Shown here piece by piece: positions 1 through 64,000 of a stretch of DNA of 64,000 nt; the first letter of the stretch is position 1, and each line of letters begins with the position of its first letter. The notes under the pieces were generated by a model. The model had not been told where the DNA came from. It worked only from the letters and a program-made list of their open reading frames with translations, and made no database searches. Position numbers and translations under genes: made by a program. The DNA is from Schmidtea polychroa (lineage: Eukaryota), in NCBI GenBank assembly GCA_044892525.1, contig CM097885.1, forward strand, positions 201,934,001-201,998,000, given 5' to 3'.

Positions 1-1027
1 TCTAGTGGATTTGTTTTGCAGAGTACCCAATAAAAGACACAATAAAAATTAAGATATATTTTATGTTTAATTCTCATTGATGATAGAGCAAAGTTGATAT
101 TTCTTTTTGTATACAATCAGCAATACTACTTGACAATTTAGTGCCGTAAACTTATTCTGTATCATTAATTCTCCCAATTTATCTATATAATCTTTTTGTC
201 ACTTGTCACGAAATCGCTACTTCGGGCTTTGTTGTATTTATCCCCTTTAAAGTCTTTCACCCACATTTCTCCCATCATTCCGTTATTTCCTTATTCGCCT
301 GAACATATATATCACTACTTTTGTCTTTCTCATCTTGATACACTTGTATACCAATACTTCCACTTTCCATTGTCTCTTTTAGCTCGAATGATCCCATTTC
401 ATTGAGAATTGTTTTTTTACCTTCTACGCATTGAAACCTTTATAACTTTGTGATTGTCATACTCTTTTTCTACCTCACAAGCCTAATATAACTATTTCTT
501 CCAAAATCCCTTTTCTTCAGGCAAACATTAAATACATTTTGGAAATTTTTCTCCTTTAGCAAGATTTCCTGAATTACCTACTAAAACTTCATCGCCAGTT
601 TATCTTCTTAATATAGTTGTTGTAGTAATTTAGAAAATAATTATTCGTTATTTTTATTATTATATTGTTGATATCGGCTGTTGAGGCAGTTTCTAGACTC
701 CAGTAGATTCACCTTTAAAATCTGTTTCGGGACTGGTGAGATGTATGTGTGTTCAAATCGTATGTAGGTGAGTGCAGATTTATTGATACAATTTACTATA
801 AAAATATAACAAAACAACTAAATTTATTTAACGTTTTTTAAAATAATCACAATTAAATAATCACCTTATAATTATGATCCCAAACAATTCTCGTGAATAA
901 AATCATAAAAAATCATATTCTTAAATCTTTTGTATTATTCATTTCTAGTATTTTTTTCTCCAATGCTCATATTGATTTGTAGATTGATTTATTATTATTT
1001 TCTTTATTTTAGATTTTTTTGTCCAAT

Positions 1028-4000
1028 TGTTAGGTTCTGATCCGGTGGAATAGATATTTCCTAACACAGACTGATATATCTGACTCCAAAGATATATATT
1101 ATATGTGCATGTAATAAATAAAAATATGAATTAACGAAGATAAGATATTTTTCAAAAGATTTATTCAATATGCACAATATATGTAATATACCCAAAAATG
1201 CCGCTGATTCTATAAAGCAAAGGAATCGGTTATACAAACCGTCCTCAGATTAAGAAACAAATTTAATTGCTAATATCTTGCCTGACAGCTGTTCTCTGCA
1301 AATCGATTTGTAATCAATAATGATTAAACGTAGAACAGAATTTTCTATTTTTCGTGTAAAAGTTCAACTTATTTATATTGATTATTTCTTATATTATTTA
1401 TTTATAGTAATTATATATTACTAATTATACATATAAATTTATTTATAAATTACTTAATATAGTATTTTACCTCTATTTTATATTAAGAGTAATTATTTGT
1501 TCTAACTATAGTAATTACTTATATTCCTAACTTATTTATAGTAATTTTAGAATTATTTTTAGTAATTATTATTATTATAACAATCATCCTAGCCTTTATA
1601 TGTCTAATGCAATTGCTCCCTGAACGAGCCCAACCCAAACACAATAACGGACAACAGCAAAATAATTATAAAATAATAAAAATAAAAAATCACATGCAAC
1701 ACAATAGTTAATCTTTTGTCACATAATTGTCCCCTTTTACCATCAATATCAATGTCACTTTTATAACTTTTTTTTCCTATTTATTTGACTTCTTTATCTT
1801 TATTACCAACTAGAATAGCAAACCTATCTCCAGTTACCCCAGTAACTCCAATATCATCTTTTCTCTGGGAAATGCAATAAAACCGAATTCTCTTTAATTC
1901 CTTGCTTACTTGTTTTAGCCACAATCATAATATATTTTTATCAATTCATCCCCATAAAGCATCGTTCATAGCTCTTTTCCTTTATTATCATTGATCTTGA
2001 TTTTTGGCCAGTTTCTTTTGTCATTTTTTAAATATTCAAGACCTTTCCACCACACTTCATTATTAATTCATTCTTTTGCTGACAGTCCTCTCAATATGAA
2101 ATCAGTTGGGTTAATACTTGTGAGTACATAGTTCCACTTACTCATATTCGTACTTTCCTGTCTAAACCCGACTCGGTTGGTGACACACGATTTAAGCAAC
2201 ATTGTGTAGTTTTTAATCCAATAAATCACGTCTTGACTGCCTGACCAAACCCAAATTTCATTCATTGGTTCGCCTATAATCATTGAAATTCTTTTAGCCA
2301 ATTTAACTCCAACACATCAAAAAGTCAAATCACAGAACGCTTATTATTTGAACTGGAGCTACCTTAATCCTTGATGCAATCAAAATGCTTTTATATCCAG
2401 TTTATGTTTTCCTGTAAATATATTACTGATCCATAGTCGTAGTCAAAACATCGAAAAATACATTAAACTCCCAATCATTAACCCTTTGCTTCTCAAGCAT
2501 TTTCAACTCACTCGCTTACTTCTTTATTTGATTCCTGCGAAAACCGTTCGTCCCACTAAAGTTCTAATAACCATAACGTGTGTACTATCATCTTTCCCCG
2601 AATAATGAAGAGGTCAATTATTCCTATTGGATCAAAGATTCTTGCCACAATACTTAGGACCTTCCGTTTATATAAGTATTCATTCTTAGGCAGCAAATTA
2701 TTTTCACTTCAAAACACCTGTCAACCTCTTGTAAGGTGTCCATGGTCTTATCATAAACGTTCTTATTAAGTTTTTAGAACTCCGCTTCCTTTAATTCAAT
2801 GTCGTCAATTTTCCACAGCCATTTCATCTACTCCTCCAATACATCATCTTGACTAAATAACGTTCTAATGAAATTGCTTTGATGGTTCCATAATGTTCCA
2901 ACCGATGAGATTCAGACAAAGGTTCAACCAAGTAGAGTTAATCTAGCAAAGGGCTCACTTATTTCCCCACCCACCTCTATCAACGATCTCTGTAGTTTCA
3001 CGCAGTCAACCCCAATCAGTACATCCACCGGCTGTCGCTCATCCATAATAGAAAATGAATATTTCTTAGATGATTCCGCGATGAATTAATTTCTCATTCT
3101 TTGATCATAACAAATCAAATTAATTTTTATTCGCTTCGTAGTCATTTTTTGAACATTCCCACCGATGACACTCACTGTCGTTATTTTGTCTTTCCCTTAT
3201 AACTCCAATACTTCTAATACTTTCTGGTTTACATAGCTGACTGAACTGGCACCTGCAAGTAAGGCATTTACTTTAATTTTCTTGTGCTCATTTTCGAAAA
3301 AATATGGAATAGTCCTAAAGCTAATGTAATTCCGTTCCACTCCGTTTTTGTATTCCGTTTTCACTACCATTAATGTTTTCTTTTGAGTAGTTTTCACTTG
3401 GTTTTCATGTAATAAACTGCTATGTTTTCTTCGACAGTCTGTGACTCTAAAGAAGGATAGTTAAGAACAACCCTTTACCATATACAAATGCTTCAAACAA
3501 TTAAAGCATATCTTTGTGTCACGCATAAACCCCAACCTTTTTTCCCAATGGCCAATCACTGAAAACTTTACATTGATCTACACAATGGTCCTTCTTGTCC
3601 TTTAAACATTCTAATCGTGACCTTGTTGGCCCATTGACGCCTTATTTCGCTGTTGCCCTTTGCTTCCATTTGTGTGAGAAGTGTTTGAACCCTTTGTCTT
3701 GGATTGTCAACCATTTATTTTTTAAGATTTGAGCGTGGTTCATAAATCCTATTCTGCTCGTTCTCAATTCCATACAGCATTTCCTTCGTTGATCTCATTA
3801 GTTCAACTTATAGTTGAAGCCACTTCCTAAACTTCTCAAAACACTCATTTGATCTGTCTGAACTACTTCTTTCGTTCCAATTTAACAGCAAAAGACATGA
3901 TAATGTCTTGAGGCATATCTGAAGCAGATATTCACTCTTTAGCTCGTTCTTTCGACCTGCTGTTTTTAATCACACTCCCATAATCTCTAATGTTCCGATC

Positions 4001-4250
4001 AACTCTTCTTGATCTTTCAATTCTTTGTCTCGTGTTCGTCGGAACCTGTCGATCTGATCCATAATCGCCAAATAAACTCTTTCATTGGCACCATATCGCC
4101 TCTTATTTCTCTTTTGCCACTTTGTAGGCTTCTGATGAATAGTTCAGATTTTCAATCAACTTAAGTGGCTATTCTTTCAAGTAACTCCTTAAATGCAGGC
4201 ATTTTTCTTTCATTTCTCTCTCGGTATCGTCAATTCACGCACCATGATTC
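1028..4250 (-). mobile_element. Degenerate BEL/Pao LTR retrotransposon (gag DUF1759-like, CCHC knuckle, protease, RT end/RNase H, integrase tail, putative 3' LTR 1028-1723)
   Basis: Minus-strand peptides, interrupted by stops and frameshifts: RYGANERVYLAIMDQIDRF; ICFNCLKHLYMVKGC..CRRKHSSLLHE; VNALLAGAS (protease, D lost); KRKVLSIVARIFDPIGII; IWVWSGSQDVIYWI..NRVG..NPTDFILRGLS..WWKG (Pao RNase H). A purine tract AAAAGGGGAC precedes a TGTGAC...CCTAACA LTR-like segment. Confidence 0.85.
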
Positions 4251-4318
4251 ATTTGTTTTTCATCAAAGATCTGAATTGTAAGTGGTTTGACATGACTTTA
4301 TTTCTTTTTTTCATTTAT

Positions 4319-4687
4319 CTATTTCCAACCACATTTGCATTTGATAACATGAGCTCCTCTACTTTCGTACCGCTCAACCTCTTTCTTCATCTGATCTTGA
4401 TATATTTGCAGTGAGTCCTGCCCACCTGGTGCACTAATTTCGTTCAAAAGCTTGTTCCGAAGATTTGTATATCTGTATCGTGCGTCGTTTCCTCCTTTCA
4501 AATTCATTAGCAGAAGTATAGTCGACCCCCGTTTTATGATATAATCATTCAAAGTACAACCATTGTTCAATTGTTTTCCGGTGAAACTTAGTTGCAGTCA
4601 ATCTGGTGGAATTCCTTCTTTATTTTCAATAATATCACTTGATTCTATTTTTAGTTATGGTTATCCCTGAGATAGTTCTAATGAATA
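4319..4687 (-). pseudogene. Ubiquitin-like domain (ends LKGG) fused to a ~56-aa C-terminal extension; disrupted
   Basis: [65 protein letters not shown] aligns by eye to ubiquitin. It has a frameshift, a small deletion and an in-frame stop. An acceptor-like TTTTAAG precedes 4687. Confidence 0.7.
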
Positions 4688-5197
4688 CTTAAAAAAAATA
4701 CTGAGGCATATAACAGAAATCTTTCAAATTTTCCAAATATATCTAAGAGCTGGATACCGAACAACTACCTTCATTTACACCTACGCAAGTGAGACCTTTC
4801 CACACCTCCAAAATCGTTTCCTTAGGGTAAATATCTGCAAAACAGTGTCATACTGTTCAATAATTCTGGTAAACTCACAGTTGCGGTTAATGTCATATGT
4901 CGTAACATCCTTTCTTTCAAACGTGTGCACAATTATGCTCATAAATCCTTAAATATTTCGTTCATAAAATTTACAAAATAAGGTAACACATCCATTTAAC
5001 TAACCTTTAAACTCAGAAAAGGGAGGGTGTTTAAAACTGAAACAATAATTCTCAAAATCAATATAAATCACATAAAGTTCTTAAGTTCTTAAAGTTGGTA
5101 TTGTGAGGCTAAATCATATTGAAGAGCCCCTCACTTGGGCTATCATCAGTTTCATTGGTGTGTGGGCCCCAAAGTGAACCGCGCCCTGCTACCATGT

Positions 5198-5620
5198 TTA
5201 ATTTTCATTGATTGTGGAGCCAAAGTGCATATTTCCTTTTGCAATCGACCTGCAATACCAGGTTACATTGTCGAACAATCTGATAAAACTAGAAAACTGT
5301 ATAAATCTTTATGAATATTCACATCCCATTTAATCATGCTGTTATAAATCGTCTCATGAATATCAGCAGTTTCCATTCCGAAGAATGATTGCTGGAACAA
5401 AACTTTTGAACATCTGAATTTTCCATATTCAATGGTGATAACTTGATCATCTGGTAGTTCATAATTCTTTTCAAGTAACGATGGAAAAGCATCAGTTTGC
5501 AATTTTTGTCAAAATCAAAATCAATGTAATAAAATTTTCTTTAATATATCGAACAATTTCTGTTTTGGCTAAATCAATTTGACCAATACCATGAGGTAGA
5601 TCCAACATATAGTTATATTG
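5198..5620 (-). pseudogene. act: Actin pseudogene fragment (about residues 170-328, intronless, internal deletion)
   Basis: LPHGIGQIDLA|KTEIVRYIKE; [89 protein letters not shown]. This is clear actin similarity with a stop, a frameshift and about 24 codons missing. Confidence 0.88.
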
Positions 5621-8600
5621 GATTCATAGCAATCATAATCATAAACATATTCATAAATTAAGGACAATAACTTGAAAAATGTTCATTATTCGAAATAATT
5701 TTTCTACCACTTTCCCACTTCCTAAATAAAATGTTTTATTCATTAAAACATTAAATTTTTACACGCAGGCAAGTTTGTGTGTTTTGATATTATAACTTTA
5801 TTGAATTATTTAGATTATATGAGTTTATATTCATTGGAAATAGATGCAACAATCACAAACATCCAACTGATCGGTGTGTGCAAAGTCATTGTGGGCACAT
5901 AGACGCGAGTAGTTGTAATTAACCACTTTATATAAACAAAAATTAAATATATAAAAATTAATTATATAAACGAAGAATTTGAAGAAAAAATTTAAACAAT
6001 TTCAATTTCAATATTTTGTGCCACCTATCTTAAATATTTTAAATTAACTCCTAAATATTTTTGCAAAATTCTATTTCATTTAGCTGTCTTACATTGAACT
6101 AGAAGTCGTAACTCTTTATCAATTCCACAATCTTTTAATGGATACATAAAGAATTTCCAAGCCAAATGCCTTTTCCTAGTTTTTAACAATTTCCATTTGA
6201 AGGCAAATGTCTTGCAACTTTTTCAAGATTTAATTAGTTTAAAAACCTTTCTTGGACTTAACTACTGGAGTTTATTTATTACTTGAATCACAGAAAACAC
6301 AACATGGTCATTTTTCTTTTGATGCAAAACATGTTCTCTTATTCTTCCGCTTTTAGTTTCATATCCTGAAGTGCTTTACCATAAAGACCCTTTGACAAAT
6401 CATGAAAATTGTATATCTGTAAAGGCATACTATTTAGAATTATTCAGATTCAAGTGTCTGGGCCAAAATATACTTTATAGCAGAGTTCTATTTTGGGTCT
6501 TCAAATAAAGAATCGACTGTTTTAATGTTCTTTCACAGTCATGCTTCCATTTCTGACTAATGTTTGTAATCTGAACTAGTTATGGCCTTTTCCCTATTAA
6601 CTTGATAAAAAATAAAAAATAATAATTGCCTGTGTTACAGATATAACAAATTTATTTGGCACTTTTTATCCACCGGAACGTGGGAATTTAAAATTTCGGG
6701 ATTCAAATAGATATTTAGGAAATGATTTTGTGAGAGGTACCATTCTGCATGGAAATTGTTAATTCTGTAAATAGTGACAAAAAACTTCTGCGAAGAAGTC
6801 AATCTGAAATTGCTTGTGTAGCGGTACCTTTTTGATTGAATCAAGGAAGTCGGACCAAAACTTAAGTCTCTGACGTACTGCAGAGGTGCTTGATGGCTAA
6901 TTCGCCTATAACAGAATGGAATAGCAAAACTCAAAATGAGGACTTTGTATTGGGTAATGTGTTAGTAAGTTTTGTTTGAATAGTAGCTTTGTATCGTTGA
7001 GAAGATTTGAAATCTGAAATCCAAAGTTTAATTCCATGTCACACGATGTCTGAAGTGTCCAGAAAAAATTACTAGAACTGTTCTTGGTAGTGAGGTGTAG
7101 GAATGAGTTGGCTTATGTTGGAATGTTCAGAAAGGTCTGTTTAGCACTTTTTTACTTAACTCGTTTAATGTGATTTTTAATAAATTAAATCAAATTTGTT
7201 TTGTTTATTTTCAATCATTTTTAATATATTTAAATAAAGTTTATAAATTCATAAATACGTATTTCTAATTCATTTATTTGCATCTTATTTTTTGCGGCTA
7301 GTAAGCAAAAAATAAATGACACTTTACACCAGAAAAGTTTGCGATTAATGAATGCCTTTTTTAATTTAATCATTCGAATGTTGTTTTGTCAGTAGTTTGT
7401 GGCCATAAATAAAGAGTGTGCCACTTGATAAAGACTATGCCAAAATAACGTGTACCTTATATATTATTTTATCTATAGTCTTACTAATATTGATAAGAAT
7501 AATTGAACCAATTGAAAATTCATCAAAACTAGAGTCAACTTTTTATAACTAAGACAAGGTTGTTGCTGCAATGGATTCAATGTCATTCTGAATGAGAATA
7601 ATTCTGATGTATTTGATGGTGGGAGTTGTAAGCAATCTTATGAGGAATTATATGATAAATATAATATTGGGTGCTTTGAATTACATTTATCTAATCAATG
7701 TTGTCAAATTAACACAAAATCGTGCTTAAAATAGACACTGAACTGAAATGGTACAGATTTTACAAAGTATCAAGGACACAAAATTAAGTTTATATTTTTA
7801 AAGTTCTTTGGTTCTTTTTATATCCTAGGGCGCCAAATACTTGAAAGTGCACAACCAGACCAAAATTTATTGTGTCAAACAGGTTTGCGGATAGTACATC
7901 GAAGAACTATTTATCTAAATACTGTATCAAGTTCACTGTTCATCGCAGGACATTTGATCAAAATCTATTTATCACTATTTCAACCAAAGGTCTCAAGAGA
8001 TATTTTTTAAAAATATAATCATTTTTATCCAAATAACTTTCTGACTTAATGATTGTTAAATTAAATTTGTGGTATCTTTCTCCACCTCGAGGCTACTCCT
8101 GGATCTATTCTTATTATTAGGCGTGTTTTGACATCTTAAAGACTTTTTAATATTTATGAGAATTACTCATTAAACATTTATGATGCAAACAAAAATAATT
8201 TAAGTACAAGTAGAAGAAAAAAGAGAAGTTTTCGACTGAAAGTATTCACAACGAGTTGGCATGTTATTTAAACTTATATAAGTAAGTTTGGCACTATACA
8301 ATATAAAATGATAAATTTTAATTAATGATAAAACTGACATCTTAGTATAGATCATAAAGTAGTCTATATACCTTATCATATCAATATTTGGTACATATAG
8401 CAGTCGACTTGCACATCACATCACTCCAGCGCAAATGGTTAAGGTCAACTAAAAATAATTGAATAAACTAAATAATATTTCAAGATTTCTTATTAAAATA
8501 TTGTTTTGAAATTTTATTTAGATTACAATTCTAGATCAATTCTTCATATTTTCGATAAATTTTTGACACTGCCTTTTCCAAGTATTCATTGATCTATAGT

Positions 8601-8667
8601 CGAAAACTAAATGAAAATAAATGAAATTGTAAATAAAATCAAATCAAAGGTAATGAAAAAGATTTAA

Positions 8668-8812
8668 NNNNNNNNNNNNNNNNNNNNNNNNNNNNNNNNN
8701 NNNNNNNNNNNNNNNNNNNNNNNNNNNNNNNNNNNNNNNNNNNNNNNNNNNNNNNNNNNNNNNNNNNNNNNNNNNNNNNNNNNNNNNNNNNNNNNNNNNN
8801 NNNNNNNNNNNN
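8668..8812. other. Assembly gap (N run)
   Basis: Run of N. Confidence 1.
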
Positions 8813-11408
8813 TAGGCTCCCTTTCGAATAGCTTTGTTTTATAGCCATACAAAAAAATAAAAAAAAAGTTTTTTTTATGATTCATATGAAATAAATAAAT
8901 AAATAAACATGTTGAATTCGACTCGGACTTTGAATGAACGATTTGTAGGTGTTGCTTAAAAAGGCCCCGTGTCAATTATTATTGAACTCATGATTTGATA
9001 GGAACTATAAATTAATTTATTTTCAAATTGAAAATAATTAAAATGAAATTCATCCCTACTTTTCATGCCAAATTTTTCATCGGGCCTTTCATCTACAGCC
9101 TCATAATAGTTTTAAATTATCCTAGAAAACGTTCCGAAAACCTAATTATCCTAATTATACAAATTCTAACTTTTGAAACTTTAATTAAATTAAACTCCCC
9201 TCTTTTCGGGGATTTGAATAAAATGTATTTTTAGTTGTTTTGATTTTTAATAAGAATTAAGGGAATATCAAAACTAGAAAGAAAGGCTTTACATATATTT
9301 TTGTCACTAAATTAGCTGTATAATATATGAATAAAAGCGAAAAGAGCATAATAATAATTAGCATAGGTCATAATTGCCCATATTCAATAGAGATTAAAAT
9401 GAACTGAAGAGAAATAAATTAAGTGATACAGTAGTTAAAGGAAATAATTAGTCTAGGAATAGGTATTATATGTGGAAGATTCCCCAAACATGGATAATTG
9501 TTTTCTAGCAAACATCATTTCAACAACAATAATGATTGTTTGAATGATTCAATAATTGAGGGAAAAGGTCCATAACGGGTTCCTAATTCATGATTAAATT
9601 CACTTACCTCTTCACAGTAATTCGTAATGGAGTCTTACTCACTAATCAAGAATATAATTTCATTTCGATTACTCCCCTCCTCCACTCCCTTCCTACCTTT
9701 CCAACCAAACAAAATCATTACCAATTAATCTAATAGTAAATTAACAAAAAAAAAATTTTATTCCTATTGTTTTAATCGTTAACAACAAAAAATAAAAAAT
9801 TAAACAAAAATTGTTTTAATTGAAAAAAAAATTTCCAATAAATCAAACGGGGTAAAAAAATATTATTTACAATGAATAATTTTTTTCTACCTCAAATAAA
9901 AATTCAATTATAATTTTTTGTCGCTAGAATTTGAGTGAAATAGAAAAACCATTAAAACGCCGAACTTTGGAATAATGATGTGAAAAAAAAACGGGAAAAA
10001 ATATAAATGGAAAAACAACGAAATTTATTAATATGGCGATGAAGTTGAGACTGGGGACAAATTTAATTTTATAAATTCATCAATAGGAAATGTTAATTTA
10101 TCTGCTAAAAACATAAATAGATGTGTATCACTCATTCTACATTCTTTGATGTCGAGCAGAGCGTGCTAGATCAAAGCTTAGAGCGTCACAATCGAGTTAT
10201 GCGTCGATTCTATTCAGAAGGAAAGATCACGAAAATATTTGTTTATACAGTTAGAATAAAACCAGATCAAAGATTTCAGTCCTTTAATTAATTGTATTTT
10301 CTGTTAATGACGATAGACTCATTATTTCTTTTTCTATAAATTTTTGTTCTTCTTATTTATAATAAATTTCTTTTATTAAGAAAAAATCGAAAAAAAAATC
10401 TAATAAAATTTTATACACCAATTTAAACAAATAAAATGATAGATAACTTTCGTTTTATTCCAGTTTTTGGTTTAAAATAAAACAAAAATTTACATTAATT
10501 AATTGAAAAATAGAAAATATAAAATCAATAAAATATTTAATATTTAAATAATTGGGGTTTGAATCTTTTTTTTTCTTGTTAAAACAACGACAAAATATCC
10601 AAGCGGTACGTTTGACCAATAATCTCTCGTGAAATTCTATTGTTTTTATTATTAGTTTTAGGAATGATTGTAATTTTCTTTCCCAGTTTTGTCGCTAGAT
10701 ATCTACGAGCCAATCAAAATCGAAATAGAGATTTCGAATGAGTTCTATTAATTATCTCGCTTGAAATAATATGCAAAAATAAATTCATCAAAAACTGTTT
10801 TTGAGGCTTTGAACTTGAAATTTTTCCGTTTGACTAAGGCAGTTTGAAAAGTTGAAAAAAATTACTTTTTTTCAGAAGCTTTTATCTTGGAAATTGGGCT
10901 CTACTTGAAATTTTTAATTTAATAAATCCATCAAAGATATCATCGATATTGCAGTTATTGTTTTGTCGTTTGTTTTTTCTTTTTGAGAATTTTTTTTCTT
11001 TTTGTTTGGGTTTTCTTTTTATTTCATCTCTATTCTATTTGTTGTGCACGGAAAAAACAATTGAAAATTAAGTAGAGAATCAATGGTGGATGACTATTGT
11101 TTGCAACCAACGGCTATCGATCAAGGTATTCATTTATTATTTATTCGTTTGTGAGGAAATAATTCATTTTTATTTGATCTTCCTCCTTTAATTTTTTGAC
11201 AAGAATGAAATTTTCAGAGTTAATATAATGATCTTTTTTTGGAAATTCTACTAAAATTTGTTTTGTTTATTTATTATTACTTTTCGTCATAAAGTAAGTT
11301 TTTAGTTGAATTTTATAATTTGATTTTTTAAATTTGGTTCTGGTGATTTCCTTTCAGCCTTTTCTTGTTAAATCCCTTTTTATATTTATTTTAAATATTA
11401 ATTTTCCT

Positions 11409-11743
11409 NNNNNNNNNNNNNNNNNNNNNNNNNNNNNNNNNNNNNNNNNNNNNNNNNNNNNNNNNNNNNNNNNNNNNNNNNNNNNNNNNNNNNNNNNNNN
11501 NNNNNNNNNNNNNNNNNNNNNNNNNNNNNNNNNNNNNNNNNNNNNNNNNNNNNNNNNNNNNNNNNNNNNNNNNNNNNNNNNNNNNNNNNNNNNNNNNNNN
11601 NNNNNNNNNNNNNNNNNNNNNNNNNNNNNNNNNNNNNNNNNNNNNNNNNNNNNNNNNNNNNNNNNNNNNNNNNNNNNNNNNNNNNNNNNNNNNNNNNNNN
11701 NNNNNNNNNNNNNNNNNNNNNNNNNNNNNNNNNNNNNNNNNNN
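11409..11743. other. Assembly gap (N run) inside the 5' part of the TCF gene
   Basis: Run of N. Confidence 1.
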
Positions 11744-14700
11744 CAAGTAACAATCAACTATTTTATCCATCAATTTCGGGAAATAACTTGTCCACAATAG
11801 CTCAAACGAATTCTATGTATTCACAAGATATAGCATCATGGAACTCCAACCCACCTTTAGTTGATTATAGGTTGTTTTCCTCAAATAACATGCGATATGG
11901 TCAAAGAAGTGAGTTTTGGTAATAAAATCAAAAGATTTACGACAACCATTATCTTTTTTAGATAATGGAAACTTATCTCCATCGCTTTTATATAATCCAT
12001 TGGTGAATGTTTCCAATAACCATTTGGGTTGTCTCACGGAGTCCCCTTTCACAAATCTTTATGGAAAGCATTCATCTCTAAATCAATACAACTTATTTCA
12101 TAGCACCCCAAATTCTAGTGGCTCCAATCTTAGTTTTCCATCAACAAGGTTATTCTAATATTAAATTAATGATATTATTTTTTTTTTGAATAATTTTATC
12201 TTTCTTTGTAGAAATTCGTTGAGATTCACTTTTGAAGAAAATTCCGAAAAACCGAAAAAGCCACATATCAAAAAACCACTTAATGCATTTATGCTTTTCA
12301 TGAAAGAAATGCGCGCAAAGGTAGTCGCCGAATGTACTTTGAAAGAATCTGCGGCTATTAATCAAATTCTTGGCCGTAGATGGCACGCTCTTTCAAGAGA
12401 AGAGCAGGCCAAATATTATGAAATGGCTCGAAAAGAAAAAGAGCTGCATCACCAATTATATCCCGGTTGGTCTGCAAGAGATAATTATGCTACTCAAATA
12501 AAACGACAAAAAAAGCGACAAGGTTTATCAATGTGTAACACGTCTAAGATAATTAAAGGTACTTATTTCAAAAGATGCTAAGCTGTTGAATTTGTTTTTT
12601 TTAATAAATTAGATCTTTCAAAACGGGATAAGGGAGCTCCAAATAATGCTGGAAATCAATCTTGGGTCAAAAATAGCCCGTATGATTTATAGAATTTTTT
12701 TAATATATTAATCTTTAAAATTTCAATTTAATTACGTTTTAGGTTTTGTTTTAATTTTAACTAAAAACATAAAAATAATTAATTTTATTTACAGTTTATA
12801 GTAGTGTAAATCTGTCTAATGCGAATTATTACGGGCAATAGATTCGGTTCTAGAAAACCTTCACTGTAATTGAAATTTACTCATATTGAGGATCAAGATG
12901 CAATGAGGGCAAAAAAACTTTAGGCCCAAAGGTGTCTTGATTGATTAAGATACTCTCTGTCAAACATGTTAATAATTGCAAAGAATAAGTTTAATAAATA
13001 TTATTTACTCATCAACAGTCACTAAATCTTGATTCAACCATCACAATATATTGGGGAGCTTAGGTGACATAAAATTATTTTATGGTCCGTCCTGCATTTG
13101 ATGAAAAACTTGATAAATTTAGCGTTTCTTCCTTAATACAGGGTCTCCATAAATTTCAAGCGCAATTCAAAATGCTTGTGACTTTGTAAGTATATGTGAT
13201 AGAAAAAACCCTTCAAAAGTACTAGAAAACTTGATGAATCTAGGTTTTGGTCTTTAACACGTTGGCTGCCAATGTATCACCGGTGAACACTTGACCTCTG
13301 TAAATTTTTCGTGAATTTTTCTCTAAAATTTTCTGTAAACATTTTCGTTTTCCCCGCCAATATTTAAAAAACTAGTTGGCATCTCTGATACGCACGATTT
13401 GTTTTAAGACCTGCGATGGTCAGAGAAAAATTTACGAAAAATTTACAGAGGTTAAGTGTTCACTCGTGATACATTGGCAGCCAACGTGTTAAAGATCGAC
13501 TAAGTATTTGTTTGCAAGAGAAGATAACTGATGTGATTGCTGAGATTTATGGAAATCAGTTAGAAAATGTTTTCAGAGAACTACATAATCGTATTCTTTT
13601 TTGGGGGTCAATTTGGAAATTAACAATAACAATAAAAGATTGAAGTGTTTCTTCCTTGCGGTTTTACGGATTCTGCATTAATTGAGTCTAACATGAGTTA
13701 ATTTTGCACAGATGAGATTGTATAAATAATAAAATAATTAGTCAAGAATTTCGATTTAGAACTGTTAGGAGGTTCACTGAATGTTCCACCCTATACATGC
13801 TGTATCAGCTTGCTGAAATTAAGAAAATCCAAACTGGACAAACAAACGAGAGGATAAATAAAAGTGTTACCGGGAATATATTCTTGCCAGCTTGATTGAT
13901 GAGAATGAACTAGGAAAGATTATTGTTAGAACGGGGAATGAGAAAATCATTAATTATTTTATTTTTCGGAAGACGAACAAAAAGCTTTCAAAGAGGAAAT
14001 AATTTTGACCAAAATTTATAGAACTATAAAAAGAAAGTAAGAAGAAAATTGATATATGTTAGGGGGAAAATAAATGAATTAGAGCAGGTTAGGAGATTGA
14101 GAAAGAATTGAAGTTAATTGAAAGGGAAGAAATCAAACAGGTGATGTAGATGGTGCTTTTGTTAAATTTATTAATTTATGTTGGGAGTTTGTTGTCATTT
14201 TTTGAACCCGAGGAGTTGAATATAATAACACAAATTTTAATTAAAATACAACAGGATCTCTGCGTTTCATTGTAAAAAATCAAAAAAAGACTTGTTGAAT
14301 TTGATGAGGAAAATGTCTCAGTAATTAGTGTCAATTTAAATATTTTAAAGGCATAAAAACTAAAATATTAATAAATCAGAAAACAATTGGATTCTATTTT
14401 AAATAATTACTCCAGCGGTATAAGCATCCCCAAACAATACGACACTCTTGGCCAGTGTTTCTCAGACTTTTTTCGCTTGCAGCACACTAAAAAATTTAGA
14501 AAAGCTCGTGGTACACCTGCCCAAAAATCAAATATTTTTACAATTTTTTTGACTTTCCAATGATATATAAAAAAGCTGCTTTTTAGTCTATACTAATTAA
14601 ATATGATTACGAGAAAGTTTTATAAGGTAATAAAGACAATATTTGATACACAGAAGCGACTTTTTCATAGTAAAAAGCTTAATATAGTTTTTGTAAATTT

Positions 14701-15733
14701 TTTTTATTACCAACTTTTTTGGGAAAAAAAATCTCGCGACACACTAAACACTGCTCTAGGCAGTCATATATATGGGAGTCCCCATTGCACAGATAGTAAA
14801 GTGTGAGAAATATGACTAACTGACATTATGCAAGACAGCGTAAATGACTTTATTAATTTTATTATTAAAAAAACACGTTTGAAATAAAGTAAACTGTAAA
14901 AGATATTAGATAGGTACGGCAAAGTGGATAAATTATAATAAAAATTGATGTCATTTGTTTGAATGGAAGTGTAATGTCGAACAGTCGCTGCAAGACAATT
15001 GCTGTTTCAAACTGGTTTGAAGTCCTAGAAGATTTATAATTGCTTTCAAGATTTTGAATTAGCATGAAAATTTTGACTTAATTTAAATTAACTAACTATT
15101 AAGTCTTCAAAAAAATAGTTTCTACATTATCATAAAATTATAGCTTTAAAAATATATATAATTGAATTTATTAAAGAGCTTGAAGACTATAAATTAGTAA
15201 ATATATCGATGTTTGTTGACATTCACGAATTTTCGGCACAGCCATTTTCAAGAGATTTTTTTAATATTTTTTTAATATTTTTAATATTTTAAAATCAGAC
15301 ATGCCTTTTTTACTCATAGAGTCCTTATTTTATTTACAAATATTCGTCAATCCTTTCTACCGACTTACTTAATGATATACCTTTTAGACTGAACAATCTA
15401 CCAACCCAAACATCACAATTAGCAAATGATGCCGCTTTTCAACCGAAGCCACATTTGATATCAGAACCGTCGAAATTGCACCAAAATTCCAACAACTACG
15501 TTTCTTCAATGATGTCTCCATTCTCATGCTCATCGTTTCCGATATTCTCACCTCCGTCTCATGTTCAGCTATCTGCAGATCTCGAATCATACAACCTATC
15601 GTATGGTTCTCCAGCATTTCAGAATAGTTTTGGTCCCCCAACAGTGAATTATCCCAACCAATTGCCTCCTATATTTGATCAAACGATTTGTCAAGCAATT
15701 CGTTTGGAACAATCAGCAGGACGATCAAATTAA
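11744..15733 (+). CDS. tcf: TCF/LEF (pangolin-like) HMG-box transcription factor, spliced; exons <11744-11908, 11962-12148, 12212-12558, 12613-12679, 15388-15733; 5' end in or before the gap
   Basis: GT-AG introns of 53, 63, 54 and 2708 nt join the exons in frame (phases 1,2,1,2). The HMG box is near-identical to TCF7L2 and is followed by a basic tail KRQKKRQ and an S/P/N/Q-rich terminal exon. The terminal exon is inferred from phase match and a polypyrimidine acceptor. Confidence 0.85.
12212..12558 (+). CDS. tcf: TCF/LEF HMG-box exon
   Basis: [78 protein letters not shown]; acceptor TTTGTAG at 12211, donor AG|GTACTT at 12559. Confidence 0.97.
13258..13488. mobile_element. piggyBac-like MITE (231 bp)
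   Basis: About 70-bp near-perfect TIRs starting CACGTTGGCTGCCAATGTATCAC; TTAA on both sides (13254-13257, 13489-13492). Confidence 0.85.
14453..14753. mobile_element. hAT (Charlie-like) MITE
   Basis: TIR CAGTGTTT/AAACACTG; 8-bp TSD CTCTTGGC/CTCTAGGC (7/8 match). Confidence 0.8.
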
Positions 15734-16810
15734 ATGCACCACTTTTATTTATTGATAATATTAATAATAATAATAATGATAATAAGAATGATAATCATTC
15801 TAGTTCTCTCACGGTTTTATGGCAACTTCTTCAGTTTTAATACAAATTTTTATTATTCAATCGATGTTTTATATCTAATCAAAAATTTATTGTATTCCAA
15901 TTGTAATTATTATCAAATTTTAATTATTTAAATTTTAAAACAAAAGTAAAACTTTGAAGGAAAAAAATGCTTTTAATCTTGAGACAAATTACGGAATTTT
16001 TGGGGGCCTTAAATTATAAAGGTTTTGACTGGAACAGTATTGAAGCGCAGACCAAAATTTGAAGTTAGAACCTATTTTATTTAATTTTTTGTTTATATCG
16101 ATAGTTTTTAACCTAGACAGGCTATAGATCTGTAAAAACAGCTCATTAAGTATTATATGAGTCAATTTTTTCACTATATCTGTCCCATTATAGTAAGTAG
16201 TTAATAGTTAACACCCATATCCTCCTCCAGAATCATGTAATTAATTTTGATTAATCTGGATTATGTAATTTCAATTGAAAATAATCTTTTTCATAATACA
16301 GTAACTTCTATAAGCGGAGCACGAATTTCCCCATGTGCACCGCTCATCTAAATTTTTTAAAAACATATCTAACGGGTATCAACAATTAAATGTGCCAATA
16401 ATTATTATAAATAGTAAAGAAAGCTGGAAATTTCAAATAAAAAACGCCAAATAGACATGCTAAAATATATTTTTACAAGACAATATTTAGACTAAGATTT
16501 TGTAATAAAGTTAAAAATCGAAAGACAATTTATTAATATTATTTTAATTCAGATAAACAAATGAATACAACATAAAACATTTAATTTTTTATTCATTTTT
16601 GTTAGTTTATAAGGCTGGTAGCGATTTTTATATTAGATAATTTAAAATACTAATAAAAGAAAATTAAACCAAATAATAACTAACCAAAAATGAGTTGCCC
16701 CGCTGGGAGAAACGACATTTCATATGCTAAAATACCTTTTTTATAAAATGCCCCTCTTATAGAAGTTATACTGTATTTAATTCTTTTTTCGTAGCAGTAT
16801 AGTGCAGTGG

Positions 16811-17050
16811 GGTTATATCAATGTGAAGACTACACTATAATGTGATCTATGTCGGTCACAGTATTTTATGTCAAAAAACAATGGGGCAGTCAGTCACAAT
16901 GGCTATGTCAATGTAAATAATGCACTATAGCGTGAGGCTATTTTGATCTTTGCTTAAAAACAATAGAGTTGGCAGTAATCTACAAGGTTAAACCAATATG
17001 AAGACTATACCATAGTGATGGGGTATTTTGTCTCTTACTAAAAACACTGT
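16811..17050. repeat. Degenerate tandem repeat, about 3 units of 85-90 bp
   Basis: Recurring GG(T/C)TA..CAAT(G/A)T(G)AA..CTA..(C)TATA..GTGA...TATTTT....AAAAACA motif at about 16811, 16901 and 16986. Confidence 0.5.
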
Positions 17051-17310
17051 AATTTTATAGTTCCACTATAGTCTCAGACATTTTTGTACAATAAATTCTG
17101 GTCTCAGTATTTTTAATAGCCACGAAAGAAGCTCATGCATATTTGGTATAGAATGTTTGAATAACTAAATTATGGTTATATTAATTAAAAATGTAAATTA
17201 AGGTAATATAATTAAAAAAAAAAGAATTATATATTTTTTTGAAGAAACGCTATCTTTATATATACACTTTATATATGACTGCCAAGAGGTTCAAATTACC
17301 TAGAGACAGC

Positions 17311-18273
17311 TGTTGAGGATACCTAAATGAAAAATAACATAATAAATAAATAAATTACCTGGGGAAAAATCGTCATGACAAATTGGACGATCTATGGGAA
17401 CTCAGAAAAGAAAACAGAAGTAAAAATAAATTAAAAATGAGAAAGATAAATCAAATAAAAGGAAACAAACAAGAAATTAAAACAAAGGTCATTGTTAATT
17501 AATAAGTACAAATGAAGGTTGAATTTCAAATTCCAGAAAAACAAAATAAGGGAAAAAGCCGTATCTTGACAGCCTGTCAAAGATAGCGAAATTGTCGGGA
17601 GAAGGCGGCTTAACAGAAAAGGAAAATGGGAAAATATCTTGACATCTGTCAGAGATAAGGCTGATGTAGAGGAAAAGGAAAAGGATAAACAGAATCTGTC
17701 GCCAGTGCCACAAACAAAACAACTATATAAAGGAAAACTGGTGGACGAGAAATCACAGATTGAGAACAAATTTAGAGCAAATTTAGACAAATTTGGAGCG
17801 AAAAGTAGAACGGAAACAGAACGAAGTTGAGAGCAAAACGAAACGAAATTAGAGGCAAAAAGTAGAGTAAAATTAGAGACGACAGAGTAAAAAGGGGAAT
17901 CAAAACAGAGTGAAAAGAGAAGTGACAAGAATCTTTTATAAAATTGAATATAAAGTAAAAGTGGAGTAAATAAATTGTGTGGTCAAAGCAAATAGAACAA
18001 TCGATCAACATATTCTGTAATTGAGTAGTTGACGGCTAGTGATTATTGTTGTGGTTACAGAAAGGGCTATTCTTCACGTAGTGTCGAAATAAGCTCTGTG
18101 TGATAAATTGGGTTATAGTTAATTGGTTGTAATTGAAATTTGTACTATTACGTGTGGATATTAATAAAGCTTATTGTGTTAGAGAGTGTTGAATTGCGAA
18201 TTAATAAACACGCTTTGGAGCCAGATTAAAGGTTTGAATTTACAAATATTGTCACCAACTCAATAACCCAACA
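17311..18273 (+). mobile_element. Solo LTR (963 bp), Gypsy-type
   Basis: TGTTG...CAACA termini, 4-bp TSD CAGC on both sides, AATAAA near the 3' end; homologous to 21228-22252. Confidence 0.85.
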
Positions 18274-19193
18274 CAGCTCTGGGTAGGAAAGGTTCTTAAA
18301 AGATATTGAAAATTAAAAAATTAAATGTTAATATTTCTAGAAACGAAGAACTGTAATAAATTTGCGAATTTTTCTCCTAAGATTGATTGATGGGATTCAA
18401 GCTCGAAACTAGCCTGCTATGTAAAAAAGCAATAATTAATATTATAGAAGGGAATAAAAAGTATGTGGTTAGAAACAAACAAGCAAAATATATCTATTAG
18501 GTTGATGCAAAAAATCTTCACATATTTTATACAAAAATTGCAGACGTTTTATATACTAAAACTTAAATTTAATCAATATAAAATGTTCTGTTCTACCGGA
18601 GAACCTTTCTCCATTTCTCTGGTAGTTCCTTAATCCTGCACTTATAGAAGTTCAGAAATTTCTGAACAAAGAACTAATCCAGTGAATTTCAAATTTCAAA
18701 GAAAAAAGGTTTTACTATCAAAGCTATTTTGAAGTAATTTAATTAAATGGTAGTCGGGTGGAGAAGGTAGAGAAAGAACGGTTGGATTCAACAAAACATC
18801 CTAGTTCAGTTGTAAAAGTTTGTGTCATGAGTGCCAAAGACATATTCTAGGATTGTCTTTCTGTTGGAGTCCTCGAAGCATTCTTGACTTTGAAGAAATA
18901 AAAAAGCATAATATGTATAAATAAAGTTTCTTATTTTCTGTCACATTAATACTGTACAAAATTTGAAAAAACAACCAAACGACACAATTGTGTTCACAAG
19001 TACTCACTAGAATTCCTTCTGACAATCATAAAAAACTTGTGAAATTAATATGCAACGATGCAACGCCACCTGGTGAAAAAATGGAATGAACTTTGGCCTC
19101 GACCTAACACATTACACATCTATATATAAATACACAAACGAAGACAGTGAATAAGATACGCTACGATTATTAAGATATTTAAATAACGCTACA

Positions 19194-20423
19194 ATTTAAA
19201 TGCACACTATTTTAATGTATTTGCACACTATAAATGCTAACTATAAATAATAAATGCTAACTATAAATAATAAATGCTAACTATAAAACTTGAAACTCGA
19301 AGGAAAAATATTTGCAAAGACTGGAAAAGAGCAAATGCATTTGCAAGTTCAAATGAAGCTGAGGATTTTGTAAAAAACGAAAAAGTGTGGTCTTGTTTTC
19401 GGACAAATAAAACTGAAGAGGGGAAAAAGAGGTTTTTCCGCTGTAATCGTGTTAAATTTCGTGGGGAACAATGTTCAGCCTCAGTTTACTTGTGGTACGA
19501 GTCCAGCACTAGTGATGTTGTTCTATACAGATCAGGACATGCACATGATTGTGACAACATCAAAACAAGAACAACAATGACAGATACCGTCAAAGCTGAA
19601 ATTGACTTGGAACTTTGGACTAGCTCATACCAGTGGGCAAAGTTGAAGAAAACCATTTCTCCAGAATCAACAGAGAGTGGTGTTGTTTACAAAATTGCTG
19701 CAAAAGATTTGACAGAAACCTACGATGGAATTGACAACTGGGAAACGTTTGATGAGTTTAAAATTAAAGCATTTCTTTCATGGACTACTATTTTACCAAA
19801 AGATCAAAATGACTGGATTAACGGAGACTGTAACTGCCCTTCTTTTTTTAAAAAAATGCTTTGCAAACACATTGTTGGATTAGCTATTCGACTAAAGCTT
19901 GTAGTCCATCCAACCGAAGCGAAAAATGTTCCAATTGGAACCAAAAGAAAGAGAGGTCGCCCTGCAAAAGCAAGAAAAGCATTGCTGTTGCAGTAGAACT
20001 AAAAATTTATTATATCTAGTGCAAATAAAATGCAGCCATTATACAAAACATTTTGTTAAACCATTGTTTAAATGTCTATAAATTGTTGTATTTAAGCATT
20101 CACAATAAATTGTAATCTCTATGCTTTTTTATTCATTGAAATATATCTGAAATTTTTATTTTATAATGTATAAATATTTTTGAAAATAGTGTGCAAATAT
20201 TTATTTTTTAGTTTGCAGAACATAGTTAGCAAATATCGATTTTATAGTGTGCAAAAATCATTTTTTTAGTTTGCAAAATATAGTTAGCAAATAAGTATTT
20301 AATAGTGTGCAAAAACATTTTTTTAGTTTTCAAAAATTATTTTTTAGTTTGGAAAAATAGTTAGCAAATGTTAATTTTTTAGTGTGCAAAATGGGATTAT
20401 TTAGTTTGCATTTAATTAGGAGC
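19194..20423 (+). mobile_element. Internally deleted Mutator-like element; ORF 19274-19996 keeps the N-terminus and SWIM zinc finger
   Basis: CNCPSFFKKMLCKH (SWIM CxC..CxH) followed by KRKRGRPAKA. Subterminal repeats TGCACACTAT/TGCTAACTAT on the left are inverted (ATAGTGTGCA/ATAGTTAGCA) on the right. No DDE core is visible. Confidence 0.75.
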
Positions 20424-20816
20424 CTTTAAATAATATATTTTTAAAAATTTCACAATCAAGGAAAATTAAAACAATTTAAACTAAAACAAAAATTAAAACA
20501 AATCATTTATACAGTTTATGTTTTTATGATTTACTTTTTTTATTTTATAACTATTTTTTGTAAAATTTATCTTATCAAGTCTAATTTAAATCAAGGAAAC
20601 TCGCCAATAAATTTATCTTTATAAAGCTTCCTTAGATTAAGCAGTTTGGATTTCAACAGTCATTTTTCCATAATTAAATAATATTTTATAATTTCATTTA
20701 TTATTTATATTAATAATTATTTAATAAGTTTGTCTACGATGTTGTTATATTAGTTTCCCTTTGTTTAAACATGATATTTGGTTTTGATTTTTGCATGAAG
20801 TATATGATGTTCTGAG

Positions 20817-21069
20817 CAGTGGCGGAACTTCAAAATTTGGGCCCCCGCGCAATGTAAAATATTTCCACTTAAATTTTTCGGTTAAAGTTTATAACATAGT
20901 TATTCACACCAGCCGCTATTCAATGATAGTTTTGTGTTTGTAGGCAAATATAACTGCGGGAAAAAAGTTTCAGAAATGATTGTAAATATTTTTTTAGTAA
21001 TAATTTTGGGCCCCTATAGCTGGTGGGCCCCCGCAACGTATGGCCCTGCGTCCACTAGTTACGCCACTG
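20817..21069. mobile_element. hAT MITE (253 bp)
   Basis: TIR CAGTGGCGGAACT / AGTTACGCCACTG; perfect 8-bp TSD GTTCTGAG. Confidence 0.92.
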
Positions 21070-21227
21070 GTTCTGAGGTAATTAATAAATATTTAGAATT
21101 TAATTTATTTTATTTGATGTTATCAAAATTATTGAAAGTTATTAACTTATTAAAATGAATGAATTTATTTTGAGTCATCAAATTACGTTATACAAAATCA
21201 ACAAATCAAGAGTAATGATTATCAATT

Positions 21228-22252
21228 TGTTGGGTTATTGGGTCTTTGGTGAAATTTAAATTTAATGAATTGTTTCTCTGACTCCAAACGTGCTTTTCAT
21301 TGACCCACAAATAACAATTAACACTGGAAATTTTATTGAATATCACAAATATTTTCACAATGATGCAATTAGCTCAACAAGCTAACTATCGTTTTTACAG
21401 TGCTTATTACACACTATGGTAAAGAATAGCACACGCGTATAACCTTGATTTGACATATCTCTCACAACTGAGGAGTATAACAATTGTTAATTCAATTTGT
21501 TGTTTTCTAGTATGACTTGGAGCTTTACTCTGTTATTAATTGAATAAGCTCCTGCTGCTTATCCTTTTATTTCTGTTTCTCTGTTTCAATTCTCTTCAAA
21601 TTCTCCAAATAACTGTCGTTGTATTATCTCAATTATTCTGTCCTTTGTCGCAATACTATGTCTCATATCTTCTGTTGCAACTCTGTTCCACAATATTCTG
21701 ACGCAAATATTCTCCTTTAAGTGTTCTGTCGTAAATACTCTTATTCAACTGTTCTTCTCTTAACTCTTCTCCTCTTAATTGTTATCCTGCTTCTGCTGTG
21801 CTTCCTCCATTTATACCTCGTCACTTTGTGGCACTTCAGATTATCTTTAATTTCCCATTTTTCTCCAACATATCTCCCCAAATTTTTCGTGCAATCGAGT
21901 TATCTTTGACAGCTGTCAAGATATTTTCTAGTTTTTCTTTTTTGCCGCTCCAGCCTGTTTTCTTTTTGTTCCCTTTATCTCTGACAAGCTGTCGAGATAA
22001 GTACATTATTGTTGTTTCTGTTTTTCCCAATTTTAAAATTTCTTTTCCTTTTGTACTAACTAATTAGTAATGACCTATATTTTAGTTCTTTGTTTGCTTC
22101 CTTTTGTTCGTATTATCTTTTGAATTTCTTGTTTCTTTTTACTTCCGTTTTCTTTTCCGAGTTTCCATAGATCGTCCCGTTTGTCATAACGATTTTCCCC
22201 CATTTAATTTAATTTATTTATTTATAAATTTGCTATTTAGGTATCCTCAACA
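21228..22252 (-). mobile_element. Solo LTR (1025 bp), same family as 17311-18273, opposite orientation
   Basis: Minus strand begins TGTTGAGGATACCTAAAT and ends CAATAACCCAACA, like the other copy; TSD AATT/AATC. Confidence 0.8.
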
Positions 22253-22559
22253 AATCTAATTTGGAAATTTAATTTGTACAATGAACCAGGTCTTAGGATA
22301 AATTCTGGAATCATTTATATTATGTACCCACATGAAAATCTGTTGCAATTCTGGTGAATCTCTGGTGAAATGAATGTTTCTCGTTTACATAGTAGTCATG
22401 GAATATGATTATCGTGAAAAACCATTAATTTAATTAGAGAAGCAGTTGATATAGTTGAATCGTATTTCAGGTCAATTACTGTAGACCTTGACACAAAAGG
22501 CCCAAAAAGTTAGATCTGGCATTTAAAAAATGACCCATCTCCTCAAACAAATCTCGTCG

Positions 22560-23460
22560 TCAACGAGGCGTAGTTTATAAGTAGGGTCTAATACCATGTA
22601 TAATACACAAAATGAATTTTCTTCAATATTCAAATATCTCCTGCATTGTGGTACAAGCATTGTGGTACACATTAATTTAATTCACAATCTTCGGCTTCCG
22701 TTGAATTTTTTACAAAATAATCTTAAGAACACGAATGCTTGGAATTATCATTCCACTTGTTGCAGACATCATACTAGCGTTCTTTGTTTCTTCTTCAAAA
22801 GGACGCATTGTTAATACAACGAATTTCCGCTCCCATTTCTCGTTGATCCAATGCGCTATTAAAGATAGAAATGAATTCAAATTATTAGTTGTTGTCCACA
22901 TATTAGAAGTAAAACATAAAACTCGCATTCTTTACCATATTTTGAATCTTCGTTACTACTACAAAAATATCTGGTATCACTACTCTTGAAAATGTATTTG
23001 GTGTGGAATATTATACTTAGGCTCTAATTCGTACACAATCCGTCGAAATCCAATATCATTTACAACCGAAAATGGCTGCGCATCCAAGGCTATCATCTCA
23101 GCAATCCGATTTGTTTTAAACATTTGACGAGGATTTTTTGTCTCAAAGGGACACGTTCTTTTAATATAGGCATCGAGATTTTGCTGCTTAGGCCTTTTTG
23201 CATCCTCAGCAAGCCTAATATTAGTATCATTGGCCTTTATTTTTAATTCATCTTCGCATTTTTGCATATATTCGATGTGTTTTTCTGGATGCTTTGAACG
23301 CAGATGGTGGATAAGCATTGTAGTTCCATACGACATTGGATTCTTGCTGTCACGTTTCAGCTTCATCATGCAGATCAAGCAGTTTGCATAAGATTAATTA
23401 ACAGTGTTTATTTTGAAAAAATTCCAAATTTTGCTTTTCTGATTAGCTTTGACATTTGAT
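22560..23460 (-). mobile_element. Degraded hAT transposase 5' half (BED finger and first catalytic motif)
   Basis: KSKIWNFF..ANCLICMMKL..GTTMLIHHLRSKH (BED finger); RIAEMIALDAQPFSVVNDIGF; LCFTSNMWT..FLSLIAHWI (D replaced by N); stops and frameshifts. Confidence 0.8.
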
Positions 23461-24407
23461 TTAATATATTACATCAATTCTAGTTAAATTTAGTTACTTA
23501 AAAATTGTATATTATAAAATAGTAAAAAAATCTAATCATAAAAATGTACCTTGAAAGTCGAACCAGTTGGCTCGACATGATTCGTGATTATTTGCAACTG
23601 TAGGGTTTTAATAAATGGTGAGAATAAAGGAGACCGCTATTCCATTTATGTATTGTTTAAGTAGAGTTGTTAGGACATTTTACTACTTTTTAGAAAATCT
23701 GGAAAATGCATTTCTTTGAATATTAAACGGTAGCTTTATCGTAATAGCACCGCACAAATATCACAATAGCAATGCAAATTTAAGTAACGCTGGGTACTGA
23801 TGAGAATATGAAAGCTGCACACGTTGTTTTTAAGCATTTTGCCGTATTTCCAAGAATCTTGATCTTTATGGTTTGATAAGCTATCCGGAATCATGTTAAA
23901 ATTCCTAATCCATTAAACGTGTTGAAATGCTTTAAATAATAATAGATTTCAGAAAATACCACGGTATAGGAATATAGGGTATGCCGGTACGCATTTTATA
24001 TATTGTATCTCTCTTTTGAATGACGTTGCCAACATCTCTTTCGTTCGGCGTCATGGACAAGTTGCATATCGTAGACGTGATTAGCTAATACCATTATTGG
24101 CAGTGTTTATACTCTTGGTATTTATATAATCTGCTAGGCAGTGCCACGTGCTTTCGCAGGATCCATTTCCGCGTCAGTGACGTCATCCACAGAACGAACC
24201 CAATTTTGTTTATCGCACCGACATACCTTTATTTCTTTAAGCAGTGAGGAAAGAGCATCATTTTGTTTTACGGTTTTGCTCTTTACACACCTCAGAATTT
24301 CTGCTTTGACTCTGTTATAAATCTGTTGTAAGTGAACAAAGTTTAATTTTTTGTTTCGACAAAATTCAAATCACCCTTGTTTAAAAAGTATTTTGACATC
24401 AATAGAA

Positions 24408-24810
24408 ATGAGTGTTGTGAAGAAGACAAAATTGAATCATTTTAATAATAATTGGGAAAACGAATTTTCTTCACAATAAATTACGACAAGTGCTTGTACC
24501 TGATTTGCATTGTGATCATTTCTCTCCCAAAAAGAGGAAATCTTTTAGTAATGCTGTGCATGAATATTAGAATCGTGGTTATCCCCTAAATTCAAAAATA
24601 TGGATGGAACAGATACAAAAGCTGAAGTCTACGCTACGCTCACAGCAATCATTCTTTAAAAAGTTTTGCAACAAATCCACATCTGCAACGGTAGCCTTTT
24701 TACGTGTGACACATATATTGGCGAAACGCAAGAAACCTTTTACTGACTGAAAATTTTAAAGAACGTTTCATAGCAGCTGCTGATTCATTATTTGATAATT
24801 TCAATAATAA
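24408..24810 (+). mobile_element. hAT (Charlie/GTF2IRD2-like) transposase N-terminal fragment
   Basis: MSVVKKTKLNHFNNNWENEF..CLYLICIVIISLPKRGNL; YPLNSKI..LKSTLRSQQSFF..ATVAFLRVTHILAKRKKPFTD; frameshifted. Confidence 0.65.
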
Positions 24811-25923
24811 ACGCAGGCTTACCTCAAGAGAAAGTAGAATATCAAAAAAAAACAAAATTATATTCGTCATGAGTTTGACTTAACAATAAAAAGATAAAAG
24901 TCTGATGAAATGCTGATAAATAGAAGAATAGGAATAAAAATATTGTTAGAAATCATAACTAATTTATGGAAGTAATTTTAGTTATTTATTTGATATTGGA
25001 AATGTGATATTTATAAACATTCTGATTTTATCAGTTTCAAGACAATTTATGTTCAGAAATGGAATTCAGAAAAAATCATCCCTCAAAAATATTTTGTCTC
25101 TAAGGTCCTTTCAAGCTTTCTAGTAGGACACTTGAACTTAATCTTTCAAATCCTTACTTTGATTCAATGTTGTGAAGAGATAGATAAGTTCCATAACTGA
25201 AACTCGTTAACTTAATTAATTTTATTTTTTAAAAAAATTTTGCAACATGCAAAAAATATTTTATTCTTTTATCTTTTGTTTGCTTCCCAAAACTTAAAAT
25301 TATTTGAGAATAAAATATATTAGATAACTTAATCGTACAAAAACAAATTTTTGCTTCCCCTAAAAAAATATAGAGCCAAAAGATCAAGACCCATGGACAA
25401 ACATACAAGATTAACAATGATTGTAGTAAACAAATCAAAACTATGCAAAGAAAACAAAAAATATTTTGTTAATAATCATTGCATTTTTAGAATTAGCAAA
25501 TTTTAGAAACATCGATAGATATTAAATAGTATTCGAGTCCTCAAAAATCAATTTAAATGTTCTAGGGACTCATGTTCTTTAAAAATAAAAAATATATTTT
25601 AATTATAATAGAATTATTAAATTATCAAGATATTGTAAAATATTAGTTATAAATAATTAATTAATTAATTCCATATATTAATAATCAAAATAAATTTTGC
25701 TAAATCCTAAATTTTATAAAACAATATTATGGTAAATTAGTTAAGCTAAAATGAGTTTGTTTAATACTATCAATAATGGTAAATCTAATAAGTATTAATT
25801 TAACTTTAATTCAATGATAAATTTCTCAAAATAAGTTAACTTGAAGGTATTATCAATCTTTTTCAACATTTTAGATTGCAGTAAAGTCTAATTTACTTCC
25901 GCCTAATTAAAAGTATTCATTTT

Positions 25924-26604
25924 ATGAATTTAAGAAGTTCATCTCCAGTTGAAGAATCACACCATGATGATTTGTTATTAATATCAATACAATCTAAATC
26001 TATCTTGATTAATGAACTGCAAACTAGCTTCAGTTACTTTGAAAATTTAGGAATCAGTTTAACAGAAAAAGATGATGAACATACTTCAGAGAAAACAAAT
26101 GACGGTTTACTCAATACTATTGATGACGTTAGGTCGTCTATTAATGCTATTATAACAGACATTAATTCAACAAAATATAGATATACGATGCGAATAAAAA
26201 ATGTAACTTCGTTTTTATCTCAGAAAAATGTTAAATCAACAAAATTAATAATATCCGATTTTCAAATTCAATCTCAATTCTTCATCAACAGCACAGATTC
26301 GTATATCACTGTGAAAGGAATAATAAATTGGCCTGTTAGAAATGGCCTTCAAACAAGTTGCAAATTGTCAATTACTATTACTTTGTTCGACCAGCCGTTG
26401 ACAGAATCTGGAAAATGGAAATATAATAAAATTTGCCATGTCAAATCTTCCGATTCACAACAAATTTTGATGGAGGAAAATCAGCTTTTCCTGAAAGAGG
26501 AATTTTTATCAAAATTTGTATTTGAGGATCTAGCATTCATTCATTTCTCTGTGGAATCTCTTGATAACACCGAGTCTTCAAAATTGATTGTCGACATTCT
26601 CTAG
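25924..26604 (+). CDS. Divergent TRAF-like protein: short coiled-coil plus C-terminal MATH domain (226 aa; may be a terminal exon)
   Basis: Uninterrupted 681-nt ORF in ~75% AT DNA. MATH-like strands: YTMRIKNVTSFL, SITITLFDQ, QLFLKEEFLSKFVFEDLAFIHFSVE. Domain assignment is by eye only. Confidence 0.6.
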   Translation: MNLRSSSPVEESHHDDLLLISIQSKSILINELQTSFSYFENLGISLTEKDDEHTSEKTNDGLLNTIDDVRSSINAIITDINSTKYRYTMRIKNVTSFLSQKNVKSTKLIISDFQIQSQFFINSTDSYITVKGIINWPVRNGLQTSCKLSITITLFDQPLTESGKWKYNKICHVKSSDSQQILMEENQLFLKEEFLSKFVFEDLAFIHFSVESLDNTESSKLIVDIL

Positions 26605-26740
26605 TTCTTGATTGGAATTCTATTGATGTAATAATTCTTGGAATTGGAAGTTTTGTGCTCACTTTTCATGAGACCATTTATCAAATTTCAGAATTATTTT
26701 AACATTTTTAACGAACAATAAATCTTCCTAACAATAATTA

Positions 26741-27469
26741 NNNNNNNNNNNNNNNNNNNNNNNNNNNNNNNNNNNNNNNNNNNNNNNNNNNNNNNNNNNN
26801 NNNNNNNNNNNNNNNNNNNNNNNNNNNNNNNNNNNNNNNNNNNNNNNNNNNNNNNNNNNNNNNNNNNNNNNNNNNNNNNNNNNNNNNNNNNNNNNNNNNN
26901 NNNNNNNNNNNNNNNNNNNNNNNNNNNNNNNNNNNNNNNNNNNNNNNNNNNNNNNNNNNNNNNNNNNNNNNNNNNNNNNNNNNNNNNNNNNNNNNNNNNN
27001 NNNNNNNNNNNNNNNNNNNNNNNNNNNNNNNNNNNNNNNNNNNNNNNNNNNNNNNNNNNNNNNNNNNNNNNNNNNNNNNNNNNNNNNNNNNNNNNNNNNN
27101 NNNNNNNNNNNNNNNNNNNNNNNNNNNNNNNNNNNNNNNNNNNNNNNNNNNNNNNNNNNNNNNNNNNNNNNNNNNNNNNNNNNNNNNNNNNNNNNNNNNN
27201 NNNNNNNNNNNNNNNNNNNNNNNNNNNNNNNNNNNNNNNNNNNNNNNNNNNNNNNNNNNNNNNNNNNNNNNNNNNNNNNNNNNNNNNNNNNNNNNNNNNN
27301 NNNNNNNNNNNNNNNNNNNNNNNNNNNNNNNNNNNNNNNNNNNNNNNNNNNNNNNNNNNNNNNNNNNNNNNNNNNNNNNNNNNNNNNNNNNNNNNNNNNN
27401 NNNNNNNNNNNNNNNNNNNNNNNNNNNNNNNNNNNNNNNNNNNNNNNNNNNNNNNNNNNNNNNNNNNNN
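26741..27469. other. Assembly gap (N run)
   Basis: Run of N. Confidence 1.
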
Positions 27470-27594
27470 CCTTTTGCTGCTTAAAGCTTAAATTATAATT
27501 TTATTGTTTTAAATAATAAATGCTGCTACCAAGCAATCATCATTTTATAATAATAATAATATTAATAATAATATTAATAATAATAATGATCAAT

Positions 27595-29854
27595 TAGAGT
27601 TTCCAAAATATCCGGTTTTTTAGTATCCGCGAATACCGGTTTTCATTATTCGAAAACCGCGGTTAACCGTTCGGATACGGATATTTTGGAAATAGCTAAT
27701 TTAAAAAAGAAAAGATAAAAAACTCGAAAAATTGTCAATTTAATATGAAAATTCACTTTATTTCATTTATATACAAATATTTTATAAAAACTAAGCAATT
27801 TAGAGAATAATCAGATAAACGGGTTTGAAGTTTGCCACAAAAGTGGGAGGAAACAGAGAAAGTCCTTTCGGCTTCGGTTGATGATGGTTTTATTGTTGTT
27901 AAGGTTTCAAATAATTTTTCAAGTTTTTCAGGCCTTTGACCTGTTTTCTTAAATATTATAAAGTCATCTTTGATGTTTAAGTTGGATTTTTGAAAATTTT
28001 CGCAAGTAACATAATTAATTGCAGCATCTAGCTCTGCTTCCAACGAAACTGGTGCATCCGTGTTCAAATCTACATGTTCTGGTGAAGATGAAGGTGATAT
28101 AGATGAAGAAGATTCAAAAAGTCTAGCAAACAGATTAGATGCAAATTCCAAAAAAAATTTTGATGGTTTTATAGAGTTATTGGTGAGACATGCCAGAGTA
28201 TCAATAATGATAGAGTTTTCTCTTTCTTTCATCCGTCGTTCGATATTTAATTTTAATGTACTACAGATCACGTCACTACATTCATTCAATTTGTTGTACA
28301 GAAAATTCATGGCTCCTTTTGCTGTTAATAAATTGGCGTCTTGTCTCCCCAATGTTTCAACAGCTAGTGTTAATGGTTTTATTGCATTCATTAAGCTGGA
28401 CAATTTTTCGAAATCTATTCCAGATACTAGGTGAAGTGCATTTAATTCGATGAGCGTGTTTTGAATTGGAATTCGAACTCTGAGTAGTATTTCTAACATA
28501 GGATGAATAGAGTTCCACCTGTGTTTGAGATACTGTTGAAGTTCTAGTTCGTGCCCAATTTCATCGATAATTTTCTTTTGTAAAATTGAATTTTGAACAC
28601 TAGATTTTTTCAAAAACTTAATCAAAATCTGCACGTTCTTCAGATTTTTTTGTATGCCGACATCTTCATCTTCTGCGAATTCTTCTTCATTAACATCATC
28701 ATCGAAAAATTCATTGTCTTGGAAGTCGTCATCATCTTCTTTTTCTATAATGTCAACATCATTTGATTCAAAAACTTTCTTTTTATAAAATGTTTCAACT
28801 ACCGCCAAATGCAGCCCATGACATAAACATAACTGTGATTCAGATGGACAATCTCTCCCATACTTCACCATTACACTGGCACCATCATTTGTAGTACAAA
28901 CGATGTCGTTTTGGAACGGCAAATTAAACAACTCTAAATGCTTGCTTACAATTTCTAACACTACAGCTGCAGTACACGAACCAGTAGCTCTCACCAAACC
29001 TAGATTGTTGCAATTTCCATTATTTCCATGTACATTAATATTAATAAAGCGATGATTTCGTGCACTTACCCACTCATCAAGGGTTATACTAAACTTACCA
29101 CCATCATTCTTAATTGTTGTTAATTTTTTTATTACCTCTTGTTTTCTATTTTCGAATTCAGTATGAATAAGACTCATAACACTGTTTTCACTTTTTGATA
29201 GGTTATATCCTCTGTCTACAATAGATTGTCTGATAAACTTGGAATTTGTAATTGCACGAATTGTTATTCCGTCTTCAGCGGCTAATCTTGAAACAATCTC
29301 ACTTAAACTTTGCCGTTTAACAAAATCCATCATCGTATTTCTTTTGATTTTTTTGAAGTTTTGCTCTTGCTCCCCCAAAACGGATTCATCATTATCCCGT
29401 TTACAATGGATTTTGTGTACCAGTTTCAGATGGTTTAACATACCACCCGTGTTTCCATTACTATTTGAAATAAAAACCATACACTTTAAACACTGAGCTT
29501 TGGCAACTTTTTTTTGGTAGGAATTTTTTTAAAATATTCCCAAACAGGAGCTGATGGTGCCATGGGCTAAATAGTAGTACAATATAAATTTAATACAAGT
29601 TTTACGGTGAAAAAGAAATTAATTATAATTACCTTTGATTTTTTTCAATTCTTTGATTTGAAAGCTTTACTAACAATTTCGCAATAACAAATTATATCGA
29701 TTTTTTATTCTATTTAAAATTTTATTCTATACATAATTTAAAATAATTTTCACTATCCGATAATCGCGGGTATATTTGAGCGGATACCGAATACGGATTT
29801 TTGTCTGCAAATTTTCGGATATCGGATACGGATAATCCGAACCGTCAAACTCTA
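27595..29854 (-). mobile_element. Near-intact hAT (Ac-like) DNA transposon, 2260 bp
   Basis: TIR TAGAGTTT/AAACTCTA, many subterminal TATCCG/CGGATA motifs, transposase ORF inside. The TSD is obscured by flanking (AAT)n. Confidence 0.9.
27753..29563 (-). CDS. hAT transposase with BED finger; ATG 29563, one 1-nt frameshift in an A8 run (29508-29515), then 575+ open codons
   Basis: MAPSAPVWEYF..AQCLKC..GMLNHLKLVH (BED); FSITLDEW; TTNDGASVM; CLCHGLHL; HRWNSIHPML; KPSSTEAERTFS (hAT dimerisation motif). Confidence 0.85.
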
Positions 29855-29986
29855 ATAATAATCAATAATAATATTAAATTAATAATAATAAATTGTTAAC
29901 ACAGACCAATTAGAGTGAATATTACAGTTTGTGTACTATATTATGTTGATTATTATTTTCTGTAGATAATTTATGTTTAGAAGATT

Positions 29987-30600
29987 TGTAGAGCCCAGCC
30001 GAGTCTCCTGTAAAAATCGATCTCGGGACAGCTGTGGTGAATGTGTGTTGTTTGAGGTAAAGTGTTGATGATTATAAACTAACAAATTAACATAATATAA
30101 ATAACAAATTTAACTTTTTAACTTTTATTAATGAAAAAAAACTAAAGGACCTTAATTAGCCTTAAGTATTTTTCGGCGATATTCTGGCTGAGGCGATTCG
30201 CAGAATCGGATAATACACGTAATATTATTACTTTCGTATAGTTTAGGTTGAGATTATTCTTTCTTCTGTTCAATAATATTAGGGTAGAATTCTAGACAGT
30301 AATCACACTAATTAGAGGATATTGAATCGGTTGAATCAGTTGAATTTTATTGCTTATTATTCACCCCTTTGAAATTTCGTATAGTTTAAATTGGGATTAT
30401 TCTTGGGATTATAGGGATAGAATTCCAGACAATAATCTCGTTAAATAGAAGATTTTTTAGAAAAATGTTGAATTGGCTGAATTGGTTGAATTTTATTTGA
30501 AATTTTTTTCTAATGTTTTTTTTATTTTTTTATTTAATTTTTATTTTACTATAGTAAATTATCGCTATATAGTCTTTTTTAACATTTCGTTTCTCCGACA
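29987..30600 (-). mobile_element. Solo-LTR-like element, related to 49980-50650
   Basis: Minus-strand TGTCGG...GGGCTCTACA termini. The plus-strand end TGTAGAGCCCA.CCGAGTCTC..GGGACAGCTG.GGTGAATGT is shared with 49980. No clean TSD. Confidence 0.6.
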
Positions 30601-30699
30601 CTTCGGGAACAAACACTGTCATAACAAAAAAGCTAATTGGGATTTTGTTATAAATAATAAAAACAATAAAAATATAACAATCTACTACAGTGAACATAC

Positions 30700-31430
30700 T
30701 ACCAACCTTGCAAGACGTTGAAACAATCCTAAATATAGTCTTATCTACATGTTTAAGAATCTTAAACTTGAATTCTCTGAAAGCTTTAGAATAAGGTAAT
30801 ACCAAAACATATTTTTGATCCGTGTTCATAGATCGAATTTTTCACCTTCCGAACTTGACAACATATTATCTTTAACATCAAAAATGAGATCATCACCTTC
30901 AGACAAACCTGTGCAAGAATCATGAGTATTCAACATCCACTTATCAACGGTCTCTGTTGTCATGCCCTCAAGAAAAGATTTAGAATATCCATTTTAAGGA
31001 AACAACTTAACCAAAGAATCAATACTTTCACTGAATTGATAAACGTGAATGATAAAGACCATGCACGAAAACCTAATCCTCTCACCGTATTTCGCTTGTA
31101 TTTACATTCACAAAATCTCTCAAGAGGAGTATAAAAACCAGTATCAGTCGCTTTTCTGTATATTTCAGTCTAATAGTCTTTTTCCTTCCATTGCATAAGC
31201 AGATCCAAAAACGATATCATAGACATTTTTTCTTCTTCACGCGTAAATTTAATATTCATATGCAAATCATTCATATAATCTAAGAAAGTCCTTACATGCT
31301 CACGATTCTCAAACACTCAAAAAATATCATAAACATATCGTTTATACAAAGTTGGTTTAGTTAAATTGCATGATGAAATTTTCTTTTCTAAACTTGATAT
31401 GAAAATAGATGCCATGGTTGGAGCCAATGG
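30700..31430 (-). mobile_element. Penelope-like retroelement RT C-terminal half (degraded)
   Basis: FPLAPTMASIFISSLEK; LYKRYVYDIF (YVDD motif); MNIKFTREEEK..SFLDL..EIYRKATDTG; NGYSKSF; VLVLPYSK. Confidence 0.85.
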
Positions 31431-31684
31431 GAAACTTAAAATTAAAAAATATTAAATTTTTTAAGCTTTTATAACTAGTTCTCAAAAATAAATTATCATA
31501 AAAATATAGTTTAATAACTCATAATATATACAATTTAAAAATTTTAAACATAATTATATTTTGATTTTTTATTCCTAATCATTTTAAAATGTTTACTTAT
31601 TTAAAATTTGATCTACTTATATTTTAAGATTTAAAACAATTCCTCAAGCTCAACAGCAAACTAGTGATTTCATTGATTTCTCCC

Positions 31685-32060
31685 TTATGATGAGAATTGC
31701 TTCTTTAAATTTAAGATTTTTCGGTCGTTTTTAATGGTTACGATTTTAATTAAAATATTTTTGTATACAAATGATTTTCCAGCAGGATTTAGATGTTCTT
31801 TAACTCCTTTGTGCAAGTTTCTAAGCGTACTTTTATATTTTTTTTGCATAGATTGCATGTGATACAGTAGACAACGGTTTTTCGGAAGCATATTTTCTTC
31901 AGTGTCTGAAAGTTTTCCATTGTGAAAATGCTTTCCTTTTTTTATTTTGTGCCAGAGCTTCCCTCAATGTCCACGACTTATGTGCTATACAAATTGGAAG
32001 GTCAGTGTTTTTAAGTTCCTTCAGTCGGGTTTGTCACTGATGAATGGAATATCATCAATA
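31685..32060 (-). mobile_element. Penelope-like linker and GIY-YIG endonuclease fragment
   Basis: IPFISDK/RLKELKNTDLPICIAHKSWTLREAL; CLLYHMQSMQKKY..TLRNLHKGVKEHL..NLKEAILI (frameshifted). Confidence 0.6.
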
Positions 32061-32425
32061 TGTCTCTGCTTTGAATTCATATACATTGCTCTCATGCCAG
32101 TGTGATCTGGAAGATGAAACGCACATAGTACAATTTTGATATTTTCAGTGTCATCGTCAAAAACGACTTCTAGTTTTTGATAATTTCTTATAAAAAAAGG
32201 TTGTTTTCAATTAAATTAAAGTTTTTTACGTTAATAATAAAGTTTTTTCTTTAATCCACACTAAAATTACATTTCCAGATCACATCTCCTTAAAGAAACT
32301 GGAGTAAGTTAGATTATTCAATAGATGAATAAATACATTTATAAATAGATTATTTTAAAATTTAATTATTTGGTGTAAAATATAGATTCGACATTAATTA
32401 ATTAATTTAAAGATAAAACTCAAAA

Positions 32426-32718
32426 NNNNNNNNNNNNNNNNNNNNNNNNNNNNNNNNNNNNNNNNNNNNNNNNNNNNNNNNNNNNNNNNNNNNNNNNNNN
32501 NNNNNNNNNNNNNNNNNNNNNNNNNNNNNNNNNNNNNNNNNNNNNNNNNNNNNNNNNNNNNNNNNNNNNNNNNNNNNNNNNNNNNNNNNNNNNNNNNNNN
32601 NNNNNNNNNNNNNNNNNNNNNNNNNNNNNNNNNNNNNNNNNNNNNNNNNNNNNNNNNNNNNNNNNNNNNNNNNNNNNNNNNNNNNNNNNNNNNNNNNNNN
32701 NNNNNNNNNNNNNNNNNN
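32426..32718. other. Assembly gap (N run)
   Basis: Run of N. Confidence 1.
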
Positions 32719-33480
32719 ATTTAAAAAGAATAAAGTTTTGAATGTCTGGCGACTGCTAAAAGAATGAACGTTGAAATCTCCCTTAATTATACATTAAAAT
32801 TCCTTAAATGCTTGAAAAATTTCCTATTGAAATATGTCTTTACAATTTATTAAAAGCCTTAAATTATTTATTACTTAATGGACGTAGTTAACATAAGAAA
32901 TAGTGATACATATTAATAATAGTATAAAATAATAACTTCATCACTCACGTAATATTTGAACAATGGTTAAGTGGTTTGTATTCAGCTGTAATTAAGACTT
33001 TTACGTATTTATTTTGGCCGGTTTAATATCCGTTTTCATTTAGCTTCAATGTTTTTTCTGAATGCGTGTCATTACTGAGTGTAATTTAAAAAGGATCCAG
33101 GCATAAAATTTAAATCTTTTCACACGGAACTAAAATATTAATTTGTGATGAGTCTTTAACCCTTTAATGTATGATTTTTATGTCTATTTATTATGTAGTC
33201 AACTGGCTGTGAGTGATAATGTTTCTCACGAATCATAAAAATTACATGCGCATCTGTGATGGAGAGATAACGACATGGATATATATTTTCTTAATATTAT
33301 TATAATATAAATACGAAACCAAATAAATTCGTATTTCTGCAATACTATGCATTAAAAAGTTAATTTAACTATCTACTATATAGAATGGATTTTCAAAAAG
33401 AACACAATGGTGAAACAATATTCAGGTTTTAAATGATTAAATTAGAATCCGTCTGTTATTTTTGTTTTGCACGCAATAGC

Positions 33481-33557
33481 GATGCCAATGCCGATGCCGA
33501 TGCCAATGCCAATGCCAATGCCAATGACAATGCCAATGCCGATGACAATGCCAATGC
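33481..33557. repeat. Hexamer microsatellite (ATGCCA/ATGCCG/ATGACA), about 13 copies
   Basis: GATGCCAATGCCGATGCCGATGCCAATGCCAATGCC... Confidence 0.95.
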
Positions 33558-33659
33558 TAGAGTGCACGTCATATAAATTGTAATTCAATATTTTATCGCT
33601 AGTTTTGTAGTATATTTAAACAAAACGACCGGTAATTACAACTGGTTATATCTTCTCTT

Positions 33660-36600
33660 CTATTTAGGAACTATTAATTGAACGTTGACATTGGTTCTTC
33701 GACTTGAAAGGTTCCTGATTAAGTTAGGATTAAGTTTCTTTCGGTCTTCATCTTGCATAAATATACTTGACTACGATAATATATACATTGTCTTGTTTTT
33801 TACACCATTTTTCGCTTATTTTACTGGGATTCGCCAACCTCGCTTTTTACACTATCTTTTGGTTCATTCATTTTTATTATCTCTAAATGAGCTGCTAATA
33901 ACTGTTTTCTTAATTCTTGTATTAATGCTAGTTGCTTCTCATTTCGTTTGATCACTCTCGGCTTGAAGATTATCGTGGTCTGCTGTGCTCTCATACCACT
34001 TTTCTTTCGATTCAATATCTTTTGGTAATTTTCTTTCAGCTTCTCTTGTCTCTCCATTTCTCATTTTTGGTTTTCGGTTTCGTTTCTCAATCGTGCGATT
34101 TCCTTTTTGATTGCTTTAGTCTCTTTTAGCATTATTTTGGCATAATCACATTGTACTTCCAAGTGATTAATATAATTTCGATCGTCTCTCTGATCCCTTT
34201 CAATCTCCTAGTTTCGGATTTCCAATAATCTTTGATCACTGCTTGAGCTCTCAGCTCCACTATTTCTCGACTTAAGCTCTCGTTTTCGTTTTCCTTCTTT
34301 CTCAATACTTGTTTCTGATTATAAATCTTGTTTAATGGCATTCACTAATTGCCTTGTTTGAATCAATTGTTGTTTTATTCTCGCGATTTCTACAACTTCT
34401 TTATCACTTTCTGAAATAACGTCTTATTGGATCTCCACTTTTAATCATAATATTTTAACCAGTGTTTCGAACCCCGAAAATTATGGGTTCGGGTTCGGGT
34501 TCGGGTTCAATGGAATAAAATTTAATGGGTTCGGGTTCGGTTCGGGTTTGGGTTCAGGTTCAAATTAAAAAAAGCGAAATTTTTAATTAATATTTTATTT
34601 TGAATATATAGAAATATATATCAGTATTAAAGTATAATATAATATTATTTAATTTATTTTTGGAAAATATTTTCATTAAGTCTAACAAATAAAATGTTTC
34701 TTAAAGAATCAACACTTAAATGTATTCTTTGTGGAGCTAAAATTAGTTTCAGCGCAGAAAATGCCCTCTCGACGCTGACTTGTGTAGCAGGAACAGCAAA
34801 TACAATCTGAGCAGCTTCATAAAGTAATGGTGTTTTTCAATTTTTCTTTGCTCCCAGAATTCTAAAATATTTTTGTCTTTAGGAAGCCTGGGATAGGTTT
34901 CATAAATATCGATTTCGGTTTTGAAAGCCATACAAGCATTGGATTTGTTAAAATTTTTCGGCATTGATGCTGCAGCTGATATAGAATTTTTTTCTTTGTT
35001 CTTTAGCATTTCTTCCAGCATGTCTGCTTCTTCATCTGAGGAACTAGAGATTAAATTGGAAGTGATAGTAGTTTCGATAGTTCGTGCTTTATTTTCAGTT
35101 TCCAGATGTAAATCTTTTAATTTTCTTATTATGGATAAAATGTGATTTTGAGCTTTGGTTGTATTATCATCATTAAGCATCAATTTGAATCTAGGATCTA
35201 AATATATGGCGGCGTTTAAAAGTTCATTATCTATAAATGATTTTTCTCGTTTAATAATATTTGAATATAAATCTGCACCTAATTTTTTATTCGTGATTTT
35301 TTGTAAATCTAATTTAAACTTCAACCACAGCCCATAAAAATCTCCTAAATTCATCTGCTCATTTTGTAACTGCAAAGTTAACTTTTTAACTGGCTCTAAA
35401 ATTTCAACAAAATCTGAAATAAATTGCCACATATTTTCATTAATGCTAGATCAGGATCTACTACATCTAAACAAAAAGTTTTATAATCCAACAAGCGTTT
35501 GAGCATATCGAAGGTGGAATTCCACCGAGTTGGACAATCCAACATAGCTTTCTTTAGGCCCAACGTTTTAGCTAATGAAGCTCTATTAGGTGTCCTCAAC
35601 TTTTTGGAAATATCTCTGCATGTGGCAATCTTTTTTTTACTGAAGAGTTACTAGTAGTGTCATAAACTGCTAATTGAGCAGTATGGGCTACGCACCTAAA
35701 ATGAATAATATTACCATATAAATTAGACAAAATTTCCAGAGCTTCTTCTTCATTCTCAACTATTAATTCCTCATCTTCATCTTCTACTTCTTCATGTTCA
35801 GAAACTTCTTGAAACTCATCTCTTAACAGCTCAGCCGCTTTAAGCATGTTTCTACCATTATCTGAAGTAACTGAATAAACTTGGCTTAATTGTATATCGT
35901 AAGATTGGATTACTTCAATTATCACATTTTTTATTTAATTAGCTGTTTGACGATCGTCAACCTCATACATGGCTAAAGTTCTCAAATTAATTTTTCCATT
36001 GTTAATGAACTGAATATTTATGCCAATTACGCTTCTACCAAGCCGGGATGCTGAATCAATTTTTACAGATATTAATTTTTTTTTCAAATCGCCTTTAATC
36101 AAATTTTTCATTTCAATAGCCTTATTATTTACTAAATCCTTAATATTTTCAGAATTTACAGCCAGTTTTAATGATTTCATTATCGGTTCTATTATATCAC
36201 GCATGCCAGAATCTTTGAAAATAGTAAACGGGCGCCCATTAACGGTAACTAATTTTATGCAGGCATCAGTGAAATATTTTGATGACATATTAATTTTAAT
36301 CAAATTGAAATAATTTTCAATGGAAACTGAATTTGTATCCTGAAGTTTAAACTTTTTGGTGGTTTGTGATGTAGACTCTTCAGTTATATTTCGATATTCA
36401 TCAGGATGTTTCCGTTTGATATGGCGACCCAGATTTGCAGTATGTTTACCTTTCATAGAAAAAGAGCATTTTGTACATATTGACTGGTCTTTGATAGAAT
36501 CATATTCGAAAAATTTTTTTACATGGTTTGCTGACATCTGAAGGACAAAAATTTTTTTTTAATATAATTTATAATTAAAAATAAAAACTGTAAAATGGAA

Positions 36601-38440
36601 AATTTTTTAATTAATTACTACAAAAATTTAAGCACCTAAATTTATGTTAAAAAAGTTCCCACAAACATATATTCGAAGAAATATATTCGCTAGTTAAAAA
36701 AAATTAATTAAAAAAGCGCGCTGGAATAAAACAAATGCATACATAAGTTGTAGTTAGTTATAGTTACCTTAATGTTTTATCCAAGTTTTTTCTGTAATAC
36801 AGTATTTTTAATTTTTTAATATTTAATTTCAATTAATTAATTTATTTAGCATCACACTTTTTTAAATATTACACACTTTTTAAATAATAGTATAATAATC
36901 AGGCTACAAATTTCTTTGACTGTTGAAATTGGAATAATTTTTCTTTCTGATTTTTAAATTTAATTTGAAAATGGAGAAAATAATACAATCACTATAACAA
37001 CAATCTAGATTTGATGAACACTAGATGAAAATGATAAAAATAATATACATAAATCGCGACGATGTAATCAATACAAGACCAAATGTAAATTTGTTCATGT
37101 TCATTCACGCACGATTTACGGAATATTCATGTTCTGAGAAACTAACAAAAAATAAGAAAAATGTTTCTTAGAAAAAAATATATTTTTTCATTTTATTTGT
37201 TATTCAGGAAAAAGAATTCTCAAAAAAAATTAAAAAAAATTAAAAAAATGTTTTTTTATTGAACCTGAACCCGATTTTTGAATGGGTTCGGGTTCGGTTC
37301 GGGTTCACAAATTTGTTTGAACCGGAGCGGGTTTTGGGTTCGGGTTCGGGTTCGGGTTCGAAACACTGATTTTAACGGTTCCTGTTCAATTGGTGTCACA
37401 AATTGATTTGGTTTCGGTTGTTCTGTTGTCTTTCTTTTATCACTCGACGACTCTCCTCGTTTCACTTGGCGATTACTCGTTAGATAATTCATTTCTACAA
37501 TTATATACGCCATTATCTCAATTTACTTTTTATTGAATTTTTGATTTTCTGATTTTTATATTTTTTGCTTTTCTTATTCTTATGGATTTTTTTAAAGTTT
37601 GTTATCATTTTTATAATTTTCTTCACTCTTTTCTTTATACATACCATTATAGACATCATTGTCACTTTATAACTTTTCTCATATCCACGTTTCGTTATTT
37701 TCATCAAAAACTTCATCGGTTGTTGGTTCTATTGGTTGAGTCTTCGGCATCGGTATTGAATATAGTCACATTAATAATATTGGTGGTTGACTTCTCAAAC
37801 AATTCTGTTGAGATATGCATCTCCTTATCTAGCAAACAATCAAGCCGATTCTCATTCTCTATCATCTCTTCTAGTTGGGTCTTCTCAAATACTTTCAGTT
37901 TCTCAATTTCTTCTCTCAGAAAGGGTTCATTCGCCTCGAAGCTTTGCCTTTCCATATCAGTTTCTTGTTTTGGTTGTTCTATTTTTTGGAATTTGAACCA
38001 GGTTTCTACTTCTACATTTTTGTATGGTTGGCTTCTTCTCTTCACAAATTATAACTCTTTTTGTCGTTTCCTCATCTAACTCCTGCCGTTTGCTTTGGCT
38101 CCTTTGTTATGGTTTTTGCTACTGCTTACTATTTTTGGCATTGGATAATTCTTTATCTTTACGATGTTTTTGGGTTTAGTTCTTTTCCTTTTGTCAACAC
38201 AATGTGTCGTAAAAATGTGACTCTCGCTTTTGCCCAATCGCATTTTGATGGTATTAGTTCTAGTTTCCGTTAGGTGTTGCTTGAATGAGTTTGAATAGAT
38301 CAATAAGTCATCGATATATACCATACATCGTTTTATTCTGTGGGTCACAAAGTTAATGCACTTTTGAAATGAGGCTGGTGCGTTTGTTAAACAGAATGGC
38401 TTCTTTTTGAACTGATATAGGTCTTTTCCTATCTTTTATA
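33660..38440 (-). mobile_element. Degraded Gypsy-like remnant split by the hAT insertion (RT fragment at 38050-38440; K/E-rich segments on both sides of the hAT)
   Basis: PFCLTNAPASFQKCINFVT..CMVYIDDLLIYSNSFKQHL (YIDD motif). Similar A-rich low-complexity DNA continues on both sides of the hAT TSD. Confidence 0.6.
34460..37368 (-). mobile_element. Full-length hAT transposon (2909 bp) with pseudogenised BED-finger transposase (about 36537-34665)
   Basis: Perfect 14-bp TIR CAGTGTTTCGAACC; perfect 8-bp TSD ATTTTAAC; subterminal (GGGTTC)n arrays. Motifs CTKC..LGRHIKRKH, SVKIDSAS, VTSDNGRNM, RCVAHTAQL, CPTRWNST and PATQVSVERAFS span one nonsense codon and 3 frameshifts. Confidence 0.95.
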
Positions 38441-38649
38441 TCAATCAAGTGGTCTGAACATTAAAATGGAATGCCGTACGAATGAAATGCATTCTACTGC
38501 AGATATACTAACAGAACTAAATGCGATAAGTGTAAACAATGTCAAACGATTTACGAAGAACCATGCGTTTTTCTCGATCTTATTTGCAACTGCATAGTAC
38601 TCGTTATATTCTATAATGTTTTTCTCCAAGTAATGAAGACCATTTTCCG

Positions 38650-40442
38650 GCACATGTAATGCTTCTTTGTGCGTTACTCTAAGAGCTTCCTACAACTGCA
38701 TCTTCTCAAGGTCTTCTGTGTCGTTGTCATCATCCCCATTTTGGCGCTTACGCTGTACTAGCTCTCAAATTTCAACATCGGTTGACGTGCCATGGCATGT
38801 CACTTCGTTATCGCAGTCTACAAAAGCTTCAAAATCTTCTTGCGTGACTGTTTCTCCTAGCTCAGCAGTCACTAATGGAATCAGCAGAACATCATCTTCA
38901 TTGTCGTCCGGACCAACAGTTGGAAAGTCAGCTTTACTGAAACAGTTTCGGATCGTAGCTGGCCACACCAGCAACATCACCTGCTTCAGCATGTGCAAGC
39001 AACTAGCACATCAATTGAATTTGCGTAATCAATAATTGAGCGTCCTTCGTCGATGGCCTGAAGCATTTGCCGCATCACTTGCGTTCTGTAGTGGACTTTC
39101 ATGGTGCGGATATTTCCTTGATCCAGCGGCTGTATAATAGATGTTGTGTTTGGTGGTATAAACTCCAGTTTTATGTTATTGAGATGTCCTTCTACTTTAT
39201 GACAAACCGCGTTATCGGCAAACAGAATGATTTTTCGATTGCCAAGCTCCAGATCAAATTTAAGAAGAATATCAGCCCAAATTCAACTGGTCATCCAAGC
39301 GTTACTGCTGCTGAAATACGGCAAAGGCGGTCGAGCAGTTCGAATGCACCTTGGATTTGCAAATTTCTCCACAACATGTGCTTTCTTTTCAGTACCATTA
39401 GCATTGCAGAGAAGAAGCACAATCATTCGTTCGTTCGTCGTCTTTCCACCAGTTGGTTCAGTACCAATAACAGCTAATGTGCCAGAGGGCGCCGCTTTGT
39501 AGAATAAGACTGTTTCGTCAGTATTAAAGATATCGGATGCATCATAACCTTCAATCAAGGTGGGCAAGACGTTGGCAATTCAATTTTTGGCACCGGTATG
39601 GTTTGCAGCAGCTCTTTCAACACCAATCTTCATAAACCTATTATTATGCCGAATTTTAAGATGCTCTAGCCAGCCATTTGTTCGAACAAATGATGCGCAG
39701 CCAATCGTCACAGCTAGCGGCTGCATCTTCTCCATCATTAATGGGACATTGATCACAGCATTTTCCTGCCTCATTTCATAAAACCATTCCAAATCTTCTT
39801 CGTTTGGACTTTCACGTTTTCTTTTTCGGTTCAGATTCACGTTGGTTAACGCTTCATGGCGAATCTATTTGTCTGCTTTCTTTTTTGGAGATAGTTGACT
39901 GACTCACTTTGAACTCCTTAGTAACAGCAGGTTGCTTTTTCAATTTTAACGCCTCCAAAACTTGTAGCTTTTCTCAATTGTAGGCGTATTTATTTGCAAA
40001 GCACTAGCCATGATACTGCTAGTAAATTTAATTTGATTATTTATTCGTTATAACAAAAATCAAACGTACGCTACTATACTGTAACAAACTTAAACAATAA
40101 TGAAAAGATATTTTATGCACGGTAACGCACCTTTAATATACAAGCACAAAAAATTGTTTAATTCAAAACATGTACAAACATGCAATCAATAAACAAGCGT
40201 CGAAATGTCCACATATAATGATGCTTATTGTCTTAATACGCTGTAAATATGCACTTAAGTGGAGTACAAATCGAAAATCAATCTCAACTCCTATTCCTAT
40301 ATGCGGAGTATTCTAATATCCAATATTCATTTAAGTGAACTTCCCACTACGTAAAATTTGCAAAGAAATCTTGGACACATAAATGCTATTCATTTAAGCG
40401 GAGAATTCCTATATCCGATATTCTTATATGCAGAGTCGACTG
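38650..40442 (-). mobile_element. Tigger/pogo (Tc1-mariner) transposon, degraded
   Basis: CENP-B-like HTH (LEWFYEMRQ..NGWLEHLKIRH) and IFNTDETVLFYK..ERMIVLLLCNANGTEK..NAWMT (pogo DDE). The terminus at 40442 reads CAGTCGACTCTGC on the minus strand, next to TA. The other TIR was not found. Confidence 0.88.
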
Positions 40443-40619
40443 TATTAAGGAAGTAGTCGGATCGTGAGAGAATTGTTAAAAATGAAAGCCTATGGCTATA
40501 CAATCAACAAAGAAACTAATTAAACCTACTAAAGTTTATTTATTTGAATCAATTTTCATTGACTTTGCCAGCTCAATAAAATCTGCTAGGAGTGGAAAGA
40601 AGTATATTTTGGCGGTATA

Positions 40620-41211
40620 TGGAAATTCAATCACTCGACACTTAATCACGCTGCAAAGTTCTCTTCAATGAAGTTTTCTTTGGTAAAGCCATCAATACAC
40701 CTGACTCCAACTATGTACTTACAGACCCTATGAATCTAATTTTTGTAGTTGTTACTTCTCCCATCTTGTCTTTCATAGCAACAACAGCCTGCCGCGCTGA
40801 AACAGACTCTTGATTACTATCATGATTGTGTTCAGAATCACAATTGCTTATTATTTCATCTAACTTGGTCGTCAGAAGAGCCAGGTATTTGCATGTTTGA
40901 TACAGTATGCAACGCCATTAAATATTTCCATTAGCGTATTTCCTATGCTTTACAAATTCATACTGTTTGTGTAGCACACATTGTCTTCCTTTCGATGTTG
41001 TACCAAATTTAATTTTGCATTTTAACTTTTAAATTCTCTCAAATTAAGTAAAGAAACTTTTAATTTTACCATACCGGTGCATTATGTGTAATGGAAATCT
41101 GCTCACTTTCAATACTATTTTTATATATGAAATTGATTAAATGTCGGTGATTAACTGTCGCGTGATTAAGTGTTGCATGAATAAAATCGCGTGATTAAGT
41201 GTCACTAAACC
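40620..41211 (-). mobile_element. Mutator-like remnant with FLYWCH domain
   Basis: YEFVKHRKYANGNI*WRC..SEHNH..ARQAVVAMKDKM..LMALPKKTSLKRTLQR; terminus GGTTTAGTGACACTTAATCACGCG with repeated CACTTAATCACGC, inverted copy near 40638. Confidence 0.7.
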
Positions 41212-41262
41212 ATTTTGGTAATTATGTAACAAATTAGTAAATATATTTATATATTTAGTTTC

Positions 41263-43160
41263 TGAGCAAGATGAAAAGAAAGTTGCAGCAATAATTAACG
41301 AAAAATGGATTTTGAAATTTGGTGCTCCAAACAGTATTCATTATGATAAAGGAAAAAGCATTTGAGTCAGTTTTATTAAAAGCATTTGCAGAGAAACATG
41401 GTATTGATCTAGTATATTCAAATCCGTATCATCATTCAGAATTTCTTAAAAGAAAGAATGGGCAATGACTGGGTCAAATACTTCCTATAATTAGATTTAT
41501 GTTGAAAGCGACTATTTAGAAAACTACTCAGTTTACTCCTGTACAAATTTAAAAGATTGCCAGAAAGCGGTATGAAAATGGCGAACATTGTAAACTACAA
41601 TTATTAATGAAAAAGTGTAAATCAAAAAGATTAGAGTTGCAAAAAAACAAATACAAGGTGTGGTGGATGCATTGTTTAAAAATTAAATAACATCGCTGGA
41701 TTTTAGCTAATTTAAGTTGGTAACCTCTGACTCCTCGTGTCCTTTTAATCAAAACAATAAACTACCCAACGTATATTCGAATCACAAAAATATATTTCTA
41801 TCGACAATCAATCACCAAAGTTTTACAAGTTTTACCGATTCTCCGCTCGGTGTTGATGCCTTGTCAAAAGATAATATTCACCTTTTTATTTCTTAGCTTC
41901 TCTTGACCAACGTTTTCCTTTTTTCTATTTGGTTTGATTCCTTTTCACTTTTTAGTATCTCCTATTCTATATTTCCTTTTTTCCTAAACTCCCTAATTCG
42001 TCTTTCCCTTCTCCTAACTAATCTCATTCTCGAATCCTAGCGGAGGCAAAATGCCGATTATTTTGAATTTTGACTTTGCTTTTATACTAGAATAATCACT
42101 TTGATTAATCGGTTTTTGACCTGATTGCTCCGATCTGACAATGGTTTGACAACTGGCTCCTTGAACGTTGTTTGCACCATATCATGATTAATTGGCTCCC
42201 TTTGCTATTCCTTCGTAATAGTCCTAACTTTGTTTGTCTCCATTAATCATGCTGTCATGATAATGGTCTTCCGAGATTCTCATTTTGTTTACTTTTCATG
42301 TTAATCGATCTCGGGTTTCCTTCATCTCTCGGGTTTCCTATTAGTTCGGGTTTTCTATTAGCCAATTTATTAATTAATTAACGATTTTCTGCTTTAGCAC
42401 ATTCGAATGCTTTTCGACCATTTCTAACCATTTTCTCATAAATCCCTAATCATCATCTTGGTGACCATCAAGTGTTCTATACCTGTCCCGTTTTCCCAAT
42501 TCAATTTCTATAACTTTACAATTTATTGATTTTTCTCGGATTTATGAATTCTTGCCTCTCGCAACTGCTTTTGCCATTTCCTGATACTGATTCCATCATA
42601 CTTTCCTTTACTATCAATTCTGTGCATGATCACGCTTTTATTTGTTTTTTCCTTCACCTACTTTTTATTAAAATTTTCAACCTAAATTTATTTAAATTTA
42701 TTTTACTTTACTGACCTCAACAATATTAATTATTTTGGTGGTACACGAATATTGAATTAGAAATAAGCTTATTTAAATAATATGTATTTAAAAATATATT
42801 TTTCAAATTACGTGTTTTCCTATTTAATTCATTACTTATTTCCCATTTTTATATCATGGCTTCGAATCAATAACATGCGCGTATTCTGAGTGGCAGAGAT
42901 CGGGAACACAAGATTGAGACAACAACACAAGAAAATAATGAAGATGAATTATTTTCAATAAAATTAAACCAAATAGAATTTTCAATGTTGGGGTTGCTGT
43001 TGAGGTAAAAAAATACGTGGCAAATAAAAATGAAGATATATTTGAAGGTCCAGGTAAAATAATAAAGAAGTTGCATAACAAAAGTTTCATAATTGATTTT
43101 AAAAATGGAAAATTAGAAATTTTGAATGGATCAAGTATTTTCAAGCAAGGGGTAGTAGTA
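41263..43160 (+). mobile_element. Gypsy integrase fragments (41263-41520 core; 42870-43160 tail) separated by other LTR-element DNA
   Basis: KWILKFGAPNSIHYDKGKAFES..YSNPYHH; EDIFEGPGKIIKKLHNKSFII followed by purine tract AAGCAAGGGG. Confidence 0.6.
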
Positions 43161-43706
43161 TGACCGTAAATAATACTGATTCGAAATTATATTTATGCAT
43201 GTTGAATTTTTATAACTGAATATTATATATACCTGAATTTCAGAGGTGCGATATTGTATCTTGCATTGTAAGATGCTTACAATATAATGACTTCCACCGG
43301 AGGGTAATCAGTTTTTAGGAATAATCAATTTTAGGTCTCCAAACTCTTCTTACAACCTCAAAATTGTTCAGTACAACGTTTATTTCGTAATGTGCAACTT
43401 AAAGATTTTTTTGATATGTTAATTTTGGACGGATGAATAGATTTTCGTCAATTAATTATTAAATTTGTTTATGATAACAAAGATATTCATTTTAAATTAA
43501 ATAATATTGAAATTAAACTTTAAAAACTCTATTGTAGTTTTGTTTAATTGAATCATTTTTGAATAAATTATGACATGAATATTTATAGATGTTTATTAAT
43601 CAAATTTTTTTAAGCAGGTTTTAATAATAATTTGATTAAAATTATTTTTCTCATCGAGAAATGGTTTCATTATTAATTTAGATAGAGATAAATAAAATTG
43701 ATTTCC

Positions 43707-46700
43707 ATGAACTCTATGTTTCGTGGGATAAATATTCCAAAAAATAACACTAACAATGAAGTTATCAGTAGACAAGAAGTTATTAATTGGATTAATTCCA
43801 CTTTAAATTTCCAATATCGTAGAATTGAAGATTTGGCATCAGGTAGATATTTTAATATTTTGTTAAACAGAATTATCTGTTTTTTAACTCTGTCTTTCAG
43901 GGGCAGCTTACTGCTTGCTAATGGATATTTTATTTCCTGGTGAGTGTTTCATGGAAGCTTTTTTAATGAATTAATTTGAAAATAATTTTATATATTAAAC
44001 AATCTTAGTAATTTAATTCTTAATAATAGTGGCTTACTACAGTATATTTGAATACAAATGTTGAAAGTAATAAATAATCGTTTTAATTTTATTAGTAATC
44101 GATCACATCTTTTTCTCAAACAACTCTATCTAAAAATTAAAAGGTTGAATCAATGTTGCCCGACCATTTGTTTTAACATTGGTGAAGTTAATAATTCCTT
44201 ATAAAGCATAAATTATGTTTTTATATCTTATATTATATTATCATTGAATTTTGTTTAGCATGTAGCGGCATTAACCGAAAATATTTCAATAAGGAGGGGG
44301 GTGGACAAGCTTTGATACAAATATTAGTCTTTGGGGTTTATTCTAGAATGTTCACATTTATATTTTACATGGAACATCACCTAGGTCTTCTTTTTTTTCA
44401 AATGTTAAAGTTGGTGTTATATTAGAACCTCCTAAATAAGACCCAATTGTATATTATAATAAACTATTTGCGGAAATAGACTCAGTAATATCATTTTGAA
44501 TCGATGTTTAACATGTATCTCAGCATAACTGTTTCCTGATTCATAATTCATAAAATATTCATTATTCAACATTATTATTTTACATTCTCAATCAGCGGCG
44601 TCCAGCAGAAATTCGATTGAAGCCACAATTGTCATTTTAAATATTTTCATTCGCCATGTTAAATAATTCAAAGTCTGGTATATTCTAAAATCTATTTTGA
44701 CATAATAATTTTTCAATTATTTCTCTCTTTAGAATCGAAGACTATTATGTAATGATGAACATGAAATATGAGGCATATTTAAGGACATACAATAACATAA
44801 ACACACCCATCAAACCATTCACGATAATTATTAATTAGGTAATTTAACTGTTAGACTACTTATATCCTCCGCTTTAAAAGGCTTTAACCATACAATGTTC
44901 CGAATGATCGTAGTTTGTGATCAGTGTGTAATGTGAATTTTCTTACATAAAGGTAGTGTTTAAAATGCAGATAACAATTGATGATACGGCACTTGTGGTG
45001 TCGAAACTAGCATCTTTATCAAGGATGAATTCTTTTCCAAAATCCGGATGTGCTAGTATTAGTGCGTTGATAATCTGATATTTAAGTTTGTCAAAAACGT
45101 TTTCACACTCATCAGACCATTGAATCTTATCTTTAGTACATGTAATTAATTTTTTAAAGGTCGGGATATACTTGAGTAGTTTATAATAAATTTCCGGGTA
45201 ATATTTCATTAATCCTAAAAACCCACGGAGGTGTTTTACACAATGAGGTTTTCTAAAAATTAATCATAGTATTCATTTTCTCAGGGTTTGTTTAATACCT
45301 ATTTATCACGTGTCCCAGAAATTTTAATTCTGTTATTAAAAATTGACATTTATAGAAATTGATTTTCAATCTTAATCGCTAGTTCTTCTAAATAAGTTTT
45401 CAATATATTTCTTATATTCAGCAATCGTCTTGGAAAAAATTAGAATATCATCTAAATATACCTTCCACGTTGTATCTCTAACTATGATAGACATTAGTTT
45501 TTGGAGTGTTGATGAAGCTGCTGCTATGCCAAACGCCATTATATTAAAACAATACTGTCCATATTTTGTTGAAAAATCTGTTCTCTTTTGATTCTTTTTC
45601 AGGTTCAACTTAATAGTACGCGTTTCCTATATTGATTGAACTAAAATACATAGACCCATATAATGAGTTCAACATTTCGTCAACTTTAGGAATTGGAAAT
45701 ACCGACCTAATAGTGTTTTCATTTAATAATTCAAAGTTTAAACACGTGAATATCATTTGTATTTTTCTTCGCAACACAGGCTATCGGTGAATTCCAAGGG
45801 TATTCGGATTTCCTTATAATTACATTAATTCTATTATTTCTTTAAGTTTATTATCGTAAAGTATGGGTTGTCTTCTTGGTTTAATCATTACTGGATTTCA
45901 ATTGGTTTTATTTTATGTTTCATATATATGTTAGGTTTATGTCCCATTTATTCAACATAGATATATTTGGAAAGCTCTTTATTATCTCTAATAACTTATG
46001 TGACAGTGAAATACCTTTCATTTTAATCAATTTTCCAAATTCATTTTTATTAATTCTTTTATTTCCAAAATTCCCTTCTAATCTTAGTATACATTTATTA
46101 TTTCTAATGTTAGCAACATTATTATATTTATGCAATTTCATTAATCTGATATTCATTTCGTTTAATATATCAATGCCCAAAATAATTTCTTGGTAAATTT
46201 CAATTGCAATGTAAATATTTGCAATTATAATCAATCTTTCGTATTTAAATTCAATATTTCCAAGACCACTTATGTTTAATTCGACCCATTACCAAAATTA
46301 ATTTTTTTATAATTTCTACTCTCGATATTAATTTTATTAATTCAGCTACTTTTTTACTTAACACACTAATTTTAGCCCCTGTATCTAATATTATTCGTTT
46401 TAATCTTAATAAATGGCCTACCATAATCATTATTATAGTTAATTAAATTTAAACAATTACCATTAAATTATCGTAACCTTTACCCTTCTTTTCCTGCCAT
46501 TTATTTCTATTTCTAATATTGCTTTACCTTTCATTTCTAAAACACTATTATTTGCACATCTCAATGTATCAGTCGTTGTTGTTAGTTCTACATCTTTAAG
46601 TTTCTCAAATTTGCTCCAACTCATGACATTTACTGTAACTCATGTATCGAGCAAGCATTCCACATTCTTAATAGTTACACTTGGTCGGCCTTGCATTTAA

Positions 46701-49700
46701 TAATAACTAATTTATAATAACTACACAGACAATTCGTATAAAGTAAATTTTGTAAATAGCATTTTTGTATAAAATAAAATTCGTATAAAATTAAGTTTTT
46801 ATAAAGTAAATTTGTAAAAGATTCTTTTTGAATTATATGAAATTGCAAAATGACAAGTACAAATACTTTATAATAAATATAAAATAAATCATATAAAATG
46901 TAAAACGAAAGGATCTTCAATCATCGATGGCTTGTTGATTATTGGTAGGTGTTTCAGAAATGTAAGTGAAGCGTTTTATGGCAGCATTCCTATATTTATT
47001 AAATACTGGTTGATTTCATTTATCTCTTTGAATTCGTTATACTTGCTGACAATTTCGTTGACTCTCATTGTTAACAATATATCGTTTTTTAATTGGATGT
47101 CTTATTCTTTTATAACCACCCATCAGCCAAGTAATTAATATACTATTATATCTTTAGTTTTTTCTAATAAACTCAAGGGATTTCCATATTGTTCCATGTC
47201 TTGTAATGATTGATGCCTTCAGGATTTCTATACTAAAATAACATACACACATCAAGCCATTCACGATAATTATTAATTAGGTAATTTAATTATTAGATTA
47301 TTTATATCCCCCACTTTAAAAGGCTAACTTTTAAATTGAATTTTAACTTTAAATCGAAAGTTAAATTGGAAGTTACAAATAATTACCGAATAATTCATAT
47401 GTAAAGGCTAACAACTGTTGGTTTCATACACTTTTTGTTGTTGTATGACTCAAAAATCGAAAGAATGAAGGTAGAAACGATAAATGTATACAAAAGTCAT
47501 TAATTAAAACTATTTTAAATTATAATGAAGATAGTACAAACATTTGTCTGACTCCTTTGGGTTATATCCAATCTGATAAGGAAAGGACAGCATTAATTGC
47601 TGGATCTAAATAAAGTTTCTTTGTATTTTCATAGCAAATAGATTTTATGGATCACCCAAAATATTTCTAGGAGTTAATACTAATGTAACATTGAAAAGAA
47701 ACCCATCATCATTCAGTATGAAATTTCTAACAGACGAATCAAAATTTAAGGTATTGGAAGCGAAATTAATGATTCGCATATTTCCAGTTGAACCATTGGT
47801 TTTAGCTGGCAGTCAAATATGTTTAAATTTGAAAAATGCTATATATTATATTATAAATAATGAAACGGTTGACTTTAAAATCAATAGATTCATCGTCATT
47901 TTATAAAAAAACAACTCTTAGAAGGAAGCATTGAATTGAAATATATGTAAAGCCAGATAAAATGCATGTTTTTGATCCGATGATATTATCCAGATAGAAT
48001 GATATCAAAACTAGGAAGAAAAATTCATATTGTATAAAAAATCCGGTACCAAAATCAAATGACTTAATCATGTGGTGAACATTGTATAAAAATGTTGTTC
48101 AATAAATGTTTTTAGTAAAGATGTATTGTTATTTCATTGATTTTATTAGTTATAATAATGCTGGTTGAATAATTATTAAAAAATTATGTATTATGAATGT
48201 AAATAGTATTTACGCGCAAAGTATTGTTTATTTAATGACTTACAATTTTGGGCTGGTAAAGTAGAATGGTACTAAAGTGAAGATTCTATTTGTTCAACAT
48301 GTATATTGAAAGATTTAGAAGATACTAACGCAATTTTCTATGTTACTGATCAAGATAAATTACTATTTTGAAAAAAAAATATTTTCAAAATTTAAGATAA
48401 ATAAAATATTTAATTCAATTCTCGGATTATTTTCCTGACGATATTTTATGTCATCAATTTTAACTGAAAATCAACACGAAACATTTGCAATAGTAAGCTT
48501 TTTATTTTTATTTATTATTAATATTACTTAATACCTACGATTTTTGAATTTTTCAAAATTTTAAAGGAATGACTAAACAATTGACTTTGAGGGGATCACT
48601 TACTGATCATGATGCACTTATTACACATATTGCAACTAACCCAATTTATCCAAACACTTCTTTCTGCATGAAGCGATAAATCTTTGCTTATTTGGGAGCT
48701 TAACCGTGATGAAAACAGCTTCGGTTACGCTAAAAGAGCATTGTAAGGACACAATGGATCTGTAAGTGATGTTGTTATGTCAAGTTTTGGTCGATTTGCA
48801 TTTTCTGGAACAAGGAACGGATCTTTAAGATTATGGGACTTAACTTCTGGTCAAACCACAAGAAGATTTGTTGGCCACACTAAAGATGTTCTCAGTGTTG
48901 CTTTTAGCGCTGATAATCACCAAATTGTTTCCGGATCAAAAAATGGTACCATCAAATTGTGGAACACTTTGAGTGTCTGTAAATATACCATCCAAGAAGA
49001 TGGACATACTGATTGGGTTAGCTTCGTTCGATTTTCTCCAACTTCCGAAAACCCAAGCATTGTAAGCTGTAGTTTGGTATAAAGTTGTTAAAGTTTGGAA
49101 TTTATCAAACTGCAAGTTAAGAACTAACCATTTGGGACATAATGGATATTTAAACACTGTTGCTGTTTCACCAGATGGTTCATTGTGCGATAGTGGTGGA
49201 AAAGACGGACTGATAATCACCAAATTGTTTCCGGATCAAAAAATGGTACCATCAAATTGTGGAACACTTTGAGTGTCTGTAAATATACCATCCAAGAAGA
49301 TGGACATACTGATTGGGTTAGCTTCGTTCGATTTTCTCCAACTTCCGAAAACCCAAGCATTGTAAGCTGTAGTTTGGTATAAAGTTGTTAAAGTTTGGAA
49401 TTTATCAAACTGCAAGTTAAGAACTAACCATTTGGGACATAATGGATATTTAAACACTGTTGCTGTTTCACCAGATGGTTCATTGTGCGATAGTGGTGGA
49501 AAAGACGGACAAGCAATGTTATGGGATTTATCTGAAGGAAGACATTTATACACTTAAGAAGGAGGTGATATTATCAATGCACTTATCTTCTCACCAAACA
49601 GATATTGGCTATGTGCTTCAACTGGATCGTCTATCAAGATTTGGGATTTGGAAAATAAAGTTTTGGTTCGAGATTTGAAAGCTGAAGTTATTGATAATAA

Positions 49701-52700
49701 ATGAAAAGCAACTGCGGAAGTCACTTGCTTATCATGGTCAAAAGATGGTAAAACTCGAGCTCATGTTGACTTATGAACAAATGATTATTGATCAAAATAA
49801 AAACTGGCTTGTTATGATTCCTTTTGACTTGATACAGAAGATGTATTTTCTAAAAGAAACAATTCTTTTAAAGTAAAATTAATTATCAAGTAAAACTTTT
49901 AATTATTAGTGTTGAAAGTTTCCTGGAATTTTGTGTGTTGATTTTTATTTTTTTGTTATTACTTAATTTTAAGAAAGTTTGTAGAGCCCAACCGAGTCTC
50001 TTTTAAAAATACTGTATCGGGACAGCTGGGGTGAATGTATGTTATTTAAGTTAGTGTGATTACATATAAGTATAAAATATAACGAATAAAATATAACCAA
50101 CAAATTCCACTTTTATAACATTTATTAACACTAAAAATTATAAACCTTATTTGTTTAGGAGATCGAGAATCACAATTTTAGTTAGGATAATTTTGAGTTT
50201 TCTTTAGAACTAGAATGAATACAAATTTCTTTAACTCTCGTAACGTTTATTATGTTTCAAAATTTATTTATTTTTCAAATTTAAGAGAATTGGATTTCTA
50301 TCTCTTTGTTTTCTAGGACGCTTATTTGCGTTTGTTATCTGAGATATTGAATTTTCAGTTCTGTTCTGGATTGGTTTTAGAAATTGCTTTTTAAAGAAAT
50401 TGAACTAAAATCTTTTCTTTATATCCGGTTATAGTTAGATAGTCTAACGTAAGGAATAAATCTTTATCCTGTATTTTAGAATTCTAGCTAGGATTTGTCT
50501 GTTGTTAATTCTTATTTTCTTTTCGAAATTTCGTTTTCTTTTTGCTTCTGGAAATTTTGAATTTTGAATTTTAATTTTGTAATTCTCTATAGTAAATTAT
50601 TACTATAGAGAATTGCTATAGTTTTATTATTTTTTATGGTACGCGTTACAAGAAAATATTAACGATTGCGAAAAACAAACTTGATAACTGGCACGAGAAA
50701 AGAGAACAAAGAAAATGAAACGAAAAAGTGTAAACAAAATAAAACACTAAATTATTGGTGAAAAGTGTTGACCGCTCGGAGAAATAATTTCAAGTCAAAT
50801 TATAAATCAAAGCTATTTGTCGTGAATATCTAGTTTATCAGGTTAAAGCAAGAATATAAAGCAAGTGGTATTCCTCACGAAGTATTGTAATGAGTACTCA
50901 ATAACAACTGTTACAGTATTGAATCATTTTGTGTAGTAAATATTTAAACCATTGTGCTGATCAATAAAGATTTATATTGTCAGGAATTCTTTTTTTATTT
51001 TTAACTAATACACGCTTTGGAATGAGATCAATTTTAACTTTCACTGACAAACCCAGCAATAGTATTCGACACTTGTAGTGTAATATATTTTTACCATCAA
51101 AATTTTCTAATATACTGCATTAGAGCTATGTTGGAACTTCAGAAGGAAATTAACAGTGAGGTATAACAAAAATTCCGGGGAATTGTATTTTGAATTCCAC
51201 AATTTTTCAGCCATTTTCCTGAAGTATAGCCTCCATCATGGAACGTTCTGGAAACGCCCATATCCATCATAAAGCCAAATCTAATAATAATAAATTAAAA
51301 ATAAAATTAATAATAATTTACAAAAAATCACCATTAAAATCAATAAAAATTAAAATTCAAAATTAACTAGAATTAAAATAATTCAAATGTGTTTTACTGA
51401 ATCAGAGCACGCACACATATTCGTACACCAAATTAGGATATATATACCGATGCATTTCGGTCTCAAACCACTCTTTTTTCACGAGTACTTTTTTGTAATA
51501 AATCAATATTAAAAGTAAATCAATGCAACAAGTTCGGAACTTGAAAAATAATTAAAATTTACTGATAAGGGAAGCTAAAAATCTAAATAGACGATTAGAA
51601 CAAATTACTTTCCTACATAGCCTTAATTTGAATCAAAAGAGCCAAGGATTTTATGAGTAACAGGAATTTTCTAAAAAAGAGAAAACAGTAATTATAGATA
51701 ACTTTTGTTCCACAGTTATCTTCAATTTGGTATCAACCCATTATTAACAAACACAAAATCACTCGAAATACTGATAATATTCATACTTAATCTACAGTCA
51801 ATATAATTCCCACTAATAGAGTCTAGCACAAACAATGATGATAAAACATTGATCATGAAAATTTATCATAAAAATTGTACCAATCCGTTTTACAACTAAT
51901 GCCGGATTATAATAGTTTCAGTTCGTATCAACACATTATTAAATAGCGCAAAATCACTCGAAATACGCATAATATTTATACCTAATTCATAGTCAAAATA
52001 ATTCCCTTAATAGAAACTATCACTGACGATAATAATAAAACCCCGATCATGAAAATTTATTATAAAGAATGTGGAAATCGGTTTCACACCTGATTCTAAA
52101 GTATAATAGTTTCGATAGTGCGCACTTTATGATAAAGTTTCCTATTAATTTAACAGGAGCCTAGTACTTAACGTTGCATTCGGAATTTTTGCCGATTATA
52201 GTGTACAAATGTACGCTCACTTTTTGATGGTACTCAGCCACTCGATACAGTTCCAACGTTGATCACTCAACGGATATCGAGCGGTACTATATCATTGTAT
52301 TCTGGGTTACGCTGGAAACAACAGGAAAGGGTAAAATGTGGATTACCTGTAACCCACCAGAAGTGACAAATTAATTTTAGTTTTAATTCATTTCATTATA
52401 TAACATAATCAAAGCCATGATGTCCCAACACTAGTTATTGAAATTACTGTCACTGAATTCCCGTTGCCGCTCTGATACCAAAACCGACCAAGATCCAATG
52501 TAACTGATAAAAAATTGTATTGTTATATACATTTTGTCATTGTTTCTTGCTTTTGAATTGTGATGATACTATTCATGGTAATTGATGGTAATTTATTTTT
52601 TGGCAATGGCTTTTTCTTAATTTTCTATTTCATTAATCTTTATTACTTTTGAGATTATAACTTTATTTTTATTATTTTGACACAAATTCCCGACAAATAT

Positions 52701-55700
52701 TCAAAAACGGATGTGTTGAAAATTAACGTTTAATAATTGGTTTTTAGTCTGTATAGAAATTAAAATTAAGGAAATTGATAGTATAAATAGATCAATGTTG
52801 AAAAGATTGCTATCATTGCTATCAAGACCCCGTAGAAAATCCATTCAAATGAGTCAAATTAACGTAAACAATTTCAAAATTTTAATTTATAAAAATTATC
52901 ATTTCCTAATATTTAAATAAGTGTTATGATTTAGGATGTTTAATGGTTCGAAAAGTAAAGCAAGAAGCGAAATTAGAGCATGAAATGCTCAATAATTACA
53001 AAATGTTGCAAAATGCATTTAGAAAGTGTGGAATAGAAAAAGTAAATATCCTTGAAATGAAATGATCAAAAACAACATTTTAATAAATTAAGGACATTCC
53101 AATAATGAATTTATTACGAGGCCGATTTCAGGATCATTTACTGTTTTCACAGTGGTTTAAACGATTTTATGATGCCAATGTTGTAAAGAAATATAATGGT
53201 AAATCTGTATCAGGGGATATTATCTCTGCAAACAGAAATTCATGCATTTTTAATCCTGTTAATCAAAAAGGTGTTTTGAATTTCTTATTTATATTTAGAT
53301 TTTTTATTTGTTTCTAATTAATTTATTAATTTAAAATGAATATTGAAGCTTGAAATATATATATATATATATAACTCATTGGCATTATAAATAGTGGGGG
53401 GAATTCCAGAGAATCACCAATCTGGGTGAAAAGAACACCCTAAAAATTTGTTTAGAGGAAGGTGTGATTTTTTAAACATTTTGATATAATGAAGTAATTA
53501 ATATTTTTATTTATTTGTTTAAATGAAGTATTTTATTTAATAATATTAATATTTTGCTTTAATAATGTTGTTTTATTTTTATTATTTGTTATAATGAAAA
53601 GTTCTTATAAAATTTTATTTTTTAAATAAATTTTAAAATTAAAATTTTTAATTATTTATCTTTTGTCAATGAAAAAACTATTATCCTTAACTTTTACTAA
53701 AAATAAATTCTTGCTAAAAAGGCATAAAACACATGCGCCGGATTTCTTTGTACATGATTTTTAGGGTCTCAGAATTTTTGTATATCATTTTTGTAGAATT
53801 CTATTGCTTTTTCACTGGTCTAAGTGAACTGGTTTTAGTCTCAAGTATTTCTGTACAAGATTTTGTGGATGAATGAAATTTAACGATTTCTACATGCAAA
53901 AATGGTTTCAGTTAAATTTTATTAATTTTTATTTAAAATATATATTTTTAAAAGTTCAATTTAAATAACCAATTATATTTAATATAATTTTGAATATTAT
54001 TGATTAATTAAATAAAATTTTTACTACTGGATTCTATAATACTAATCTTCTGTTTCAGTATAACAAGAAATCAAAAAACTTTCTTTACTTCATAAATATT
54101 TTCTGGTTTAATTTTCGTGTTTTCATAATTTATTCATCCTGTTCCATGCAAGTTTGAGTGTATTCTGTTAAAATTAATAATTTTTTCTAAGAGAAATTTT
54201 CAAATTTTTACGATATTTTATGAATAAATACATAATTTTCTCAAAATATAGAGCCGAACCAAGCAAAACGACTTTTAGATTCTGATTCAGCATATTGAAC
54301 AAACTTTAAATTTACCTTAATATCAGTGGCAATAAAAAACTGTGATGCCCAGTATAATTACCGTCTATACTCGCGTATAAGTCGAACTGACAGTTTTGAG
54401 TCATTTTTTTCGAAGTCGAAGTAAGAAAAATAAAAAAAATTAAGATATTTATTCCAAAAAATATTGACATCTTCGAAAAGTTCATTGTAGAACTCATTTG
54501 AAACATCTCCAACATGGTAAATTGGGTAATCATTATCCTCAGATTAAGTCTCGTTATCTTTCAGATAACCTCGTTCATCTTCCAGATATACACAATCTGA
54601 TTGGAAATAACAGGTTGTCAAGTTTATTTATTGTTCGTTAATGATACTTAAAAATATTTTTTGATAAATTACAATTTTATTAAGAATTTGAATTTAATTG
54701 ATTATTTAATAAAAGAAGTTACTGTATAATTAAAAAATTAACACTACAAATAATAACCAATTTAATAATTTCGCTAAAAATAAATTTGTACATTTTTTTA
54801 ACCTCGTATAAGTTAAAATTTCTCAACTTATACGCGAGTATATACGGTAGATTTTAAAAACTAAATAGTACTTTTAAGTGTGCCGCGAAAAAGTCTTCAT
54901 ATTTCCTTAGTGTCGCGAGATTGAAAAGGTTGAAAATCACTGCTTTAATTAATCAATAATTTTAATTTGACCATTTTGATGATTATACTCTATAATAGAT
55001 TAGCTAGTAAAAGATCCTAACTGATAATAATCATTTCAGCGTTCTTCTAAATTATAATATTATATATTTAGATATGGTTGAGGTTAACTGTGTATCTAAA
55101 GAGGTTAGTCCTTCGTTTAAGTTATCATCGAATGCTGACAATATTTCCAATCAAATCTGTCAAATTAAAAAAGGTCATATTACTCCAGAATTAATCGGTT
55201 TACGATCAGAATTGAATAAATACAAAGAAGAGGTAAACAAAATATTGAACAAAAATTATTTTTAAATATTAATTTAAGTACGAAGAGGATCAACAGACAA
55301 TTATTGACCTCACAAGGGAACGACAGTTTTATTATGATAAATTATGCAATATAGAAGTGTTATGTCACGAATATCAAGATAGTGAATATTCGAATTTAGT
55401 CTCTAAAGTTCAAGAAATTCTTTTCAAAGAAGAGGTCGTTAGAGTATTACTTGATTTTTTATATTTAATCAATAAGTTGAATGGAATTATTTTTTGGCCA
55501 TTGAGAACCGAAACAAACACTGCACAATAGCATTTTCGGGTATCGTTAAAAATTAAAAAAATATTCTAAATAATATAATAATAATATTTGATATTATCAT
55601 TTAAATATTTTCTTTATATCTTTGATTTGTTATTTACGTTTTCATTTATCTTTGTTCTTTCAGTCTATGGATCCAGGCCCGGCGTGAGGCGGGTACGATG

Positions 55701-58649
55701 CGTGATTTTCACGCAGGCGCCACGACGGAAAATACAAAAGGCGGCAAAATTGTATAGAAATTTGTTATTTTCATAACAATTTCCATTCTATTGTTTAATA
55801 ACTAGTCCAATTTGAGCAATATTGTTCCATCTGTGAAAAATATTTTTGTTTTGTATGCATTTATCGTTTTTTTTACTCTTATAATAAAATGCGAAGGCGG
55901 TAATATGCAATTTTCACACATCATCTGAAACTCTAGCGCCGGTGCTGTATGGATCAATATATTCAATAGAAAATAATACATTGATTTATAGTTTGAAAGA
56001 ATGATAAGAAAATTCATATTTAATTATAATCTTTTCTATCGTATTAAAATTTATAGTAATGAACCTTTCCCTACGTTTTATGTGACGAATTTATTTAAAA
56101 TATTTATTTATTTTGTTAAAAATAATACCATTTTTGTGTCAAAACTAGGTCTGAGGTCGTAGTATTGTGTTGTGTTTTTTTCGTATCATTAATACATCGA
56201 TGTAAACAGATAACAAGTCGAATAAAATCAAAAGACAAAACATCAAATAGACATGAATAAATAAATAAAAACAATACAAAATAAATGAAAAAATACATGA
56301 AAAATAAAATTTATAAACAAAATTATCGAGAATAGCAAGAAATTGTATGTAGACAAAGCAAAAAATTCACCATAAACGAAAAACAAATTCACATATCATC
56401 TTGACGATTGTAAAAATGAAGAATAAAATTAATTTATCAAAAAAAGTTACAAAAATTATAGTACAAATCGCCATTTAGATTAAATAAATGAAAATAGAAT
56501 TAATAAAAATTAAATTAAGCGTCAAATTAGTGAAATCGATCATGGCAAAAAATGGATAATTAAATAAAGTTAAATTAAAGAAAAATTGAAAACAATTAAA
56601 AGATTGATTTTTGTGGCCTTTCTGGAATGCTACACCAAACACCACTGAGATACATTTTCTATAGTTGTGGTTAGTGGGTACATCATTAAATTGAATCACC
56701 AATTTAATGAATTTCATTTCTTGAAATTTATTTTAGCCAATTTTGAAATGGCTTTCCCGTAAGATGTTTAATTTTAAGTCAATTTTAAGACTTGAATTTT
56801 TATCCATATAGATATGAGATCATTTTCAAGTTCTTAAATATTAGTTATAGCCAACATTTATGTTACATATTATTTTTAATTAATTTTCAGGTTTTTTAGG
56901 AATTTTATGGAATATATTTTATAATTATAATTTTGGAATTATTTTGATATAATGTAAGTCAGATATATTTTTTATTATATTTAAATAATTAAATCAATCG
57001 CCAAAAATGTATTTTTCTAAATATTTCTAAAACAAATAAGAAATTCTAATGAATATTTAACTTAATTTTAACTCAAAAATAATTCTTACGATGATATTTC
57101 GTCATTTTCATGACAATAGTTTCTTTAAAAATACATTTAAAAACATTTTCAGCGATAACTTATTTTCTAAAAATTGTCTAATATAGAGTTATTATAGAAA
57201 CGTATCTCAGTGGCGCATTTCTATGATTCGAAAGTTTGCATGTGTTTTAAGTATGTGTTGTGTTACTGTGCAGTATTTAATTTTTCTTCCACTTTTTAGA
57301 TTTCTATAGTGTAAGATGAAGAACATCAGCGTGAATTTAAAGTAAGTATGTATGTTTCCATAATGTAAGATTATTGATTTTTTTCTGATATTATAGGAAA
57401 CGTATCTCAGCGGTGTTTGGTGTATAATAAATTGCCTGGTGTAACTGCTAATGCATTTTTAGCACACAGGTGAGTTTGTATGTATCTTATAATATAATTT
57501 ATTTATTATTGTTTCTATATTATAGACTGCTTTTATCAAATGTAACGCAAAGTTTTACAATTCTGTATGGTAAAATAAAAATTCGAAATTTAAAGATAAT
57601 GCAATGTAACACCTGTGCCTCTGACTTTCAAATTAATAAATATATTAATTTAAGAATTAAAATTCAAATACATTATTAAATTAAAATACATTGTTTGAAT
57701 ATTCTTATATATTCTCTTTCTTTCAAACATTTACATCTTTTAGTCATTAAAATGTGTCAAAAACTATGAAATTGGAACAATTTTTGGATCAAAGAAATGC
57801 TTAACCAATATATCGAATGGGAATTACGAACGATCAATCTCGTAAAGCTGCTGCTGGTACTCCTCGTCGTCAGATCACAGTCAATAGATACGTTCAGTTC
57901 AAATAAGCAATTACACTCGAATCATGAAGATTGCACCATCAAAATTGAATATTCTAACAACACGAAATCAGGAGAGTCGTATCCAATAAAATGCAACGCC
58001 ATTCCTAAATTCGCAAATACCAGATACACTTTATACAAAGATGTGGAATCCAATAAATATATTGTACCAATTAGTTTTATGTTAGAATTTTATAATATTT
58101 TTTCAAATCAATCAACAACTGTACTGTTATTTCTGAGTAAAACACTTTAAAATGACAAATATTTCAAAAATGATTTTGTCAAAACAGTCTGGGAAGTTAA
58201 TAGAAATTGTTTTATGATTTCCCTTGTATTGGAACATAGTGCATGAAGAAGTTAATAAACTCTTCCAGGAAAATTGCTCATAATTTATGTCTATCCATTT
58301 ATGATTTTCAACAAGGTAAACATGAAGTTCATTATATTGTGTACCATTTGATATAGAAACCCGTTAGAGAAAAATACGGTAGTTTGCTTATGGGCGCAAT
58401 TTTTATTTCTTATATGCGCAATATTATTTGTTTTCAAAGTGTGAGTTAAGTAAGAAAGAACAATATAGATTCATTATGTCATACACAATATGCAATGTCA
58501 TGAACGTGTTAAAAAGATATTTTAGAAATATGAGTCAATGAATAAATATTGATTAATCAGTAAATATCATTGACTTTTATCTGTGATTTTAGGATGGATT
58601 TCAATCTCCAAATAATGAAGAGTGGATGGGTCCTTTAAGTGCGAAATAA
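43707..58649 (+). CDS. MAPRE1: EB1/MAPRE microtubule end-binding protein, divergent, 277 aa; exons 43707-43842, 43901-43939, 52935-53041, 53093-53270, 55072-55232, 55279-55434, 58593-58649
   Basis: All six introns are GT-AG and phase-consistent, giving an 834-nt ORF. CH domain: [65 protein letters not shown] domain: [31 protein letters not shown]. Confidence 0.9.
44750..47330 (-). mobile_element. Degraded Gypsy retrotransposon in EB1 intron 2 (protease, RT, RNase H remnants) between ~120-bp LTR-like direct repeats
   Basis: [10 protein letters not shown]; [34 protein letters not shown]; [17 protein letters not shown]; repeat CCATTCACGATAATTATTAATTAGGTAATTTAA at about 44815 and 47257. Confidence 0.8.
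47540..47906 (+). mobile_element. Possible Polinton/Maverick-associated (F54H12.2-like, putative capsid) gene fragment
   Basis: [43 protein letters not shown]...AIYYI resembles from memory the LLNxVxxRIKLxR...KVKIxxAxLxVRKVKxxPxVL...AKYPI pattern; weak, by eye only. Confidence 0.3.
48569..49765 (+). pseudogene. RACK1: RACK1 (GNB2L1) processed pseudogene in EB1 intron 2
   Basis: [88 protein letters not shown]; intronless, several stops and frameshifts. Confidence 0.95.
48911..49510 (+). repeat. Exact 300-bp tandem duplication (48911-49210 = 49211-49510)
   Basis: Lines 48961/49261, 49021/49321, 49081/49381 and 49141/49441 are identical. Confidence 0.97.
49980..50650 (-). mobile_element. Solo-LTR-like element (671 bp)
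   Basis: Minus-strand TGTAACGCGT...GGGCTCTACA; end homologous to 29987; AATAAA on the minus strand; no clean TSD. Confidence 0.6.
50651..51071 (+). mobile_element. Partial LTR related to the 17311/21228 family
   Basis: Shares the AATAAA and CACGCTTTGGA motifs and ends ...TTCGACA. Confidence 0.4.
51735..52125. repeat. Two diverged tandem copies of a 195-bp unit
   Basis: CAAAATCACTCGAAATAC at 51754 and 51949; GATCATGAAAATTTAT and TATAATAGTTTC recur at the same spacing. Confidence 0.8.
54361..54847. mobile_element. pogo/Tigger-like MITE (487 bp)
   Basis: TIR CCGT(C/A)TATACTCGCGTATAAGT at both ends; TA TSD. Confidence 0.88.
55674..55947. mobile_element. hAT MITE (274 bp) in the last EB1 intron
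   Basis: Imperfect TIR CAGGCCCGGCG / CGCCGGTGCTG; perfect 8-bp TSD TATGGATC. Confidence 0.85.
57797..58150 (+). other. Unassigned 117-codon ORF nested in the last EB1 intron
   Basis: ATG-initiated ORF with hydrophobic stretch [11 protein letters not shown]; no recognisable domain; could be a frameshifted remnant. Confidence 0.25.
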
Positions 58650-60427
58650 GGCTTTCCTTTATTTTATGGTTTTTCCATTCTAAACTTTGTTGCATATACT
58701 TATGGTGAATAAGAATTATATCTTACAACATGTGTTGATGAATTTATTTAATAAATCAGCATATAATTTCAATGTTAATAACAAAAATAACCACTGAATG
58801 AGATTAAAACAACGTAAATTCTATGAATTCATTGATTTTTAAAAGTGCTTTTTAGTTATGTGCTACGAAGTTAATAATGTGCTAGAAAGGTAAATATGGT
58901 GTGGCATATTAACATATTTATTGATTGGTTCATTACTGATACTGGAACGGTTTGTGAGTGGTCGACAAAAACCACCAATTAAAACAATATCACCATATTA
59001 TAGCCATAACTTAAAATTTCAAATTGTAAAAATTTTCAAACTTCTCATAAATAAAAGTCTTGATAATTCGCTTATCATAATCTATAAACAGTACATTCGG
59101 AAACACGCTTTACAATATTTTTAATTGAAACTGTCAATTACTTTTGCAATATTAATTTGAGCGTTCTAGATGTGTTGAGAAGCATTTGTTTAACTGTCAG
59201 GAGAGTTAAAATGCATTCAATTTGACTTTTAAAGAACTAAACTTTTGCGCTGCAGTCTTAAAGTTTATAAATGTACACAAAGTGCTGAGTATGTTTTACT
59301 TCATTGCAGATCCAAAACTGATATTCTGTCGGCTTGGTAGACAGATCACTAAAATTATATTTTATATTTGTTTGTTAATTATCCTAAAAAATTCCTAAGA
59401 AATTGTTTATGTTGAGACGACAGCTCATCATAATTTGGTTCTTGGGTTGGATTGAGCCATTTTAGTGTCCAAGGCACAAACCCACATGGGTGCCCTTGAT
59501 ATTTCACTAACCGTAACCGCTGGTATGTTCAATATTATCCAAAGAAAACAGTTGTTAACAAATATGTTTGTAGTTTGTACTACTATCACTCATAAAACTT
59601 ACAATAAAGTATTTGTGTATTAAAATTAATAGTTAATAAATTTTGAAATAATAATAGACAAAAATACTGCCAAACTTGAATGTGAATTTTTATTATAATG
59701 TATTTCTTCATTTTCATAGCACTTGTTCAATTTAGAATAAAGATATAGTCATTTAAAGGGATTTTAATTCATCTTATTGGTTTGATATTATGAGGCAAAA
59801 ATATGATCTTTTACAAATATTTATCGATAAAATACCAATCTTTAAAGATGGATAGATATTTCATGGAAATTTGATGCTTTTAGATGATTTGAGTGGAATT
59901 CACTTGGATATACAAATGGTAGAATATTGTCATTTAAATGAATTTACTGGTTTATTCGATTATTTAATGTAATCTATAGGGCTTATATCAGTCACCTTTG
60001 GAATTTATTAATAATTATTTAGATCTTTCTAGGGTAAATGGTTGCTTTTGATAAATTATAAATGAATTTTTACTGAATTTTCTGAATAATTTGAGCAACC
60101 AGTGAATCAAATTGAGTTTAGATGTATTAATAAGCTAGATTATTTGGCGCCCTTGGCAAACTGAAAAAAATACGAAAAAAAAATGACAAATATAGAAGCA
60201 CTATTAAAATTTTATTTTTCTTGCTTTCAGGCTGGAAAATTTATCAATTTACATTGTGAAAACTAAGACTATTAGTTACATCAAATTTTAATGATAAAAT
60301 ACTTAAATTAGTTAATCTTTCTTGGTCTATTGCTGATCCTAAATAATTTTTGATTAATTTCATTTTGCTGAATGCTCTTTCGCAAGAAGCAGATGTCACA
60401 GGTAATGTTAGAAATATTCGTAATATT

Positions 60428-60518
60428 TGTAGGAATAATGTAATATTAAACAATTAATGTTGTTTTAATATTATGAAAATGTCGTAAAAATATTTTTTGA
60501 AAAACGTTTTGTCTTACA
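60428..60518 (+). repeat. 5' LTR (91 bp)
   Basis: TGTAGGAATAATG...TTGTCTTACA, repeated at 63062-63152. Confidence 0.95.
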
Positions 60519-60530
60519 AGCTATCCGGGC
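60519..60530 (+). promoter_or_regulatory. Putative primer-binding site AGCTATCCGGGC, complementary to nt 1-12 of tRNA-Lys(UUU)
   Basis: Abuts the LTR terminal CA. Its reverse complement GCCCGGATAGCT is the 5' end of animal tRNA-Lys(UUU), recalled from established sequence; the host tRNA was not checked. Confidence 0.65.
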
Positions 60531-60531
60531 A

Positions 60532-61248
60532 ATGGAAATCAACAAGATCATAATTGAAAATGTTGGAAAATTCGATGGCAAAAATAGAGATGTGGAAGAA
60601 TGGTTCGACAAACTCGAAATTTTTTTGGAAGCCAAGAATGTGAAAAATGTCATGAATGTAATGCCATTTTTACTTGAAGGGCAATCTTATGCAGTTTTCA
60701 AACAGTTAAAGAAAAGCAACACGACAATAGATTTTTGTATGCTGAAGAAGGAATTATTGAAAACCTTCGGTATGAGCGAGCAAGAAGCTTTTACGAAACT
60801 TTTACAGAAAAAAATGTTAATGGGTGATAACTTGGATGTCCATGTAAATGAATTAAGGTCACTGTTGGAATGTTCAGGTGATCTACTAATCCGATTTTTT
60901 GTAAATAGCTTACCAGGTGATTTGTCAAATCAACTAAAGATGTCAACAGCGTCAACAATGAATGAGTTAGTCGCTCAAGCAAAGAAAATCGCAAGTCATC
61001 AAATTTATGACAATGAAACGGTTGCAGTAGTAGTACCAAGATCAGATAGTGGAAGACAAGCCAATCGAAAATGCGATATATGCAATAGTGCTAATCATGT
61101 GGTAAGATACTGTCCAGAAAGACGCAATATCAGATGTGCAAATGCGGTATTATGGGACATATTTCAAGGTTTTGCAAGTCGGGAAAAAATCAAAGGGCTA
61201 CACACAATGTGGAGTCCGGTGTGGCCCCAAGAATTGTGAATATGTGAG
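60532..61248 (+). pseudogene. gag of the LTR element (frameshift near 61139 before the second knuckle)
   Basis: FDGKNRDVEEWFDKLE; CDICNSANHVVRYC; C..KCGIMGHISRFC. Confidence 0.8.
61181..61227 (+). promoter_or_regulatory. Putative -1 ribosomal frameshift signal (G GGA AAA, 7-nt spacer, 9-bp stem)
   Basis: The heptamer is in the gag frame and the protease ORF is in the -1 frame; stem GGGCUACAC (61195-61203) / GUGUGGCCC (61219-61227). Confidence 0.7.
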
Positions 61249-63061
61249 ACTCCTAAAAGTAAATGGTGATGTAAAAGCATGTTTAGTTGATTCGGGCAGC
61301 ACTACCACTATAGTAAAAGGAAATTCACGAAAATCTATGACTGAGGTAGCGATGCTTGATGGTTCAATCATATATGCTGAGCGAAGTAAAGTTGATATAT
61401 GGGTTGGAGATAAGTTATTTAATATTGATTGTTTAATATACCCGAAACTAGTATCCAATTTTGATGTAATTTTAGGAGTGACTGCTATTAATAGGTTTGG
61501 TGGAGTTCGATTGAATAAAGAAGCCATATTCGGTTGTGAAGAAGCACCTTGTCTGTATTCGTTATATGGCCAGTTAGTTGGAATTTATCCTGTGTGTGGG
61601 TGGTTGCGGTCAGCTTGCTCATATATCAAGAGGCTATTCAGTGGAAATTGGGATGATTCAATAGAAAATCATATCGTTGACAAAGTAAAATGGTTATTAG
61701 AAATGAAAGAGATCCATCGTCAGGTATTTGGAGTGTTCCCAGCAATCAGACAGGCATTATTTGGTGCGATGCAAGTTCGATCGCCATTGGAATTGTATTA
61801 GAAATGGAAGGTTCAGTGCTTGAAGATGCGTGTTGGTTGCGAAAACCTGATGATTCAAGACACATTAATTAGGTGGAATTAGAAGCGATTGTGAAGGTTA
61901 TTAATTTATGTATTAAATGGAATCTAAAGTACATCAAAATTAAATCCGATAGTAAATCAGTTGTGTGTTGTGTTAACAGCATATTATCAAGCGACAGAAA
62001 AATGCATACAAAAGCAAATTCAGAGTTGTTAATACGACGAAGGCTGGAGCTCTTAAAAGATCTAGCGATTGAGTATGAACTTAAAATGGACATTGAGTTT
62101 GTATCTACAGAAAATAACAAGGCTAATGTATTAACGAGAGTACCAGCCAACTGAATGATTATTAAAAAAGAAGTCGCAGCTTTAGGCAATCAAAAAAGCT
62201 CGAAAGATGTGTTATTAGAGATTCACAAGAACTGCCATGTAGGGAAAAATCGTATGCGATTCTTAGCATCGGAAACGGGGCTACTTAATGTGGATAATGA
62301 TATCTCAGAAATAATTGCAAGTTGTAATCAATGCCTATCAATTGACCCAGCCCCAGTAACGTAGGAAAAAGGTGAACTAAGCTGTGATGAAAATTGGTGC
62401 CGTTTAGCAATTGATGTAGCTAAATTGGCTAAAGATAAATATTTAACAATTATTGATTGTGGACCATCGAGATATGCAATCTGGAAGAAAATTAAGAATG
62501 AAAGTGTAGAAGAGATATGTAATGCTTTAAATGAAGTGGTATATGAAAGAGGAGCTCCAAGTGAAATATTATTAGATAATAACTTATCTTTTAGATCTAG
62601 AAAATTTCAAAAATTAGCAGATAAATGGAATGTTGAGTTGGTATTTAGAACAGTGAACCGTCCAGCGGGAAATGGGATCATTGAACGCAGCCATGGGCAA
62701 TCAAATCGCTAGCAGCTAGGTTCTCAGGAACAATCGCAGAAGCTGTGTACTGGTTCAACAATACGCCAAACAACAATAATATGTGTCCATCTAGAGCCAT
62801 ATTTAGATATAATCCAAAGCTGAATCTGACAAGCTACAATAAAAAAGAGATAATAATCGAAGCAAAATATTCTGCTGGTGACCCAGTATGGATAAAACCG
62901 AACTTTAATCAAAAATGCACAGAAAGATGGAAAGATGGATATATCATTAAACCATTATCAAATGCAAAATTTTGAGTCAGATGTAATGGATACGATATGC
63001 CGCGACACGTGGGCGATATGAGAAAAAGAGTTGTTAAAGATTCAGATGAATCTGGTGGGGA

Positions 63062-63152
63062 TGTAGGAATAATGTAATATTAAACAATTAATGTTGTTTT
63101 AATATTATGAAAATGTGGTAAAAATAGAATTTGAAAAACGTTTTGTCTTACA
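63062..63152 (+). repeat. 3' LTR (91 bp)
   Basis: Matches 60428-60518 with 4 substitutions; followed by TSD ATATT. Confidence 0.95.
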
Positions 63153-64000
63153 ATATTATTTCAACATTTGGATATAATTCTTTCATATCCAAATTGTAAA
63201 TAAATTGAAGAAGCTGCAGTGGAGTTGGAAAATTTTGTTTAAAAAGTTCTACTGTGAGTGAGATATCTAAAACTACAAATTTCAAAGCAAAATTCTTCAA
63301 CATTTAAACCATTTCTATATTTTAACGCCAAATTTGTTGCTGCCTTTAGAAGGTCTCTAGAATCGGCTTCAAAGAGATTTTTGGTGATTAAAAATTTCAA
63401 GAACTTAGATTATTTTTATTTATTTCAGATATTAATGGTTTTTCTTTGGTATTATTTTCTCCTGTTATAATTCTCCAGTGTACATTACCAACATGTTTTT
63501 TGTCATGATACATGATGGTAGAAAGTAAAATAATCATGATGATGTTTAGAGAAAAGTTATAGACAAATCTACTAGCAACCTAAAGATATTTAAAACACCC
63601 CTTAAGCGCCAACAAAAATTAACTTTATACACCTAAGCGATGACCAACTTGTATCACTAAATCAGCCATGCACAACCTTTTCAATGCTGTACCGACATAT
63701 TATTTTTTATGACCAAATTAAACAAAAAACTGAATAAAACTATGCAAAGTACAAACTCAAACAGAAGAGTAAAAATAATTTTTTCCATTAATTTAAAATT
63801 TTTATCACACCATTTAAAAAATGTAAGGTTTGCATGTCATACTGAGATTCATTTTTTATGTAATGACATAAAATATATCAAGCAATTAGAATTCATTTTT
63901 AATATATGCGGACATAAAAAATCTCAATTAGTAATCAAGAGTACTTTTTTAGTGTCATTTCATTTCATATCGGATTATTTTCTTATGCATTTCAATGTAA

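Follow-up and report, generated by a model that had tools for sequence, protein, structure and literature searches.

How does an LTR retrotransposon start reverse transcription when the sequence behind its 5' LTR carries no TGG? This question is raised by an element on the forward strand of a 64,000-nt stretch of Schmidtea polychroa DNA (hereafter the window). The element extends from position 60428 to 63152 and is flanked by a 5-bp target-site duplication, read as ATATT on the left (60423-60427) and on the right (63153-63157). Its two LTRs (60428-60518 and 63062-63152) are 91-bp direct repeats with TG...CA ends and 96% identity; an AT-rich imperfect palindrome inside them (60441-60473 and 63075-63107) possibly forms a hairpin in U3 or R. 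A purine-rich tract adjoining the 3' LTR (63044-63061) is the predicted plus-strand primer. The gag ORF (60532-61239; 235 aa, weak zinc-knuckle match) contains one CCHC knuckle, while a second one, recognized by reading the sequence, is broken by a frameshift. It is followed by a pol piece with an aspartic protease motif and then a reverse transcriptase (RT) thumb (61136-61801; ORFs and Pfam matches, DUF7047 for the thumb), an RNase H piece (61873-62154; RVT_3 and RNase_H matches below cut-off) and stop-interrupted pieces of the integrase zinc-binding and core domains (62155-62712; Integrase_H2C2 and rve matches). Alignment to a longer sister copy, L084, places the absence of about 830 nt of the RT core at about 61553; the copy in the window is thus non-autonomous and would depend on a full-length relative for RT. 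The LTRs, the target duplication, the purine tract and the gag-PR-RT-RH-IN content, with the RT core kept in sister copies, identify the element as an LTR retrotransposon. Elsewhere in the window, a unit of about 194 bp occurs twice in diverged form (51727-52113), and inverted repeats of 27-33 bp with 91-93% complementarity make up two pairs, at 56631-57424 and 54359-54849, that resemble small DNA transposons.

The sequence AGCTATCCGGGC, at 60519-60530, abuts the terminal CA of the 5' LTR, and a single A separates it from the gag ATG at 60532. The arrangement described in the original prediction, a 12-mer immediately behind the LTR, no TGG and the gag start one nucleotide further on, is confirmed by these coordinates, as no TGG site is present directly after the 5' LTR of the window. 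The 12-mer was not found downstream of the 3' LTR, where the ATATT duplication stands instead. Comparison with host tRNA genes called by ARAGORN also agrees with what had been predicted of the tRNAs: AGCTATCCGGGC is the exact complement, at 12 of 12 positions, of nt 1-12 of tRNA-Lys(UUU), and the start of tRNA-Lys(CUU) is one base off. The predicted 12-bp duplex between this putative primer-binding site (PBS) and tRNA-Lys(UUU) has a free energy of -23.5 kcal/mol. Since the base preceding the tRNA-Lys gene start has no complement in the element, the match stops at the mature tRNA's 5' end. Both borders of the PBS are therefore defined, by the LTR end on one side and by tRNA base 1 on the other. 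The CCA end of the tRNA has no partner at the site. By simple arithmetic, assuming about 100 distinct tRNA starts, the chance that a given 12-mer fits the first 12 bases of some tRNA is about 6 in a million.

In the 781-Mb genome, AGCTATCCGGGC has 1344 exact matches; 1241 of these show the start pattern of tandem tRNA-Lys genes and 94 are directly preceded by CA, the reversed control giving 0 in both cases. The tRNA genes concerned lie in very large tandem arrays, with a 424-bp unit for Lys(UUU) (1241 matches), a 255-bp unit for Phe(GAA) (1940 matches) and a unit of about 794 bp for Lys(CUU) (531 matches). Large tRNA arrays are sited on C4 near 76.66 and 77.03 Mb, on C1 near 34.23 Mb and on C2 near 142.9 Mb.

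We considered whether the element might prime itself from its own 5' end in the manner of Tf1, given that the pairing segments are of comparable length (11 versus 12 bases) and that TGG is absent. However, the window LTR offers no complement of 4 or more bases to the 18 bases that follow it, in line with the original prediction, which saw none to the 12-mer, and the whole element offers at most 6. In nine of nine elements the longest complement is 0-7 bases in the LTR and 6-7 bases in the whole element. These figures make self-priming very improbable.

Sister copies were then compared. Among the 30 closest, AGCTATCCGGGC is exact in 26 and has one mismatch in four, so that the predicted conservation is found; these copies being 96-100% identical, retention of the 12-mer alone says little. 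A wider sample, chosen by motif (100 longer stretches around motif matches; 152 distinct contexts from 190 clustered loci), placed the Lys 12-mer in 63 contexts of the window family, 12 of a family with a 410-bp LTR and three of a third group, and two other families in this motif-chosen clustering show a different 12-mer. At least three further LTR families of the genome have the Lys 12-mer. For a distant family, designated B (LTRs of 94-99 bp), 30 copies were selected by protein search and not by motif. Twenty-six of them carry AGCTATCGCGGC, which is fully complementary to nt 1-12 of the host tRNA-Phe(GAA) (ARAGORN); two have one mismatch, one has no LTR end and one has the Lys 12-mer. A relaxed pattern gave 443 genomic matches, with 146 for the control; the first 100 of the 443 included 42 of Phe type and 25 of Lys type. 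On a tree, wide distances separate the four families that were placed from this genome, and each matches host tRNAs. The original proposal of a Lys tRNA thus stands for the window family; it does not extend to the whole lineage, in which tRNA-Phe starts are the commonest match. In L312, L313 and L314, the family-B LTRs hold a stretch like one in the window family's LTR, which may be a shared motif or mark chimeric LTRs.

While integrase homologues were named from a barnacle, crabs, a bryozoan, a sea spider and Trichuris, the PBS sites from named species are those of this genome alone, and relatives elsewhere are metagenome contigs. The metagenome scan covered 75 loci, from the best 80 of 126 relatives, whose proteins are 34-64% identical to the query. 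A gag profile located the gag start in 53 of the 75 loci, three of which have 57 or fewer bases upstream. The profile was seeded from motif-bearing loci, 22 loci had no gag match and several are near-duplicates; because of the seeding and the unmatched loci, a divergent subgroup could be missed. In all 50 loci with a gag start and upstream DNA, such a 12-mer lies shortly upstream, and 45 of the sites read CA then AGCTA. No TGG site occurs in any of the 50, and hence no ordinary PBS of the kind that would have spoken against the original prediction. LTR pairs put the 12-mer at the LTR border in L140, L156, L161, L168 and L173. A number of contigs (L121, L122, L125, L126, L130, L134 and others) are circularly permuted and carry a single LTR; they are either collapsed repeats or one-LTR circles.

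Starts of tRNAs confirmed in this genome or by a published probe fit 26 of the 50 sites. Twelve sites match the host-type Phe start, 12 the Phe start sequence given by a Drosophila tRNA-Phe probe (reported in PMC7038984), one Lys(UUU) and one Lys(CUU), the last start being that of the host gene and also of a Triops probe (reported in PMC4501094). The other 24 sites have no confirmed tRNA, and five of these (L128, L160, L163, L177 and L190) deviate from the pattern. Additional PBS variants were compared with viral tRNAs: one starts tRNA-Phe genes in 8 of 10 matches, another stands at the start of Thr or Leu genes in 6 of 8, and a third coincides with a tRNA start in 1 of the 40 scanned out of 42. 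As these are not host tRNAs, the matches were left out of the support. No relative of the lineage was found in the viral contigs searched.

An information profile was built from 46 contexts, namely 41 of the 50 metagenome sites (minus eight near-duplicates and one near a contig end) and five families of the genome itself. Positions 1-5 and 10-12 of the PBS hold 1.6-2.0 bits. Positions 6-9 are variable and hold less information; they lie opposite tRNA nt 4-7, where the acceptor stem varies. At position 13 the value falls to 0.36 bits, so that conservation ends sharply at base 12, and the flanks are unconserved. A tree built by a quick method holds 53 of 64 candidate rows, the other 11 having aligned over too short a stretch or not at all; in it the PBS types are dispersed, and the window family sits on a long branch. 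A 12-mer is short, and one could imagine a chance resemblance or a single tRNA capture passively inherited; yet two host tRNAs are matched in the same register, and the motif is conserved across proteins of 34-64% identity where its flanks are not, leaving this the least probable of all the readings considered. Slightly better placed, but still highly doubtful, is the notion that the 12-mer serves as some other conserved signal, either a switch by which a tRNA fragment acts on the gag start, often only a few bases away, or a dimerisation or integrase signal, the almost invariant palindrome AGCT being its first four bases. Against it stand the exact PBS position of the 12-mer, the lack of an alternative primer site and the fact that the variable bases track tRNA identity.

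The length of the paired segment can also be questioned, as a 2-base spacer followed by a 10-nt primer is a possible alternative to a 12-nt primer. One locus, L193, in which the first PBS base differs, hints at 12 bases and is the single case that speaks against the shorter primer; its 12-mer would pair with a tRNA whose nt 12 is G, presumably elongator tRNA-Met. The first part of the 12-mer is changed in L193 (1330-1430 region) and in L190 (near 1140).

Altogether, the sequence comparisons indicate that a tRNA 5' fragment of about 12 nt very probably primes minus-strand synthesis, whichever nuclease cuts it. Our preferred version, which we hold to be somewhat better than an even bet, is that the primer is nt 1-12 of the tRNA and that the cut is made by the element's own RNase H, in the manner of Tf1 but acting in trans. 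The element RNA would invade the acceptor stem, at its 5' strand, together with the beginning of the D stem; cutting between nt 12 and 13 of the tRNA would then yield a 3'-OH facing the last base of the LTR, which RT would extend into minus-strand strong-stop DNA. Because antiparallel pairing sets U12 of the tRNA beside the last LTR base, only a 3'-OH at or near nt 12 could prime. Plus-strand synthesis would later copy the 12-nt primer to its 5' end. As the primer would thus be copied back, the PBS would be fixed at 12 bases, and a wrong tRNA could rewrite the site.

The pairing itself does not demand that the tRNA be cut. An intact tRNA, bound by its 5' end, could act as an anchor or cofactor, with the priming 3'-OH supplied by its freed 3' end elsewhere or by a protein; in the cloverleaf, pairing at nt 1-7 would release the 3' strand. 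This arrangement appears improbable since TGG is absent at the LTR border in the window and 50 relatives, the duplex terminates exactly where the 3' end of a primer is required, and a scan of three elements (no shuffled control) for second tRNA-pairing sites returned only long, loop-rich duplexes and none that was compact.

If the tRNA is cut, as we favour, the enzyme has to be considered. The RNase H active-site residues D-E-D-D are invariant in 24 of 24 full-length relatives, and a structure model (mean pLDDT 80) shows a single RNase H right after the thumb. The same primer could have another maker, either a host nuclease that cuts directly or a longer 5' fragment trimmed 3' to 5' up to the duplex edge at nt 12. 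A host-made fragment accounts equally well for every sequence observation. However, enzymes of the RNase A and T2 families leave a 3' phosphate when they cut, so that repair would be needed before priming, and we count this against a host nuclease. RNase P was rejected as the cutter on inspection, by the reasoning that from nt 13 onward the tRNA would not be paired with its 3' end and that the usual geometry would be absent. In a planarian, 5' tRNA fragments are abundant and include Lys-TTT, but those described are 18-35 nt long, smaller sizes apparently falling outside the study's range (PMC7962491, as far as its open text goes). In Tf1, RNase H is reported to act on an RNA duplex at the PBS, with the cut falling between bases 11 and 12 (PMC7175516). 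By analogy, we consider the element's RNase H the likelier cutter; a fragment made by the host, or trimmed, we regard as possible but distinctly less likely.

One copy of family B may bear the trace of such copying. L110 (the same location as L089), near 259,577,100 on C1, has the Lys 12-mer together with identical LTRs and family-B sequence flanking both sides. Compared with the two nearest sisters, 17 of 3460 bases are changed; C/G transversions account for just two of these changes, and they fall on the two adjacent bases by which the Phe and Lys complements differ. The predicted duplex at the switch is -14.6 kcal/mol for the mis-annealed tRNA and -22.7 kcal/mol for the cognate one. Copying of a mis-annealed primer would produce this pattern, which is suggestive, not decisive. 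Recombination between families is a possible source too, given that some family-B LTRs share a stretch with the window LTR. L110 is the only such switch copy in the assembly. Contigs of four other DNA runs, which drop rare variants, contained the Phe form only, and no reverse switch was seen in the window family (four matches, none from that family). Copying of the primer into the PBS is described for retroviruses, and Ty1 and Ty3 are reported not to do so (stated in PMC7472051).

To which lineage do these elements belong? They are compact, 3.5-4.4 kb, and the segment of the window that bears on the question is 61556-61690. The domain order, PR-RT-RH-IN in P0011, is gypsy-like. None of 24 members has a gypsy-type RNase H (Pfam PF17917/PF17919) at E 0.05, and none has the BEL/Pao thumb-RNase H region covered by Pfam Peptidase_A17; DUF7047, put at the RT thumb by the predicted model, is found in 24 of 24 relatives. 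Against gypsy RT (22-28 bits) and BEL/Pao RT-RH (28-29 bits in three of four) from this same genome, profile scores are low and similar, and a weak continuous alignment to BEL/Pao runs from RT to RNase H. The best sequence and fold matches are retroviral: the best PDB matches are retroviral integrases and RTs, the integrase being closest to a betaretroviral one, and in a protein atlas the nearest clusters are DUF7047 ones, then retroviral Pol, with no lineage name there. Odin elements and retroviruses are described as having a dual RNase H, made of a tether and a new RNase H (PMC9040795); in the predicted model one RNase H directly follows the thumb and no dual arrangement is seen. We leave the lineage unplaced; Repbase may have a name for it. 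The name 'SN clade' was considered and dropped, as no paper was found for it.

The match between the 12-mer and tRNA 5' ends is real and lineage-wide. The variant of priming that it points to is apparently undescribed so far. The original prediction knew of no described example, and a search of the open full-text literature, with Repbase, supplements and most subscription journals outside its reach, likewise found no description of a PBS matching the first 12 bases of a tRNA. Nor does a tRNA-5'-end PBS appear in the open text of PMC6934838, PMC5006619, PMC5445492, PMC3286476, PMC9289625, PMC13191261 or PMC5348765. We consider it an even chance that these elements represent a fourth priming mode, in which a deep, unplaced DUF7047 lineage spread across invertebrates unfolds a host tRNA starting at the 5' end and severs it after nt 12 with its own RNase H, as a trans counterpart of Tf1 that might form a bridge from tRNA priming to self-priming. 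If true, a fourth type of primer, fixed lineage-wide, would join the three surveyed for LTR elements, that is a whole tRNA, a half tRNA cut in the anticodon stem and a self primer (as listed in PMC6317226). PBS searches would have to change, as programs relying on tRNA 3' ends or TGG would score such elements as primerless, and the 12-mer would serve as a diagnostic for a lineage that has no Pfam hallmark to place it. Further predictions of the proposed mechanism are that a retroelement enzyme acts on intact host tRNA, cutting it in the D stem, that 5' tRNA fragments have a new source, and that silencing of the PBS could come from 5' tRNA fragments rather than from 3' ones.

How this mode would relate to known systems can be seen by taking each in turn. 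In canonical priming by the tRNA 3' end, as in retroviruses, most Ty3/gypsy and BEL/Pao elements, the site starts with TGG; here there is no TGG and the opposite end of the tRNA is matched. Among Ty1/copia elements, Drosophila copia and Ty5 are primed by half-tRNAs. Osser, Bryco and Bianca belong to the same half-tRNA group (PMC6317226) and would share with the present lineage the use of a cut tRNA in which the 3'-OH is not that of the CCA end. In these elements, however, the cut falls in the anticodon stem, and the survey, in its open text, records them only among Ty1/copia (PMC6317226). In the lineage studied here the longest complement is to tRNA nt 1-12 and not to the anticodon arm, cutting would take place in the D stem, the matching tRNAs are those for Lys and Phe, and the order PR-RT-RH-IN of P0011 differs from that of Ty1/copia, where integrase precedes RT. 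Non-TGG sites are also known from fungal GalEa (a hairpin; PMC5445492), Dictyostelium Skipper (a pyrimidine tract; PMC5006619) and bivalve TRIMs (PMC6934838), with no match to a tRNA 5' end described in the open text of these papers. The closest parallel is provided by Tf1, Tf2 and the Tf1/sushi group of Ty3/gypsy chromoviruses. Unlike those elements, the present ones show no chromodomain match (0 of 24 relatives) and no self-complement in the LTR, and the primer would be a host tRNA supplied in trans. What the two would have in common is a primer formed by the extreme 5' end of an RNA, with 11-12 bases that pair at the LTR border with a PBS and a cut just after the duplex (PMC7175516 and PMC4600332, in their open text). 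With the same geometry applied to a different RNA, the origin of Tf1 self-priming would become testable.
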